DNA from: a bacterium
Lineage (GTDB): Bacteria > UBA10199 > 2-02-FULL-44-16 > JAAZCA01
Direction: 5' to 3'
NCBI GenBank assembly: GCA_963674695.2
Contig: CAXXGI010000001.1
Coordinates: 864,001-928,000 of the forward strand
DNA: 64,000 nt
The position numbers were made by a program, and so were the translations under genes. Under the pieces are notes generated by a model. It ran no database searches and was not told where the DNA came from. It was given only the letters and a program-made list of their open reading frames with translations. Of this stretch, positions 1 through 64,000 are shown one piece after another. How positions within the stretch are numbered: position 1 is the first letter of the stretch; the number at the start of each line of letters is the position of its first letter.

Positions 1-396
1 CTGGGTTCGCGCATCCTGGGCGTGGGCGCGCGTCGCGGGGGCATGCCGCTCTACAAATATCTGGCCAACCGTTTTCTGACCCTCGTGGAGAACTGGATGG
101 TCGGGTACAAGCTCGCCGAGTATCACACGGGGTATCGCGCCTTCTCGCGGCGCCTGCTCGAACGCCTGCCGCTGGAGGCAAACTCGGATGACTTCGTCTT
201 CGACAACCAGATGCTGGCGCAGGCGATCTACTACGGCTTCGATATCGGCGAGATCACCTGCCCAACGAAATACTTTCCCGAGGCCAGCTCGATCAACTTC
301 AGCCGCAGCGTCACCTACGGCCTGGGCGTCTTAAAGACCGGGCTCACCTTTCGGTTGGCCAAGTGGAAGCTGATCCGATCGAAGATCTTTCCGTGA
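1..396 (+). CDS. Glycosyltransferase family 2 (DPM1-like), C-terminal part, 5'-truncated by the window edge
   Basis: Frame is open from base 1. LGSRILG...ANRFLT...[11 protein letters not shown]...FVFDNQML...GEITCPTKY is a typical DPM1-like GT2 C-terminus. Confidence 0.85.
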
Positions 397-411
397 GGCA
401 GGCACCCTTCC

Positions 412-1980
412 ATGACCGCAACCCGCAGACAGATTCTCCTGCTCCTGATCATCCTCGCCGCCGCCGCGGCGCTGCTTACCGCAAATTTGGGTCAGCGACT
501 CCTCTGGCAGGATGAGGCCGAGGTGGCGCTCCTGGCTCGTTCCATCGATGCGCACGGCGTGCCCACCGCATGGGATGGGCGCAACATCATCACCCAGCAG
601 AACGGGACGGAATTCGACGACGGCTTCACCTGGCGCTGGTCGGCCTGGGGAGGCCCCTTCATCGTTTGGGCCTCGACGACATGCTTCGGCCAGACTCCCT
701 TTGGTTTTCGTTTTCCCGGCGCCCTCTTCGGCTGGCTCACGATCCTCATCACTTTCTTCATGGCACGACGCTGGACGGGGCGCACCGACGTCGCGCTCTT
801 GAGTTGCACCTTCCTCCTGTTGAACATTCCCTTCCTGTTGCACGCACGCCAATGCCGCTATTATTCGATCATCTCCTGTTTGGGCATCACCATGCTCTGG
901 ACCTGGCGCTCGTTGCCAAACCGGCGCGCGTGGATCGCACTCACGCTCTGCGGTGCGGCCATGTTCTATGTGAACGAACTGGCGCTCGCCGCCCTCATGG
1001 GACCGTTGCTCGTCTATGCGATCGCAGTGGATCGCCACCGCCGCCGCATCCGGTGGACGCTCTCGGCGATTGGGGCGATGGCCCTGATCGGCATTCCGGA
1101 GATCCTCATGCGCACCCAGGCCTCCGGCGCTGCCTGGCATACCCTCGCGTTGGGAGAAGCGGGACTGCGCATCGGCAAGGGGCTCTTCGAGTGGAACAAC
1201 GTCATCTTTCCCGCCATCGCGCTCGCCCTCATCCTCGTCTTTCGCCGCCACCTGCGCCCAGCGACGGAGAAACTGGCGTGGCTCATGCTCTGCGCGCTTG
1301 CCCTCTTCCCCCTCCTGATGACGCCCTTTCTCGATCCAAACATCCGGTATGCGACCTACGGATTTCCCCTGGCCGCGCTCCTCATCGCCGCGGTGACCGT
1401 GGATGTCTGGCGCTGGAGGCGCCCGGCGGCCGTCGGCATCGCCGCGATCCTTCTCGGCACGAACCTCGTCGCGATAGGCCCGATCGTCTGGCTCGGACGC
1501 CCGCTCAAGAGTGAGATCGTTGGATTCGCGCAGGAGATCACCGAAGACTATCGCGGGCCCACCGAGGCGATCGTCGCCCTCCTCAACGATGAGGCCAAAC
1601 CGGACGATGTGCTGCTGGCCACCTACGGACAACTGCCGCTCATGCTGCACACGCCGCTTCGCATCGCGAACATGCTGCCGAGCCAGCGCGCCGAGGCGCT
1701 CGGACTGCCGCGCTTCACCCACGATCCGATGGAAGCGCGTTGGTTCATCCCGCGCAATACCGTCTGCCGGGATTGTCCGCCACTCGATCCGATATTCTGG
1801 AAGCAGCACCTCGAAGACCGGGGAGCAACGCTCGTCCCCTTCGCGCTCGAGGTGGAGGATTTGAAATACGGCAACTCGCCCAACATCACCTCCCACCGCT
1901 TCACCTCACCGCATGCGCGCGCGGATGAAGGGCTCATCATCTACCGCATCGACTGGCCCGAAGACCACCCTGTGCCATAA
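412..1980 (+). CDS. GT-C fold membrane glycosyltransferase (ArnT/PMT-like, family 39)
   Basis: LWQDEA motif after the first TM helix, FRFPGALFG, HARQCRYY and many hydrophobic segments. Lies directly after the GT2 gene. Confidence 0.8.
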   Translation: MTATRRQILLLLIILAAAAALLTANLGQRLLWQDEAEVALLARSIDAHGVPTAWDGRNIITQQNGTEFDDGFTWRWSAWGGPFIVWASTTCFGQTPFGFRFPGALFGWLTILITFFMARRWTGRTDVALLSCTFLLLNIPFLLHARQCRYYSIISCLGITMLWTWRSLPNRRAWIALTLCGAAMFYVNELALAALMGPLLVYAIAVDRHRRRIRWTLSAIGAMALIGIPEILMRTQASGAAWHTLALGEAGLRIGKGLFEWNNVIFPAIALALILVFRRHLRPATEKLAWLMLCALALFPLLMTPFLDPNIRYATYGFPLAALLIAAVTVDVWRWRRPAAVGIAAILLGTNLVAIGPIVWLGRPLKSEIVGFAQEITEDYRGPTEAIVALLNDEAKPDDVLLATYGQLPLMLHTPLRIANMLPSQRAEALGLPRFTHDPMEARWFIPRNTVCRDCPPLDPIFWKQHLEDRGATLVPFALEVEDLKYGNSPNITSHRFTSPHARADEGLIIYRIDWPEDHPVP

Positions 1981-2401
1981 TGGAAATGTGGGTTTTACTG
2001 TCATTCATTGCCTATTTGCCTTCCGATCTCCGATTGTGATGCGGATATCGATAAGGATGAAATCGATTATTGATTCCTGAAATATGATACCGGCTCAGAT
2101 GAGCCGGTCATCAGAAATCAACAATCAACATCGGGATCAATATCATCATCACGATCAGTTGTACTGTACTATCAAGTCAATCACCTAACAGGTGTGCGAT
2201 GATATCGTGACTACTGCACATTATGCTATCGTGACAGTTTGCCGTGGTCCACTGGACCAAGTTTTCCTGTCTTGATTCTCCATTTCACATCGTGCCGGAA
2301 TCTCGGATGTCCGATTCGGTTTCTCAATCGGTTGTCGGTTTTTCGTTTCAGGCCACGTCGATCACATTCAAAAAACGATCACGACTAATGCCATAAACCA
2401 T

Positions 2402-2434
2402 AAAAAACCCCCGACAGGAATTCCTGTCGGGGGT
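2402..2434 (-). terminator. Rho-independent terminator of the Lys-rich SWIB gene
   Basis: Perfect inverted repeat acccccgacagg-aatt-cctgtcgggggt, followed by a T-run on the minus strand. Confidence 0.85.
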
Positions 2435-2457
2435 CTTTCATTCAGCAATAATAGTGC

Positions 2458-2805
2458 TTAGCGAGCGTTCAGACGATTCTTCTTCACATAGGCCCACAAC
2501 TTCTTCGTCATCTGACTCGGCGCGATCGGGGTCTTGCCAAAGATCTTTTCCATGCTCTCCGTGCAGCTCTTAAAATTCACGGTATAGCCGCCGAACGCCT
2601 TTTTCTTGCCCGCCGCCTTTTTCTTCTTCGCTGCCTTTTTCTTCTTCACGACTTTTTTCTTCTTCACGACCTTCTTTTTCTTCTTCGCTACCTTTTTCTT
2701 CTTTACGACTTTCTTCTTCTTCACGATCTTTTTCTTCTTCGCTACTTTCTTCTTCTTTACGATCTTTTTCTTCTTCGCGACCTTTTTCTTTTTCCGCTTG
2801 ACCAT
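2458..2805 (-). CDS. Histone H1-like Lys-rich repeat protein with a short C-terminal SWIB/MDM2-like segment
   Basis: About 11 KKKK(V/I/A)(V/A) repeats, then MEKIFGKTPIAPSQMTKKLWAYVKKNRL, which resembles SWIB. GGAGGG RBS upstream and its own terminator downstream. Confidence 0.8.
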   Translation of the reverse strand: MVKRKKKKVAKKKKIVKKKKVAKKKKIVKKKKVVKKKKVAKKKKKVVKKKKVVKKKKAAKKKKAAGKKKAFGGYTVNFKSCTESMEKIFGKTPIAPSQMTKKLWAYVKKNRLNAR

Positions 2806-2988
2806 AACCCCTCCCTTTCGGATGGGCGCGCTCCCGAGGGAGCTTATGCGCCGTTAGCAAGTGGAACGCCCTTCTCACGTATATCGTCGTGATTTATAGC
2901 AAATTCTACACCTCAAATAAATAAAAAAAGGCGCCGTGCAGCTTTCTGCTGCACGGCGTCATTGATAACGACATCTCCATTGCGCACA

Positions 2989-3906
2989 TCAGATCATCGT
3001 GAGCCAGGAACGATGACGCTCGTTCTTGCCTCGTACGAGATCGAAGTAGGCATCCTGCAGTCGCTTGGTGATCGGTCCCGGCCTTCCTGCCCCGATGCAC
3101 CGATCGTCGATCTCCCGCACAGGAGTCACCTCAGCGGCCGTCCCGACGATGAAGACTTCATCGCAGAGATAGAGGTGATCGCGCGTAAACCGCTCTTCCC
3201 GCACCGGCAGATCCATCTCACGACAGAGGGTGATGATCGTATCGCGCGTGATCCCGGGCAGGATGGGGGAATAGGTCGGCGCGGTACGGATGACGCCATC
3301 GCGAACGGCAAAGAGGTTTTCACCGGAGCATTCGGCGACATACCCTTGCGTGTCGAGCATAATCGCTTCGTCGTAACCGCCAGCGATCGCCTCGCGCTTC
3401 GCCAGGGATGAGGGGACATACTGTCCGATAATCTTTCCCTGCACCATGCCGACGTTGACGTGATGACGGTTGAAGGATGAGACCTTCAGCCGCGTTCCCG
3501 ACTCGAGCGCTTCTTTGCCCAAATAGGCGCCCCACTTCCAGCAGGCAACGGCAACCCGGGTCGTATTGACCGCTGCCAACCCCATGGCGCCATCGCCACA
3601 AAACATGAGCGGGCGCAGGTAGCATTCGTCGAGCTCGTTGGCCCGAACGACTTCGACGCAGGCTTGCGCCACCTCCTCCTCGCTAAAGGCCGGCTCCATC
3701 TTTAAAATTTTGAGGCCATCGGACATCCGGCGCACATGTTCCTTGAGCCGAAAGATGGCCGACCCACCATCATGGAGACGATAGCACCGAATACCTTCAA
3801 AGACGCCAACGCCATAGTGCAGGGTATGGGTGAGGATGGGAACCTGCGCGTCGTTCCAATCGACAAACCTTCCATCCAACCAGACCTTCTTCGTCGGTTC
3901 GACCAT
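2989..3906 (-). CDS. ilvE: Branched-chain amino acid aminotransferase
   Basis: HTLHYGVGVFEGIRCY, YDEAIMLD, ECSGENLF, ILPGITR, GTAAEVTPVREID. Confidence 0.95.
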   Translation of the reverse strand: MVEPTKKVWLDGRFVDWNDAQVPILTHTLHYGVGVFEGIRCYRLHDGGSAIFRLKEHVRRMSDGLKILKMEPAFSEEEVAQACVEVVRANELDECYLRPLMFCGDGAMGLAAVNTTRVAVACWKWGAYLGKEALESGTRLKVSSFNRHHVNVGMVQGKIIGQYVPSSLAKREAIAGGYDEAIMLDTQGYVAECSGENLFAVRDGVIRTAPTYSPILPGITRDTIITLCREMDLPVREERFTRDHLYLCDEVFIVGTAAEVTPVREIDDRCIGAGRPGPITKRLQDAYFDLVRGKNERHRSWLTMI

Positions 3907-4142
3907 ATCAGACCTCCTCGCGGCAGTTGATGTATGACGGAGATGAACCTAATCGATGGACTACAGGGGAGCAATACAAAACCCGCGGGACAGATGAGAC
4001 TGCCATTACTGGAAACGGCTCAATTTCGTCTTTGAGGAAACAAATTTCGGAAAGACGTATGGCGTGCCATCAAACGGCACCGTCTTGAACGGAAAAAAGT
4101 TGAATAACTTATGACAAGCGAATCACTCTTCAATGGGAGGGG

Positions 4143-5057
4143 TCAGAGTTCGAACGCTTTGACGCGCCCCACAATCCAGTCGAGCACCTGCGGTCCGACG
4201 AGCGTCACGCCCTGACCGAAGAAATCTTGCAGCGCAATAGCCGCCGCATTGAGGCCATAAACGCTTCCCGTATCGACGCGCTCGTCGAGATAGCCCAACC
4301 ACTTGAGCGCATCACAGACGTCCCGCTGAATGCTCGTTGCATTCTTCCCCATCGCCTCACCCATGATGAACGCGCCGTGATCCTGAAGCATCTTCCGATC
4401 GCTGTGCAACTGTTCGAGTAGGGCGACCTTCGAATAGCGACAACGCATGATGAGCAGACCGACGGTATCGATGCCGATGCGCTTCCCATCCAACTGCGCA
4501 TCATCCGCCACACGAAACTTCTTGTTCATCTTCCCCATCGCCACCCGACGCTGAGCATACACCTCTTTGAGCACTCGGCGCTGAAAGACACTCGCCAGTT
4601 CACGCGTCTGCTCGCCATAATCGCCATCGGCAACGATCGTCATGTTGAGTACGCGCCCGAGCGCCTTCTGGGCATAGGTCATCAGTCTCCGGAAATGACG
4701 CGGGGGAATGGGGTCGCCCGCCCCGGCTGAACGCAATTCGCGCGTCCCCATCTCCAGTGCGGTCTGTCGCTTGGCCAGGATGCGATAGGCCGGATCGCGC
4801 GACAGAAGCAATCCCAGGATGGGCGGCTCATTCAGAGAGGCAATATCGGTCCGATCGATCGCGTCCTTTTTCCCGCCCAACCCGGCCAACACATCGAAGG
4901 CCTCGCGATACCCATCCAGTCGCGCATACGAGGAGGATTGATTCGAGATGCGGACGACGCCATCATTTTTTGCATCGCAGAATTTCTTTCCGGGCTCGCA
5001 GAAACCGAGTCGGCTGACGTTCTGCATATCCTCTCTGGTGAGACGCATCTGCCCCAT
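4143..5057 (-). CDS. Hypothetical protein with putative peptidoglycan-binding-like segments
   Basis: 304-aa ORF. AQKALGRVL...ADGDYGEQTRELASVFQ and ALKWLGYL resemble PG_binding_1 repeats. Confidence 0.55.
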   Translation of the reverse strand: MGQMRLTREDMQNVSRLGFCEPGKKFCDAKNDGVVRISNQSSSYARLDGYREAFDVLAGLGGKKDAIDRTDIASLNEPPILGLLLSRDPAYRILAKRQTALEMGTRELRSAGAGDPIPPRHFRRLMTYAQKALGRVLNMTIVADGDYGEQTRELASVFQRRVLKEVYAQRRVAMGKMNKKFRVADDAQLDGKRIGIDTVGLLIMRCRYSKVALLEQLHSDRKMLQDHGAFIMGEAMGKNATSIQRDVCDALKWLGYLDERVDTGSVYGLNAAAIALQDFFGQGVTLVGPQVLDWIVGRVKAFEL

Positions 5058-5099
5058 GGAGACAAACCCTTTCTGTGCACGAACAATCGATACGATTCC

Positions 5100-5126
5100 T
5101 TGTCGGCAATCGTGAGAAAAAGTTGC
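5100..5126 (-). promoter_or_regulatory. Putative alternative-sigma (sigma28-like) promoter GCAAC-N14-GCCGACAA
   Basis: Lies about 43 nt upstream of the ATG at 5057. The same motif recurs at 5727, 12879 and 54454. Confidence 0.55.
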
Positions 5127-5217
5127 GCACTTTTCAGAATTGTCAATACACTGATATTACTGTATAATTTCGACATTCATCAAAGAACTTCCTGCCTTTC
5201 CCAGGGAAAGGGGCCCC

Positions 5218-5661
5218 ATGGCTCCCTCCACGCGCGCCACAAGCGTCGCCCGCATCCGGATCGCCGCGTCACTGACCTGGGTCGATCGCTATCTCGCGCG
5301 CGCCAGGAGACGCATGCCAACGATGGCACTGCCCAAGGTCATCCGCGCCTTCCGACCGAACCCCAAAAAGAAACATCGAACACTCGGCAGTTGTTGCCGC
5401 GCCGATGCCTCGATCAACATCGCCACGCACACCGTTGAGGTTCGCGAAATCAAGGGACGCAAGAGACGCATCCTGCGTGAACTGACACGCCTGGAGATCC
5501 TGCAAACGCTCGCCCATGAGCTGGCACATCTCGCCTATGAGCGTCACGACTATGAACAGGAATGGTATGCTCGCACCATCTTTCACACCTTCGGCCTGAC
5601 CGAGACCTGCCCCCACTGCGAGGGGAAGGGGAAGATCCCCGCCCGCTACGAAAACACCTGA
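5218..5661 (+). CDS. Small HEXXH zincin-like protein with a C-terminal CPHCEGKG motif
   Basis: ILQTLAHELAHL..HD (WLM/SprT/M48-like), plus CxxCxGxG near the C-terminus. Confidence 0.65.
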   Translation: MAPSTRATSVARIRIAASLTWVDRYLARARRRMPTMALPKVIRAFRPNPKKKHRTLGSCCRADASINIATHTVEVREIKGRKRRILRELTRLEILQTLAHELAHLAYERHDYEQEWYARTIFHTFGLTETCPHCEGKGKIPARYENT

Positions 5662-5726
5662 TGGCCCGCTCAACGTCCTCCCTTCACGCCTCCAGGGCGT
5701 GACCTTTTATATTGGCCATTTTTCAC

Positions 5727-5753
5727 GCAACTTTTTCGGCCTCCCGCCGAAAC
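5727..5753 (+). promoter_or_regulatory. Putative alternative-sigma promoter GCAAC-N14-GCCGAAAC
   Basis: gcaac-tttttcggcctccc-gccgaaac has the same architecture as the other copies. Confidence 0.45.
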
Positions 5754-5823
5754 GTGAGCATTCCGGAGGGCACCCATCGACACTGGAGAAAAGGAATCCC
5801 TGATGGGCACCTCTCATAACTCA

Positions 5824-5946
5824 TATTTGCCGCCGCGAGGGGAAATCGGGTGTATCTGGAACAAGCTTCATCGTCGTTGTGCCCGCCAGAGGCGGGTCCG
5901 CCTTTGGCGGAAAGATACACCCGATTTCCCCTCGCAGCGGCAAATA
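5824..5946. repeat. 34-bp inverted repeat enclosing a REP-like double hairpin (MITE-like)
   Basis: 5824-5857 is the reverse complement of 5913-5946 with one mismatch. The spacer contains cccgccagaggcggg and tccgcctttggcgga. Confidence 0.8.
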
Positions 5947-5971
5947 AACCCACATACTTCGAGGTGCCCTG

Positions 5972-6223
5972 ATGTTCACATCCCCTTCCTTGCGATACGC
6001 CATCGCCACTGCCATCATCGGACTGAGCGTCACGCTCATCAACCCCATCATGCAGACCGCCTCACCGTCACAGACCCTGCTGCAAGGGATCCGATCCCCA
6101 TCCCTGCCCACGATGACGACAACAGCATCATCACCAACAGCGACCGTCGGATGGCGCTTCCCAAACGAGAGAGAGATGACCAGAAAATCCGCACCGAAAA
6201 ACCCTCGAACACTTGTTAAATAG
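5972..6223 (+). CDS. Hypothetical small protein with an N-terminal hydrophobic segment
   Basis: GAGGTG upstream, a signal/TM-like N-terminus and a Thr/Ser/Pro-rich tail. No recognised domain. Confidence 0.35.
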   Translation: MFTSPSLRYAIATAIIGLSVTLINPIMQTASPSQTLLQGIRSPSLPTMTTTASSPTATVGWRFPNEREMTRKSAPKNPRTLVK

Positions 6224-6257
6224 GCATTTGCCGTCATCGTCGCAATCCCTTTCTCGG

Positions 6258-6286
6258 TTGACAATAGGGCCCAAACCCCCTATACA
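6258..6286 (+). promoter_or_regulatory. Sigma70-type promoter of acs
   Basis: TTGACA-N17-TATACA upstream of the AAGGAGG RBS and the ATG at 6354. Confidence 0.65.
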
Positions 6287-6353
6287 CCGCACCGCCGTCA
6301 GCATTTGACGGTCGGCTTTTCATGCACGTTCACCCCGTCCTAAGGAGGAATGT

Positions 6354-8332
6354 ATGGCTGACGCACCGACGATCAAATCGATGATGGAAGAAAATCGAGT
6401 ATTTGATCCCCCGGCAAAACTGAAAGAGAACGCCTGGATCAAGAACTTCGACGAGTACAAAACGATGTATGACCGCTCCATCGACGACCCCGACACCTTC
6501 TGGGCCGAGATGGCGGAGAACTTCACCTGGACCAAGAAGTGGGACAAGGTCCGCAGCTATGACTTCCGCGACAAGATCGACATCAAGTTCTATGAGGGTG
6601 CCGAAACCAATATCACGGTCAACTGCCTGGACCGGCATGTGGAAGCCGGCAAGGGCGATCGCACGGCCATCATCTGGAAGGCAACGATCCGAGCGAAGTC
6701 AAAAAATACACCTACAAGGAATTGCTCGGCGAGGTTTGCAAGTGCGCCAACGTCCTGAAGGAGAATGGCGTGGGCCGCGGCGACCGCGTCTCCATCTACA
6801 TGCCGATGGTTCCGGAGCTCGCGATCTCCATGATGGCCTGTGCCCGCATCGGTGCGGTTCACTCGATCGTCTTTGGCGGCTTCTCGGCCGACGCGCTGCG
6901 CGACCGCATCCTCGATTCCGGCTGTGAATTCCTCATCACCACCGATGGCGCCATGCGCGGCAAGAAGGCCATCCCGATGAAAAAGGCCGCCGACGATGCG
7001 ATGACGATGTGTGCAGAAGCCGGCACCCCGGTGAAGACCTGCCTCGTCTACAACCGGACGAACACGCCGGTCGACATGAAAGAGGGCCGCGACCTCTGGT
7101 GGAACGAAGTGATGGCGAATGCCTCGACCACCTGCGAACCGGCGAAGATGGGTGCCGAAGATCCGCTCTTCATCCTCTACACCTCCGGCTCCACCGGAAA
7201 GCCCAAAGGCGTGCTGCACACGACCGGCGGCTACATGGTCTATGCCGGCACGACCTTCAAGTACATCTTCGACTATCATCAGGACGACATCTTCTGGTGC
7301 ACGGCCGACATCGGCTGGGTCACCGGACACACCTACATCGTCTACGGCCCGTTGGCCAACTGTGCCACGACCATCATGTTCGAGGGCGTGCCCACCTACC
7401 CGGACGCCGGTCGCTTCTGGGATGTCTGCCAGAAGCATGACGTCAGCATCTTCTACACCGCCCCGACCGCCATCCGCGCGCTCATGCGCGAAGGCGATCA
7501 GTGGCCGGCGAAGTACGACCTCTCCAAGCTGCGTATCCTCGGTTCGGTCGGCGAACCGATCAACCCCGAGGCCTGGATGTGGTACTACAACAACGTCGGG
7601 CACGAAAATGCCCCGATCATGGACACCTGGTGGCAGACCGAGACGGGCGGCATTCTCATCACGCCGCTGCCCGGCGCTATCGCCACCAAGCCCGGCTCGG
7701 CGACCTTCCCCTTCTTCGGCGTCAAGCCGAAGGTCATCCGGGAGAACGGCAGCCAGTGCTCGGCCAACGAGGGCGGCTATCTCGTCATCGAAGAGCCCTG
7801 GCCCGGCATGATGCGCACCGTCTACAACCATCACGAGCGCTTCAAAGAGACCTACTTCTCGATGTTCCCGGGAGTCTACTTCACGGGCGACGGCGCACGC
7901 GTGGATGGGGATGGCTACTACTGGCTCATGGGTCGCGTGGATGACGTCATCAACATCTCCGGTCACCGCATCGGCACCGCCGAGGTGGAAAGCGCACTCG
8001 TCTCCCATCCGTATGTCGCCGAAGCCGCCGTGGTGGGTTTCCCTCACGACATCAAGGGACAGGGCATCTATGCTTACGTCACGCTGAAGTTGGGTCAGGA
8101 AGTGAACGACGACGTGAAGAAGGCGCTCATCGCTCATGTCCGTAAGGAGATCGGTCCGATCGCCACGCCGGACAAACTGCACTTCACCGACGGGCTGCCC
8201 AAGACCCGTTCGGGCAAGATCATGCGCCGCATCCTGCGCAAGATCGCCGAGGGCGAGTTCAACAATCTGGGCGACACCTCGACGCTTGCCGACCCGAACG
8301 TCGTCAACGCGTTGGTAGAGGGAAAGCAGTAG
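6354..8332 (+). CDS. acs: Acetyl-CoA synthetase, split by a single-base frameshift at about 6676 (sequence error or pseudogene)
   Basis: The N-terminal ORF has NCLDRH...TAIIW. The C-terminal ORF has [23 protein letters not shown] and [12 protein letters not shown]. Adding one G (tgg gaa ggc aac gat) restores IIWEGND and fuses the two frames. Confidence 0.93.
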
Positions 8333-8371
8333 ACCGTAAACGTTTAACCAGTAAACGGTGAACGGAAAATC

Positions 8372-8403
8372 AAAAGGCCCCTCGGAGACGGGGGGCCTTT
8401 TTT
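8372..8403 (+). terminator. Rho-independent terminator after acs
   Basis: aaaaggcccct...gggggcctttttt hairpin with a T-tail. Confidence 0.85.
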
Positions 8404-8510
8404 ATACCGGTCGGCATGGAGTGACAATTTAACTTCACATTTGATCTCAATCGGTTCTTCGACGTATAGGCTTTCGCCACACAGCGTGCACACTTTTCTC
8501 GGAGATCATC

Positions 8511-9494
8511 ATGTCCGTCACGTACCCCATCTCGATCCTCACCCCCGTACCCGTTGAGCCCCTTTCGGTGACGGAGAGCCAGACTCTACCGCTCCAGCTA
8601 ACCGGCCTGACCGAAGCGCAGATCGAGCTGGAGGAAGTGCTCGATCTTCCCAACAGTGCGGAAATGGAGGAGACCTACAAACAGTTTAAACGCTCATTCC
8701 TCACACATTCCCCTGTCGAAACCATCGGCCCCATCCCCGTGGTGCCGTACGCCGATGAGATCGTCGAGCCGCGCGCCATGGGAAGGAACACCATCCTCTC
8801 GGCGGGCCCTCTCCTTCCGTATCAGAAAAGCCCGATCCGAAGGGACGACAGCCCTGACGACGATCGCCGAAGCGGAAAAGATCCGTCCGCCGCCTGGGCA
8901 AAGACCTTGAGCGATCGAATCGATACTGAGAGCGAGCTCCTCTCCCATATCATCCGATGGTTTCACAATTGTTTCGGACAGGCGGATTCTCATATGCATC
9001 CGGGCGGCCCGCAGATCACGTCGCTGCTCTCTGCGCTTCTCATCCGGCCGCCATCGCTCGCACCCGATACGGACCTTCAAGCGACCATCAACGAATTATT
9101 CGTGTTTGTCCGCACTTCTCCCGGCTATCTGCTTGGCCTGACCACCACCCGCAACGATGATTGTTTTTTCTTGCTCCGCGTCGATAAAGAAAGCATCGGA
9201 ACATTGCCGCAGAAAGCCTTAAGACCGATCGACCGACCAATACGCTGGAGTGCAGCACTGTCGGCACTCGGCAACCGCCTCGCCTTCCTCCCGGCCGGGG
9301 CGATCGACCTCTCCTCGCCTGAGGCACGCTATGCCCTCATGCAGGACGGCGCACTGCTGGCCACCGCCGGGAACGGATTCGCAACGAATGCGCTTCGCTT
9401 TTATACTGCGTCGCGGGAGATACCCGCTCTCTATCTCGGCGTCATCGGCGATCCGATCGGAGCGCGGGCGCCGTTTGCCGGCGACATCCTCTAG
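8511..9494 (+). CDS. Hypothetical protein
   Basis: 327-aa ORF with GGAG RBS, filling the gap between two terminators. No recognised motif. Confidence 0.6.
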   Translation: MSVTYPISILTPVPVEPLSVTESQTLPLQLTGLTEAQIELEEVLDLPNSAEMEETYKQFKRSFLTHSPVETIGPIPVVPYADEIVEPRAMGRNTILSAGPLLPYQKSPIRRDDSPDDDRRSGKDPSAAWAKTLSDRIDTESELLSHIIRWFHNCFGQADSHMHPGGPQITSLLSALLIRPPSLAPDTDLQATINELFVFVRTSPGYLLGLTTTRNDDCFFLLRVDKESIGTLPQKALRPIDRPIRWSAALSALGNRLAFLPAGAIDLSSPEARYALMQDGALLATAGNGFATNALRFYTASREIPALYLGVIGDPIGARAPFAGDIL

Positions 9495-9557
9495 CCGGAA
9501 GACCGGCGTCGGCGACCGGAAGGAACCGTAGCGATCGCATCCCGAACGAACCTGACG

Positions 9558-9586
9558 AAAAACGGCCTCCCGAGGGGAGGCCGTTT
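9558..9586. terminator. Probable bidirectional terminator between convergent genes
   Basis: aaaaacggcctccc-gag-gggaggccgttt. Confidence 0.75.
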
Positions 9587-9608
9587 GATTTCATGCGTCG
9601 TCCGAGCG

Positions 9609-10283
9609 TCAGTCCTCATCACCCGACATATGCTCGTCGAGCTTCTCGCGAATATCTCGCTCGTGATCGCGGCGAAACCTTTCGAACTTCATGATCTCGG
9701 TAAGCGACGCCCCCTCGACGACGCTCGCATAGACCTTGGCGTCGACCTGTTTTATCTCTGCGGCAACGGCGAGCACCGATTCGATCTCGGAGGCGGGCAC
9801 GACGACGATGCCGTCGCCATCGCCGAAGATCCAGTCGCCCTCCATGACGGTGACGCCGCAGACCGAGACGACCGAGGTCGGCGGCTCGATGACATCAGCG
9901 CGCCCGGCGCGCGGGTTGACCCAACGGTAGTAGACGGGAAAGTTGATCTTGCGAATCCCCTCGACATGGTGGACCGAGCCATCGATGAGCGCGCCGGCCA
10001 ACCCCCGGCGTTTGGCCTCGGCCGCGAGCATCTCGCCGAAAACGGCCAACGATTGTCTGCCGCCGTCGACGACGAGCACATCCCCTTCGGCGGCTTCAGA
10101 GAGCCCCTTGATCACGGTGAGATAGTCGTTGGTGCACCGAATCGTATGCGCGCGCCCGACCATCGTGAGCGACGGATTGACCGGCACGAGCCCGGGTGCC
10201 AGGGCCTGCACGAGCGGCGACGCATCGCAGAGCGCGGGGCTATCGAGTCCGGAAAAGGCCTTTCGGATCTGTTTGTCATCCAT
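9609..10283 (-). CDS. RraA family / HMG-CHA aldolase-like protein
   Basis: ALCDA, MVGRAHT, GDVLVVDG, FGEML, GALIDG and GDWIFGDGDGIVVVP. AGGAGG RBS before the ATG at 10283. Confidence 0.85.
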   Translation of the reverse strand: MDDKQIRKAFSGLDSPALCDASPLVQALAPGLVPVNPSLTMVGRAHTIRCTNDYLTVIKGLSEAAEGDVLVVDGGRQSLAVFGEMLAAEAKRRGLAGALIDGSVHHVEGIRKINFPVYYRWVNPRAGRADVIEPPTSVVSVCGVTVMEGDWIFGDGDGIVVVPASEIESVLAVAAEIKQVDAKVYASVVEGASLTEIMKFERFRRDHERDIREKLDEHMSGDED

Positions 10284-10393
10284 AACCACCTCCTGATGCC
10301 CTGCGTAACATTGGATTGATGGGGGAGCAACGATATTACGAAAGGACCAAAGAGCTCTTGCGCCCCTTTCGCCCCTCGCCCTTCGCCTTTCGG

Positions 10394-12817
10394 TCAGTTC
10401 CGGTGAATCTTCAGATTCGTCCCCGGGCGAACTTTGGAGGGATTGGAGAGGTCGTTCCACTTCTTGAGCTGTGCGATCGTCACGCGATGACGGCGCGCAA
10501 TATCCCAGAGCGTATCGCCGGGACGAACCCGGTAGGTGAGCTTGGTGTTCGCGGAACCATTCGTCGATGCGAGATTTTCCGACGCCGCCTTTGGTGTGGA
10601 GGAGGAAGGGGCCTTGGCCGCACCCGACTTCTTGATGATGAGAGATTGTCCCGCGCGAACTGATTTTGGATTTCGAATCTTGTTCCAGGCCATGATCTCT
10701 TTTGTCGTCACGCCGTGCCGATTGGCGATCCCTCCGAGCGTCTCGCCCGACTTGACCGTATATCGCGCAGCCCGTGTTGGCGCCGCCGTCGTTGCGGATG
10801 TCGTCTTCGTCGGAGCAGAGGAAGCGACGGCGCTCGACCCACCTCGAATGACGAGTTTGGCTCCGGCGCGCACGCGCCGTGGATCACGGATATCGTTCCA
10901 CTGCATGATCTGCTTCGTCGAAACGCCATGGATCTCGGCAACATGCCCCAGCGTCTGGCCGGGTTTGAGCACGTGCGTTCGTTTGGCCGTCGTCGTTTCC
11001 GGTCGCGCAGCCAACTTCATCGCCGTGGTCTCCGGCAACACCGCTTCCTCTCCCGCAGGCTCCTTCACCGCCGCCGAAGCGACGGGATTCGCCGAACCAC
11101 CGCGAATGACGAGTTTCTGGCCCGCGCGCACGCGCCGCGGATTTCGAATCTTGTTCCAGGCCATGAGCTGCTTGGTCGAAACCCCATGGGCCTCGGCCAC
11201 GTGCCCCAACGTCTGCCCGGATTTGAGCACGACCGTTCGCGTCGCGCTCTCAGGCGTGGCCTCCGGCATCGCCTGGGAGAGATCGATCGCCGTCGTCGTC
11301 CCCGCCCGCGCGATCTTTTCCTTCTTGCCGCCATAGACGGTGAGTTTGGCCCCCGCGCGCACGCGCCGCGGATCATTGATCTCGTTCCAGGCCATAAGCT
11401 GCTTGGTCGAAACGCCATAGGCCTCGGCCACGTGCCCTAATGTCTCGCCGCGCTTGAGGGTATGATACCCCTCGCCCCCCGCTCGTGCCACGCGCGTCTT
11501 TCCGGAACCACCGCGAACGCGTTGATAGACCTTGAGCCGCTGCCCTTTGCGCACCGTCAGGTGTCGGTTCAAATTATTCCATCGCTTGAGCTGCCCCACC
11601 GTCACGCCATACTTTCGCGCGATCGTACCGGCGGTCTCGCCCCCGCGCACCTTGTGGCGCACGAGTTTATTCGTAGACGATGAACGCGACGCCTGAACCT
11701 TCGCATAGCGCGCATAGGCCCCGCCCGAGGGGATGACCAACTTGCGCCCCCGCCGCAGGTGTTTTGAGGAGCTGATATTGTTCGCCCGTTTGAGCGCCGA
11801 AACGCTCACCCCATGCAGACGCGCGATCTTGGAGAGCGTATCCCCTTTTCGCACCTTATGATAGGCGACCTGAATGCGCTGATCCTTCGGAAGCTTGGCA
11901 TACTGTTTGTGGAATTGTTTCGTCGTCCCCTGGGGCAATCGGACGGTATAATTCTTCTCCCCGGGAGGCGTCGCCCCCTGATGCAGGTGGGCATTGAGTT
12001 CAAAGACCTCTTCCTCATTAGCTCCTGCACACTTGGCCACGACGGCGAGATCGGTCTGGGTTTCGACCGCTACCACTTCGAAAGCGATCGGCTTATTGTA
12101 TTCGATATCGTTGAATCCAAAGCGCTCCGGCATCTTCGCGATGATGGCCGCCGCGATAAACTTGGGCACATAGTCGCGCGTCTCAGCACGAAGCGCCCGG
12201 CGATGCTTCGCGATCTTCCAGAAATCCTTACTGCCGGTCATCTTGATGGCCTTGCGCACACGGCCCTCGCCGGCATTGTACCCGGCCATGGCCAGATACC
12301 AGTCGCCGAACTCATCGTGGAGATCTCGAAAATAGGCGATGGCCGCACGCGTCGCCTTGGTGGGGTTACAGCGTTCGTCCACCCAGCCATCGATGCGAAG
12401 CTTATAGCGACGACCGGTTCCGCGAATAAACTGCCAGGGACCGACCGCACTCGCATGCGACCGCGCGCGGATGTTGAACCCGCTCTCGATCAGGGCAATG
12501 TAGACCAGATCCTCCGGCATCCCCTCTTCACGCAACATCTTGCGCATGGCCGGCACGTACCGACCTGAGCGTTGCAGATAGCGGTTCATGTGTTTGCGAC
12601 CTGTCCCCTGAAAATAGTCGAGCCAAGCCTCAACGCGGTCGTTGATGACGATGGGAATATCGAATTGGGGGAGATTTTTGAGGTCATGAACATTGGAATA
12701 GCGCCCATGTCGAGGGGCCTTCCCCGAGCAAGCGCCGAAAAGAGCGAGAACACAGATCACGACACCCATTCGCTTGAGCAGCTGTCCCGTACGCGGCATT
12801 GCCATTCCTTTCGTCAT
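10394..12817 (-). CDS. mltD: MltD-like lytic transglycosylase lipoprotein with seven LysM domains
   Basis: Lipobox LFGAC; SLT motifs ALIESGF, AVGPWQF, AGYNAGEG and ETRDYVPK; seven LysM repeats. Confidence 0.88.
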   Translation of the reverse strand: MTKGMAMPRTGQLLKRMGVVICVLALFGACSGKAPRHGRYSNVHDLKNLPQFDIPIVINDRVEAWLDYFQGTGRKHMNRYLQRSGRYVPAMRKMLREEGMPEDLVYIALIESGFNIRARSHASAVGPWQFIRGTGRRYKLRIDGWVDERCNPTKATRAAIAYFRDLHDEFGDWYLAMAGYNAGEGRVRKAIKMTGSKDFWKIAKHRRALRAETRDYVPKFIAAAIIAKMPERFGFNDIEYNKPIAFEVVAVETQTDLAVVAKCAGANEEEVFELNAHLHQGATPPGEKNYTVRLPQGTTKQFHKQYAKLPKDQRIQVAYHKVRKGDTLSKIARLHGVSVSALKRANNISSSKHLRRGRKLVIPSGGAYARYAKVQASRSSSTNKLVRHKVRGGETAGTIARKYGVTVGQLKRWNNLNRHLTVRKGQRLKVYQRVRGGSGKTRVARAGGEGYHTLKRGETLGHVAEAYGVSTKQLMAWNEINDPRRVRAGAKLTVYGGKKEKIARAGTTTAIDLSQAMPEATPESATRTVVLKSGQTLGHVAEAHGVSTKQLMAWNKIRNPRRVRAGQKLVIRGGSANPVASAAVKEPAGEEAVLPETTAMKLAARPETTTAKRTHVLKPGQTLGHVAEIHGVSTKQIMQWNDIRDPRRVRAGAKLVIRGGSSAVASSAPTKTTSATTAAPTRAARYTVKSGETLGGIANRHGVTTKEIMAWNKIRNPKSVRAGQSLIIKKSGAAKAPSSSTPKAASENLASTNGSANTKLTYRVRPGDTLWDIARRHRVTIAQLKKWNDLSNPSKVRPGTNLKIHRN

Positions 12818-12878
12818 TCCCCTCGGAAAGCCATACTCCTTCTACTATAGCGCAGCGATTCTCGAGGTGTCCAGGTCA

Positions 12879-12905
12879 TTATCCGACATATCCCTGGAAA
12901 GTTGC
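12879..12905 (-). promoter_or_regulatory. Putative alternative-sigma promoter GCAAC-N14-TCGGATAA upstream of mltD
   Basis: Variant of the recurrent motif, about 60 nt upstream of the start codon. Confidence 0.4.
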
Positions 12906-12971
12906 GTCCTTTTTATCCCTCCCTGACGAACATGAGGCCCGCCAGGAAGGGGGGAACGGTCGAGGGCCCCA

Positions 12972-14270
12972 TCAATCAGCCTGTTTCCGCAAAAACGTCG
13001 GAATGTCGTACTCGTCGTTCTGATATTCGAGCACACCGATATCCCGAGCGATATCCTTGAGTTCGTCCTTGATGTCCTGCGTCTTGAGCGTCGTCTCGAC
13101 CCTTCGCTCCATCACCGCCGGCGAATGCCGACTCGCCCCGGTCGGAAACGGTGCTGCTGCGCTCGTCGATACCGTAGGAGCTGTAGCCACCGGTGCCGCC
13201 GGGATGGCTGGTGCCGTGCTACGGATGTGGCCCGCACTGGAAAGCGTCTTCCGGTTCGAGGGAACCTGCGCCGGCGTCCTGTTCACCGCCGCGTGCCGGA
13301 AGGCCTTTCCCAAGGGCTTGTTGAAACCGGTCGCGATGACCGTGACGCGCATCTCCTCCTCCATCGACTCGTCGATCACAGCCCCGAAGAGGATATTGGC
13401 ATCGTCGTGCGCCTCCTCCTGGATGATCTTGGAGGCTTCGCTGATCTCGTGCAGCGTCATGTCGGCCCCGCCGGTGATGTTGATCAGAATGCCCGTCGCG
13501 CCCTTGATGCTGGTGTCTTCGAGCAGTGGACTCGAGATCGCCTTCGTGGCGGCATCGAGCGAACGACCTTCGCCGATGGCGGTACCGGTCCCCATGAGCG
13601 CCATCCCCATCTCGTTCATCACGGTGCGCACATCAGCGAAGTCGAGGTTGATGAGCCCATGCACGGTGATGAGATCGGAGATCCCCTTCACCGCCTGATA
13701 AAGGACGGCATCGGCCTGCTTGAAGGCGTTGACGACCGTCACATCATGCGCCACCACCCCGAGAAGTTTTTCATTCGGAATGGTGATGAGCGTGTCGACC
13801 GCGTCGCGCAGTTCCGCCAACCCCTTCTCCGCCTGATAGGAACGCTGCTTTCCCTCGAAGGTAAAGGGCTTGGTCACCACGCCGACGGTGAGTGCCCCCA
13901 TCTCCTTGGCGAGACGCGCGATCACCGGCGCACCGCCGGTCCCGGTTCCGCCGCCCATGCCGGCGGTGATGAAGACCATGTCCGCGCCGTTCAAGTGTTC
14001 AGCGATGGCGCGCTGGTCCTCGATGGCGGCGTTGCGTCCGACTTCCGGATTGGCCCCCGCACCGAGCCCCTTGGTGAGTTCGCGACCGATCTGAATCTTG
14101 ATCGCCGACCGGTTGTTCGACAGCGCCTGCATGTCGGTATTGGTCGCGATGAATTCAACGCCGTCGAGACCGAACTCGACCATCGTATTCACTGCGTTAC
14201 CGCCACCGCCACCGACGCCGACGACCCGAATCTTTGCACTCTGATTATTGTTCTCCACGAGTTCAAACAT
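12972..14270 (-). CDS. ftsZ: Cell division protein FtsZ
   Basis: [28 protein letters not shown] and C-terminal [21 protein letters not shown] before the ATG at 14270. Confidence 0.98.
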
Positions 14271-14339
14271 GTGTAACCTCCCCTTTTCGTTATTCGCCAT
14301 TCACAGTTTCGTCGTTCGCCTTTCAGAGACGAATAACGG

Positions 14340-15566
14340 TTAGAAGATCTCCCCGAGCCATTCCTTCATCCGACCCTTGACCTTGCTGTAGACCTTGCGA
14401 TCGCGGATCTGAAAGCGCTTTTCCTGGCTGGAACGTGCGCCAACCTGCACCAAGCCCACGCCCGTGGCATACATCGGATTGCGCACCACATCGACGAGCC
14501 CCCCGATGCGTTTGGGTTCGCCCAGCCGCACCGGCATGTTGAAGATCTGTTCGGCCAGATCCTGCGCACCCTCGAGCATGGAGCTTCCTCCCGTGAGGAC
14601 GAGGCCGGCGGCCACCATATCCTCATAGCCGGACCGCACCAACTCCTGCTGCACGAGGGTGAAGATCTCCTCCATGCGCGGCTCGAGGATTTCGGAGAGA
14701 ATCTGCCGTGAGAGCACGCGCGGCGTGCGTCCACCGACGCTGGGAACCTCGATCGTCTCGTCCTGATGCACGAGCCCGGCCATGCAGCACCCATACTTCT
14801 GCTTGATCTTCTCCGCCTCGTGCGCAGGCGTGCGCAGCCCGACCGCCACGTCGTTGGTCAGATGATTGCCGCCGAGGGTGAGCACGGAGGTATGCATGAG
14901 CGACCCATTGCAGAAGAGCGCCATATCGGTCGTGCCGCCGCCGACATCGATGAGCACCACGCCCAGTTCCTTCTCATCGGAGGAGAGCACCGCCTCGGAG
15001 GAAGCGAGCTGCTGGAGGATGATGTCGTTGACGTTGAGCCCCGCGCGATTACAGCACTTGATGATATTCTGCGCCGAGGTGACCGCCCCCGTCACGATGT
15101 GCACCTTCGCTTCCAGACGCACGCCGCTCATCCCGACCGGATCGCGCACGCCGTCCTGATCGTCCACGATGAACTGTTGAGGGATGACGTGAATGACCTC
15201 ACGATCGAGCGGAATGGAGACCGCCTGCGCCGCATCGATCACGCGATCGACATCCGGCTCGGAGACCTCCTTCTCCTTGATCGCAACGATACCATGGCTG
15301 TTGAGCCCCTTGATGTGTCCGCCGGCGATGCCCGCAAACGCAGAGGTGATCTCGCAGCCGGCCATCAACTCGGCCTCCTCGACCGCTTTGCGAATCGAGT
15401 TGACCGTGCTGTCGATGTTGACCACCACCCCCTTGCGCAACCCCTTGGACGGGTGGGTGCCGATGCCGACAATGTCGATCCCGTTCTCGGTCGCCTCCCC
15501 GACGATACAACAGATTTTGGTGGTTCCGATGTCGAGCCCCACCACCAGCTCCTCGCGTCTTGCCAT
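14340..15566 (-). CDS. ftsA: Cell division protein FtsA
   Basis: VGLDIGTTKIC, GMSGVRLE, IDVGGGTTD, YATGVGL. Confidence 0.97.
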   Translation of the reverse strand: MARREELVVGLDIGTTKICCIVGEATENGIDIVGIGTHPSKGLRKGVVVNIDSTVNSIRKAVEEAELMAGCEITSAFAGIAGGHIKGLNSHGIVAIKEKEVSEPDVDRVIDAAQAVSIPLDREVIHVIPQQFIVDDQDGVRDPVGMSGVRLEAKVHIVTGAVTSAQNIIKCCNRAGLNVNDIILQQLASSEAVLSSDEKELGVVLIDVGGGTTDMALFCNGSLMHTSVLTLGGNHLTNDVAVGLRTPAHEAEKIKQKYGCCMAGLVHQDETIEVPSVGGRTPRVLSRQILSEILEPRMEEIFTLVQQELVRSGYEDMVAAGLVLTGGSSMLEGAQDLAEQIFNMPVRLGEPKRIGGLVDVVRNPMYATGVGLVQVGARSSQEKRFQIRDRKVYSKVKGRMKEWLGEIF

Positions 15567-15641
15567 ATGCCCTCCCCCTTTCTGCCGTCGTCCAGCCCAG
15601 GGGTTGATGCACCCCTTCGGGAGTTCCATGAACCTCTGGAC

Positions 15642-16439
15642 CTACGACGTCTGATACCTGACGATGATTCGCCCATTCTCGTTTGCCATCATATATCGTA
15701 TCCGCCCCGGCCAGCGCGCGATCGCCCGATGGACGCGATCGATCGCCTGCACGCGCTCGGCAGGGCGTTCCATCCCCAACACGACCTGCATCGGTGGATC
15801 GGAAGTCACCACCGAATATCCGCGAACCGGATCGTAGTTCACCTCTGCAATCGTTTGCTCCCCTCCAAACCGAGAGGAGGCGAACGCATCCATCACCTGA
15901 AGCATCGTGGCTACCTGCCCGCGCCCCTCATCGGTGAGTTTGTCATGTTCATCGAGCGCCACTCCGGTGAGCGCGGGATAGCTGCGATCATCTTCGGACT
16001 CCAGACGTTTGAAGATATCCCCACGATCGTCGACATAGAAAAACCCCTGGCCTGCGATAATCGCTGCCGGCCGATACTCCTCGACATAGACCCAGAGGGT
16101 GTCGGGCAAGCGCCGACGCACCGCACTCGCACGAACCCAGGGGTCGCTGCGCAACCGATCGTGCACGTCGGTGACGTCGATGAAGAAGAGGTTGTCCCCC
16201 TGATGGACGCCGGTGCGCGTCGCAACGGCCTCGGCGCTCAGGTGACTCCACACCCCTTCCACCATAATCCGGTCGACCGCGAAGGCCTCGCCCAAAAAAA
16301 CCAACCGATAGAGGCCATACACACCCGCCAACCCCGCGAGCACGATCGCCGTCGACAGCAGAATGCGCTCGACCTGCTTGAGTCGCCCCTTCCACTGGCT
16401 CTTGCGCCGCACTTCCTGTCGCTCTAAAAAGACATCCAT
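15642..16439 (-). CDS. ftsQ: Cell division protein FtsQ/DivIB (start uncertain; alternative GTG at 16493)
   Basis: Single TM helix, POTRA-like PWVRASAVRRRLPDTL.V.V.E, located between ddl and ftsA. Confidence 0.88.
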   Translation of the reverse strand: MDVFLERQEVRRKSQWKGRLKQVERILLSTAIVLAGLAGVYGLYRLVFLGEAFAVDRIMVEGVWSHLSAEAVATRTGVHQGDNLFFIDVTDVHDRLRSDPWVRASAVRRRLPDTLWVYVEEYRPAAIIAGQGFFYVDDRGDIFKRLESEDDRSYPALTGVALDEHDKLTDEGRGQVATMLQVMDAFASSRFGGEQTIAEVNYDPVRGYSVVTSDPPMQVVLGMERPAERVQAIDRVHRAIARWPGRIRYMMANENGRIIVRYQTS

Positions 16440-16516
16440 TCGTGAACGGTGAACGGTAAACGGTAAACGGTGCGCCTTGGCATTTCTGCTCACGGTTCAC
16501 CGTTTACGGTTCACGA

Positions 16517-17461
16517 TTACACCAAAACCTTCAGCCTCGCGCCGTCGAGGAGCTCTTCGCAGACATCGTCGAAGGAGAGCCCCTCGTATGCGGCCGCCAT
16601 CGGCACGAGTGAGAGTTCGGTCATGCCGGGGATCGTATTGATCTCCAGAAAAACCTCCCCCCCTTCATCGGGAACGATGAAATCGGCGCGCGCGGTCCCC
16701 TCGCATTCGAGCATGGCCGCCACCGTTTCGCTCCATCCCTGCAAGCGCCCCGCCACATCCGCATCGATGCGCGCGGGGACGATATATTCAGTCATCCCCT
16801 TCGTGTACTTCGATGCGTAGTCGTAGAATCCACCCTTCGGCGCAATCTCGAGCGGCGTGAGCGCACGCCCATTGATGAGTCCTACGGTCACCTCACGCCC
16901 AGCGATATAGCGCTCGACCAAAATCTTCGCATCGGACTGCGCCGCCTGCGAAAGTGCCGCCGCGAGTTCATCGCGTGCATGCACGATCGACATGTTGATC
17001 GTCGACCCCTCGCGCGCAGGCTTGACCACGACGGGAAGATCGATATTCAGATCGGCGGCAAACGCGGCTGCATCATCGAAAGCACTCTGAAAACAGACCT
17101 CGTGCGGAATCGGAATGCCCATCTCCTCGACCAACCGATTGCAGATCGCTTTGTCCATCGCCACTGCCGACCCCATCACGCCGGCGCCGGTATAGGGAAT
17201 GCGCAACACCTCGAGCAGACCCTGCACACAGCCATCCTCACCGAAGCGTCCGTGCAGGGCGATGAGCGCCACATCGGGCCGATCCTCCTCGATCGCCTGT
17301 ACCAGTATCGCCCCATCGGTGTAGTCGATACGTCGCACCGCATATCCTCGGCGGTCCAGCCCATCAGCGATGGCGTTTCCCGTGCGGAGCGCGATCTCCC
17401 GTTCACGGGAGATGCCCCCCATGATCACCGCCACTTTTTTCTCTTTCCATCGACCTGCCAT
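16517..17461 (-). CDS. ddl: D-alanine--D-alanine ligase
   Basis: GGISREREI, LHGRFGEDG, VKPAREGS, FYDYASKY, LEINTIPG. Confidence 0.96.
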   Translation of the reverse strand: MAGRWKEKKVAVIMGGISREREIALRTGNAIADGLDRRGYAVRRIDYTDGAILVQAIEEDRPDVALIALHGRFGEDGCVQGLLEVLRIPYTGAGVMGSAVAMDKAICNRLVEEMGIPIPHEVCFQSAFDDAAAFAADLNIDLPVVVKPAREGSTINMSIVHARDELAAALSQAAQSDAKILVERYIAGREVTVGLINGRALTPLEIAPKGGFYDYASKYTKGMTEYIVPARIDADVAGRLQGWSETVAAMLECEGTARADFIVPDEGGEVFLEINTIPGMTELSLVPMAAAYEGLSFDDVCEELLDGARLKVLV

Positions 17462-17462
17462 A

Positions 17463-18356
17463 TCACTTCTCCCCGATGACGCTGATCGTCGGTTCCAAAA
17501 CGACATCCGCTCCGTCACGCACGCGATCTCGCACGAGGCTCACGAGCACGGCAACATCGCGCGCACGCGCCTGCTCCGTCAGGATGATCACGTTGGCATC
17601 CTCGTCCCAGATGCGTGCCCCCCCGACGCGCACGCCGATGAGCCCCACCTCGTCGATGAGGGTGGCGGCAGAAACCCGGGCGTCGTCGTGAAAGACATGC
17701 GCGATATGCATCAGCTCCGCCGGCGTCTGCGTCGAAGCGCGTGACTCCTGTTCGGCAACACCCTCCTTGCGCGCGAGACGAAACCGAACCCGCAGAAGAG
17801 CCACCGTGCGGGGAATCTTGATGAGCCCCCGATCGCGATTGATGCCCGTCCCCTTCATCGTCAACTCGCGTCCATCGCGCATCAGGATCGTGATCTCCTC
17901 GACGGCGTCGGCCAGACCCACCACGCCGCGGATGAGCGCACCAGCCACCGTACCGCGATATCCGAAGGCCATCTCGACCCCGGAGAGAGACTGTCCCTCG
18001 CAGAGATGCACCAGATCCTGTACCGGCGCTCCCGCGCCGACGATGGCGAAGGTCGCATCCCCTTCGACCTGCACCTGGGGCGCCTGCGCAAAGGCAACGC
18101 TCATCTGAATGGCCAGACCGTGCATACCGCCCTCGCGGACGACGAGTCCGCCGCCACAGCCCCAGAAGCGATAGTCCACCTCCTGCTCACTCGCCCATGC
18201 GAGTACGCGCTTGAGCTCCTCGCGATCGGCCGGCATCACAAGCGCCTCAATCGCGCCGCCCACACCGTGGGAGCAGTGCGCCGCCATCGACGCATCAAAG
18301 CACACGCGCTCCTCGGAAAGAATCGCCTGCAGTTCTTCTCGCTGCTCGCGGCTCAA
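17463..18356 (-). CDS. murB: MurB-like FAD-binding protein with degenerate active site (probable TTG start)
   Basis: Position between murC and ddl. MurB scaffold is visible (GVGGA, V.AGA, G.RVGGARI...ANVI, GV.LEP), but conserved motifs are altered. Confidence 0.7.
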   Translation of the reverse strand: MSREQREELQAILSEERVCFDASMAAHCSHGVGGAIEALVMPADREELKRVLAWASEQEVDYRFWGCGGGLVVREGGMHGLAIQMSVAFAQAPQVQVEGDATFAIVGAGAPVQDLVHLCEGQSLSGVEMAFGYRGTVAGALIRGVVGLADAVEEITILMRDGRELTMKGTGINRDRGLIKIPRTVALLRVRFRLARKEGVAEQESRASTQTPAELMHIAHVFHDDARVSAATLIDEVGLIGVRVGGARIWDEDANVIILTEQARARDVAVLVSLVRDRVRDGADVVLEPTISVIGEK

Positions 18357-18394
18357 ACGCTTGTCCGTCTCCTGCTCGCGTTCGAAGCGCGCTC

Positions 18395-19783
18395 TCAGCC
18401 GCGGCGAGATCCCCGAGAGGTCAAGCCCTTCGAGAAAGCCTTCGCCGTCTGCGTGATGTTCCCCGCTCCCAGGAAGAGGATCACATCCTCCTTCCGGCAC
18501 CAGGGCCCCAGCGTCGACAGCACGTTCTCCATCGTCGGAGCAAAGGCCGCCATCTTCTTCGGGTACCGTTTGCACAGCTCTTTCCATAGTCGTTCTCCTG
18601 TATAGGTTTTGCGAGGTCTCTCCCCCGCCGGATAGACGTCCATCACCACGATCGCATCCGCTTCGCGCAGTGCGGTCAGAAATTCATCGAAGTGTGCTGC
18701 AAGCCGTGAATAGCGATGCGGCTGAATGACCGCCACGATCCGCGCCTTCGGCCACCCGGAACGCGCCGCCGCGAGCGTCGCCTGGATCTCGGCCGGGTGA
18801 TGCGCATAGTCGTCGACCACGATGGGCCCAGTGCGCTTGAGGATTTGAAAACGCCGTTTCACGCCGGTGAACCCCCGCAGGGCAGAGCGCACGGTCGCAA
18901 AGGGGATGTCCAGGTGACGCGCCACCGCGATCGTCGCCAGGGCATTGAGCGCATGATGCGAACCGGTCATGTTGAGCGTCACCGCCCCCATGAGATCGCC
19001 GCGATAGAGCACCTCGAAGGAGAGGCGATCGGCCTTCTGCACGATGCGCCGTGCGATATAGTCCGCGCCCTTGCCCCCATAGGTGATGCAGGGACGGGTC
19101 ATGCGCGGCAGCAGACGGCGCACGACCGGACAAGCGCTGCAGGCGACGATCGCCCCATAGAAGGGAACCTTTTCGGCGAACGCGACGAACGAGCCGGTCA
19201 GATCGCTGAAGTCCCGATAGTTCTCCATGTGTTCCCGATCGATATTCGTGATGACCCCGACCGTCGGCGTGAGTTTCAGGAAGGATCGATCGGATTCGTC
19301 CGCCTCGGCGACGAGAAAATCACCGCGCCCGAGCTTGGCATTCGAACGAAGGCTGTTGACCTTGCCCCCGATGATGAGCGTGGGATCGAACCCCGCGCGA
19401 TCGAGGACGCAGCCGATAAGCGAGGTCGTCGAGGTCTTGCCGTGCGTACCGGCCACCGCCACGCCGTACTTCAAGCGCATGAGTTCCGCCAGCATTTCGG
19501 CGCGCCCGACGACGGCGATGCCGGCGCGAACCGCTGCGCGCACCTCGGGGTTTGTCTCCGCAACCGCCGAAGAGATCACCACGACGTGTGCACCCTCGAT
19601 ATGCTTCCCCTTATGCCCGAGGAAGATCCGCGCGCCCAGACGCTTGAGGCGCTTGGTCGTATCGCTCGCCTTGATGTCGGAGCCCGTCACGCGATAGCCG
19701 AGCGTGAGCAGGACCTCGGCGATGCCGCTCATGCCGATGCCGCCGATGCCGACGAAGTGAATCTGTTGGTACTTTTTAAACAT
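18395..19783 (-). CDS. murC: UDP-N-acetylmuramate--L-alanine ligase
   Basis: HFVGIGGIGMSGIA, GTHGKTST, EADESD, DDYAHHP, QPHRYSR. Confidence 0.97.
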   Translation of the reverse strand: MFKKYQQIHFVGIGGIGMSGIAEVLLTLGYRVTGSDIKASDTTKRLKRLGARIFLGHKGKHIEGAHVVVISSAVAETNPEVRAAVRAGIAVVGRAEMLAELMRLKYGVAVAGTHGKTSTTSLIGCVLDRAGFDPTLIIGGKVNSLRSNAKLGRGDFLVAEADESDRSFLKLTPTVGVITNIDREHMENYRDFSDLTGSFVAFAEKVPFYGAIVACSACPVVRRLLPRMTRPCITYGGKGADYIARRIVQKADRLSFEVLYRGDLMGAVTLNMTGSHHALNALATIAVARHLDIPFATVRSALRGFTGVKRRFQILKRTGPIVVDDYAHHPAEIQATLAAARSGWPKARIVAVIQPHRYSRLAAHFDEFLTALREADAIVVMDVYPAGERPRKTYTGERLWKELCKRYPKKMAAFAPTMENVLSTLGPWCRKEDVILFLGAGNITQTAKAFSKGLTSRGSRRG

Positions 19784-19880
19784 AAGCTCGTGGTCTCGTA
19801 AATCGTGGTCTCGTGGTCTCGTGAATCGTGAGATCGTGGGGTCGTTTAAAAACGAGACCACGAGACCACGATTCACGATC

Positions 19881-20981
19881 CTACGAAATAAGTTTTAAAC
19901 TCTCTTCCGCAATGCAGCGTGCCGCATCCGGATGACCCGCTTTCGCAAGCGCCGCGCGCATGTGCTCCATCAGGTTCGGCGTCGACAACAGGTGGCGCAC
20001 TTCATAGGCCAGACGCTGACCCGTGCAGGCCGTATCGTTGATGAGTACCGCCCCGCCTACTCGCACCAGCGCCAGGGCATTGGCCCGTTGGTGATCGTCG
20101 GCGGCATACGGATAGGGGACCAGGATCGACGGAATGCCGAGGGCGGCGACCTCCGCCACGGTCCCAGCGCCGGAACGCGCGATGACCAGATCGGCCTTGG
20201 CATAGCACTCCCAGATGCGATCGCAGAAGGGGAAGACCTCCGCATCAAGACCCGCGTCGGCATAGCTGCTCCGAATCGCCTCGACATCGTCGTTGGCGCC
20301 CGCCTGGTGCAAGAGCCGCACCGTGCCCTCCAGCTGCGCGATCTCGCCCGCCGCCTGGGCCATGGCCCGGTTGAGCGTGCGTGCGCCCTGCGAACCCCCG
20401 AAGACGAAGAGGGTGAGCGACTGCGCATCGCCGGATGCCTCCCGGCGCGTCTCGACCACCTCGCGGCGAATCGGGTTTCCCGTGACGATCGCGCGGCCCG
20501 GCGCGAAAAAACGCCGCGCCTCATCGAAGGCGACGCAGACGCGTCGCGCAAAGCGACCCAACAAACGGTTGGTCATGCCGGCGATCGCATTCGGCTCGAC
20601 GATCACGATGGGTACGCGCAGGATCCAGGCGGCCACACAGATGGGGCCTGCCACGTATCCCCCGATGCTGATCACAAGGCGAGGCCGCTCGCGGTGCACG
20701 AGTTTCAAGGCACGCACGATCGCAACCGGAAGACTCGCCCAGGCGACCAGATGACCAAAACCCTTGCGATCCTTGATCGAGTGGGCCGACATCACCGCAA
20801 GGCGATAGCCCTGAGGAGGAACGAGCGTCGCCTCCACACCGCGTTCGGTGCCGACGAAGAAGATCTCGGCCTCCGGACGCAAGCGCGCCACCTCGGCCGC
20901 GACCGCCAGGCCCGGGAAGACATGCCCGCCCGTGCCGCCTGCCGCGATAAGCACCTTGAGCTGTTTCGCTTCTTTCGTCAT
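19881..20981 (-). CDS. murG: Undecaprenyldiphospho-muramoylpentapeptide GlcNAc transferase
   Basis: GGTGGHVFP, TGNPIR, GGSQGA, RSGAGTVAE, HQRANA. Confidence 0.97.
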   Translation of the reverse strand: MTKEAKQLKVLIAAGGTGGHVFPGLAVAAEVARLRPEAEIFFVGTERGVEATLVPPQGYRLAVMSAHSIKDRKGFGHLVAWASLPVAIVRALKLVHRERPRLVISIGGYVAGPICVAAWILRVPIVIVEPNAIAGMTNRLLGRFARRVCVAFDEARRFFAPGRAIVTGNPIRREVVETRREASGDAQSLTLFVFGGSQGARTLNRAMAQAAGEIAQLEGTVRLLHQAGANDDVEAIRSSYADAGLDAEVFPFCDRIWECYAKADLVIARSGAGTVAEVAALGIPSILVPYPYAADDHQRANALALVRVGGAVLINDTACTGQRLAYEVRHLLSTPNLMEHMRAALAKAGHPDAARCIAEESLKLIS

Positions 20982-21032
20982 CTCACCCCTCTGCCTTCCT
21001 CGCCCTTCACCCTTCGTCTTTCGCTTCCCACC

Positions 21033-22169
21033 CTACCATGCCCGATCCACTCGCTTATAGGTCGAGAGGTTGAGCAAAATTCCAACCGCTGTCAGCGACA
21101 TCACCAGCGACGATCCGCCATAGCTGATAAAGGGCAGCGCCAACCCCTTGGTGGGCAAAAGCCCCATGACGACCCCCATGTTGAGCACGCCGCCGAGCAC
21201 GACCAACATCGTGCAGCCGATCGCGAGATACCGTCCGAAGAGATCCGGCGCATCCAATGCGATGCGCAGGCCCCGATAACAGAAGAACCCGAAGAGCACG
21301 ATCACGAAGATCACGCCCACGAGCCCCAACTCCTCCCCGACGACGGAGAAGATAAAATCGGTATGCGCCTCGGGCAAGTAGAAGAGCTTCTGTTGGCCCT
21401 GCCCCAGACCGCGCCCGAACCAGCCCCCCTCGTTGAAGGCGACGAACGACTGGATCATCTGAAAACCCGACCCGTACTGATCGTCCCACGGGTTGAGAAA
21501 GGCCAACACGCGCTGACGTCGATAGGGGGAAGAGGCCACCAACATCACCGCGATCGGAATGGCCGCCCCCAACATCCCCAGCAGATACGGAAGCCGTACG
21601 CCCGCGACGTACATCATCAACCAGGTGATGATGGTGATGGTCACCGCCGCACCGAAGTCGCGCTGGTAGAGGATGCAGGACGCGACCACCCCCATGAAGA
21701 GGACGTGCGGCAGAAACCCGACGCCGAAGCTCCTGATCCGCCGCGACTTCTTCTCGAGCGAATAGGCCAGGAAGATGATCATCGCGATTTTGGCCGCCTC
21801 CGAGGGCTGGAAGGTGACGGGGCCGACGCGCAACCAGCGCGTCGCGCCACCGATGGTGCGTCCCACGCCCGGAATGTAGACGGCCAGCACCAACCCCAAC
21901 GCCCCCAGGAGAATCGGATAGACCAGGCGCCGATACTGCCCGTAGGAGAAGCGCGTCGCCAGCGTCATGAACGTAAAGCCGATGCAGGAGAAGATGATCG
22001 TCCGCTTGAGGAAAAAATAGCTGTCCGAATAACGCTCCTGCGCCAAGACCGCGCTGGCGCTGTAGGTGATGGTGACGCCGATGCCCACCAACATGATCAC
22101 GCAGAAGAGCAGCCACGAGTCGATGTGGACGCGCTGGTAGTCGTGTTGTTCGAAGTCGTTTCGCATCAC
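21033..22169 (-). CDS. ftsW: Peptidoglycan polymerase FtsW
   Basis: GATRW, FQPSE, LPEAHTDFIF, PTKGLALPFISYGGSS. Confidence 0.97.
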   Translation of the reverse strand: MMRNDFEQHDYQRVHIDSWLLFCVIMLVGIGVTITYSASAVLAQERYSDSYFFLKRTIIFSCIGFTFMTLATRFSYGQYRRLVYPILLGALGLVLAVYIPGVGRTIGGATRWLRVGPVTFQPSEAAKIAMIIFLAYSLEKKSRRIRSFGVGFLPHVLFMGVVASCILYQRDFGAAVTITIITWLMMYVAGVRLPYLLGMLGAAIPIAVMLVASSPYRRQRVLAFLNPWDDQYGSGFQMIQSFVAFNEGGWFGRGLGQGQQKLFYLPEAHTDFIFSVVGEELGLVGVIFVIVLFGFFCYRGLRIALDAPDLFGRYLAIGCTMLVVLGGVLNMGVVMGLLPTKGLALPFISYGGSSLVMSLTAVGILLNLSTYKRVDRAW

Positions 22170-22174
22170 ATCCC

Positions 22175-23512
22175 TTATGCATGAAGCCCTTTGACCGCGG
22201 CTTGAAACGCCTCGCCGCGGCGAGCGTAATTCTCGAACATATCGAAGCTGGCGCAGGCCGGAGAGAGCAGAACGACATCGCCGGATTGCGCTTCATCCGC
22301 CGCCCAGCGAACCGCCTCCTCCATCGTCTGGGCGCGCGCGATCGGCGCGACATCCCGCAGCGCCTCCTCCATCTCGTCGGCGGCCTCACCGATGAGGATC
22401 GCCTGCCGAACCCGCCCGCGCATCGCATCGGAGAGCTCGGAGAAGTTTGCCCCCTTGGCGACCCCGCCAGCGATCAGCACGATCGGACGGGAAAACGCGC
22501 GAATCGCCTGAATGGTCGCGCCGACGTTGGTCCCTTTCGAATCGTCGATAAAGCGCACGCCCTCGATTTCGTCGATGAAGGTAAGCCGATGCGCAAGTCC
22601 CGCAAAACTCGAAAGTCCTGCGCGCAACGCCTCCGGCTCCGCCCCCAGAAGCCGCGTCGCGATCAGCGCCGCGAGCATGTTCTCCTGGTTGTGCCGACCG
22701 AGGAGCTGTGCCGTGGAGATATCGTAGCGTTCGGGCTCTCCCCCGGGGAGCTGCACCACGAGCGCATCCCCATCGAGGGCAGCCGCCGCATCGAACGGCA
22801 TCATCCGACAGGTCGCCGTGCGCACCGCATCGCACACCACCGGATCGGCGGCATTGACCACCGCCCACCCCTGCCGGGGCACCTGATGGATGAGCTGCGC
22901 CTTGGCCGCGACATAGGCGGCAAACGACCCATGACGATCGAGGTGATCGGGAGTCGCATTGAGCCAGATGGCAACCTGAGGTGCGAGCGACGGCGTCGTC
23001 TCGATCTGAAAACTCGACACCTCCAGGACCACCACCTCGGCGCGATTGGCCGCTTCGAGATCTTCCAGAATCGGCGTTCCGATATTGCCCGCCACCAGGG
23101 GGGCGAGTCCCGCGCGCTCGAGCAGATGTCCGATGAGCGCCGTGGTCGTCGTCTTGCCATTGGTCCCGGTCACCGCGACGATGGGCCGCACGATGCGTTG
23201 TACGGCCAGTTCCATCTCGCCGACGACGGCCAAGCCGCGCGCACGCGCCGCCTGAATGCTCGGCAGGTCGAGGGGAACGCCTGGGCTGACGATCAGACAG
23301 GCAGCCTCATCGGAAATGACCGGATCGCGCTGACCCAACGACCAGGTCACCGGCAACCCCGTCAACTTCTCGCGCACCTGTGCGAGCTCGGCCTCTCCCT
23401 TTTCATCGCAACACTGCACGCGCGCACCGTGGGCCACACAGAACCGCGCCGCAGCGACACCGGAACGCCCCATCCCGATCACAACGACCTTTTTTCCCTC
23501 GAGCGCGATCAT
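22175..23512 (-). CDS. murD: UDP-MurNAc-L-Ala--D-glutamate ligase
   Basis: SPGVP, TGTNGKTTTT, EVSSFQ, DHLDRH, DDSKGTN, LLSPACASFDMF. Confidence 0.97.
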   Translation of the reverse strand: MIALEGKKVVVIGMGRSGVAAARFCVAHGARVQCCDEKGEAELAQVREKLTGLPVTWSLGQRDPVISDEAACLIVSPGVPLDLPSIQAARARGLAVVGEMELAVQRIVRPIVAVTGTNGKTTTTALIGHLLERAGLAPLVAGNIGTPILEDLEAANRAEVVVLEVSSFQIETTPSLAPQVAIWLNATPDHLDRHGSFAAYVAAKAQLIHQVPRQGWAVVNAADPVVCDAVRTATCRMMPFDAAAALDGDALVVQLPGGEPERYDISTAQLLGRHNQENMLAALIATRLLGAEPEALRAGLSSFAGLAHRLTFIDEIEGVRFIDDSKGTNVGATIQAIRAFSRPIVLIAGGVAKGANFSELSDAMRGRVRQAILIGEAADEMEEALRDVAPIARAQTMEEAVRWAADEAQSGDVVLLSPACASFDMFENYARRGEAFQAAVKGLHA

Positions 23513-23588
23513 CCTCTTCCTTCGTCGACTGCCGCCTTGGCCGTCGGCTCACTGTTCACCGTTTACGATTCACCGTTCACCATTTTCA

Positions 23589-24665
23589 TCACCTCAGTTT
23601 CAACGTCGCCAAGCTCGCCAGCGCCAGGATCATCGCGATGATCCAGAAACGCACGATCACCTTCGACTCGGGCCACCCCTTCAACTCAAAGTGGTGGTGC
23701 AGAGGCGCCATGCGAAAGACGCGCCTGCCCGTCAGCTTGAACGAAATAACCTGCGTGATGACCGAGAGCGTCTCCAAGACGAAGATGCCCCCGATGAGCA
23801 CGAGCAAAATTTCATTCTTCGTCACCACCGCGACATACCCGAGCAGCGCCCCGAGCGGAAGGGAGCCCACATCCCCCATGAAGATCGACGCGGGATGCGA
23901 GTTGTACCAGAGGAACCCGACCAGCGCCCCCACGACCGCCGCGCAGGCCACCGCCAACTCGCCGCTGCCGGTCACCGCCGGGACAGAGAGGTAGCCGGCG
24001 ATCTGCGCATGTCCGGCGATGTAGGCCAGAACCCCATAGGCGAGAAAGGCAACCATCGAGGGGACGCTCACCAACCCATCGAGACCGTCGGTCAGGTTGA
24101 CCGCATTGGAGGCCCCCACCACCACGAGCACCGCAAACGGGATGGCCACCCAACCCAGATCGGGGGTGAGCCCCTTGAAGAAGGGAACGGCGAGGATGCG
24201 CGACAGGCCGATCACATCGTAGAGGATGAGCATGAGCACCGTCGCCACCAGGAGCTGGATCGGAAATTTCCAACGCGCCCGCAACCCCTTGGGATCGCGC
24301 AGGATCACCTTGCGATAGTCGTCGATAAAACCGATGAGGCCAAACCCTATGATGACGCCGATGCCCAGCAGAACGAACGGATCCAAAAAACGCGACCAGA
24401 GCAGCATGGAGATGAGGACCGAACCCCAGACGAGCAGGCCCCCCATCGTCGGCGTCCCGCTCTTATCCATATGGGTCACCGGACCGTCGTCGCGCACCGT
24501 CTGCCAAAACTGCTTTCGCGAGAGGATCGCGATGAGTTTTTTTCCAAAGAGAAAATAGATGAGCATCGCCGTAAAGGCGGCCATCAACATGCGAAAGGTG
24601 ATGTAGCGAAAGACGTTGAACCCAACGAATGTCTCCCGCAGCGGATAGAGCAGATAATAAATCAT
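23589..24665 (-). CDS. mraY: Phospho-N-acetylmuramoyl-pentapeptide transferase
   Basis: GTPTMGG, NAVNLTDGLDGL, FMGDVGS, MAPLHHHFE. Confidence 0.98.
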   Translation of the reverse strand: MIYYLLYPLRETFVGFNVFRYITFRMLMAAFTAMLIYFLFGKKLIAILSRKQFWQTVRDDGPVTHMDKSGTPTMGGLLVWGSVLISMLLWSRFLDPFVLLGIGVIIGFGLIGFIDDYRKVILRDPKGLRARWKFPIQLLVATVLMLILYDVIGLSRILAVPFFKGLTPDLGWVAIPFAVLVVVGASNAVNLTDGLDGLVSVPSMVAFLAYGVLAYIAGHAQIAGYLSVPAVTGSGELAVACAAVVGALVGFLWYNSHPASIFMGDVGSLPLGALLGYVAVVTKNEILLVLIGGIFVLETLSVITQVISFKLTGRRVFRMAPLHHHFELKGWPESKVIVRFWIIAMILALASLATLKLR

Positions 24666-24730
24666 GGTTCATCCTTCGTGGTTCGTTATTCGTGGTTCGT
24701 GTTTCGTCATTCGAACAACGAATAACGGCT

Positions 24731-26119
24731 TTAACCCATGCCGATCGTTTCCTTGAGATGACTCACCGCGCGTTCCATCCGCATACCGCGCGACCCCTTC
24801 ACCAGCAGCACATCGCCCGTGCGCAGCGTCTCCATCAACCACGCGATGAGTTCCTCCATCGTGCTGCACGCCTGCACCGCCTTTGCGGGAAGCCCCGCCT
24901 CGCGCGCGCCAGCGGCCACCGCCTCAGCGAATGTCCCCAGCGTCACCAACTGTTCCACGCCCATACAGACCGCGTCATGCCCCAGCTGCCGATGGAGCGC
25001 TGCCGCCTGATCGCCCATCTCGAGCATATCGCCAAGCGCCGCGACAAAGTGTCCGGCCCGACGAGCCGCACCGACCGCGCGAAAGGCCGCGCGCATCGAC
25101 TCAGGATTGGCGTTATAGGAGTCGTTCACAAGCCGCACGCCGTCCATGAGCTGAATGCGCTCAAAGCGCATGGGCATCGGTCGAAACTGTTCCAGACGAT
25201 GGGCGGATTCATTCACATCCATCCCCAACGCCACTCCCACAGCGATCGCCGCCATCGCGTTCATCACATTGTGTGCGCCGGGCACCGGAAGGCGCAGTTC
25301 GACCTCATGGCCATGCACCGCAAGTTTAAGCTGCATCGCCTCGAGCCCCTCGGTCTCCATGTGGAGAAAGCGCACGTCGTGATCGTTCTGCATGCCGAAG
25401 GTGATGCGCGGACCGCGACGAAGAGCAGCCATCTTCATCACCCATGGGTCCTCGCCGTTGACGACGATGAAGGCGTGCGGACCCATCTCCTGAAAGAGTT
25501 CGGCCTTAGCCCTGGCGACCGCTTCGACGGTATGCAGCTTCTCCAGGTGCGCTGCGGTGACGTTCGTGATCACGCCGATGGTAGGACGCGCGATCTGTGC
25601 CAACCGCGCGATCTCGCCGGGTGCATTCATTCCCATCTCGATGACCGCCACCGCATGTTCCGACTTCCAGCGAAGCACGGTCAGCGGCATCCCGATGAGG
25701 TTGTTGAAGTTCCCCTCCGTCTTGAGGACCTCACCGGCCTGTGCGAGCACGGCAGCGATCATCTCCTTGGTCGTCGACTTGCCGTTGCTTCCGGTGACCG
25801 CCACGCAGGGGACGTCGAACCGACTGCGCCACCAGAAGGCGAGATCTCCGAGCGCCTGCACCGTGTCCTCGACGGCGATGGCCGGCAGCATCGGCGGGAG
25901 CGCGTGTCCCTGGTGCACGATGGCAGCCGAGACCTCTTTGCGCTTGGCCTCTTCCAAAAAGTCGTGTCCGTCAAAATGCGCGCCCGGGATGGCGACGTAG
26001 AGTTCGCGCGGCGCGATCGTGCGCGTATCGATGCCAACCCCTTCGCCATAGACCATCTCATCGCCCTGAATGATGCGACCGCCGACGACCTGTGTAATGT
26101 CTCCGAGACGAAAGCGCAT
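24731..26119 (-). CDS. murF: UDP-MurNAc-tripeptide--D-Ala-D-Ala ligase
   Basis: TGSNGKSTTKE, NFNNLIG, EMGMN, DSYNANPES, LVKGSRG. Confidence 0.97.
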   Translation of the reverse strand: MRFRLGDITQVVGGRIIQGDEMVYGEGVGIDTRTIAPRELYVAIPGAHFDGHDFLEEAKRKEVSAAIVHQGHALPPMLPAIAVEDTVQALGDLAFWWRSRFDVPCVAVTGSNGKSTTKEMIAAVLAQAGEVLKTEGNFNNLIGMPLTVLRWKSEHAVAVIEMGMNAPGEIARLAQIARPTIGVITNVTAAHLEKLHTVEAVARAKAELFQEMGPHAFIVVNGEDPWVMKMAALRRGPRITFGMQNDHDVRFLHMETEGLEAMQLKLAVHGHEVELRLPVPGAHNVMNAMAAIAVGVALGMDVNESAHRLEQFRPMPMRFERIQLMDGVRLVNDSYNANPESMRAAFRAVGAARRAGHFVAALGDMLEMGDQAAALHRQLGHDAVCMGVEQLVTLGTFAEAVAAGAREAGLPAKAVQACSTMEELIAWLMETLRTGDVLLVKGSRGMRMERAVSHLKETIGMG

Positions 26120-26121
26120 TT

Positions 26122-27642
26122 TTATGCTCCGCAATCTGCTGCACATCCTGCACCCTGCAGAAATTCACGCAACACCGCACGATCGTCGAATGAACGACGC
26201 TCATGCCCAACAATCTGATAATCCTCGTGCCCCTTGCCCGCGACGAGCAACACATCGCCCAGCCGCGACGCTTTCACCGCGCGTTCGATCGCCGCACGTC
26301 GATCGATGATGACCTCAAACCCACGGTCCCCTGCAAACGGCATCGCCTTGTCGCAAACGCCGGGGAGAATCTCCTCGATGATGGCCGCAGGATCCTCCGT
26401 GCGCGGGTTATCGCTCGTGACGATCACCACATCGGCGCCAACAGCGACCGCACGACCCATCAGCGGACGCTTGGCGCGATCGCGATCGCCGCCACAGCCG
26501 AAGACGACAACAAGACGTCCGCCCGCCGGGGCGACGAGTTCCCGCGCATGCGCGACGACATTCTCGAGCGCGTCGGGGGTATGGGCATAATCGACAATCG
26601 CGAGCACGCCGCGGTCGTTGGGCACCGCCTCAAAGCGACCCGGCACGGCGCGCATCCCTTCGAGCGCCCGCTGGATCACCGAAGCCTCGATGCCACACCG
26701 CCACGCCACCGCCACCGCAGCCAGGACGTTGGAGGCGTTGAAGCGTCCGCACAGGGGCGTGCGACACGCCCACATGCCGTCGGGCGTAGCGATCGTCATG
26801 CCGATTCCCGCCGCATCGCAGAAGAGATCATAGCCGCGCACGTCGGCGTCATGTTCCAATCCGTAGCGCACGACCGGAACCGTGAGTCGCGCGGCAAGCT
26901 CGCGGCCGCGCGGATCATCGACATTGATCACCGCATGGGCCCCATCCTTCCCCTCATGCGTCAGCCGCTCCTCGAAGAGGCGTGCCTTCGCGGCGAAATA
27001 GGTCTCCATATCCCCGTGGTAATCGAGATGCTCCGGTGTGAGATTCGTAAAGACCGCCGCATCGAATTGACACCCCGTCGCGCGCTCCTGTTCGAGTGCA
27101 TGCGAGCTGACCTCCATGGCACACGCATCGACCCCCGCATCCACCATATCGCGCAGGAGTCGTTGCAGATCGAGCGAGAGCGGCGTGGTATGCGGCGCGC
27201 GAAATGATTGGCCCGCATAGCGATAGGCGACGGTCCCGATGACGCCTGGACGACGGCCCGCCTCGGCCAGGATCGCCTCGAGGATCCAGGTGGTGGTGGT
27301 CTTGCCGTTCGTCCCGGTCACGCCGATCAGACACATCTCGCCGGAGGGATCGCGCAGCAACCGCACGGCCATGTGCGCGAGCGCAATCGTTGCCGACGGC
27401 ACCAGCACGAGCGTCGTCCCCGCGGGCACGGATATCTCGCGCTCGGCGACGATGGCGACCGCACCGCGGGCCACGGCATCGGGAATGTAGTCATGGCCGT
27501 CGACCCGAGAGCCCGGCATAGCGACGAAACAGACGCCCGCAGAAACCGCATCGGAACGATAGGCGAGATCGGAAATCGCCACACCGCCTTCACCGATCAC
27601 GCGCGCGCCCTCGAGATCCTGTATCAACTCATTTAATCGCAT
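26122..27642 (-). CDS. murE: UDP-MurNAc-dipeptide--meso-diaminopimelate ligase
   Basis: TGTNGKTT, MEVSSH, DYAHTPD, GCGGDRD, DNPR (mDAP specificity), AGKGHE. Confidence 0.97.
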   Translation of the reverse strand: MRLNELIQDLEGARVIGEGGVAISDLAYRSDAVSAGVCFVAMPGSRVDGHDYIPDAVARGAVAIVAEREISVPAGTTLVLVPSATIALAHMAVRLLRDPSGEMCLIGVTGTNGKTTTTWILEAILAEAGRRPGVIGTVAYRYAGQSFRAPHTTPLSLDLQRLLRDMVDAGVDACAMEVSSHALEQERATGCQFDAAVFTNLTPEHLDYHGDMETYFAAKARLFEERLTHEGKDGAHAVINVDDPRGRELAARLTVPVVRYGLEHDADVRGYDLFCDAAGIGMTIATPDGMWACRTPLCGRFNASNVLAAVAVAWRCGIEASVIQRALEGMRAVPGRFEAVPNDRGVLAIVDYAHTPDALENVVAHARELVAPAGGRLVVVFGCGGDRDRAKRPLMGRAVAVGADVVIVTSDNPRTEDPAAIIEEILPGVCDKAMPFAGDRGFEVIIDRRAAIERAVKASRLGDVLLVAGKGHEDYQIVGHERRSFDDRAVLREFLQGAGCAADCGA

Positions 27643-27659
27643 ATGATTCACGCTTCCCG

Positions 27660-29699
27660 TCACAACAACGGGGAAAACTCCACGGTGCAGGTTTCATCAT
27701 CATGCAGGGTCGCTCCCGCCTTTGGCGTCTGTCGCACCGCAAGCCCGGAGCCGACAATCTGCAGATCGATCTGAGCACCCCGCGATGCCTGCAAGACCTG
27801 GCGCATCGAGAGTCCCTGAAAATCAGGGAGACGCCAAGATTGCCCTTCGCGAACGATCGTCCGCTGGCCGATCGCAACCGCCGGCTGCACGGGGACCTCA
27901 TTTCCATCCGCCTCGAGGGATTCCCGCACAACGGCATCGGCCACACCGCGCGCGGGCAACTGCGCCAGCACCGTCTCCGATGCCACCGATGGCTGCCCGG
28001 GGACCTTGAAGTAGGGCAACACCTCTTCGACGATGCTTCGAAATGCGGGCGCGGCCACCTGCCCACCGTAATAGGCGCGGCCACGCGGTTCATCGATGCT
28101 GACATAGACGACGATGCGTGGATCCTGCGCCGGTGCAAACCCGATGAAGGAGGAATGATATTTTCCTTTCACATAGCCGCCGGTGTGCGCATCGGCCTTC
28201 TGCGCCGTTCCCGTCTTGCCCGCCGTATCGTATTCGAGGCTCGCCGCGAGCGTCCCCGTTCCGCCCGGTCCGGTCACACGGGAGAGCAGGCGGCGCATGA
28301 TCGCGGAGGTCTCCGGGCGAATAGGTCGCGCCACCACCTGCGATTCAGTGCTCGAGAGAATCGCACCATCCTCGTCGAGAACGCGTTTGATGATGTAGGG
28401 TTTCATGAGTTTTCCGCCGTTGGCGATAGCGGAGAACGCCATGGACATCTGCAACGGCGTGGCGGCGATCCCCTGACCAAAGGCGATCGTCGCAAACTGC
28501 AGCTCCGACCAGTGCGACTCCGGCGAAAGAATCCCCGCCGATTCGCCGGGCATGCCCAGCGCCGTCTGATTGCCAAATCCGAACGCGAGGATATGCTCCT
28601 CGAGGCGCTTGCGCCCTAAACGCTGCTCCACCTTATAGGCGCCGATATTGCTCGAGACCTTGATGATATCGGCGACCGAGAGCTTCCCGTGTGGATGTGC
28701 ATCGCGCACGACATCGGGCCCGATCGTGATGCGCCCATTTTCGCAGTTGAAGATTTCGTCAACGTCGACCACGCTGTCGTCGATGGCGGAAGCGACCACG
28801 ATCACCTTGAAGGTCGAACCCGGCTCATAGGCATCCATGATCGCATGGTTCTTCCAGTTTTCGATCGCATAGCTCCCATACTCGTTCGGATCGAAGGTCG
28901 GAATGTTCGCCATCGCCAGGATCGCGCCGCTGCGCACATCGATGACCAGGGCCGTTCCCCCGCGCGCGTTGGCATCTTTGACGGCACGCGCGAGCGAACG
29001 CTCGGTGATATACTGCACCGTCTTATCGATGGTCAGCTCCACGTCGCGCAGGCGCACCACGTCTTCTTCTCCAGGCGAGAGATAGAGGTGACCGCGCGCA
29101 TCGCGCTTGAGCTCACCGCTGCTATTCCGCGCGGTGAGCACCTCATCGGCGGCCAGTTCCACGCCGCCGAGCGGCTCGGAATCGAAACCCACCGCGCCCA
29201 GGACGGAGGCCGCCAGCATGCCGTTCGGATAAAAACGTCGGCTCTCGCGCATCATGTGAATTCCCGGGAACCCCATCGCCTGCACCGCCTCCGATTCTTT
29301 CTCCGTCACGCGCCTCTTGACCCAGACGAACTTGCGCTGTCCCGACAAGCGACCCAGGATCTTTCGTCGATCGAGATCAAGCACCGAGGAGAGCGCCTTG
29401 GCCGCCGCAACCGGCTCCTTGATCTCGCGCGGATTGGCGAAAATCGAGTCGGTCATGACATCGATGGCCAACTCACGTCCCGTCGCATCGAGGATGCGAC
29501 CGCGCCGCGTGCTCTGCCGAACGGCGGTGCGATACTGCCGCATCGCGACGCGTTCGAGATGATCGTTGTCCTTCAGGTGAAAGATAACCGCACGGCACAA
29601 CAAAATTCCAAAACAGATCGCAAACAAGCCGCCAACCGCGAATACGCGCTTTGCACTCAGAACATCATCGCTGCGTTCAACGGTTCGATAGCGGGGCAC
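27660..29699 (-). CDS. ftsI: Class B penicillin-binding protein FtsI with C-terminal PASTA domain
   Basis: RGRILD, YEPGSTFK (SxxK), SSN, GKTGTAQK, and PASTA-like LPDFQGLSMRQ. Confidence 0.95.
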   Translation of the reverse strand: MPRYRTVERSDDVLSAKRVFAVGGLFAICFGILLCRAVIFHLKDNDHLERVAMRQYRTAVRQSTRRGRILDATGRELAIDVMTDSIFANPREIKEPVAAAKALSSVLDLDRRKILGRLSGQRKFVWVKRRVTEKESEAVQAMGFPGIHMMRESRRFYPNGMLAASVLGAVGFDSEPLGGVELAADEVLTARNSSGELKRDARGHLYLSPGEEDVVRLRDVELTIDKTVQYITERSLARAVKDANARGGTALVIDVRSGAILAMANIPTFDPNEYGSYAIENWKNHAIMDAYEPGSTFKVIVVASAIDDSVVDVDEIFNCENGRITIGPDVVRDAHPHGKLSVADIIKVSSNIGAYKVEQRLGRKRLEEHILAFGFGNQTALGMPGESAGILSPESHWSELQFATIAFGQGIAATPLQMSMAFSAIANGGKLMKPYIIKRVLDEDGAILSSTESQVVARPIRPETSAIMRRLLSRVTGPGGTGTLAASLEYDTAGKTGTAQKADAHTGGYVKGKYHSSFIGFAPAQDPRIVVYVSIDEPRGRAYYGGQVAAPAFRSIVEEVLPYFKVPGQPSVASETVLAQLPARGVADAVVRESLEADGNEVPVQPAVAIGQRTIVREGQSWRLPDFQGLSMRQVLQASRGAQIDLQIVGSGLAVRQTPKAGATLHDDETCTVEFSPLL

Positions 29700-30114
29700 G
29701 CGTATTCACTCCTTCTTTGTCATTCAGCATCCGGCCTGTGCCTTCATTCGAAACGAAACCATTCGCCTCAGGAACGACCGTCACGATCTCATCGGCCTGC
29801 GGCGGACGCATGCCATAGCGTTCGCGTGCGATGCGCTCCAACCGTTCCGCCCGCTTGAGCGAAGCCACCTCGGCCTGGATCGCGTTGCGCTGTTCCTTCA
29901 AATCCGTCACCTCGCGCCGCAGACGGCTGACGCCATAACCGAGCTGAATCACCTCGATGCGCGTCCAGACGAAGACGAGCGCCAAAACCATGACGACGCC
30001 CAGGAGCATGATGCCATGGCGCAGATGACGACGACGAACCGCCGCCGACTTTCGGGCTACCGGCTGTCGCCGGACCGCACTGAACGCGGGAACACTGTTG
30101 ACCACTGCTCGCAT
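29677..30114 (-). CDS. ftsL: Cell division protein FtsL
   Basis: TM helix, coiled coil, RLERIARERYGM; located between rsmH and ftsI. Confidence 0.88.
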   Translation of the reverse strand: MRAVVNSVPAFSAVRRQPVARKSAAVRRRHLRHGIMLLGVVMVLALVFVWTRIEVIQLGYGVSRLRREVTDLKEQRNAIQAEVASLKRAERLERIARERYGMRPPQADEIVTVVPEANGFVSNEGTGRMLNDKEGVNTRAPLSNR

Positions 30115-30150
30115 CCTGTCGCCCGCTCCTCTCAGACCCGTCGCCAGAGA

Positions 30151-31062
30151 TCATTCGGCACGGCGCTCGATGACGCGAAGGCACGCACTGCGCGATCGCG
30201 GATTCGTCTCCACCTCTTGCGGCGACGCGCGAACCACCCGACGCACGGGAAGCGTATACTCCTCTTCCTGTGCGCGCGCACGAAAGGCCCGCTTCACCAT
30301 CCGGTCTTCGAGCGAATGATAGCTGATCACCACCATCCGCCCGCCGGGACCCAGCCGTTCGGGCGCCACCTGCAGAAACCGTTCGAGCTCCACGAGCTCT
30401 TCGTTCACCGCGATACGCAACGCCTGAAACGTACGCGTCGCCGGATGAATCCGCCCGCGACGAGCCGGCGGCGGCACCGCTCGTTCGATGATGCGCGCCG
30501 CCTCTGCGGTCGTAGCGATCGATCCGGCCGCCTTGAGCGCTCGGGCGATGCGTCGCGAATAGCGTTCTTCCCCGTAGGCGTAGATCAGATTCGCGAGCTC
30601 TTCGTCGTCGAGGCGCGCGATGAGTTCCCGTGCCGTCTCGCCCTCTTCGGGATTCATGCGCATATCCAGCGGCCCCTCCTGCCGAAAACTGAGCCCCCGC
30701 TGCGCCTGGTCGAGCTGAAAACTCGACACCCCCAAATCCGCCAACACGCGATCGACCGCGGTGATCCCTTGATCATCGAGTACGTGACCCAATTCGCTCA
30801 TGCGCGCACGAACGATCGTGACGCGATCGCCCTGCTCCTGCAGACGGCGCGTGGCCGCGGCGATGGCCTCCGGATCTCGATCGATGCCAATGAGCCGTCC
30901 TTCTGGAGCCGTCTCTGCGAGCAAGCGCTCGGCATGTCCTGCCCCGCCGAGCGTGACATCGACGATGATCGAGCCGGGTCCTGGCGCGAGCCATTCCACC
31001 ACCTCCTCCACCATGACCGGCTGATGAAAGAAGGCCGATGCGCCACACGCGTCTACCGTCAC
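30151..31062 (-). CDS. rsmH: 16S rRNA m4C1402 methyltransferase
   Basis: HQPVM, DVTLGGAGH, DLGVSSFQLD, PLDMRM, TFQALRIAVN, SYHSLEDR, NPRSRSA. Confidence 0.97.
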   Translation of the reverse strand: MTVDACGASAFFHQPVMVEEVVEWLAPGPGSIIVDVTLGGAGHAERLLAETAPEGRLIGIDRDPEAIAAATRRLQEQGDRVTIVRARMSELGHVLDDQGITAVDRVLADLGVSSFQLDQAQRGLSFRQEGPLDMRMNPEEGETARELIARLDDEELANLIYAYGEERYSRRIARALKAAGSIATTAEAARIIERAVPPPARRGRIHPATRTFQALRIAVNEELVELERFLQVAPERLGPGGRMVVISYHSLEDRMVKRAFRARAQEEEYTLPVRRVVRASPQEVETNPRSRSACLRVIERRAE

Positions 31063-31412
31063 TGTGTTTCCCCTGGAGCCACCTCGCCGAGAAAGCTGAG
31101 CAACGCCTCTTCGAGCGAACCGTAGACCTCTTCGTCGAGCCCCATCGCTTCGAGGATACGTCGGACGTAGCCGTTCGCGGAGGCCATCTTGAGATCGCCG
31201 CCATCACACTGGAACTCGATGATGCGATCGGCGATGCGTTGCACGAGCTGATAGTCGAGGTGTTTGAGATCGGCGAGATTGAGCAGGACGTTGTGCTGAT
31301 CGCATTCGGCCAACGATCGCAGCACATCCTCGAAGACGTGAAAATTCCGTCGGGAGAGTTCCCCATGGACGCCGACGACCGAGACGTCATGTATGCGCTT
31401 CACTTCAAACAT
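31059..31412 (-). CDS. STAS domain (anti-sigma antagonist-like) protein
   Basis: VVGVHGEL, VLLNLADLKHLDY, GGDLKMA...YVRRILEAMGL. Its stop overlaps the rsmH start (GTGA). Confidence 0.85.
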   Translation of the reverse strand: MFEVKRIHDVSVVGVHGELSRRNFHVFEDVLRSLAECDQHNVLLNLADLKHLDYQLVQRIADRIIEFQCDGGDLKMASANGYVRRILEAMGLDEEVYGSLEEALLSFLGEVAPGETQ

Positions 31413-31429
31413 TCCACTCACTCCGATGC

Positions 31430-31568
31430 GGGAAGCAGGAAGCACGAAACACGAAGGAACATCACCGCTCACTTCCTTCATGTGTCATGCTTCCCGCTTC
31501 CAGCCTCCGCTTTCACGCTCTACGCTTCACGAATCACGAGTCACGAGTCACGAGTCACGAGTCACGGA
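31430..31568. repeat. Heptamer tandem-repeat arrays between mraZ and the STAS gene
   Basis: ggaagca ggaagca cgaaaca; ttcacgc tctacgc ttcacga atcacga (gtcacga)x3 gtcacgg. Confidence 0.8.
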
Positions 31569-31570
31569 TC

Positions 31571-32011
31571 TTAAAGTCCCAAATCAGCCAACCGCTGACC
31601 CAACCCATCGAGCCGCTGCTGCGCGGAGGCAAAGACCATCTCCCAGCGCTCGCGCGACCAGATTTCAAAACGTTTGGTCATCCCGACGATGACCACATCG
31701 CGACTCATCCCCGCATACTCGCGCAGCGTCGGCGGGATGAGGATGCGCCCCTGCCGATCGACGGGGGCCTCGATCGCCGCTGAGATGAAGACGCGCTGGA
31801 GGGCCTTGACCTCCTCCATGAACTGCGGAAGCTCGCCCACCTTGCGCTCCAGCTCCTGCCACTCCGGGACCGGATAGGCCCAGAGGCACTGGTCGAAATT
31901 GGTGACGATGAGACGCTCATCGAAATTCGAGGAGAGGATCTCCCGAAACCGCGAGGGAACGGAGAGCCGCCCCTTCTGGTCGATTTGATGATTGTACCGC
32001 CCACGAAACAT
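31571..32011 (-). CDS. mraZ: dcw cluster transcriptional regulator MraZ
   Basis: MFRGRY...IDQKGRLSVPSRFR, DRQGRILIP, FEIWS. Confidence 0.97.
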   Translation of the reverse strand: MFRGRYNHQIDQKGRLSVPSRFREILSSNFDERLIVTNFDQCLWAYPVPEWQELERKVGELPQFMEEVKALQRVFISAAIEAPVDRQGRILIPPTLREYAGMSRDVVIVGMTKRFEIWSRERWEMVFASAQQRLDGLGQRLADLGL

Positions 32012-32039
32012 ATGGAATTCCGCCTATTTCGACTGTCCG

Positions 32040-32058
32040 TACCACTCCATCCCACTTT
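32040..32058 (-). promoter_or_regulatory. Putative MraZ operator (GTGG direct repeats, 10-nt period)
   Basis: Minus strand reads aaaGTGGgatggaGTGGta about 30 nt upstream of mraZ. This matches the known GTGG/TGGG repeat style of MraZ sites. Confidence 0.6.
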
Positions 32059-32488
32059 ATGGGAGGATAGCGACATTCACCGATGATCGTCAAGCTCTTT
32101 CTCCCTCTAATACCTTGAAAACGTTGGGTTTTTTGGGTTCCGGGTCGTCTTTTGGGGGTTCCTAAAAAGGTCTGCAAATTGAGCTGTTGGAGGGACGTAT
32201 AAAAGTATTTTATTGATAGGCTGTATATCTTATTGATAAATAAGGGTTTATAAAAAATGCAATTTTCAAAGACCATCGGCGCTGCAAAAGACCACACAGT
32301 CGATATCTGCACAGGGAACCGCGTGCAATCCACCGTATGCACTCGATATGGCGGAGATGACTACCATCGAAGCCCCTCCAAATCAACACCTGCCGCGAAT
32401 TTGACCGATTCCCATGGCCGCCGATATCGATCGCGTTCGTTCGATACAATCGACCATCGCAGTCCCATGGATGTGTTAAGATACCGCC

Positions 32489-33277
32489 ATGCTCGCTGAC
32501 CACCGATTGCCACCGCTGACGCTCATCCTGGGACTGTTCGCCCTGGTGACTTTCCTCGAAATTCCAATGGGCATACTCATCGATCGCATCTCGCCGATCC
32601 TCGGGGTCTTCCTCAACGAAACCGTCATCATCGGGCTCCTCCCGATCGCCGGCATCGAACTGGCGGGCTACTCCATCGCCCCGCTGCTTCGCTTCGAGCG
32701 ACCGTCGCGCCGCACGTTACTCGTCGCCCTCTGTATCACGATCGGCGCCGGAGTCCTGCTGACCTATGGCCAGCGACTCAGCCACGAACTCATCCCCATC
32801 CCCGAATTCATCGTGCGACGTCATCACGACATCGTGCGTGTCGCCTTTTGGGAGGAACTCTACGTCAAACTCGCAATCCTGGGACTGATCGCGCCCGTCT
32901 GCGAAGAGGTTCTCTTCCGAGGATTTTTACAGACATCCCTTGCACGTCACACCACGAAGACCACCGCGATTCTCATCACTGCCGTACTCTTCACGCTGGC
33001 CCACAGCACGACTTTTCAACCACACCTGTATTTGATTCTGGGGCTCATGCTTTCGTGGATCTATGCGATGACAGGATCGCTGCGTATCGTCATCGCCTGT
33101 CACGCCCTGCACAATATCTGGACGCTCATCAACCAGGTTCGCGGATGGCGCCTGCCGCTGATGGATCCGATCGGACGCGTCGATCTCCTGCTCATCGGGA
33201 GCAGCGCAATGATCGTCATCGCCGGAATGCTCTGGCTCTGGCGCAAACAGAAAATGGGAAAAACGGAAAAAACGTAG
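32489..33277 (+). CDS. CPBP (CAAX protease family) intramembrane metalloprotease
   Basis: APVCEEVLFRG, FTLAH, HALHN; multiple TM helices. Confidence 0.9.
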   Translation: MLADHRLPPLTLILGLFALVTFLEIPMGILIDRISPILGVFLNETVIIGLLPIAGIELAGYSIAPLLRFERPSRRTLLVALCITIGAGVLLTYGQRLSHELIPIPEFIVRRHHDIVRVAFWEELYVKLAILGLIAPVCEEVLFRGFLQTSLARHTTKTTAILITAVLFTLAHSTTFQPHLYLILGLMLSWIYAMTGSLRIVIACHALHNIWTLINQVRGWRLPLMDPIGRVDLLLIGSSAMIVIAGMLWLWRKQKMGKTEKT

Positions 33278-33284
33278 GGAAAAT

Positions 33285-34094
33285 TCAGCGCAAAGCCGCC
33301 TGACCCGTGCGCCGCAAACCGATGATGGAAAGAAGGACCGCCGCCGCACCGCAGGTGATCAGCGCCATATCGATTGAACGAAAATCGCCGCGCAGCGGAA
33401 ACGTGATCCCCATGTGGAAGAGCGTGAGCGTCACCGCATTATTGATGACGTGACAGAGGATCGAAGCCGTCAGCGTTCCGGTGATCGCATAGACCCATCC
33501 GAGCAGGATCCCCAGCAGAAAGTAGAGATGTAGATACCAGGGATTTCCGTGCAGCAGCGCGAAGAGCCCGGCGGTGATGAGGATGGCTGGCCACGCACCC
33601 CAACGCGCAGCGATAGAGGTCTGACAAAACCCCCGAAAGAAGATCTCCTCACAGACGCCGGGAACGACGCAGAGCAAAAAGAGTTTCCAGATGAAGATGG
33701 GAGTCGTCGCTGCTGCCATCACCTGCGCATACTGGAGACGCAGATGCTCCGGCAGGGGCGCGATAAATTCGCTCGCTGCGGTGAGATACTCCATGATCGC
33801 ATCCGCTCCGAGCGTGAGCAGCACGACGAACAGGACGATCGAGAGCTTCGGAACGACGATCGGTAGCAGACGATGCCGATCGAAGCGCCTCCACCGGATC
33901 AGCAGGAGCGGAATGCCCGCGACGGCGATGAGTTCGCTGATGAGCACGCCGATGGAGAGATGTCCCTCGCGGATGAGCAGATGCCCGGGCAACTGCGCGA
34001 AGGTCACGAGCGAGACCACCGCGAAGACGAGCGCCACCGAGGGAAAAGACTCCCCAGGTCTCCAAAATGCCCGCAAAAAGTAATGGAGATTCAT
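33285..34094 (-). CDS. CPBP (CAAX protease family) intramembrane metalloprotease
   Basis: PGVCEEIFFRG, FALLH, HVINN; multiple TM helices. Confidence 0.9.
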   Translation of the reverse strand: MNLHYFLRAFWRPGESFPSVALVFAVVSLVTFAQLPGHLLIREGHLSIGVLISELIAVAGIPLLLIRWRRFDRHRLLPIVVPKLSIVLFVVLLTLGADAIMEYLTAASEFIAPLPEHLRLQYAQVMAAATTPIFIWKLFLLCVVPGVCEEIFFRGFCQTSIAARWGAWPAILITAGLFALLHGNPWYLHLYFLLGILLGWVYAITGTLTASILCHVINNAVTLTLFHMGITFPLRGDFRSIDMALITCGAAAVLLSIIGLRRTGQAALR

Positions 34095-34100
34095 CGAGGC

Positions 34101-34129
34101 ACGGTAAGGAGAGAACGCGCCCCTGTCAA
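34101..34129 (-). promoter_or_regulatory. Sigma70-type promoter, probably giving a leaderless transcript
   Basis: TTGACA-N17-TACCGT ends 6 nt before the ATG at 34094; no SD sequence. Confidence 0.5.
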
Positions 34130-34176
34130 GGGATGTGCGCATTTTGCCTTGGCATCGGCGGCCAAAAACCCCTAGT

Positions 34177-35100
34177 ATGATGAACATGCATCTTTCATCC
34201 CCTCTAAAAGCTGGCGATACGATCGGCATCGCCGCACCCGCCAGCCCCTTCGACCGAGCGCGCTTCATGAAGGGCGTGCATGCGCTCGAACGCCTCGGGT
34301 TCAAAACCTTTTATCGCAAGGATATCTTCGACCAGAACCGCTACTTCGCCGGGAGCGATGAGCGTCGCGCGCAGGAACTCATAGAACTCTTCGAACGCCG
34401 TGAGGTCCATGCGATCATGTTCGCGCGCGGCGGCTATGGCAGTCAGCGCATCATCCCGTTGCTCGATGCCGATCGCATCGCCGCGCACCCAAAACCCGTC
34501 GTCGGTTTTTCGGACCTGACCGCACTGCTCGCCTTTCTGCGGCAGCGCTGCAATCTCCCCACCTTCTATGGCCCCGTGGTGACCCAACTGGGAAAAGCAA
34601 AGTCGGCGATCACGGGCGAATCCCTTCAGCGCGCACTCACCACCGACGGCGCGCTCGGGCCGATGCCGATGGGCCAAGCCCGCGTCATCCGCGAGGGCCA
34701 CGCGCAGGGCCCGCTCGTCGGCGGATGCTTGACGCTGATTAACTCGAGCATCGGAACGCCGTACGAGCCGGCCCTCGACGACGCGATCCTCTTCATCGAA
34801 GAGGTGGGAGAGAAGGTCTACGTACTCGACCGGATGCTCACTCAGCTGATCAACAGCAATCGGCTGGGGAGCGTGCGTGGAATCCTGTTCGGCTCGCTCC
34901 TGCCACCACCCGAAGAGAGCTGTGACGTCGAGTCGATGATCCGCGACGTCCTGCGTCACTTCGAAGGCCCCGTCGTCGCGGAATTTCCCGCAGGGCATAT
35001 CGACGCATTCGTCACGCTCCCGCTCGGAATAGAGACCCAGCTGACCGCGCCCGACAGTGCAGAACCCACGCTCGCCTTCACGCAAGGATCGTTCTCATGA
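34177..35100 (+). CDS. ldcA: LD-carboxypeptidase (peptidase S66)
   Basis: ARGGYGS, GFSDLT, GGCL, LFIEEVGE, DRMLTQL, PAGH. Confidence 0.92.
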   Translation: MMNMHLSSPLKAGDTIGIAAPASPFDRARFMKGVHALERLGFKTFYRKDIFDQNRYFAGSDERRAQELIELFERREVHAIMFARGGYGSQRIIPLLDADRIAAHPKPVVGFSDLTALLAFLRQRCNLPTFYGPVVTQLGKAKSAITGESLQRALTTDGALGPMPMGQARVIREGHAQGPLVGGCLTLINSSIGTPYEPALDDAILFIEEVGEKVYVLDRMLTQLINSNRLGSVRGILFGSLLPPPEESCDVESMIRDVLRHFEGPVVAEFPAGHIDAFVTLPLGIETQLTAPDSAEPTLAFTQGSFS

Positions 35101-36254
35101 ACACTCAAATCAAACGCGCCTTTCAGGATGCCCTCGAAGAAGGCGTCTTCCCCTCGGCTGAGGTGCTCGCCGCATGCGGCGACGAGATCCACCTGCACGA
35201 ACACTTCGGCGCCGCACGTCAAGACACCTGCTTCGATATCGCATCGCTGACCAAGTCCGTCTCCAGCGCCACCATCGCGATGACGCTCGTGGCTGAAAAA
35301 CTCCTCAAGCTCGATGACAACGTCTATGATTGGCTCGGCGGAGCGCGTCAGCCGGCACACCGCGCGATGACGATCCGCATGTTGCTCAACCATACCTCGG
35401 GTCTGCCCGCATGGGATCCCTACTATCGAGAGCTGCCGATCTCGCTCATCGGCACCGATGCGGGACGACGCATGATCCTGGACGCCTGTTTTCGCGAAAC
35501 GCCCGTAGCCGAACCGGGGACGAAGACGATCTACAGCGACATCGGCTATATCCTCCTCGGAGAGATCCTCGAACAGGCAGGGGGCGCACCGTTGGAGGCC
35601 CTCTTCGCCCAACACGTCTCCCGTCCGCTCGACCTGACCAACACCTTCTTCATCCGCCAGGTCGGCGCGCCGCTATCGACGACCAGCCGACACACCACGA
35701 CGCATGCCAACCAACACGTCCCTGCCGGCGACACCCTGCGCGGCGCGCGCACGGCAGGCGTGCACCGCCGCTTTGCCCCGACCGAGGACTGTCCCTGGCG
35801 CGAACGCGTCGTCCATGGGGAGGTGCACGACCCGAACGCCTATGCGCTCGGAGGGGTGGCCGGACACGCCGGGCTCTTCTCCACGGCGACGGATCTGCAC
35901 CGATTCGCGCTGGAACTCACGCGCTGCTATCGCGGGGAATCCGACTGGATCGAGCCTGCCGTCGTACGCACCTTTCTCGAGGAGCACACCACCAAACCGA
36001 CACGGGAATCCTTCGTCCTCGGCTGGAACCGGCCATCGAAGCGCAATTCGGCATCGGGCCATCATTTCTCACCGAACACCGTGGGTTTTCTCGGATATAC
36101 CGGCTGCTCGATCTGGATCGATCTCACACGCGACTGCTGGATCATCCTGCTGACCAACCGGGTTCACCCATCGGACACCAACCAGAAGATCAAGATCTTC
36201 CGCCCCATGATCCACGACCTGATCACGTCGACCTGTTTTCCCGAGAACCACTAG
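35097..36254 (+). CDS. Serine hydrolase of the beta-lactamase/class C family
   Basis: FDIASLTK (SxxK), LLNHTSGL, YSDIGY, GEVHDPNA, GVAGHAGLF, LLTNRVHP. ATGA-coupled to ldcA. Confidence 0.9.
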   Translation: MNTQIKRAFQDALEEGVFPSAEVLAACGDEIHLHEHFGAARQDTCFDIASLTKSVSSATIAMTLVAEKLLKLDDNVYDWLGGARQPAHRAMTIRMLLNHTSGLPAWDPYYRELPISLIGTDAGRRMILDACFRETPVAEPGTKTIYSDIGYILLGEILEQAGGAPLEALFAQHVSRPLDLTNTFFIRQVGAPLSTTSRHTTTHANQHVPAGDTLRGARTAGVHRRFAPTEDCPWRERVVHGEVHDPNAYALGGVAGHAGLFSTATDLHRFALELTRCYRGESDWIEPAVVRTFLEEHTTKPTRESFVLGWNRPSKRNSASGHHFSPNTVGFLGYTGCSIWIDLTRDCWIILLTNRVHPSDTNQKIKIFRPMIHDLITSTCFPENH

Positions 36255-36392
36255 GCGCCCGCGTGCATTTCCCTTGCGTTCGGCAGGGGGATCACGTAAA
36301 AAACTCAAGGAGTTCAATCACTTGGAGCGAGACCCGTCGCCCCCTTCGAGCGAGGGGCAGGTGCGCTCATTTCTGATGGAGACGAAGACGCC

Positions 36393-37850
36393 ATGCGCAT
36401 CCACCTTCTCGGCATCGGCGGCACCGGCATGGGGGCGCTCGCGGGACTTTTGATCGAAGCGGGACACACGGTCACCGGAACCGATGGACCGATCTATCCC
36501 CCGATGAGCGATCAGCTCGGGGCGCTGGGCATCATGCCGTTTGTCGGATATGCTGCGGAGAACATCGAGACAGCCCGCCCGGATATGGTCGTCATCGGCA
36601 ACGTCATTCGACGGGACAACCCCGAAGCCCAGGAAGCGATGCGCCGCAACCTCCCCTATCGCTCGATGGCCGATATGCTGGCGGAGCTCTTCCTCGAACA
36701 CCGCATGCCCCTGATCATCACCGGCACGCACGGCAAGACCACCTGCTCCACACTCGCGGCGTGGCTCCTCGATGCCGCTGACCTGGCCCCAGGATTCTTC
36801 ATCGGTGGCGTCGGTCGAAACTTTGACCGCAGCTATGCACAGGGCCGCGGACCCTTCTTCGTCGTGGAGGGGGACGAATACGACACCGCCTTCTTCGACA
36901 AGACGCCCAAGTTTCTCCACTATCGCCCCCAGGCGATCCTCATCACCAGCATCGAATTCGATCACGCCGACATCTACAACGATCTCGATGCGATCATCGA
37001 CGCGTTCGCCCGCCTCATCGCGATCATGCCGCCGGACGGATTGATCGTGGCCAACGCCGAGGACGAGACGGTGATGCGACTCGTTCACAGCGCTCCCTGT
37101 CGCGTGGTGCGCTACGGTCGTGAAGCGCGCGACGCCTATCATCCCAGCGAGGTCAGCGCCGACAGCGAGGGAACGCGGTTCACCCTTCTGCCTCCCCGCG
37201 CAGCTCCGGAAAAGACCACCCCCTTCCTGTTGCCGATGTGGGGCGAGCACAACCTCATGAATGCCACGGGCGTACTCGCACTCCTGCTCGAATCCGGCGT
37301 GGAACCCGATGCCCTCGTTCGAGGACTCGCCGCTTTCGAAGGCGTGCGCCGCCGTCAGGAGATCGTCTCCCAGCAGAAGGGCGTCACCATCGTGGACGAC
37401 TTCGCGCATCATCCGACGGCGGTTGGCAAGACGATCGAGGCGATGCGCCTACGCTTTCCCGGCGCGCGCATCTGGGCGATCTTCGAGCCGCGCTCGAACA
37501 CCTCGCGGCGCAATATTTTTCAGAAAGAATACGAGCGTGCGCTGGGTCTGGCCGATCGCGTGGTCATGGCCAGCCCCTTTCACGCCGACGAACTCGATTC
37601 CGCGGAGCGTTTCGACGCGGATGCGATCGCAGAGACGCTCATGCATCGCGGCATCGATGCCCATCACATCCCCGACGCCGATCATATCACCGAATTCGTC
37701 ATGCGTTCGGTCGACGCGGGAGATGTGATCCTGGTGATGTCCAACGGCGGATTCGACGGGCTCTTACAGAAACTGACCGAAGCCCTGAAGACGCGACGCA
37801 TCGTCGCCGATCACGATGCCATTGCACCGGGGCGCATTCCGAAACGCTGA
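36393..37850 (+). CDS. mpl: UDP-MurNAc:L-Ala-gamma-D-Glu-meso-DAP ligase (murein peptide ligase)
   Basis: GIGGTGMG, YPPMS, EGDEYDTAFFDK, EFDHADIY, DDFAHHPTA, FEPRSNT, MSNGGF. Confidence 0.95.
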   Translation: MRIHLLGIGGTGMGALAGLLIEAGHTVTGTDGPIYPPMSDQLGALGIMPFVGYAAENIETARPDMVVIGNVIRRDNPEAQEAMRRNLPYRSMADMLAELFLEHRMPLIITGTHGKTTCSTLAAWLLDAADLAPGFFIGGVGRNFDRSYAQGRGPFFVVEGDEYDTAFFDKTPKFLHYRPQAILITSIEFDHADIYNDLDAIIDAFARLIAIMPPDGLIVANAEDETVMRLVHSAPCRVVRYGREARDAYHPSEVSADSEGTRFTLLPPRAAPEKTTPFLLPMWGEHNLMNATGVLALLLESGVEPDALVRGLAAFEGVRRRQEIVSQQKGVTIVDDFAHHPTAVGKTIEAMRLRFPGARIWAIFEPRSNTSRRNIFQKEYERALGLADRVVMASPFHADELDSAERFDADAIAETLMHRGIDAHHIPDADHITEFVMRSVDAGDVILVMSNGGFDGLLQKLTEALKTRRIVADHDAIAPGRIPKR

Positions 37851-37884
37851 TCGCGCCACTCCCTCATCGACGAGGCATCAGAGC

Positions 37885-40800
37885 ATGTCCAGATCTCTCC
37901 ATTTTCGTTTCCGCCACCTGGTCGCAGCCATCGCCCTGATCGCCGGGTGCATCAGCGCCACCGCATGGATCATCAATCGACCCGAGGTCCTTCATCACGC
38001 GCTCTCGCTCGTGAACATCCGAAGCGACTGGCGCATCGACGTGCAGCGTTTCACCTGGCACCCGCTCAAACGTGAGATCGTCATCGAAGGAATCGATCTC
38101 GAACATCGGGAAAAGGGAAAGCGTCTGCAGGTCGAACGCATCGATTGGCACTACCGTTTGATGGGCCTGCTCAAGGGAAAACTCGTCTTCGACACCTTCC
38201 TCTTGAAAGACGTCCGCATTGCGCTCCCACCCGATACATCTGCACGCCTGAAAGAACACCGCCGCATCGACCTGACCAAGCTCGTCCTGCTCAAGAACGT
38301 CGAGCTTGATGACGGTCGCATCGACGGGTTCCGTCTCGCCTTCGGCAAGGGGTTCGTGCTGAACACGGATCAGATGCACTTCCAGATGGGCAGCAGTCTC
38401 TTCGGACCGAACACGCTCGCCTTTCGCACCGACGGCGCCATCCTCAGCCGCGAGGACAAATCGATCCTCTCCGCCGGGGCGCTGACCGTCAAAGCATCGA
38501 CGGAGTTTTCCCGCTGGCACGCGGAATTTCCCTACCTCAATGACCTGGGGGGTGAACTTCGCCTGGCCGATGCCAACCTGGAGGGACTCTCGGTCGAAGC
38601 ACTCGAAGCACACGCCTCCTATCGGGATGGAAAGCTCGAACTGACGGAGCTCGCGCTCACATCCGGCGGCAGGACGCTTCAGGGAAAACTCGGCGCCGAT
38701 ACGCAGACGCAGACCTTCGCCCTCAATATCGACATCAGACGACCGATCGCGCTGCCGCACATCGGTCGTCCCCTCCAGACGATCGACACTGCGGGAGACC
38801 TCTCCGGCACCATCCAGCTGAGCGGACAGGGCTTCATCCCCTCGGAGAGCTCCGGCCGAGCCGATGTGCATGTCAGGCATCTCTTTCAGGCCCCGCCGCG
38901 AGCGGGGGTCGACCTCAACGCCGACATCGCCTGGAAGCGCGGCGTCTTTCAGATCGCCCAGGCGCGCGTCTCCTCGGGTGACCATTTTCTCTCGGTCGAT
39001 GGCACGATCGACATCCCAGGGAAGAACCTCCGCCTCACCGCAACAGGAAAATCTTTTCCGATCGAACTGGTCTTCAACACCTTCCGCAACCCCTACTTGA
39101 GTCGCATCTTCGGCCAGACCGATGTCGAAGGAACCTTCACGGGATGGGGCAAAAAATTCGAAGCCCATGTCAAAGGAACGACCTACGAGGGGGGATGGGA
39201 CCCGATCGTCGCCGATCGGGTCGAGACGGAACTCACGGCCACCTATGACGATCTGAAACTTACGGGAACGATCTTCTATGACGATGCCCCCTCGGGCGGC
39301 GCGGATCTCTCGATTCACTTCGGACCGAAGGTGGGGGATGCGGTGCGGAGCAAGCGGGTCGATCTCGATGCCCGCATCGCCGACGTCCCGCTCGACGATG
39401 CACTTGCCGCCTATGGGCTCACCGGAACAGGGAATGGAAGCATCACGCTCAAGGGGCCGATCACCGCCTTCGCTGGAGAGGTGGGCGCCACGATCGTCGA
39501 CGGGAGCTGGCACGGCCTCCCCTTCGAACGCGTCGGCGCGACGCTCGAGCTCTCGCGCCACAACCTCACCTTTCGCGAGCTGGCGCTCAAGCTTCCGGGT
39601 ATGCCCGCGACACAGCCGGAGAGTTTCGTCGCGGATCTCAGCCCCGGAAAGTTGCGTCTGCACGGAACACCGCTGCCGGGGTTCACGATCGATGCCGCTT
39701 ATCTCTACGCACCCAAGCGCTGGACGATTGCGGAATTGAGCTGGGACGATCCGGACCACCCCGGTCAGCAACTCGAAGCCGAGGGGACGCTCGTCAGCGA
39801 CGGCCCGATCAACCTGAAGATCGACGGGCAGATCGGTCTCAATCGCCTCATCCTCGTGCCCATGCTCGCGCGCGGAGGCGAGGGGGCCACGACGGTCGAT
39901 TTGCGCATCAGCGGCACGACGCACGACCCCAAGGCCTTCGGCAGTCTCACCTTCAATCGCAACCGTCTTGCCATCCGTCCGATTCGAACGATCCTTGAGG
40001 ATCTCTCGGGGACCATCCGCTTCGAGGGATCTCGCATCCGCTTCGAGGAATTTACCGCTTCATCGCGCGAAGGAAAACTCGAACTCACCGGAACCCTGGA
40101 TCACCATCATCTGCGTCCGAGTGCCGCCGACCTTGCGCTCACCGGAAAGGGGATGAGCGTTCGCTCGCGCGATCGTCTGCTGCGCGTCGAGTTCGATGGC
40201 AACCTCGCCCTGAAGGGGGCATTTCCGAGCCCCTTGCTCTCCGGATCGGTCAACATCATCGACGGCCGATACAAACGTAACTTCGCCATCCTGGATTCGA
40301 TCACCGGCGGCACGAAGCCCATCGCCCCGACGGCCCTCACCGAGGAGATGGCCTGGTTCAATCCGCGCCTCGACCTGCACCTGCAGACCGCGGGCGACTT
40401 CTCCATCCGCAACAACATCGGCGACATCTATCTGAGCGCCAACGTCGAGGCGAAGGGAACGCGGAATGAACCGCGCGTTTCGGGATCGATCGAAACGCCC
40501 TATGGGAAAATTCACTACTTAGGACTCAACTTCGAGGTCACCAAAGGGTTCATCGAATTTCGCGAACACTATCGCAAACCCTATCTGGAGGTACACGCCG
40601 AGCGAGAGATCGGCACCTACAACGTCTCCATGACGCTCTATGGCCAAACCGACAATCTCCAGCTCGATCTCTCGGCCACATCCCCCTCGGGGCCCTTGGA
40701 AAAACGCGACGTCGTCTCGCTCATCATGTTCGGGCAGACACAGCAGGACAAAGCCGCATCAGCGACATCGCGCGCCGGCGGGCGAATGGCCACTTCGATG

Positions 40801-41094
40801 GCGGCGCAGTCGCTCGGCGGCCTCCTCGAACAACCGATCACACAGTTCACGCACCTGGACGTCTTTCGGCTGGAGGCAGCCGATCCGGACAGCACCGCCA
40901 TCTCGCGCGTCTACATCGGAAAACACCTCTCCGATCGTCTGACGATCAACTTCGCCACGGACATCGGCACGCAGGATGCAGCGCAAACAGTAACGGCCGA
41001 GTATCTCATCACCGACAACCTCCTGCTCAAGGGATCGCGGTCGAGCAACTCAAAATATGAACTCAGCGGAGCGCTCCGATTCCAGATGAGGTAG
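37885..41094 (+). CDS. tamB: TamB/AsmA-like translocation and assembly module protein
   Basis: N-terminal TM anchor, long beta-rich repeats, DUF490-like C-terminus (GKHLSDRL...EYLITD). Upstream of an Omp85 gene. Confidence 0.8.
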   Translation: MSRSLHFRFRHLVAAIALIAGCISATAWIINRPEVLHHALSLVNIRSDWRIDVQRFTWHPLKREIVIEGIDLEHREKGKRLQVERIDWHYRLMGLLKGKLVFDTFLLKDVRIALPPDTSARLKEHRRIDLTKLVLLKNVELDDGRIDGFRLAFGKGFVLNTDQMHFQMGSSLFGPNTLAFRTDGAILSREDKSILSAGALTVKASTEFSRWHAEFPYLNDLGGELRLADANLEGLSVEALEAHASYRDGKLELTELALTSGGRTLQGKLGADTQTQTFALNIDIRRPIALPHIGRPLQTIDTAGDLSGTIQLSGQGFIPSESSGRADVHVRHLFQAPPRAGVDLNADIAWKRGVFQIAQARVSSGDHFLSVDGTIDIPGKNLRLTATGKSFPIELVFNTFRNPYLSRIFGQTDVEGTFTGWGKKFEAHVKGTTYEGGWDPIVADRVETELTATYDDLKLTGTIFYDDAPSGGADLSIHFGPKVGDAVRSKRVDLDARIADVPLDDALAAYGLTGTGNGSITLKGPITAFAGEVGATIVDGSWHGLPFERVGATLELSRHNLTFRELALKLPGMPATQPESFVADLSPGKLRLHGTPLPGFTIDAAYLYAPKRWTIAELSWDDPDHPGQQLEAEGTLVSDGPINLKIDGQIGLNRLILVPMLARGGEGATTVDLRISGTTHDPKAFGSLTFNRNRLAIRPIRTILEDLSGTIRFEGSRIRFEEFTASSREGKLELTGTLDHHHLRPSAADLALTGKGMSVRSRDRLLRVEFDGNLALKGAFPSPLLSGSVNIIDGRYKRNFAILDSITGGTKPIAPTALTEEMAWFNPRLDLHLQTAGDFSIRNNIGDIYLSANVEAKGTRNEPRVSGSIETPYGKIHYLGLNFEVTKGFIEFREHYRKPYLEVHAEREIGTYNVSMTLYGQTDNLQLDLSATSPSGPLEKRDVVSLIMFGQTQQDKAASATSRAGGRMATSMAAQSLGGLLEQPITQFTHLDVFRLEAADPDSTAISRVYIGKHLSDRLTINFATDIGTQDAAQTVTAEYLITDNLLLKGSRSSNSKYELSGALRFQMR

Positions 41095-41100
41095 AACGCA

Positions 41101-43815
41101 TTGATCAGACGTCTCTCCATCCTCTTGATCCCGATCGTGCTCGCTGCGATCGCCCTCCCCCCGCTGACAGCGAATGCGGAACCGATTGCACACGTGCGCG
41201 TACAGGGCCTGGAGACACTCTCCGAAGAACGCGTGATTGATGTCCTCGACATCGAACCCGGCGAAGAATTCTCGCTTGAACGACTCGACCGCGCGGTCAG
41301 CCACCTGCGCAAATGGGGTGTATTCGACTCGATCCAGATCAGCCCGGAACAGCACGAAGGCGGAATCGATCTCACCTTCTACCTCAAGGAGGCCACCGTC
41401 GTCGCGGGCATCTTCATTGATGGGAACTATCCCTTCCTTGAAACGAAGCTGCGCAAATACCTCACGCTCCATGTCGGCGAGATCTATACCCCCAAGCGAC
41501 TGGCCGACCAGATCAAGCGCCTCGATGAATTTTATAAACGGCAGGGCTATTTCGACACCCAGGTCCTCGTCGAAGAGGAGGCCGATCCGGAGGTGCACGG
41601 CGTCATCCTTACCTTTCACATCAAACGCGGAATCGTGCTGCGCTATCGCACCGTGACGATCGACGGGAACAGAGCCTATCCGGACGGGCGGTTCGTCTCA
41701 GCGATCAACACCTGGAAGCCCTATTCGGAGCGACGCCTGCGCGAGAGTCTTGAAGACCTGCGCGAATTCTATCACCACCATGGCTACCCGTTAGCGCGCA
41801 TTCGTGTGAAAGAGAAGCGCTTTGATTTCGATGATCACCGCATCGACCTGGCGCTTACGGTGGATGAGGGGCCCCATGTCGAGGTGCGCTTCGAAGGCAG
41901 CCCCCATACGAGCCGTAGGCTTCTGCGCCGAACCATCACGCTCTTCGATGAAGGCAGCATCGACACCTTTGAGATCGAGGCAAGCGTCGAGGAGCTGCGC
42001 ACGCTCTTCCACAACCTGGGGTATCCGCATGCACGCATCACCTCCGATAGCATCACGCGCAAGGACGGTACGATCCTGATCACTTTTCGTATCCGAGCGG
42101 GGGAGTCCAAACGGATCAAATTCCTGCATCTGGAGGGACGCAAAGACGTTCGAACGAAAGCGATCACCGAGGAGATGAAAAACCAGCCCATGGCTTTCAA
42201 ACGGCGCGGCGCGTACCTCCCAAAGGCGACCGAAACCGATGACGAGGCAATTGCAACCGCGATGCGCCGAAAGGGGTATCTCGAAGCGACGGTCGCCGAC
42301 TGGGATGTCAGACCGACCAAGCAGGGATATACCCTCGACATCATCGTCCCCATCGAAGCGGGCCCCCAGACCGTCCTGGGAGAGGTCCTCTTCGACGGCG
42401 CCGACCACTTCACCCAGAAACAACTGATGAAGGCGTTGGACCTGCGCCTCGACAAACCCTTTAATGAACCGGAGCTCCCGCGCAAAAAGCAGCGCCTCCT
42501 CACCTTTCTCGCCGACAACGGTTTTCCCTACGCACAGGTGCGCGAATCCTACACGGTCGACAAAGAGACCCATCGCGCCGTCGTGCGCTTCGACGTGGTG
42601 GAAGGAGAGCTCGTGCACATCGGGCGCATCCTCTTCCTAGGCGATCTCCTCACGAGCCAGAAGGCGCTCACAAAAGCCATGTCGATCCGGAGGGGCGACA
42701 TCTTCAGCTATCGCAAGATCCTGGAGAGTCAGCTCAACATCCGGCGGCTGGGGGCTTTCAGCTCGGTCTCGATCGAGACGATCGGTCTGGACGAAAAACT
42801 TTCCGTCGTCCACCTGCGGGTCAAGGTGGAGGAAGCACGCCCCTTCCGCATCGACACGGAGCTCTCCTTTTCCACGCGCGACAAGCTCTCGGCCGCACTC
42901 ATCTTCATGAATCGAAATGCCTTCGGCTGGGCAAAGACGAATTCGCTCAAGCTCGCCGCGGGACAGAAGCTGGCAAAGGCGGAGTTGGCCTGGCATGACC
43001 CGCGCTTTTTCAGTTCCGACTTTCAGATGTCGGCGACGAGCTGGGTGCAGTACAAACAGGAGCCAGTCTATTCCTATACGCAGTACGCCGGCGCACTCAG
43101 CTGGTTTCGCACGCTGCGCCGTTGGAACTTTCTCTTTCGGTATGAGATCGATCGAAACTACTTCGTGGAGGGAGACTCCACCGCCGCCGATGCCGACAGC
43201 TTGCGCAACAACACCATCTCGCAGATCGCGGTCAACACGAGTTTTGACTCGCGCGACAGCTTCTCGGATCCTACGCGCGGCTTCTACACCTACGGCGGCG
43301 TGACGATCTACAACGAGATCCTGGGAGACAAGGCCGACTTCGTGCGCTTCAGCTGGCAGGGGGAAAACGATTTGACGCTGCTCTGGTGGCGACTCGTCCT
43401 CGCAACCGATCTGCGCTTCGACCGCATTCAAACGATCGGCAGCAATGTCTCGGTGCCGACAAACGAACTGCTCTTCCTGGGCGGTGCGGATACGATCCGC
43501 GGCTATGCTGAAGATTCGCTGGGACCAGTCGATGCGCAGGGTAAACCGACCGGCGGTCGGACCCGCTGGATCTGGAACGAAGAACTGCGGCTGCGCATCT
43601 GGAAGCAGTTTCAGCTGGTCGCCTTCTTCGACATGGGATCGCTGACCAACACCTTCTCGGCAATCAACTGGAACTCAATCCGCCGCTCGGTCGGCACGGG
43701 TCTGCGCTATGTCACACCCGTCGGTCCGATCCGTGCGGAGTATGGCTTCAAGCTCGACCGCAAACCGGGCGAAAGCCTCGGCCACTTCCACTTCACGTTT
43801 GGATATGTATTCTGA
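41101..43815 (+). CDS. Omp85 (BamA/TamA family) outer-membrane protein with multiple POTRA domains
   Basis: Signal peptide, repeated GY..A.V POTRA motifs, FLGGADTIRGY, GLRYVTPVGPIR and terminal GYVF. Confidence 0.92.
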   Translation: MIRRLSILLIPIVLAAIALPPLTANAEPIAHVRVQGLETLSEERVIDVLDIEPGEEFSLERLDRAVSHLRKWGVFDSIQISPEQHEGGIDLTFYLKEATVVAGIFIDGNYPFLETKLRKYLTLHVGEIYTPKRLADQIKRLDEFYKRQGYFDTQVLVEEEADPEVHGVILTFHIKRGIVLRYRTVTIDGNRAYPDGRFVSAINTWKPYSERRLRESLEDLREFYHHHGYPLARIRVKEKRFDFDDHRIDLALTVDEGPHVEVRFEGSPHTSRRLLRRTITLFDEGSIDTFEIEASVEELRTLFHNLGYPHARITSDSITRKDGTILITFRIRAGESKRIKFLHLEGRKDVRTKAITEEMKNQPMAFKRRGAYLPKATETDDEAIATAMRRKGYLEATVADWDVRPTKQGYTLDIIVPIEAGPQTVLGEVLFDGADHFTQKQLMKALDLRLDKPFNEPELPRKKQRLLTFLADNGFPYAQVRESYTVDKETHRAVVRFDVVEGELVHIGRILFLGDLLTSQKALTKAMSIRRGDIFSYRKILESQLNIRRLGAFSSVSIETIGLDEKLSVVHLRVKVEEARPFRIDTELSFSTRDKLSAALIFMNRNAFGWAKTNSLKLAAGQKLAKAELAWHDPRFFSSDFQMSATSWVQYKQEPVYSYTQYAGALSWFRTLRRWNFLFRYEIDRNYFVEGDSTAADADSLRNNTISQIAVNTSFDSRDSFSDPTRGFYTYGGVTIYNEILGDKADFVRFSWQGENDLTLLWWRLVLATDLRFDRIQTIGSNVSVPTNELLFLGGADTIRGYAEDSLGPVDAQGKPTGGRTRWIWNEELRLRIWKQFQLVAFFDMGSLTNTFSAINWNSIRRSVGTGLRYVTPVGPIRAEYGFKLDRKPGESLGHFHFTFGYVF

Positions 43816-43839
43816 TATCGAGGTGACAAAGCGGTGATG

Positions 43840-44445
43840 TCATCCTGAGCGACACCGATTCGGCTTGATCTCGTCCGGGTTGATGATCGCGCGACGCAGG
43901 AGTTCCACGTCGATCGGCTTTCCTGCAAAGAAATCGTCGAAGAAATTATTAGCCGCATAGTAGAACAAGCCCATGAGGCTGACCTGCCCGATGATGAATT
44001 CGGCACGCTTGCGCTCATCTCCTGTGAGCGAAACGCGTGCCTCGCTCGCCTTGGCTTTCGTACGCTCGATCGTCGTGATGGAGTCGGTGAGATTGCGACG
44101 GATCTTTTCGAGAAAATCAGAGAGGACCTTCTTCGGATAGGTACGCTCGGCAGCATAGTAGTCGCGCCGCGAGCCGCGCACCCAGACCTTTCGCACGAGG
44201 CTGTAGTCTTCGAGCATGCGAATATTGATGGAGATGTTGCTCTTGGAGACGGCGAGTCGTTCGGCAATCTCGTCGAGCGAGAGCGGCTCGTCGGAAATAA
44301 AGAGCAGCGCATAGATCTGACCGCCGACCCGGTTGATCATCCCCAGGAGTGCCGCTGAAACCTGCCCCGCCCCCTGGATGAAGACATCGACCGCCTCTTC
44401 GAGAAGCTCCTCGCCGTCTTCCGATGGCGTTATTTTTTTGCTCAT
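43840..44445 (-). CDS. GbsR/MarR-family transcriptional regulator
   Basis: GQIYALLFISDEPLSLDEIAERLAVSKSNISINIRML...VRKVWVRGSRRDYY. Confidence 0.88.
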   Translation of the reverse strand: MSKKITPSEDGEELLEEAVDVFIQGAGQVSAALLGMINRVGGQIYALLFISDEPLSLDEIAERLAVSKSNISINIRMLEDYSLVRKVWVRGSRRDYYAAERTYPKKVLSDFLEKIRRNLTDSITTIERTKAKASEARVSLTGDERKRAEFIIGQVSLMGLFYYAANNFFDDFFAGKPIDVELLRRAIINPDEIKPNRCRSG

Positions 44446-44475
44446 CACACCCTCCAGCAGTAAGCCGCCCATAGA

Positions 44476-46803
44476 CTATGGAGCACAGCGCTCGACCGGC
44501 TCGACGCTCTCGATCGGCTCACGCAGAACGCCATCGATGGCGTGACGCGCCTCGATGCCCAGAAGATCCAGCACCCGGGCGAAGATATCGGCCGTGCGCA
44601 CGACTCCCGCGCGCATCGGAATGCTCGACAGATACGGCACGACGAGATGTTCACGCGCGAGCGACCCCTGGGTCGCCGTCGCCGCAGGCGTGTCCGAGGT
44701 GAGAAGCGACACATCCGGCGCCGCGCTCACGACCAGATCGCCCGAACGACGCGATCGGAAGAGTTGCGCCAGTTGCACCAAGCCATCGGGATAGGACCCC
44801 GAAGACGTCGTACGAAGCGCCTCGTTCGCATCCATCACGCGACCCAACCCTTCGTATCCAAAGGGATCGCTCCCCTTGACGATGTAGGTGATCCGCCCGT
44901 CCGCATCCTCCAAGATCTGTGCGCGCCCGCGACGGCTCTGCACGCAGATCCCCCCGTCGACGCTGCGTCCCGCGATACAATCGATACACTCCTCTTCGAG
45001 GAGCGACCCCACGAGCCCTCGCTGTTCGATCTCTTCGAAGAAGGGGCGTCGCTCCCAGCCACCATCGTGGCGCAACGAGATATGCGCCATCGACGTCCCC
45101 GAGGGAAGCGCGATGACTTCGGCTTCCTGCCAATCGCGCATGCGCCGACCCAGGGGCGCCACGCGAAAACGCTTCGCCAAAAATGCCTCCAGATCGAAGG
45201 ACCGCGCATTGACCCCGGTGGCGTGATCGCTCGCCAGCATGAGCACCGAGCGCTCCTCCATGCCGCGCTCGCGCAGCAGATCCACCGCACGCCCGACATC
45301 CTGATCGAGACGACGATAGGCATCGACCACCGCTGAACGCGCATCGCGACCCTCTTCGAGGAAATTCGTGGGAGGAAAGCAGTAGAGGACGAAATCGGTC
45401 TCGCGCCGAATGGCCGAGGCAAACCAATGCGCCGCAGCGGCATCGGCGGTTTCGATATCCGACAAGCGCTGTGCCCGATGAAAGCGACTGTGCAGGCGAA
45501 AGAAGGCGGGATCGCGCACGAGACCACAGCCGCGATTGAGGACGCCGAAGATGTTCACCGCCTGGCGTGAATACTCGAAGATCGTGGAGACCGACTTGGA
45601 CAGGTCGTGGTCCATCGCGTAGGCACCCCACCCCGCATAGTCGCGAAAGCGGTTCATCGTGAGCACGCGGCTTTCCGGCACCGTGCGGTCGAACCAGCGC
45701 ACACCCGGAATATCGCAGGTGCCGGGAAAACAACCGGTCACAAAAGGAGCGGTCGTCGGGCCCACCGCCGAAGGGAAGGTACTGATCGCCTCACTGCGCC
45801 CGCCACGCTCGAGCATGTAGCGCGCGACGTTCGGCAGATCACCGCGGGAGAGCATATCATCGAAGACCTTCCGATCGATCCCACTCATCAGAAAGAGGAT
45901 CACGTGCGCCGCCTGCGCGCGACTCCGATCATAGCCGTAGCGCGCCTTCTCCCAGAAAGCCTCACGCCCCTCGGGCGTGGCCAGCCGCGTGATGATCTGT
46001 GGAATCGATTCCTTCTCGCGACGGTCCTCGGTGTCGAGCGCATTCATCGTAAAGATCATGCGACGAATCGCCGTCGCATTGGTCATCACCGCGATCAGCA
46101 AGAGCGAAAGGATCACCAGCACCGGCGGCGGCATCGGCCACCAACGCGTGAGCACCAGAGACACTACGGGGCTGAAGATCGAAGCGACCCCCAGATAGAC
46201 GATGCGCTCAGGCCGTTGCATCGTGCCGACCGTACACTCGACCCCCATCGCCTCGGCGCGTGCACGCGTATAGCTCACCAGGAAGGATCCGATGAGCCCC
46301 GCCACGATGACGACAAGCAGCCAGCTCGAACGAAAATAGTACGCCAGTCCCAGAAAGACCGCACCCTCGCTGAAGCGATCCATCACGGCATCGAGAAAGC
46401 CGCCGGAACGCGAGGTCTTGCCGGTGATGCGCGCCACGCGCCCGTCGAAGATGTCGAAGGTAGCGCCGAAGATCATCGTCCAGCCCGCATAGCCGAACGC
46501 CCCCATCGCGTAGAGGATAGCGGCCACGAAGGAGAGGATCGACCCGATAGCCGTGAGCGCATTCGGTCCCAGGTGCGCGCGCACAAAGAAGTGGACGATC
46601 GGGTCGGTCGTCCAGAGCCACCAATCGCGCGTAGCGCCCGAGAGCAGATGCGATGCCCCGCGCTTGGCCCCGGCGAAATTATGTTCGCGCCGTTTTCGTC
46701 CCCAGACCAGATAGGTGATGTAGGAGGTGAACAGAACCGCATTGATGATGACCAGCGGTCCCAACGTGATCCAGATCGGATTGAAGGCAGCAAGTCCAAG
46801 CAT
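44476..46803 (-). CDS. CDP-alcohol phosphatidyltransferase fused to an alkaline-phosphatase/phosphodiesterase-superfamily domain
   Basis: PNALT and the intact signature DIFDGRVAR...GGFLDAVMD. The C-terminal domain has STFPS, PGVRWFDR, ASDH, SGDLVVSA and GSLAREH. Confidence 0.82.
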   Translation of the reverse strand: MLGLAAFNPIWITLGPLVIINAVLFTSYITYLVWGRKRREHNFAGAKRGASHLLSGATRDWWLWTTDPIVHFFVRAHLGPNALTAIGSILSFVAAILYAMGAFGYAGWTMIFGATFDIFDGRVARITGKTSRSGGFLDAVMDRFSEGAVFLGLAYYFRSSWLLVVIVAGLIGSFLVSYTRARAEAMGVECTVGTMQRPERIVYLGVASIFSPVVSLVLTRWWPMPPPVLVILSLLLIAVMTNATAIRRMIFTMNALDTEDRREKESIPQIITRLATPEGREAFWEKARYGYDRSRAQAAHVILFLMSGIDRKVFDDMLSRGDLPNVARYMLERGGRSEAISTFPSAVGPTTAPFVTGCFPGTCDIPGVRWFDRTVPESRVLTMNRFRDYAGWGAYAMDHDLSKSVSTIFEYSRQAVNIFGVLNRGCGLVRDPAFFRLHSRFHRAQRLSDIETADAAAAHWFASAIRRETDFVLYCFPPTNFLEEGRDARSAVVDAYRRLDQDVGRAVDLLRERGMEERSVLMLASDHATGVNARSFDLEAFLAKRFRVAPLGRRMRDWQEAEVIALPSGTSMAHISLRHDGGWERRPFFEEIEQRGLVGSLLEEECIDCIAGRSVDGGICVQSRRGRAQILEDADGRITYIVKGSDPFGYEGLGRVMDANEALRTTSSGSYPDGLVQLAQLFRSRRSGDLVVSAAPDVSLLTSDTPAATATQGSLAREHLVVPYLSSIPMRAGVVRTADIFARVLDLLGIEARHAIDGVLREPIESVEPVERCAP

Positions 46804-46955
46804 ATGGATTTGTCCTTTTTCTTTATTTCTCGGGGAGTTAGTCGAGAAGGACTGCCCCATTTCCCCGGCATTGTCAAGCGCGCGACCGGTGCGGGAAGCG
46901 CCAACTCAGGGCTTTTGCTTGAAAAAGACGGGGAAAGCGACTAGCCAACGGCCTC

Positions 46956-47894
46956 ATGACCGCGACGCGAAAAGCCGGAAAGGGTGTTTGGCGCAGCCGC
47001 GTGCTGGGGCGGGTCGCCCTCACCGTCTGGCCGCTGCCGAAAAACACCTTCTGTTCGATCGATGTCACGAACCGCTGCAACCTCCGCTGCAAACACTGCT
47101 ACTTCTTCGCCTCCGATCAGGATCAGATCTCGGAGCTTTCGGTGCAGGAATGGCTCGCACGCATCGAACGGATGCAGACCTGCCGTGGCGCCTTCTTCAG
47201 CTGCACCTGGGTCGGGGGAGAGCCGCTCCTGCGTCCGGAGCTCATCGATCGGGGTCGGCGCTTCTTCAAGTCAAACCGCGTGGTGACCAACGGCACGATC
47301 CAACTCCCCGATTGGGAGAACGTCGAGTTTCATATCTCGGTCGACGGCACCGAGGCCTTGCACGATGCGATTCGCGGCCAGGGCTGCTATGCGAAGATCA
47401 AACGGACGATCGATGATGCGCGCGAACGCGGCATCGCGGTGGTGCTGGCCTGCTGCCTCAACCGCAGCAATGTCACCTGCATCGAGGCGCTCATCGACGA
47501 ATGGAAGCAATATCCCAACGTCCGTCACATCCTCTTCGACTTCTTCACCCCCATGCGCGATGGGGACCGGTCGCTCTGGCTGACATTCGAAGAGCGCGAC
47601 CGGATCCTCGATCGCCTCTGCAGGCTCAAAGAACAGCATGGCGATATCATCGGTGCCCCACCAGGGACCTTCGACCTGATGCGCGCGCCCAACCGCCACA
47701 AGGCGGTCGGGCGCAACTGCGTCTTCGTGCGTCACGGCACCGCATTCGATGCGTTGGGAAATGTGAAGAAGCCCTGCGTGATCGGCGCTGCCGCCGATTG
47801 CGACAAATGCGGCTGCATCGTCCCCTTCTCCGTCAAGGCCTGGAAGCGTCCTGCCAATCTCCTGCGTGAAGCGTGGAATGAGATCGTACGTTAA
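46956..47894 (+). CDS. Radical SAM protein with C-terminal Cys cluster
   Basis: CNLRCKHC, GGEPLL, VTNGT, SVDG..HDAIRG, and C-terminal CV...CVIG..DCDKCGC. Confidence 0.9.
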   Translation: MTATRKAGKGVWRSRVLGRVALTVWPLPKNTFCSIDVTNRCNLRCKHCYFFASDQDQISELSVQEWLARIERMQTCRGAFFSCTWVGGEPLLRPELIDRGRRFFKSNRVVTNGTIQLPDWENVEFHISVDGTEALHDAIRGQGCYAKIKRTIDDARERGIAVVLACCLNRSNVTCIEALIDEWKQYPNVRHILFDFFTPMRDGDRSLWLTFEERDRILDRLCRLKEQHGDIIGAPPGTFDLMRAPNRHKAVGRNCVFVRHGTAFDALGNVKKPCVIGAAADCDKCGCIVPFSVKAWKRPANLLREAWNEIVR

Positions 47895-47898
47895 CCGA

Positions 47899-48114
47899 TG
47901 TCATCCCGAGTGACCCGGAGCGAACAGCGTGAGTCGAAGGGGAGTCGAGGGATCTCATGGGATCCCTCCACGCGCTCATTTCATTCACTTGGTCGGGATG
48001 ACAAGCATATGCCCAGCTCATTCACTTGGTCGGGATGACAAGCATATGCCCAGCTCATTCACTTGGTCGGGATGACAAGCGTATGCCCAGCTCATTCACT
48101 TGGTCGGGATGACA
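47899..48114. repeat. TGTCATCCCG-type palindromic REP (47899-48003) followed by a 37-bp tandem repeat
   Basis: Ends tgtcatcccga / tcgggatgaca. The unit tcattcacttggtcgggatgaca-agc(a/g)tatgcccagc starts at 47981, 48018, 48055 and (partial) 48092. Confidence 0.9.
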
Positions 48115-48122
48115 TGATGGCT

Positions 48123-48502
48123 TGTCATCCCGAGCGAAGCCCAAAGGGCGAAGTCGAGGGATCTCTTGATGCGCCATCACAACTATTACGTCTACATCCT
48201 TTCAAGCCTCAGCAAAACACTCTACATCGGGATGACCAGCGATCTCATTCGTCGCCTCTACGAACATCAAGAAGGAGCGATCGAAGGCTTTAGCAAACGA
48301 TATCATTGTCATTCATTGGTTTACTATGAGCACTACACCAACATCAAAGACTGCATCGCACGCGAAAAACAGCTCAAAAACTGGAATCGCGCCAAAAAGG
48401 AATGGCTTATTCAACAGATGAATCCCAACTGGAGAAATCTGAGCAAGGAGATTTCATGAGATCCCTCCACTCCCTCGCGTTGCTCAGTCGGTCGGGATGA
48501 CA
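48123..48502 (+). mobile_element. Putative REP-bounded GIY-YIG element
   Basis: Left arm 48123-48165 (tgtcatcccga...gagggatctc) and right arm 48458-48502 (gagatccctc...tcgggatgaca) enclose only the nuclease ORF. Confidence 0.6.
48169..48459 (+). CDS. GIY-YIG nuclease family protein
   Basis: YYVYIL...LYIGMTSDL.RR..EH, LVYYE, AREKQLKNWNR.KK..LI...NP.W. Lower GC than the flanking genes. Confidence 0.92.
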   Translation: MRHHNYYVYILSSLSKTLYIGMTSDLIRRLYEHQEGAIEGFSKRYHCHSLVYYEHYTNIKDCIAREKQLKNWNRAKKEWLIQQMNPNWRNLSKEIS

Positions 48503-48551
48503 GCGTGCAGTCCACATCCCCATAAATTTTCCCCTGGGCTTCTCCTTGCGA

Positions 48552-48693
48552 TGTCATCCCGAGTGACCCTGAGCGAACAACGTGAGTCGAAGGGGAGTCG
48601 AGGGATCTCATGAGATCCCTCCACGCGCTCATTTCATTCACTTGGTCGGGATGACAAGCGTATGCCCAGCTCATTCACTTGGTCGGGATGACA
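48552..48693. repeat. Second copy of the REP plus one 37-bp unit
   Basis: Near-identical direct repeat of 47899-48040, offset by 653 bp. Confidence 0.9.
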
Positions 48694-48703
48694 CACATAC
48701 GAC

Positions 48704-48736
48704 AAAAAAATCCCGGGGGTTGCCCCCCGGGATTTT
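48704..48736 (-). terminator. Rho-independent terminator of the porin gene
   Basis: aaaatcccggggg-(loop)-cccccgggatttt with a T7 tail on the minus strand. Confidence 0.85.
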
Positions 48737-48763
48737 CTGTTCTGCTTGAACGTTGTTTACGAC

Positions 48764-49960
48764 TTAGAAGTCGTACACAAACGCCATGGCGCCACCGTAG
48801 GTGTACTGCCACTGGGTCGCCAGACCCGAGTTGCCACGCGGCTTGACCATGTCAAAACGGCCTTCGAGCTTCAACTTCGCACCGTCGGCGACTGCATACG
48901 AACCAGCCAGGGCGATCTGATGCATCGTCTGGGCTGCGCCGGTCAGGTTGCAGTTGAAATACTGCGTCTGCAGGCCAACACCGTTCACGTTGCTACGCTG
49001 CTGCGCGAACGCATACTTCAAGGTGCCATCCCAAACATCGCTGAAGACGTAGTGCAGGTTCAGCAAAGCGGCGAAGTTGGTGATGTTGTTGCCGGCCACG
49101 ACGTTCGTCGTCTTCGTGACGGCGTTGTTGCGGGAGTACAGACCCTCGAGACCGAGAGCGAAGGACTCCGTGATCCACCAGTTCAGATCGAGGTCGCCCA
49201 AATACGTGAAATGCTTGTTCGACACGCGCGATTCCGGACCGAACATACCGGAGATACCGAGCGTGCTCTCGGTGCCTTCGTCGCCCCAGTTGAAACCGAG
49301 ACGGAAGCCCAAGCTCGGGATGTCGCTGCCCTTGACCAGGCTGTCCTGATAGAGGGTGTTCACGACGTAGAAGTGCAGGTCGACCAGATCAGAGAAAGCA
49401 TAGTAGATCTTCGCACCGGTCATGTTCGCCGGACGCAGGCCTTCCACCAACACGGACTTCGAGATGGTGTCGTTCTCAGCATTGTCGACTGCTTCGAAAC
49501 CGACCGGGGCGTTGAAGCGACCGATCAAGAATTCGATGCCATTGCCAACCGGAATGTTGGCCGTAGCATAGGCCTGCTCGAGCACGAAACCGCCGGCCGG
49601 ATAACCGAGACCTGACGAGTTGAAACGTGCGAAATCGAGGTCGGCACGCAAGCGGACGTTCTCGCCGAAGGACTTCATGAGGTCGAGTTCAACCTCATCG
49701 ACGAAGAATGAAAAATGATCCGTGCGAGCGCCCGGAGCCTGACCGAGCCACTTGCCCAGCACGCCAGGACCGTAGACGTTGTCGCCGTCGTTCGTGGCAT
49801 AGCTGTTGATACGATTGTTGTGGTGCTGATAGCCACCACCGACCATCACATGACCTGCGGCTTCAAAGCCACCGGCCACATAGCGTTCCTGCGCGTTCAC
49901 GGTGGTGGCCGCGAAAGCGACGAGCGCCAATGCGAGTACTATGGTGATAAATTTCTTCAT
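48764..49960 (-). CDS. Outer-membrane beta-barrel protein (putative porin, BBP2/DUF1597-like)
   Basis: Signal peptide; LEQAY...IGRFNAPVGFE..D; terminal VYDF; AAAGGAG RBS. Confidence 0.82.
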   Translation of the reverse strand: MKKFITIVLALALVAFAATTVNAQERYVAGGFEAAGHVMVGGGYQHHNNRINSYATNDGDNVYGPGVLGKWLGQAPGARTDHFSFFVDEVELDLMKSFGENVRLRADLDFARFNSSGLGYPAGGFVLEQAYATANIPVGNGIEFLIGRFNAPVGFEAVDNAENDTISKSVLVEGLRPANMTGAKIYYAFSDLVDLHFYVVNTLYQDSLVKGSDIPSLGFRLGFNWGDEGTESTLGISGMFGPESRVSNKHFTYLGDLDLNWWITESFALGLEGLYSRNNAVTKTTNVVAGNNITNFAALLNLHYVFSDVWDGTLKYAFAQQRSNVNGVGLQTQYFNCNLTGAAQTMHQIALAGSYAVADGAKLKLEGRFDMVKPRGNSGLATQWQYTYGGAMAFVYDF

Positions 49961-50469
49961 GTGGTTCCTCTCCTTTATTCGTTTTCCCGTTTTTCGCTGG
50001 GACTACCCCAGCATGACGGGAGGTCCTACAGGTGTTTCATCACAGATGTCGTACGGAGAACGTCTTCCCTCGGAGCAGCCGTTTCGTGGAGAGGTTTCAC
50101 CTCCTTTCCCGGCCAGTTTTCCGAATTGGATTCGATGGATATCACGTCGTGTCTGTAAAAGAGCGCTACCCTCTTCATTGCCAGCGAGCACAGGGAAAGG
50201 GGCGCATCGCCCGCATCCCACACGCGGACGATTTGGAAAGTGCACCGTCTCTAACGATTCGCCATCCCCCTGTCAAGACGCCGGGATAACAACGCTTTTT
50301 AAAAAAGCCTTATTTCCCGTGCGCTTAAAGAAGGATAAAGTAAATACTTCACTCCTGCAAGCGAAATTACTGTTTCAAAACCCCTTTTCCCTCATAACAC
50401 CAAAAAAGCACCGAAATGACCCCTTTTCCCTTGACGGAGGTCCCGAACGGCATGTAACCATTTGAAATC

Positions 50470-50895
50470 ATGGATAATAATTCGAATGCCCCTCGTATTC
50501 TCGTCGTCGATGACGAACCCGACATCCACACGGTGCTCGGAAAACTGCTCTCGAAGGAGGGCTATGCCGTCGACAGTGCGTATAATGCCGAGGAGGCCTA
50601 CCAGGCGATCACCGAGAACAAACCCGATCTGATCATCCTGGATATCATGATGCCCAAGATCAGCGGCATCGAGGCCTGCAACCAGCTCAAGGCCGATCCG
50701 GCGACCAAGGACATCCTCATCCTCATCGTCTCCGCGCGCGACGCCCAGGCCGACCGGCTCGAAGGGCTCAGCCACGGCGCGGACGACTACGTCTCCAAAC
50801 CCTTCCACCTGCGCTCGCTCGTGCGCAAGATCGAACACATGCTCACCAAGAAACGTGAAGATGACTTCGAGAAGGAAATTACGGTGGAGAAATAA
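50470..50895 (+). CDS. Single-domain response regulator
   Basis: ILVVDDE, PDLIILDIMMP, GADDYVSKPF; no output domain. Confidence 0.93.
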   Translation: MDNNSNAPRILVVDDEPDIHTVLGKLLSKEGYAVDSAYNAEEAYQAITENKPDLIILDIMMPKISGIEACNQLKADPATKDILILIVSARDAQADRLEGLSHGADDYVSKPFHLRSLVRKIEHMLTKKREDDFEKEITVEK

Positions 50896-50911
50896 CCCAT
50901 AAACTGAGGGG

Positions 50912-50983
50912 TGTCATTCCAGCGAAAGCGGGAATCTCGCCTTAAAATGGTCAATCGAGATCCCCGCGTTCGCGGGGATGACA
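50912..50983. repeat. GTCATTCC-type palindromic REP between convergent genes
   Basis: tgtcattccagcgaaagcgggaatctcg...cgagatccccgcgttcgcggggatgaca. Confidence 0.85.
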
Positions 50984-50988
50984 AAACA

Positions 50989-51450
50989 TCACTTCATCTC
51001 AAAGATCCCCGCCAATTCCACACACGCATTGAAGGGCAGGCTTGCCACGCCGACGAGCGTTCGCACGTGTTTTCCGTATGGGCCGAAGATCTGCGTGAAC
51101 AATTCGCTCGCGCCATCGACCACCTTGGCGTGATCGCGAAAGTCCGCACCGCATGCGACAAACCCATCAAGGCGAACGATGCGCCGCACGGCTGTGAGCG
51201 ACCCCTTCCCTTCTCGGGCGACGAGCGCGAGCATCTGCACCGCCGCTGCGCGCGCGGCTGAACGCGCATTGTCCAGGCGCACCTCCACGCCGACGCGCCC
51301 CGGAAACTGGATGCGCCCTTCGGCCTGAGGCAGGACGCCACCGATGTGCAGAAGCTTTCCGACCTTGAGCGCGCCGAGACTCGCGCCCATCTCCACCGGC
51401 GGTTCCGGCAGGTCGATGAAGAGTTCTTCAAAACGTTCGTCGAAGTTCAC
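50989..51450 (-). CDS. RidA/YjgF family protein
   Basis: RIVRLDGFV, VVDGASELF..IFG..GKHVR..VGVASLP..ACVE. Confidence 0.88.
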   Translation of the reverse strand: MNFDERFEELFIDLPEPPVEMGASLGALKVGKLLHIGGVLPQAEGRIQFPGRVGVEVRLDNARSAARAAAVQMLALVAREGKGSLTAVRRIVRLDGFVACGADFRDHAKVVDGASELFTQIFGPYGKHVRTLVGVASLPFNACVELAGIFEMK

Positions 51451-52232
51451 GAGGCCCTCGCCTTCGGCTTATAGATGAAGAGGAAGGCAATCAGCGGCGT
51501 TCCCTTCAGGTTGCGATAGATGCCGATCTCCTGTTCGTGGAAGAATCCGCGCAGCGATTCATCGACGACCGCCTCGCGCACATCGATCACGCGAAAGCCG
51601 GATTGGCGACTCAGGCGATAGTAGTCCTCGAAGCGCTCGATCCCCGAGTCGGCCGGCCGCAAGCGCCCACTCCCCTTTTTGGCGAAGAGTCCGAACGGGT
51701 GATAGTCGATGATCACCCCCTGCCCACCGGGTTCGATCACGCGCCCGATCTCCCGAAAGGCCCGCACCATATCCCCCTGCAGGGTCGTGGCCAGCCGCGC
51801 GACGACATAGGCAAAGCACCCGGGCGGAAAGGGCATGCGCGCGAGTTCCCCGCGCACGACAAACCCTCGCGAGACATCCCCCTGCCGCCCGATGGAGGCC
51901 CCACCGATCTCGAGGCCCACGGCCATGCGCGCTTGAGAGGCCAGCAGCTTTGCCCCCAGAGCAACCGGACCTTCGCCCACTTCGAGGGCATCCTGCCCCT
52001 TGAGCGAGGGGATGGTCCCGAGCAGGACTTTTTCGGAAGCGCTATCGATGAGTTCACGCAAGCGATGGGGCGAGAGCTGGCTCTCCACCGAGAGCACCGG
52101 CTGCACACCGCCGCGGCTCTCCACCCGCATCCGCGCATGTTTCGCCTTGCCGATGATCGCCTCGACATGGTGGCCGAGCCATTCCATCGCGCGCCGGAGC
52201 GTCTGTTCGAATGATTCAGACATTGTCGCCAC
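51447..52232 (-). CDS. Class I SAM-dependent methyltransferase-like protein (start 52232 or 52223)
   Basis: ALEVGEG (motif I variant), VGLEI, MPF...F, FREIGRVIEPGG..IIDYHP. Confidence 0.75.
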   Translation of the reverse strand: MATMSESFEQTLRRAMEWLGHHVEAIIGKAKHARMRVESRGGVQPVLSVESQLSPHRLRELIDSASEKVLLGTIPSLKGQDALEVGEGPVALGAKLLASQARMAVGLEIGGASIGRQGDVSRGFVVRGELARMPFPPGCFAYVVARLATTLQGDMVRAFREIGRVIEPGGQGVIIDYHPFGLFAKKGSGRLRPADSGIERFEDYYRLSRQSGFRVIDVREAVVDESLRGFFHEQEIGIYRNLKGTPLIAFLFIYKPKARAS

Positions 52233-52316
52233 TGTAACGAAAAGAGGCCCTGCTCACAACAGAAACCATTTGAAGTCCATCCAAACGATCCCACAGTTGT
52301 GCTTCCCCAAAAAACC

Positions 52317-52564
52317 CTCTACATAATGTCTGTTGGAAAAGGGGGTTTTGTCGTCATTCCCGCGAAGGCGGGAATCTCGAAGCACTTGTAAATCGAGATT
52401 CCCGCCTTCGCGGGAATGACAAAAAACGGTGAAACCAGCATTTCCCGACAGACTCTACATAGTGCCTGTTGGGAAAAGGGTTTTGTCGTCATTCCCGCGA
52501 AGGCGGGAATCTCGAAGCACTTGTAAATCGAGATTCCCGCCTTCGCGGGAATGACAAAAAACGG
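52317..52564. repeat. Two identical GTCATTCCCGCG REP palindromes (52353-52420, 52488-52555) in a ~135-bp tandem duplication
   Basis: gtcattcccgcgaaggcgggaatctcga-agcacttgtaaa-tcgagattcccgccttcgcgggaatgac occurs twice with similar flanks. Confidence 0.92.
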
Positions 52565-52624
52565 CACTCCCCGACAGGTTCTACATACATAATGATAACG
52601 ATTTCAGCAGAGCGAGGAATATCC

Positions 52625-54178
52625 ATGAAAATTCAACTGATGAAAACCTCTCCCGAGAAATATGCCGCGGACATGATCGTCATCGGCCTCTATGAACGGG
52701 AGCGGGATAGATCCAAGAAGAAGCCTGCGCGCAACACCGCCGTCCTCAAGCATACCGATGGCGGCGTGGCATTGGACCGTGCGCTCAACGGCGGGATCGG
52801 AAAACAGATCAAACAGGAGAACTTCTCGGGGGGTCGGGGGGAAACGATCTGCCTCTTCACGGCCGGGCGTATCCCTGCGCGCTTCGTCCTGCTCGTGGGA
52901 CTCGGCCCCAAAAAGGAATGGAACCAGGAGAAGCTTCGCGAAGCGGGGGCAACCATCGCCCGCCAGGCCGAGGAGGTGCATGCCAAGGAGGTTGCGCTCG
53001 TACTGGAACGCAGCGAGCTGGAGCAGATGACCGCACCCGAACGCGCGCGCGCAATCGCTGAAGGGATGCAGCTGGGCACCTATCGGTTCGACCGCTACAA
53101 GACAACCGATGCCGGAAAACCTCCTCCCGTGAAGAAGCTCACCTTCCTCTATGCCGGAAATGGAAAACCGATCCACGATGCCACCCGCGTTGGAGCGATC
53201 GTCGCCAAGGCGACCTGCTTCGCACGCGACCTGGGAAACCAGGCGGGATCGGACAATACGCCACAGGCCTTGGCCCGCACCGCGCGTCGCATGGTCAAGC
53301 GCGGCAAGCTGCGCTGCACCGTCTGGAATCGCACCGCGATTGCCAAAGCACGTATGGGGGGAGTGTTGGCCGTCGCAAAGGGGTCGAGCGAGCCCCCGGC
53401 CTTCATCCGACTCGACTACAAGCCGACCGGAAAGAGCACAGGACACATCGTCCTCATCGGCAAAGGCGTCACCTTCGATGCGGGAGGCATTTCGCTCAAG
53501 CCCCCGCGCTCGCTTCCCCACATGAAAGACGACATGGGTGGCGCAGCCACAGTGCTCGGCGCCATGCAGGCGATCACAGAGCTCAAACCACGCACGCGCG
53601 TCACCGCGCTGATCCCCGCCGCTGAAAATATGCCGGATGGAGGTGCCTTCAAACCCGACGACATCATCACGATGCGCAGCGGAAAGACCGTCGAGATCAT
53701 CTCGACCGACGCGGAGGGGAGGCTCCTGCTCGCAGATGCGCTCTCGCTCGCGGGTGAACTCAAACCCGACGCCATCATCGACGTGGCCACGCTCACGGGA
53801 GGCGCGGTCTACTGTTGCGGTGAACTCTATACGCTGGTCGTCGGAACCAACCAACGCCTCGTCGATCGATTGCTGCGCGCCAGCAGCATCACCGGTGAAC
53901 GCGTCTGGCAACTCCCCCTGGTCGAGGAATACCGGAAAGGATTCACCACCGGCATCGCGGATCTGCGCAACACGGGAAAGTCCAAGGCACAGACGATCAA
54001 CGGCGCCATCTTCTTAAAGGAGTTCGTGGACGAGAAGATCCCGTGGGTGCATCTGGACATTGCGGCCTCCTCGTTGGCGGAGGAGGAACTGCCGCTATCA
54101 CCGCAGGGTCCAACCGGCGCCATGGTGCGCACGCTCGTGCAGTTGGTGATGGATTATCGAAAGCGGATCACGGATTGA
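52625..54178 (+). CDS. pepA: Leucyl aminopeptidase (M17)
   Basis: IGKGVTFDAGGISLK, MKDDMGG, AENMP, STDAEGRLLLAD, WVHLDIA. Confidence 0.95.
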   Translation: MKIQLMKTSPEKYAADMIVIGLYERERDRSKKKPARNTAVLKHTDGGVALDRALNGGIGKQIKQENFSGGRGETICLFTAGRIPARFVLLVGLGPKKEWNQEKLREAGATIARQAEEVHAKEVALVLERSELEQMTAPERARAIAEGMQLGTYRFDRYKTTDAGKPPPVKKLTFLYAGNGKPIHDATRVGAIVAKATCFARDLGNQAGSDNTPQALARTARRMVKRGKLRCTVWNRTAIAKARMGGVLAVAKGSSEPPAFIRLDYKPTGKSTGHIVLIGKGVTFDAGGISLKPPRSLPHMKDDMGGAATVLGAMQAITELKPRTRVTALIPAAENMPDGGAFKPDDIITMRSGKTVEIISTDAEGRLLLADALSLAGELKPDAIIDVATLTGGAVYCCGELYTLVVGTNQRLVDRLLRASSITGERVWQLPLVEEYRKGFTTGIADLRNTGKSKAQTINGAIFLKEFVDEKIPWVHLDIAASSLAEEELPLSPQGPTGAMVRTLVQLVMDYRKRITD

Positions 54179-54180
54179 TC

Positions 54181-54414
54181 TCACCCAAAAAATTTGGTGC
54201 GAGCAGGGGAGAGCGGGGTCTTCGATTGAGACTTGCCCGCCTTCATCGCCTTGTTGGGAGCATCGGAGACGAACTCACTGCGCGAGTGATTGAAGAAGGC
54301 GACCGCACTGCCCTCCTCGTCTTGACCCTCGTTCACGAGCGAGACGAAGCGCCTGTCCTGGGCAACGGAGGTCGTAGGCTTGGTCATCACGTTTTTTGGA
54401 ACCTTGTTCACCAT
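54181..54414 (-). CDS. Hypothetical small protein
   Basis: 77-aa ORF filling the gap, with a GGGAG RBS and the recurrent promoter motif upstream. Confidence 0.55.
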   Translation of the reverse strand: MVNKVPKNVMTKPTTSVAQDRRFVSLVNEGQDEEGSAVAFFNHSRSEFVSDAPNKAMKAGKSQSKTPLSPARTKFFG

Positions 54415-54453
54415 GGACAGAAGTCTCCCGTGGATGCACCTCTCCTATAGCTA

Positions 54454-54481
54454 TTATCGGCAGCTTTGCCCCAAATGTTGC
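54454..54481 (-). promoter_or_regulatory. Putative sigma28-like promoter GCAAC-N15-GCCGATAA
   Basis: Exact FliA -10 consensus GCCGATAA about 40 nt upstream of the ATG at 54414. Confidence 0.6.
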
Positions 54482-54545
54482 GTGGGAAATGTAGCGACGG
54501 GAAAAAACACAATTCCTTAATAATATCAAATAGATATAAGAATAT

Positions 54546-55031
54546 TCACCGAACGGGATGGGTGAAATCCTGCTCCAGAGACGCAATGCGTTCGGTCAGC
54601 CATCCGAGCCGAACCGAGCCGGTCTCCTCGATGAGCGGCAGCCAGGGCTTGATGTCGAGCACCGCCGTCCCCTCGATGAGGTCGAGGCCGCGCACATGCA
54701 GCACACCCCCCTCGATGCGTTCGAGGCGCACGGTCGTAAGGGCGATCGGGTTGGGGCGATCGGGCGAGCGCGTCGAGAAGACGCCGCGCGGCTGCGTGTC
54801 CCACGGCGGATGTGCGGTGAGACTATCGCGCCGTCCCTGATGCAGATAGGCCACGATGATGATGTGAGAAAATCCGTCGAGATCGGCGAGCCCCCCGTGA
54901 TACGCGGGATCGATCTCCACCGTCCCGACGATCTCCTTCTTTCGTGCATACGGCCCCTTGGGCACATCGGTCCGATCGCAAAAAGGGGAATGAACGACAC
55001 CGATGGGTGTAAAGGCAATATTCTCCGTCAT
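54546..55031 (-). CDS. tsaA: tRNA m6t6A37 methyltransferase TrmO/TsaA
   Basis: PIGVVHSPF, GLADLDGFSH, RGVFSTRSPDRPNPIALT, GLDLIEGTAVLDIKP. Confidence 0.93.
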   Translation of the reverse strand: MTENIAFTPIGVVHSPFCDRTDVPKGPYARKKEIVGTVEIDPAYHGGLADLDGFSHIIIVAYLHQGRRDSLTAHPPWDTQPRGVFSTRSPDRPNPIALTTVRLERIEGGVLHVRGLDLIEGTAVLDIKPWLPLIEETGSVRLGWLTERIASLEQDFTHPVR

Positions 55032-55120
55032 CGTTCACCTCGCTTAAAAAAATGTTGTCACAGCGTTCCCGATCGGGGAAGAGAACGCAAATGGATTTCG
55101 ATTCGAAAAAGGAACGCCCT

Positions 55121-55600
55121 ATGAATGCCAACGACGTGATCACCATGCTCAAGCTCGAACCGCTTCCCGAGGAGGGAGGGTTCTATCGGGAAACGCATCG
55201 TGCCCCCCAGACCATCGAGGGGAGGAGCATCTCGACATGCATCCTTTTCCTGCAGACGCCCCAGGAGTTCTCGGCGTTTCACCTGCTGAAAAGCAGCGAT
55301 GAAATCTGGCACTTCTCCGCCGGCGACCCGATCGATCTCGTGTTGATCGACAACGACAGCGGACAGGCGCAGCACATCACACTGGGTTCGAATCTCGCAA
55401 AGGGGCAGGTCCCGCAATGGATCGTTCCGGCCGGCACGTGGTTCGCCTCGCGGCTCCAAGACGACGGCGCGTGGGGACTCGTCGGATGCACGGTCACACC
55501 CGGATTTACATTCGATGATTTCGTGATCGGGAATCGCGAGAAACTGCTCGCGCGCTATCCGAAAGCAGAAGCCGAGATCCGGGCGCTGACGCGGGGATGA
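55121..55600 (+). CDS. Cupin_5 (DUF985) family protein
   Basis: LEPLPEEGGFYRET, SAFH, SDEIWHF..GDP, VPAGTW, LVGCTVTPGF.F.DF. Confidence 0.9.
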   Translation: MNANDVITMLKLEPLPEEGGFYRETHRAPQTIEGRSISTCILFLQTPQEFSAFHLLKSSDEIWHFSAGDPIDLVLIDNDSGQAQHITLGSNLAKGQVPQWIVPAGTWFASRLQDDGAWGLVGCTVTPGFTFDDFVIGNREKLLARYPKAEAEIRALTRG

Positions 55601-55624
55601 ACAGCCCTCACTGAAGAGGGCCAA

Positions 55625-55936
55625 TCACTTCAGTTCAATCTTTCTCTTTTCGGGATCCGCATGCTGGCGATAGAAGATCGCCTGATGGCCGATCATACCG
55701 ACGCATTCTGAGGAGGTTGCCTCCTCTATTTTCGCTGAGAGCTCTTTCTTCTGTTCCTTCTCCTTAAAATCGACAAAGCTCAGTTTGATGAGCTCGTGCG
55801 TATCGAGCGCCGCATCGATCGCACCGATCACCGACGGCACCAGCCCCTGCTTGCCGATGGAGACCACGGGCTTGATGCCATGTGCAAGTCCACGCAATAA
55901 TTTTCGCTGCGACCCTTTCAACTTTTCCATGATCAT
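55625..55936 (-). CDS. yhbY: YhbY/CRM RNA-binding protein
   Basis: QRKLLRGLAH.IKPVV.IGKQG, ALDTHELIK, IGHQAIFYR. Confidence 0.92.
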   Translation of the reverse strand: MIMEKLKGSQRKLLRGLAHGIKPVVSIGKQGLVPSVIGAIDAALDTHELIKLSFVDFKEKEQKKELSAKIEEATSSECVGMIGHQAIFYRQHADPEKRKIELK

Positions 55937-56043
55937 CTCCTCGCTGCCGTCGGAGTGGTCGTGCCGCTTCCACTGCCGCCACAGGCAGCAACCACCGCCA
56001 CGCTCAGCCCTGCCCGTATCATCGCGATACGCTTGAAATTCAT
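55933..56043 (-). CDS. 36-aa mini-lipoprotein-like ORF (not in the ORF track)
   Basis: MNFKRIAMIRAGLSVAVVAAC-GGSGSGTTTPTAARR. G-rich RBS; the stop overlaps the yhbY ATG (ATGA). Confidence 0.45.
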   Translation of the reverse strand: MNFKRIAMIRAGLSVAVVAACGGSGSGTTTPTAARR

Positions 56044-56201
56044 ACCCCCCCTGCCTCAATAAAGGCAGATTAATCGACGCAGCCCAAGAGAACAAATAGA
56101 TTCCTCCGCAACGAGAACCAATCATTTTGGGGCCTGCGAATGGATATTGATAACAACTTGATATTCATGTAAAAATGAAACTCATTTCGAAGGAGACCCC
56201 C

Positions 56202-57461
56202 ATGCATTCCGTCATGAAGAAACTCTCTCTCGCCGTCGTCCTGCTCATCGCGACCCTGCCTTCCTTGCCGTCGTTCGCCCTCACCAAGGGCTTCCAGGCT
56301 GTTTCCCTCAACCCGGCGACAGACGGCGGCCCCTATATCGGCATCTGGGGGAGCGATAATCTCGGTCAACTCGAGTGGGAACTGGGCACGCTCGGCGTCT
56401 ACGCCTATCGTCCGCTGCAACTCACGGCGGGCGGCAATCGGGTACGTGGCATTCTCGACAACACGATCGTGCAACATTTTTACGGACAACTCGGCGTGAT
56501 CGATCGCTGGCTCTCCATAGGCTTCGACCTGCCGATGGGCTGGTGGGCGCAGTTCCGCGACCCGAACGTCGCCGGTGCGACGAATCAAAACAAGGTCGTG
56601 GTCGGCGACGCCACCATCAACTTCAAGTCAGAGCTGGTCAAAACCGAGACGTTCGGCCTGGCCCTGCGCCCGTTTCTCACGATTCCCACAGGATATGGGA
56701 AGGAATTCTTTGGCAATGGCACCGTCACCGGCGGCGGAACATTCATCGCCGAGGTGACGCCGATCAAACGGTGGTCGATTGCGCTCAACGCGGGCGTGCA
56801 GGGGAGGCAGGAATTCAATTTTCGCGACATCAAGAAGGATACGCAGCTCGAACTCGGGCTCGGCACGACGGTGCAGATTGCCAGCCCCGTATCGCTCGTC
56901 GCAGAAGTAGCAACGACCACGCGTTTCATGGATCCCTTCGGTGAAAAGGTCGAAACGCCGACCGAGGCGCGTGGAGCGGTGAAGTGGAAGATCGGCAAGA
57001 CGGGACTGCTCGCCAGCGCTGGCGGCACCGCAGGCATCGTTCGCGGTTCTGGCGCTCCAACGTACAGCATCTTTGCGGGGTTGAGCTTCTCACCGCGGAG
57101 GCGCCCCCATCGCGCAAAGCGATCCGCACTCGATTTCAGCGACTACACCGTGCACTTCGCATCGAACAGCGCCCAGATCACCGAAACTGAAAATGCTGAC
57201 AAGATTTGCGACCTCTCCGATAAAATCCGCGACACGAAGATTGACCTCCTCATTGAGGGCTACACGGATTCAACGGGAACTGCGAAGTTCAACGAAACGC
57301 TCTCGAAGAAACGCGCCGACAAGGTCGCGTGGTTCTTAAAGCTCCTCGGCATCAAGCCATCGCGCATAACGAGCATGGGTAAGGGCGAGGCGAATCCAGC
57401 GGAGAGCAACGAGACCCGAGCGGGGCGCGCCGCCAATCGACGTGTGGAATTTTCTCAATAA
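56202..57461 (+). CDS. OmpA-family outer-membrane protein (N-terminal beta-barrel plus OmpA C-terminal domain)
   Basis: Signal peptide; VHFASNS, IEGYTDSTG..FNETLSKKRA, GKGE..P..N....GRAANRRVE; AAGGAG RBS. Confidence 0.9.
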   Translation: MHSVMKKLSLAVVLLIATLPSLPSFALTKGFQAVSLNPATDGGPYIGIWGSDNLGQLEWELGTLGVYAYRPLQLTAGGNRVRGILDNTIVQHFYGQLGVIDRWLSIGFDLPMGWWAQFRDPNVAGATNQNKVVVGDATINFKSELVKTETFGLALRPFLTIPTGYGKEFFGNGTVTGGGTFIAEVTPIKRWSIALNAGVQGRQEFNFRDIKKDTQLELGLGTTVQIASPVSLVAEVATTTRFMDPFGEKVETPTEARGAVKWKIGKTGLLASAGGTAGIVRGSGAPTYSIFAGLSFSPRRRPHRAKRSALDFSDYTVHFASNSAQITETENADKICDLSDKIRDTKIDLLIEGYTDSTGTAKFNETLSKKRADKVAWFLKLLGIKPSRITSMGKGEANPAESNETRAGRAANRRVEFSQ

Positions 57462-57604
57462 AGAACCACTCGCCTGAAGATATCCGACGGATCGTCGCAA
57501 TGCTCGCAACGGGCAGGATACAGCGGAAACAGACTATCCGGGGAAATGATTGATAACGCACTGTTATGAATGTATATTTTACACATCCTTCCAAAGGAGG
57601 GAAC

Positions 57605-59737
57605 TTGCCTTGTGTCATCAAAAAAATCGTCCCCGTCGCCTTGTTTTTTTTCTTCATGTCCTGCGGCACGGGCCCGGCGTTGGAAGAAAAAACGGGTAGC
57701 AATGCATCGGTGAACGTCGCCACCGGATCCGTCGATGTCGATATCAATTCAGGATTCACACTCGAGTTCAGCGTCGCCGCCAACACAGCAAGCGTTACGT
57801 CATCAACCTTCTTCGTCGTTCCGACAATCGTAGCGGACACATCTGCAGACATCGCCACGAAGGCCGCGATCAACACCAGCATCTGCGATCCGGCAAACGC
57901 CCTATCGGGCTCGATAACGCCCTCCACTCCGGGGAGCTGCGTCACCTCTTATTCATTGACCCCCGATTCCCCCCTTGGATATGAAACCGAGTACGCCCTC
58001 TGCGTGACCTCGGGAATTTCTTTCTGCAATCCAAATGTAAACGGCTTCTTTTCGGGGATGATGGAGACATTTACCACTGTTGCCGAGGGCGCAACCTACA
58101 CGGTCGGCGGAACGGTTACGGGTCTCAGCGGAACAGTCGTCTTACAAAATAACGCCGGTGATGACCTTACCCTGACAGGAGATGGAGCATTTACATTTTC
58201 AACCGCTATAACAGATGGCGCGGCCTATGACGCAACCGTAAAGACAAACCCGGACACACAAACCTGCACCGCATCGAACAACAGCGGGACGATCAGCGGC
58301 GCCAATGTCACAAATGTAACGGTAACATGCTCCACACATACATATACAGTTGGAGGCTCAGTCTCCGGACTTTCCGGAACCGTGGTGTTGCAAAATAACG
58401 CAACCGACGATTTGTCAGTCAACGCAAATGGCAGCTTCACCTTCCCGACCGAAGTCGCAGATGGATCTGGATACGCCGCAACTGTAAAAACAAATCCGAG
58501 TGAGCAGGCATGTGTTGTCGTGAATGATTCGGGAACTATCGATGGCGCCGATGTCACAAACGTTTCCGTAACGTGCACAACGAACACATATTCCATTGGT
58601 GGAACTCTCACGGGACTCGACACAGGCAGCGGCCTTGAAGTCGTCTTGCAGAACAACGGCGGTGACAATAAGACGCTCGATGCAAACGGTGCATTTACTT
58701 TTTCTGCGGAGCTAGAAGCCGGAGATGCGTATGCGGCAACCGTATCGACACAACCGGATGGTCAGGCCTGTCATGTGACGAATGGAGCAGGAACTATCAG
58801 CGGTGATGTTTCAAACGTAACCGTGTACTGCGCTTACTTTGCATATGTTGCAAATCGGACCGATGAAACAATTTCCGTAATAGATACAACGGACAACAGT
58901 GTCTACACCACCATAACGGATGGCTTGGGCTCTGGGCCATACGGCGTCGCTCTCACTTCTGATGGCAGCACTGCATATGTGACAAACAGGAGTGGCACAA
59001 CTGTCTCGGTCATCAGCACTGCTTCAAACACCGTAACCAACACCATATCTCGGGGAAGCGCTCCGCTCATTCAGCAGCCGATCGGTGTCGACATATCCCC
59101 TGATGACAACACGCTTTATTTTGCAAGCCACGACAATGACCTCTTATTTGTTTACGATATAAGCGGAAGTCCATCGTACACAACCGCCGTTTCCGTAGGC
59201 GACGGACCTGCAAACATTGCCGTTAATCCTATTGGCACCTATGTCTATGTGCCAACCTATGGCGCCAACATTTCAATCGTCGACACATCAGATAATACCG
59301 TGTCCAAGACACTCGCCGTTGGAACCAATCCTCACAACGCCTCCTTCTCTCCCAACGGAACTCATGCCTTTATTTCAAATAACGGAAGCAGCAATGTTTC
59401 TGTCGTAGAGACAGCTGGGCAAACGGTTGAAAGAACTGCCTCTGTTGGAGCCAATCCTCAAGGATCGGCAGTGACGCCTGACAGCGCCTTTGTCTATGTG
59501 ACAAATGCCGGACCCGGAAATCTCTCCCTTATCAATACATCCACATGGGCGGTTTCAACAATATCCGATGCCAGTTTTGATGGCCCAACTTTTGTGACAA
59601 TAGATAAGGATGGAGACTATGCGTATGTGAGCAACTCCGGCAGCAATACGGTGACTATAATAGATATGTCGGACAACAGCATTACCGGCACCATCACCGT
59701 TGGTAACGGGCCGGAAGGGATGGCTATCCAAAAATAA
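57605..59737 (+). CDS. Surface lipoprotein with an Ig-like domain, three Cys-containing repeats and a YVTN/YncE beta-propeller
   Basis: GGAGG RBS then TTG; lipobox FMSC; three Y(T/S)(V/I)GG..TGL..VVLQNN...V.V.C repeats; repeated AYVxN..TVSVI. Lower GC than the flanks. Confidence 0.85.
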   Translation: MPCVIKKIVPVALFFFFMSCGTGPALEEKTGSNASVNVATGSVDVDINSGFTLEFSVAANTASVTSSTFFVVPTIVADTSADIATKAAINTSICDPANALSGSITPSTPGSCVTSYSLTPDSPLGYETEYALCVTSGISFCNPNVNGFFSGMMETFTTVAEGATYTVGGTVTGLSGTVVLQNNAGDDLTLTGDGAFTFSTAITDGAAYDATVKTNPDTQTCTASNNSGTISGANVTNVTVTCSTHTYTVGGSVSGLSGTVVLQNNATDDLSVNANGSFTFPTEVADGSGYAATVKTNPSEQACVVVNDSGTIDGADVTNVSVTCTTNTYSIGGTLTGLDTGSGLEVVLQNNGGDNKTLDANGAFTFSAELEAGDAYAATVSTQPDGQACHVTNGAGTISGDVSNVTVYCAYFAYVANRTDETISVIDTTDNSVYTTITDGLGSGPYGVALTSDGSTAYVTNRSGTTVSVISTASNTVTNTISRGSAPLIQQPIGVDISPDDNTLYFASHDNDLLFVYDISGSPSYTTAVSVGDGPANIAVNPIGTYVYVPTYGANISIVDTSDNTVSKTLAVGTNPHNASFSPNGTHAFISNNGSSNVSVVETAGQTVERTASVGANPQGSAVTPDSAFVYVTNAGPGNLSLINTSTWAVSTISDASFDGPTFVTIDKDGDYAYVSNSGSNTVTIIDMSDNSITGTITVGNGPEGMAIQK

Positions 59738-59771
59738 AAAAACGAAGACTGAATTCGAATGTATAAAAAGG

Positions 59772-59810
59772 AAAAGGCCATAACCTGCTGTGGGTTATGG
59801 TCGTTTTTTT
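59772..59810. terminator. Terminator hairpin after the YVTN gene
   Basis: aaaaggccataacc-tgctgtg-ggttatggtc-gttttttt. Confidence 0.7.
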
Positions 59811-59976
59811 GCTCGGGTGGCCAGGCGCCGGCTCGCTTGCCCGCCGAAGCTTTAGCGAAGGAGGGCGCACGCACTCGCCGGCACTTCAGCATTATATGGC
59901 TTTGCATGCGCAAAGCCTCAAAGTATTGAAGGTCGTCGAACAGGAGCCTTACGGCTCCGTTCGAGTCAATTTCAAA

Positions 59977-60028
59977 GGAGCCAAAAGAAACGGGGAAGGC
60001 AATTGCCTTCCCCGTTTCTTTTGGCTCC
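59977..60028. repeat. Perfect 52-bp palindrome overlapping the tRNA 3' end (likely terminator)
   Basis: ggagccaaaagaaacggggaaggcaa|ttgccttccccgtttcttttggctcc. Confidence 0.85.
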
Positions 60029-60417
60029 GGTGGCCAGACTCGAACTGGCGACCCGCTGATTACATGTGTTCCACTCGTTTCCGAGCGGCATGGACTATCT
60101 CATCACCATATCCACATTCGGACTGTAGGTGGCGGGCGCTTGTGGGGGATTATTCTTTCGTCACCCCCTAGTCTCTGCACCTTCCCCCCGCCTTTGACAT
60201 CGGGAGGCTTGGCTCAGGGTTACCCGCCGCTTCGCGGAAATCCAAATCTCAAATGACTAAATCCTCAATGAAACATTCGGATCCAGGATTTGGAATTTAG
60301 GATTTCCCGACGAAGTCGGGGAGGGATTCCCTGAATTCACCCGCTTTTCACCCTGCCGTTTCCGACAGGGGCTGCCTTGTGACAGTCAGCTGCTCTAACC
60401 AACTGAGCTACACCGGA
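60022..60417 (-). tRNA. tRNA-Asn(GTT), split: exon 1 60417-60382, exon 2 60062-60022
   Basis: Joined exons give a 77-nt cloverleaf: acceptor TCCGGTG/CACCGGA, D arm GCTC/GAGC, anticodon arm GCTGA-CTGT|TAA-TCAGC, T arm GCCAG-TTCGAGT-CTGGC, G73 and encoded CCA. Confidence 0.93.
60063..60381 (-). ncRNA. Group I intron (319 nt, no ORF) in the tRNA-Asn anticodon
   Basis: P1 CUGU/GCAG with a U.G pair at the 5' splice site; terminal G. Core elements P GAATTCAGGGAA, Q AACCCTGAGCCAAG, R GTGCAGAGACTAG, S GAGATAGTCC. P3 GCGGGTG/CGCCCGC, P7 GACTA/TAGTC, GAAA-capped P2 and P9. Confidence 0.92.
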
Positions 60418-60466
60418 ATATTACACCTTTCAAAGAGCGCGAAAAATCGCGCATGCCTAACACCAA

Positions 60467-61057
60467 TCATTCGGCGTGTAAACCCCGTTTCGCATGGTTC
60501 TCGGCGTGCTGGCCCCGGCGCAGGATCGGCGCATAGACGCGAAAATAGGCGATCTCCGCAGTGAGCATGCCGGCCAGAATGAGGCCGGGGAGGGTAAGCG
60601 ACTCCATCCGGCCATCCCAGCGGCTCGCGGCGAAGATGGCTGCGGAGCTGCAGACCAGCCCCAGCTCGACGGCGAAGGCCCAGTGATGGCCGCGATGCAG
60701 ATCCCGTTCATGCAGGCCCACGCCCGGAATCCAACCGCCCCAGGGCGTGACATGCATCCGGCGGCGATTGATGAGATCAAAGACCCAGTGCGACAGCACG
60801 CAGCCGCCATAGATGAGCGCATCGACGGCATTCGCGCCGAAGATCAACGCCGCCGCGACCGTCGCCACGGTCAGCAGTGCGACCGCCAGGAGGGTGTGCG
60901 AAAAGCGCTCGTCGGCGCCCAGGCGCTCAAGCCCCAGAAGGACGAGGAGCGCGTGCACCAGATCCACGAGTAGACACAGCCCCATCGCCAGCGGCAGATT
61001 CACTTCCGGCCGGAGGGCCTTGGCCACGAGTGCGGGGGCGAGATGGGCGACGAGCAT
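60467..61057 (-). CDS. Membrane-bound metal-dependent hydrolase-like (YdjM-like) protein
   Basis: M..AH, LVDL, FSHTLL and LSHWVFD motifs within TM helices. Confidence 0.7.
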   Translation of the reverse strand: MLVAHLAPALVAKALRPEVNLPLAMGLCLLVDLVHALLVLLGLERLGADERFSHTLLAVALLTVATVAAALIFGANAVDALIYGGCVLSHWVFDLINRRRMHVTPWGGWIPGVGLHERDLHRGHHWAFAVELGLVCSSAAIFAASRWDGRMESLTLPGLILAGMLTAEIAYFRVYAPILRRGQHAENHAKRGLHAE

Positions 61058-61146
61058 GTCGACATCGTGCCCGCTTTTTCCGCCCATCGCAACCCCGCCC
61101 CGTTTTTCCTTGCCCGCCCGGCCCGGCGGGTCTATGTGGAGCGCCT

Positions 61147-62040
61147 ATGGCAATGGTCGACCACAGACGCCTTTCCAACGAAGAACTCATCGACCTCCTC
61201 TTCAACCAGGAGGATCGGCTCCCGCGCGCCGCGGTTGATGAGATCCTGCGCCGCGAGTCCGAAATGTTGCCGATCTTGAGTGAGATCGCCATGGACCGCA
61301 CCGTCTGGATCGCCGACACCCCCGAGTGGTGGGCGCCGGTGCATGCCACCTATATCCTCGGCGCCATCGGCGGCCCCGAGGTCCTCGTCCCACTGCTTGC
61401 CGCGCTGCGCTGGTCGGACGCCTACGACAACGAATGGGCCGCTGAAGACCTCCCCTCCATCCTCGGCTCGATGGGGGAGATCTCCCGCCCGGCCATTCTC
61501 GGCTGCATCGCCGATCGCAGCGCCGGCTGGTCCGCACGCTCCATCGCGATGGACGCCCTGGGCTCACAGGCGATGCGCACCCCCGACACGGAAGAGGAGT
61601 CAATGGGACTGCTCGGGGCAATCCTGCGGGATGAAAGCGAAGAATACGGCGCACGTCGGAGCGCAGCCTACATCCTGCTCGACTTCCGGCGCACCGATTT
61701 CAAGAAGGAACTCATTGCGATTGCCTGGGAGGAGGATCGGCGCCAGCAGCAACTCCCCGACTATCGCGTCGCCTTCACCCCCGACCAGATCGAGAGCGAG
61801 CTCACCCTCCCGCGCCGCGGCATGGACGTCTATCTGCGCGATTGGCTCACCTTCTATGACGCCGATGAGATCACGCGGCGACAGTCGCGTTGGACGGAAC
61901 AGGACAGCCGCCGACGCATGGAGGTCGACGAAGAGCTGGCCCCGCATTCGCGTCAAAGCTTCGTCATCTCGCCCAGCGATCCCTGCCCCTGCGGCAGCGG
62001 AAAACCCTATCGACGCTGCTGTTTCAAGAAGCTGCATTGA
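61147..62040 (+). CDS. DUF1186-like helical protein with C-terminal SEC-C motif
   Basis: WAPVHATYILG, HEAT-like repeats, terminal DPCPCGSGKPYRRCC. Confidence 0.8.
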   Translation: MAMVDHRRLSNEELIDLLFNQEDRLPRAAVDEILRRESEMLPILSEIAMDRTVWIADTPEWWAPVHATYILGAIGGPEVLVPLLAALRWSDAYDNEWAAEDLPSILGSMGEISRPAILGCIADRSAGWSARSIAMDALGSQAMRTPDTEEESMGLLGAILRDESEEYGARRSAAYILLDFRRTDFKKELIAIAWEEDRRQQQLPDYRVAFTPDQIESELTLPRRGMDVYLRDWLTFYDADEITRRQSRWTEQDSRRRMEVDEELAPHSRQSFVISPSDPCPCGSGKPYRRCCFKKLH

Positions 62041-62094
62041 CCTCATGAACCATCCCGAATAGAATAGTTCTGTTCACCATCGCAGGAGGGGATC

Positions 62095-62511
62095 ATGCCG
62101 AATTGGAACGAAGTGGAAACGCAGGCAAAAAAACTCATCGACGAAGGCATTCGCATGCTCAAGACGGGCGCAAACGAAGCCGAGGTCATCGCGGGCAAGA
62201 CCGCCAGCTCCGCTAAACTCCATGTCGCCATGGGGCAGAACCGCCTGGAAAACTATCGCACCGTGCACGACCTGGGCGAAATCGTCTTCAAGGCACTGAA
62301 GAAGGATGCGACGAGCAGCGCCATCGCGGTGACGCCCAAGATGAAGGAACTCTTTACCAAGATTCAGAAACGAGAGACAGTCGCCGCTGAAGCGGAAGAT
62401 AAACTCAAACACTATACGATCGTGCGCACGGATGCCCCGAAGAAGTCAAAAGCCGCGCCGAAGAAGACCAAACCCTCCGGCACGAAGGGGTCATCGGCCA
62501 AGCGTCAGTAA
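62095..62511 (+). CDS. Hypothetical helical protein with Lys-rich tail
   Basis: AGGAGG RBS, host-like codon usage, basic C-terminus APKKSKAAPKKTK. Confidence 0.7.
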   Translation: MPNWNEVETQAKKLIDEGIRMLKTGANEAEVIAGKTASSAKLHVAMGQNRLENYRTVHDLGEIVFKALKKDATSSAIAVTPKMKELFTKIQKRETVAAEAEDKLKHYTIVRTDAPKKSKAAPKKTKPSGTKGSSAKRQ

Positions 62512-62957
62512 GTAATCTCTCGCACCCCGCGCATCGCCTCATCGAGCATATCGGGCGAACGCGCAAATCCCCCCAACGCAAACGCCGCATCGCGCACCTC
62601 AATATCATCGCTGATCACGATGATCTCTCCCGGTGCGCCCGCGTGCGCATACCCCTCCACCTCTCCTGCGCGCAGACGACGCAGCAGGTCGGCCAGCATC
62701 GTGTCCGCCGACTGCCCGCGCTTAGAGAATAAAACATCCACGCCGGCAAACGTTTCATGTGTGGAGAGTGCAGCATCCCCGGCCGGGCGACCCGCACCGT
62801 CGAAGACGACGATCGCGGCGTGCCCGCTTGCAGCCGCATACTCCTCCAGGGCCATCAGAAATGCCTCACGGCCGGAGGCAAGACCTCCGCCTTCGACGCG
62901 GCGAAACCGCGGAATGCGGCGAATGGCGTTATAGCCGTCGATGAGGAGCAGGGCCAT
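62505..62957 (-). CDS. NYN domain protein (YacP/Rae1-like)
   Basis: LLIDGYN, IVVFDG, VLFSK.G.SAD, VISDD.EV..AA...G. Confidence 0.88.
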   Translation of the reverse strand: MALLLIDGYNAIRRIPRFRRVEGGGLASGREAFLMALEEYAAASGHAAIVVFDGAGRPAGDAALSTHETFAGVDVLFSKRGQSADTMLADLLRRLRAGEVEGYAHAGAPGEIIVISDDIEVRDAAFALGGFARSPDMLDEAMRGVREITY

Positions 62958-63065
62958 GGGAGGGCCACCTACTGCGCTGAAGGTGAAATGACAAGCACGG
63001 ATGACAGGGTTATGCGACTATGCTAAGGACATGCCATACGCTAAATGCTGAAAAAGGAGGTTCAT

Positions 63066-63263
63066 ATGCTCTCCCTCATCGCATTTGCTCGCCCCGGTAT
63101 CGGGGAGATCCTCCTGGTGGCACTCGTCATCCTCGTCATCTTCGGTGCACAGCGTCTGCCGGAGATCGGCCGCGCGGCCGGAAAGGCGATTCGTAATTTT
63201 CAGCGGGCCTTTCGCGGCCAGTCCTCCGAAGACAAAACCCCCGACTCCTCCGACACCAACTGA
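63066..63263 (+). CDS. tatA: Twin-arginine translocase TatA/TatE
   Basis: GIGEILLVALVILVIFGAQRLPEIGRAAGKAIRNF; AAGGAGG RBS. Confidence 0.92.
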   Translation: MLSLIAFARPGIGEILLVALVILVIFGAQRLPEIGRAAGKAIRNFQRAFRGQSSEDKTPDSSDTN

Positions 63264-63270
63264 GGCTCCC

Positions 63271-63453
63271 ATGTTCGGCATCGGTATGACAGAAGGCATC
63301 GTCATTACCCTGGTGGCACTGATCGTCTTGGGACCCAAGCGCGCGCAGGAGATCGCCCACCGCGCGGGCGCAAAGATTGGCCGCCTCATGGAAACGGTGC
63401 GCGAGTTTTCAGAGACGAACGCAGCGGAGACTGACCGCGATGACAACGCCTGA
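63271..63453 (+). CDS. tatB: Twin-arginine translocase TatB-like subunit
   Basis: MFGIGMTEGIVITLVALIVLGPKR; located between tatA and tatC. Confidence 0.8.
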   Translation: MFGIGMTEGIVITLVALIVLGPKRAQEIAHRAGAKIGRLMETVREFSETNAAETDRDDNA

Positions 63454-64000
63454 CACCCCCAGACCCGTCAGCGAACACCTGCGCGAAATGCGTCGCCGAA
63501 TCTTCATCTGCATCGGCGCGCTGGCATGCGGGGCGCTCGCGGCCATCCCCTTTCAGGATCAACTCCTCGCCTTCATCATGCACCCGCTGCGCGAAGCGTT
63601 CGGACCGGAAATATCGCTCGTCGCGCTCACCCCCTTCGAAGCCTGGATCATCTCGCTCAAGCTCGCGCTCGTCGTGGGCGCGGTCATCGCACTGCCGATC
63701 ATCATCTGGCAGGCCATCGCCTTCTGGGCACCGGCATGCCGTAACCGATCGCCGCGCGCGACACCAATCCTGATCCTGGCCCTGGCGGGAATGTTTTTGG
63801 CAGGCGCTGCCTTCTGCTATAAACTCATCCTCCCCGGCGCCTACCGCTTTGCGGCCGCCAACATGGACGACGCCCTCATCACCTTTCTCCCCCACGCCTC
63901 GGCGATCGTCACCTTTACGCTTCGCCTGCTCCTCGCCTTTGGCATCGCCTTCGAGTTGCCGTTCATCGTCGCGCTGCTCATCCGTTTGAATCTCGTCTCG
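63440..64000 (+). CDS. tatC: Twin-arginine translocase TatC, 3'-truncated by the window edge
   Basis: MTTPDTPRPVSEHLREMRRRI, LTPFEA, PIIIWQ, FGIAFELP. Frame is open to the window end. Confidence 0.9.
   Translation, partial: MTTPDTPRPVSEHLREMRRRIFICIGALACGALAAIPFQDQLLAFIMHPLREAFGPEISLVALTPFEAWIISLKLALVVGAVIALPIIIWQAIAFWAPACRNRSPRATPILILALAGMFLAGAAFCYKLILPGAYRFAAANMDDALITFLPHASAIVTFTLRLLLAFGIAFELPFIVALLIRLNLVS

Follow-up and report, generated by a model that had tools for sequence, protein, structure and literature searches.

The window, meaning the whole 64 kb stretch of DNA that was analysed, contains on its minus strand at 60417-60022 a tRNA-Asn(GUU) gene with an encoded CCA. By direct reading of the sequence the gene is split: 319 nt (60381-60063) lie between anticodon bases 35 and 36, and the intervening segment has the properties of a group I intron. 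The gene is followed, from its CCA onwards, by a strong hairpin. All elements are on the minus strand.

60382..60417, minus strand: tRNA-Asn 5' exon, positions 1 to 35 (direct reading); it ends in CUGU, and U35 is U(-1), the last exon base before the intron.
60063..60381, minus strand: group I intron, 319 nt, without an ORF; matches RF00028; its last base, G60063, is the omega-G.
60022..60062, minus strand: tRNA-Asn 3' exon, from U36 onward (direct reading); CCA at 60024-60022.
59981..60024, minus strand: perfect 20-bp hairpin starting at the CCA, terminator-like (-37.3 kcal/mol, z -8.1).

The 5' exon contains the acceptor stem, the D arm and the 5' strand of the anticodon stem. The 3' exon, which begins with UAAUCAGC and ends in GCCA, contains the variable loop, the T arm, the 3' strand of the acceptor stem, the discriminator G and the encoded CCA. 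Across the two exons the acceptor stem is paired at 7/7 positions and the anticodon stem at 5/5. A sequence-only reading of the window had proposed a tRNA-Asn(GUU) split at 35/36 by 319 nt, and its coordinates proved exact. A consensus terminator scan did not call the hairpin at 59981-60024, probably because the T-run sits within the stem, and a promoter scan found no sigma-70-like promoter upstream of the gene. Over 59000-61500, assembled contigs in three sets from one study, which may be the assembly's own source and speak to presence only, span the intron together with an insert in its P5 helix; none of the three sets contains a join that bypasses either.

That 60417-60022 comprises a well-preserved group I intron within tRNA-Asn(GUU) is strongly supported, both by a covariance model and by comparative folding. 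The Rfam model Intron_gpI (RF00028) matches over its full length (1-253 of 253) with 71.4 bits against a gathering cut-off of 50 (E 4e-16), which bears out the group I identity put forward earlier. This is the sole gathering-level Rfam match in the 64 kb window, and the sole gathering-level match of RF00028 in the 3.03 Mb genome as well. For the comparative fold, 20 ORF-less copies of the same intron were aligned: that of the window, 11 from relatives and eight from other named genomes. They were taken from 29 ORF-less copies shorter than 350 nt, after four near-identical cyanobacterial copies and five with larger peripheral inserts had been excluded before any counting. Without a given structure, RNAalifold returns the anticodon stem, P1, P2, P3, P4, P5, P6, P8, P9 and a P9.0 beside the omega-G, with compensatory changes at 46 of 58 pairs. 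The full topology of 70 pairs consists of these helices plus the P7 pseudoknot, two further pairs in P3 and a hairpin that lies between P7 and the 3' strand of P3.

60372..60385, minus strand: P1, formed by CUGU plus intron C (60385-60381) with GGCAG (60376-60372); loop ACAA; a U60382.G60375 wobble marks the 5' splice site.
60351..60370, minus strand: P2, 8 bp with a GAAA tetraloop; compensatory changes at 8/8 pairs.
60338..60344, minus strand: P3 5' strand, pairing with 60138-60132; 7 bp, 96.3% paired, 3 pairs doubly changed.
60329..60334, minus strand: P4 5' strand, pairing with 60219-60214; 99.2% paired, double changes at 5/6 pairs.
60223..60325, minus strand: P5 and its long coaxial extension; the proximal pairs covary.
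60179..60213, minus strand: P6/P6a hairpin; double changes at 9/9 pairs.
60169..60175, minus strand: P7 5' strand, G(A)GACUA, pairing as a pseudoknot with 60097-60092 (UAGUCC); 5/6 pairs invariant in 20/20 copies, 99.2% paired.
60144..60168, minus strand: extra J7/3 hairpin, between the P7 5' strand and the P3 3' strand; 4/5 pairs covary.
60104..60131, minus strand: P8; 4 closing pairs, double changes in 3.
60064..60091, minus strand: P9.0 (60091-60090 with 60065-60064; 2/2 pairs covary) and P9 (60088-60071, GAAA loop; 6/7 pairs doubly changed).

In this structure 94.3% of cells are paired across the 20 copies, as against 34.6-42.6% when the 3' partners are slid by one to three columns. Double-sided compensatory changes occur at 51 of the 70 pairs, and none of 500 shuffles matches the observed alignment on any of five measures. 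The U.G pair at the splice site and the omega-G are each present in 20/20 copies, and the fifth pair of P1 covaries, with eight double changes. P7, presumably the guanosine-binding helix, is almost invariant among the 20 copies and hence uninformative for covariation, neither for nor against the structure. In 4/20 copies (G052, L029, L077 and L024) all five pairs of the J7/3 hairpin are gapped. The GNRA loops of P2 and P9 are conserved in the aligned copies. P5 is simple in the relatives, and its tip is the part of the alignment most variable in length. The window's own row forms 67 of the 70 pairs and departs from the common residue at none of the 45 invariant columns; its three unpaired cells lie in distal P5, where the insert perturbs the alignment. 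The conserved segments P (60338-60327), Q (60221-60208), R (60180-60168) and S (60101-60092), picked out beforehand in the sequence-only reading, coincide with J3/4 and P4, the P4 3' strand and P6, J6/7 and P7, and J8/7 and the P7 3' strand, respectively. Subgroup IC3 is recognised by the lack of P2.1 and P5abc and by GNRA loops L2 and L9 whose receptors lie in P8 and P5.

On the sense strand, the intron contains no ORF as long as 30 aa. The only sense ORF listed nearby, of 39 aa (59972-60091), overlaps just the 3' end of the intron and otherwise covers the 3' exon and the post-CCA hairpin; two antisense ORFs of 124 and 61 aa have no Pfam match. When homologues of the intron ORFs of eight relatives were sought in the genome by tblastn, the best E value was 0.10. 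By its own ORFs and by this genome search, the window's intron is thus not homing-endonuclease-bearing, as had been read from the letters. Related copies of the intron differ in this respect. Among 41 copies at the same junction, the P1 ORF is intact in ten (four in genomes of the host class and six in other named genomes), with lengths of 101-173 aa in the eight that could be delimited; L063 carries a truncated ORF, and a stub in L011 is read as an ORF remnant. All five ORFs tested match phrog_2255, 'HNH endonuclease' (E 8e-26 to 1.6e-30); the Pfam family HNH (PF01844) stays below cut-off in the four tested, at 17.6-19.2 bits against 21.4. The HNH ORF begins in the P1 loop, which in the window's copy is the four nucleotides ACAA, and judging from the translations it extends into P2-P4 in several copies.

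The set of 41 copies comprises 17 from genomes of the host class and 24 from named genomes among the matches listed. Within the class, the intron occurs at the same junction in 17 of 93 genomes, that of the window and 16 others. At E <=1e-15 the count is 16/93, including the window, in 10 of 24 families; the weaker match in G052 adds an eleventh. In the window's own family (f1) five of 13 genomes carry it, and three others (G002, G005 and G009) have contiguous exons with no intron. Beyond the class, 185,579 species genomes were scanned for the pattern, which gave at least 119 stretches; from these a strict split-tRNA-Asn parser recovered at least 24 complete split genes. By record title, these 24 belong to Cyanobacteria (6), Saccharibacteria/Saccharimonadales (4), Parcubacteria/Paceibacterota (3), Omnitrophota (2), Nitrospira/Nitrospiraceae (2) and bins labelled Pacearchaeota (2), with one each from Portnoybacteria, Elusimicrobia, a Gammaproteobacteria MAG, a Deltaproteobacteria MAG and an unclassified bacterium. 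Two expectations of the sequence-only reading have to be given up on these counts. The site is not mainly a patescibacterial one, since Cyanobacteria, Nitrospira, Omnitrophota, Elusimicrobia, Gamma- and 'Delta'-proteobacteria and Pacearchaeota records carry it beside several CPR groups. Nor does the window's copy extend the host range: with 17/93 genomes of its own class and at least 24 named genomes carrying the intron, the type is already common across public genomes, and the copy described here is one more member of it.

The relationships among the copies bear on how the intron came to be there. In a FastTree phylogeny of all 41 copies (234 core columns), local supports around the window's copy are only 0.74-0.95. 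It clusters with copies from its own family and from order-mates in f2 (0.74-0.90), then with f8 (0.95) and with f3 and f4 (0.82). Core identity to the window's copy is 82-78% within f1, 76% in f2 and 76-73% in f3, f4 and f8. This pattern is suggestive of a long vertical residence, accompanied by loss of the ORF and by repeated loss of the intron. A recent horizontal arrival by homing, with the ORF lost afterwards, would also produce a patchy distribution such as that seen in the class (17/93) and in the family (5/13, with the intron-less G002, G005 and G009). Such a history could draw on the ORF-bearing copies present in the class and on G052, which holds a separate intron lineage beside the Pacearchaeota-labelled copies, with weak support (0.58). 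For the window's copy it is nevertheless rather unlikely: this copy is nested among those of its own family and order, identity falls stepwise with host relationship, and the nearest copies are all ORF-less.

The clearest peculiarity of the window's copy is in P5.

60235..60307, minus strand: window-specific insert at the tip of P5, 73 nt, 37% GC, with inverted arms of AAATCCT-type heptamers; recognised by its period of 7 and by having no match in relatives.

The other 92 class genomes all lack a match to the query segment covering it (107-193). The 5' arm of the insert has the sequence AAATCCT AAATTCC AAATCCT, and the 3' arm contains the reverse-complement words. The period-7 scores of the arms are 0.61 and 0.54, values reached by 0/5000 and 18/5000 shuffles, respectively. 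Taken as 106 nt (60325-60220), the insert and its flanks have a folding energy of -43.3 kcal/mol (z -4.4; 0/200 shuffles as good), the insert forming a continuous extension of P5. Tandem Repeats Finder (TRF) finds many period-7 arrays in the window; at a score of at least 30 it does not call the insert itself a tandem repeat. The possibility of a MITE or another multi-copy element was considered and rejected, as BLAST gives no long second copy (the next best match is 20 nt, E 0.03).

Words of the AAATCCT type recur at two other loci in the genome. One is a 23S rRNA gene, where a 146-nt AT-rich hairpin interrupts the loop of a hairpin near model position 1218 of RF02541, which we take to be the classical helix-45 site of intervening sequences. 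Known intervening sequences of 23S rRNA are excised by RNase III. The other is an intergenic inverted heptamer block on contig C3 near 244,100, upstream of an ORF that resembles purE (judged from its N-terminus); this third site matches no Rfam RNA family. The insert thus shares with heptamer inverted repeats its period-7 words, their reverse complement on the opposite arm and a word found elsewhere in the genome. With neither a TRF call nor a long BLAST copy, the case for a heptamer-array origin rests on this periodicity and on the shared word. On these grounds the insert is read as one more member of the genome's heptamer repeats, apparently kept where a helix tip can lengthen harmlessly. 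It is a more speculative step, and one we consider doubtful, that the heptamer hairpins of this genome colonise the helix tips of structured RNAs, such as P5 of the intron and the 23S loop, in addition to gene spacers. If they did, the P5 extension could be called an 'intervening sequence inside a ribozyme', and it would hint at a process generating repeats that is directed at hairpin tips in DNA or RNA, or whose products survive nowhere else.

The enlarged P5 may also influence folding, and in related introns P5 takes part in a tertiary contact that the insert might affect. Some group I introns require protein cofactors, and the intron may be spliced yet be non-autonomous in vivo, in need of an RNA chaperone or a synthetase-type cofactor, particularly with its enlarged P5. 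This notion draws on general knowledge, and the unusual P5 extension is compatible with it. The compact core, the conserved GNRA loops of P2 and P9 and the full covariation of the core speak against it, and there is no linked candidate gene, the flanking ORFs matching only beta-propeller and SEC-C motifs. A dependence of this kind is accordingly considered improbable.

The window's copy of the gene appears to be the only source of tRNA-Asn in the genome. ARAGORN, run on the three contigs, finds 43 tRNA genes and a tmRNA; 19 amino acids are covered, and Asn is absent. A query of 396 nt representing the split gene matches the genome once only. The assembly (3.03 Mb, 58-59% GC, three contigs, not closed) scores 100% complete with 0.85% contamination. 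With no second tRNA-Asn in a genome scored as complete, we infer that splicing is essential to the host for decoding AAC and AAU. The expectation that standard finders would miss the gene was borne out by ARAGORN. Default ARAGORN calls no tRNA at all in the 64 kb window. In intron-aware mode it finds the right bounds (C1:924022-924417) and a 319-nt intron, which it shifts by one base, and labels the gene Thr(ggt); over the whole genome, this mode makes no Asn call. Its other calls have other anticodons, and several span neighbouring default tRNA calls and look like artefacts.

Since splicing would be vital, it matters whether the intron might be a decaying relic, dead for splicing and perhaps crippled by the P5 insert, so that the gene would be a pseudogene and tRNA-Asn would come from an unassembled or unrecognised gene. 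The lost nuclease ORF, the 73-nt foreign hairpin in P5 and an assembly left in three contigs could all be taken in this sense. We regard it as very improbable: the common residue is kept at 45/45 invariant columns and 67/70 pairs form, insertions at the P5 tip are tolerated elsewhere, as its length variability indicates, and neither mode of ARAGORN nor the single 396-nt match reveals another Asn gene in a genome scored 100% complete. The exons, too, are intact. Spliced in silico, they are identical at 75 of 77 positions to the uninterrupted tRNA-Asn (L020) of G002, a genome of the same family.

The identity of the tRNA depends on where exactly in the anticodon loop the intron is placed. Following the logic of Williams 2020 (doi 10.1101/2020.01.27.920355), eight mature sequences were built, one for each possible intron site around the 7-nt loop. 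Default ARAGORN on brute-force exon joins had been uninformative, as it tolerates leftover intron and names Asp for many joins; the eight-site table was used instead. Only site 4 combines U(-1) with the omega-G, and only the site-4 join restores the loop CUGUUAA and is called tRNA-Asn(gtt) by ARAGORN, which agrees with the junction CTGT-TAATC, the U/G junction rules and the outcome of in silico splicing that had been anticipated. A different tRNA, Asp(GUC) or Thr(GGU/UGU), with its intron elsewhere in the loop, is suggested by the ARAGORN names at the remaining 7/8 sites and by the Thr(ggt) call in intron mode, and is practically untenable, given that 0/7 of those junctions have U(-1) plus omega-G, that P1 (CUGU/GCAG) places the U.G at U35 in 20/20 copies, that the exons match an uninterrupted tRNA-Asn, and that genes for Asp(gtc), Thr(ggt) and Thr(tgt) are already present.

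The reading preferred here, and in our view very probably the right one, is that the sole tRNA-Asn(GUU) gene of this bacterium is split by an ORF-less group I intron, which belongs to an HNH-carrying family, has lost its nuclease, appears to have been inherited mostly vertically and has gained a heptamer hairpin in P5. The splicing steps would be those of standard group I chemistry. The pre-tRNA would fold into P1-P9 with a P3/P7 pseudoknot, and an external guanosine would attack after U35, which is held in the U.G wobble of P1 (CUGUC/GGCAG). The freed 3'-OH of U35 would then attack after the omega-G, G60063, joining the exons as CUGU-UAAUC and restoring the 7-nt loop CUGUUAA. As to its origin, the intron would descend from an HNH-carrying mobile family that targets the 35/36 site of tRNA-Asn, its nuclease gene having since been lost to leave a P1 loop of 4 nt. 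Its inheritance appears to have been mostly vertical inside the host's order. The 73-nt hairpin, whose arms are inverted arrays of AAATCCT-type heptamers and which belongs to a repeat type populating the genome, would have been gained in addition at the P5 tip, and we propose that it is tolerated because it is a coaxial extension of a peripheral helix.

This has practical as well as biological consequences. To default tRNA finders a complete genome appears to have no tRNA-Asn, and intron-aware ARAGORN misnames the gene; without intron-aware mapping, inferences on genome quality and codon capacity for the lineage would be wrong. If splicing proceeds as predicted, the locus offers a clean natural case of an essential tRNA that is wholly dependent on a ribozyme, and of a nuclease-less intron that has persisted across a bacterial order. 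The P5 insert and its 23S counterpart, a small but testable observation, suggest that this genome's heptamer repeats are able to establish themselves in structured RNAs.

The intron can be compared with several known systems. Williams 2020 (bioRxiv, doi 10.1101/2020.01.27.920355) reports 5292 bacterial tRNA genes split by group I introns and extends the known types from four to 21; the four earlier types, Leu.3Ug, Arg.5Ug, fMet.2Ug and Ile2.5Ug, are all IC3. No passage naming a bacterial tRNA-Asn group I intron or 'Asn.4Ug' turned up in searches of the literature text, which does not include the type list of Williams 2020. Under the nomenclature of that work, 'Asn.4Ug' denotes a host gene and a site that are both found here, namely tRNA-Asn(GUU) and loop nucleotides 4/5 (35/36), with a junction common to 40 other copies. 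The window's copy is alike in gene, in site (CUGU, intron ending in G, UAA), in U(-1)/G(omega) and in core. Some relatives at this site have an HNH ORF in P1; the window's copy has none and carries instead its unique 73-nt P5 hairpin.

The classical tRNA introns, in Leu(UAA) at 34/35, fMet, Ile2(CAU) and Arg(CCU), are likewise small (~230-320 nt), interrupt the anticodon loop and build P1 from loop bases. As in the window's copy, their P2 and P9 are capped by GNRA loops, and their R and S segments are nearly identical to those of that copy. Unlike them, the window's intron sits in tRNA-Asn at 35/36 and has an extra hairpin between P7 and the P3 3' strand, as well as the P5 insert. The tRNA-Leu(UAA) intron of relatives shares 72-76% identity with the Asn intron across ~109 nt of core and has a similar J7/3 hairpin. 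The P5 insert itself resembles the intervening sequences at 23S hairpin tips and STRR-like arrays: it and this genome's own 146-nt 23S insertion are both AT-rich hairpins of inverted AAATCCT/AGGATTT-type heptamers at the tips of helices in structured RNAs. The two differ in the RNA that hosts them: in contrast to the 23S insertion, the P5 insert resides in a ribozyme intron, which would be discarded after splicing.

The 3′ end of the interrupted tRNA-Asn gene runs directly into a hairpin, and the AAATCCT-type heptamers that make up the insert at the intron's P5 tip recur elsewhere in the host genome (G000). The hairpin and further inverted or tandem repeats of the window and the genome are as follows.

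Window 59981-60024, minus strand: perfect 20-bp hairpin (−37.3 kcal/mol), starting at the encoded CCA itself.
G000:C3:922010-922175 (~3011-3176 of extracted record L141), minus strand: 146-nt AT-rich hairpin in the 23S rRNA gene, with inverted AAATCCT/AGGATTT-type heptamers.
G000:C3 ~244080-244170 (780-870 of record L142): intergenic block, located upstream of a purE-like ORF and composed of inverted AAAATCC/GGATTT heptamers.
Window 2598-2794: array with an 18/54-nt period, unrelated to the intron.
Window 47981-48114: array of a 37-nt unit, 3.6 copies, unrelated to the intron.
Window 52317-52564: 135-nt repeat, 1.8 copies, with a long palindrome, unrelated to the intron.

Since the 59981-60024 hairpin begins at the CCA, the tRNA 3′ end is predicted to be sequestered in the primary transcript. 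Its structure is symmetric and includes both an A-run and a T-run; transcription could terminate here from either direction.

The 23S rRNA gene is 3178 nt long, as compared with 2925 model positions. Its heptamer insertion sits in the loop of a hairpin, at model position ~1218, and looks like an intervening sequence; rRNA nucleotides 261-380 form a second AT-rich stretch. An 18-nt string is common to the 3′ arm of this insertion and the intergenic block, for which an Rfam search found no family. The downstream ORF is provisionally called purE-like from our reading of its N-terminus.

Mobile copies of the tRNA-Asn intron bear an HNH ORF, both in relatives from the host's class (L007, L012, L014, L015) and in named genomes (L054, L071, L081, L106, L119, L122). 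The ORF starts in the P1 loop, and in several copies its 3′ end is encoded by the P1′-P2-P3-P4 sequence of the ribozyme, so that catalytic and coding sequence overlap. One member of the host's family, G012, has two intron-containing tRNA-Asn copies on separate contigs (C96 and C86); it may be a mixed bin, because its listed contamination is 5%. Two records labelled Candidatus Pacearchaeota archaeon (L039, L063) contain split tRNA-Asn genes with the identical intron type at the identical site and a G1-C72 acceptor end; mis-binning was suspected for one such bin (Williams, doi 10.1101/2020.01.27.920355).

A search of the class genomes with a 396-nt query also matched the intron core alone in G010, G001, G045 and G031. 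The tRNA-Leu(UAA) gene is uninterrupted in the host itself; two relatives carry introns in this gene.

L018 (G005:C43) 1105-1376: tRNA-Leu(UAA) intron.
L021 (G033:C1) 1366-1603: tRNA-Leu(UAA) intron.

By direct reading, both have the junction CU/c...g/UAAAA (slashes mark splice sites), i.e. 33/34, whereas the classical tRNA-Leu site is given as CUU/AAAA (Williams, doi 10.1101/2020.01.27.920355); the relatives' junction thus lies one base upstream.
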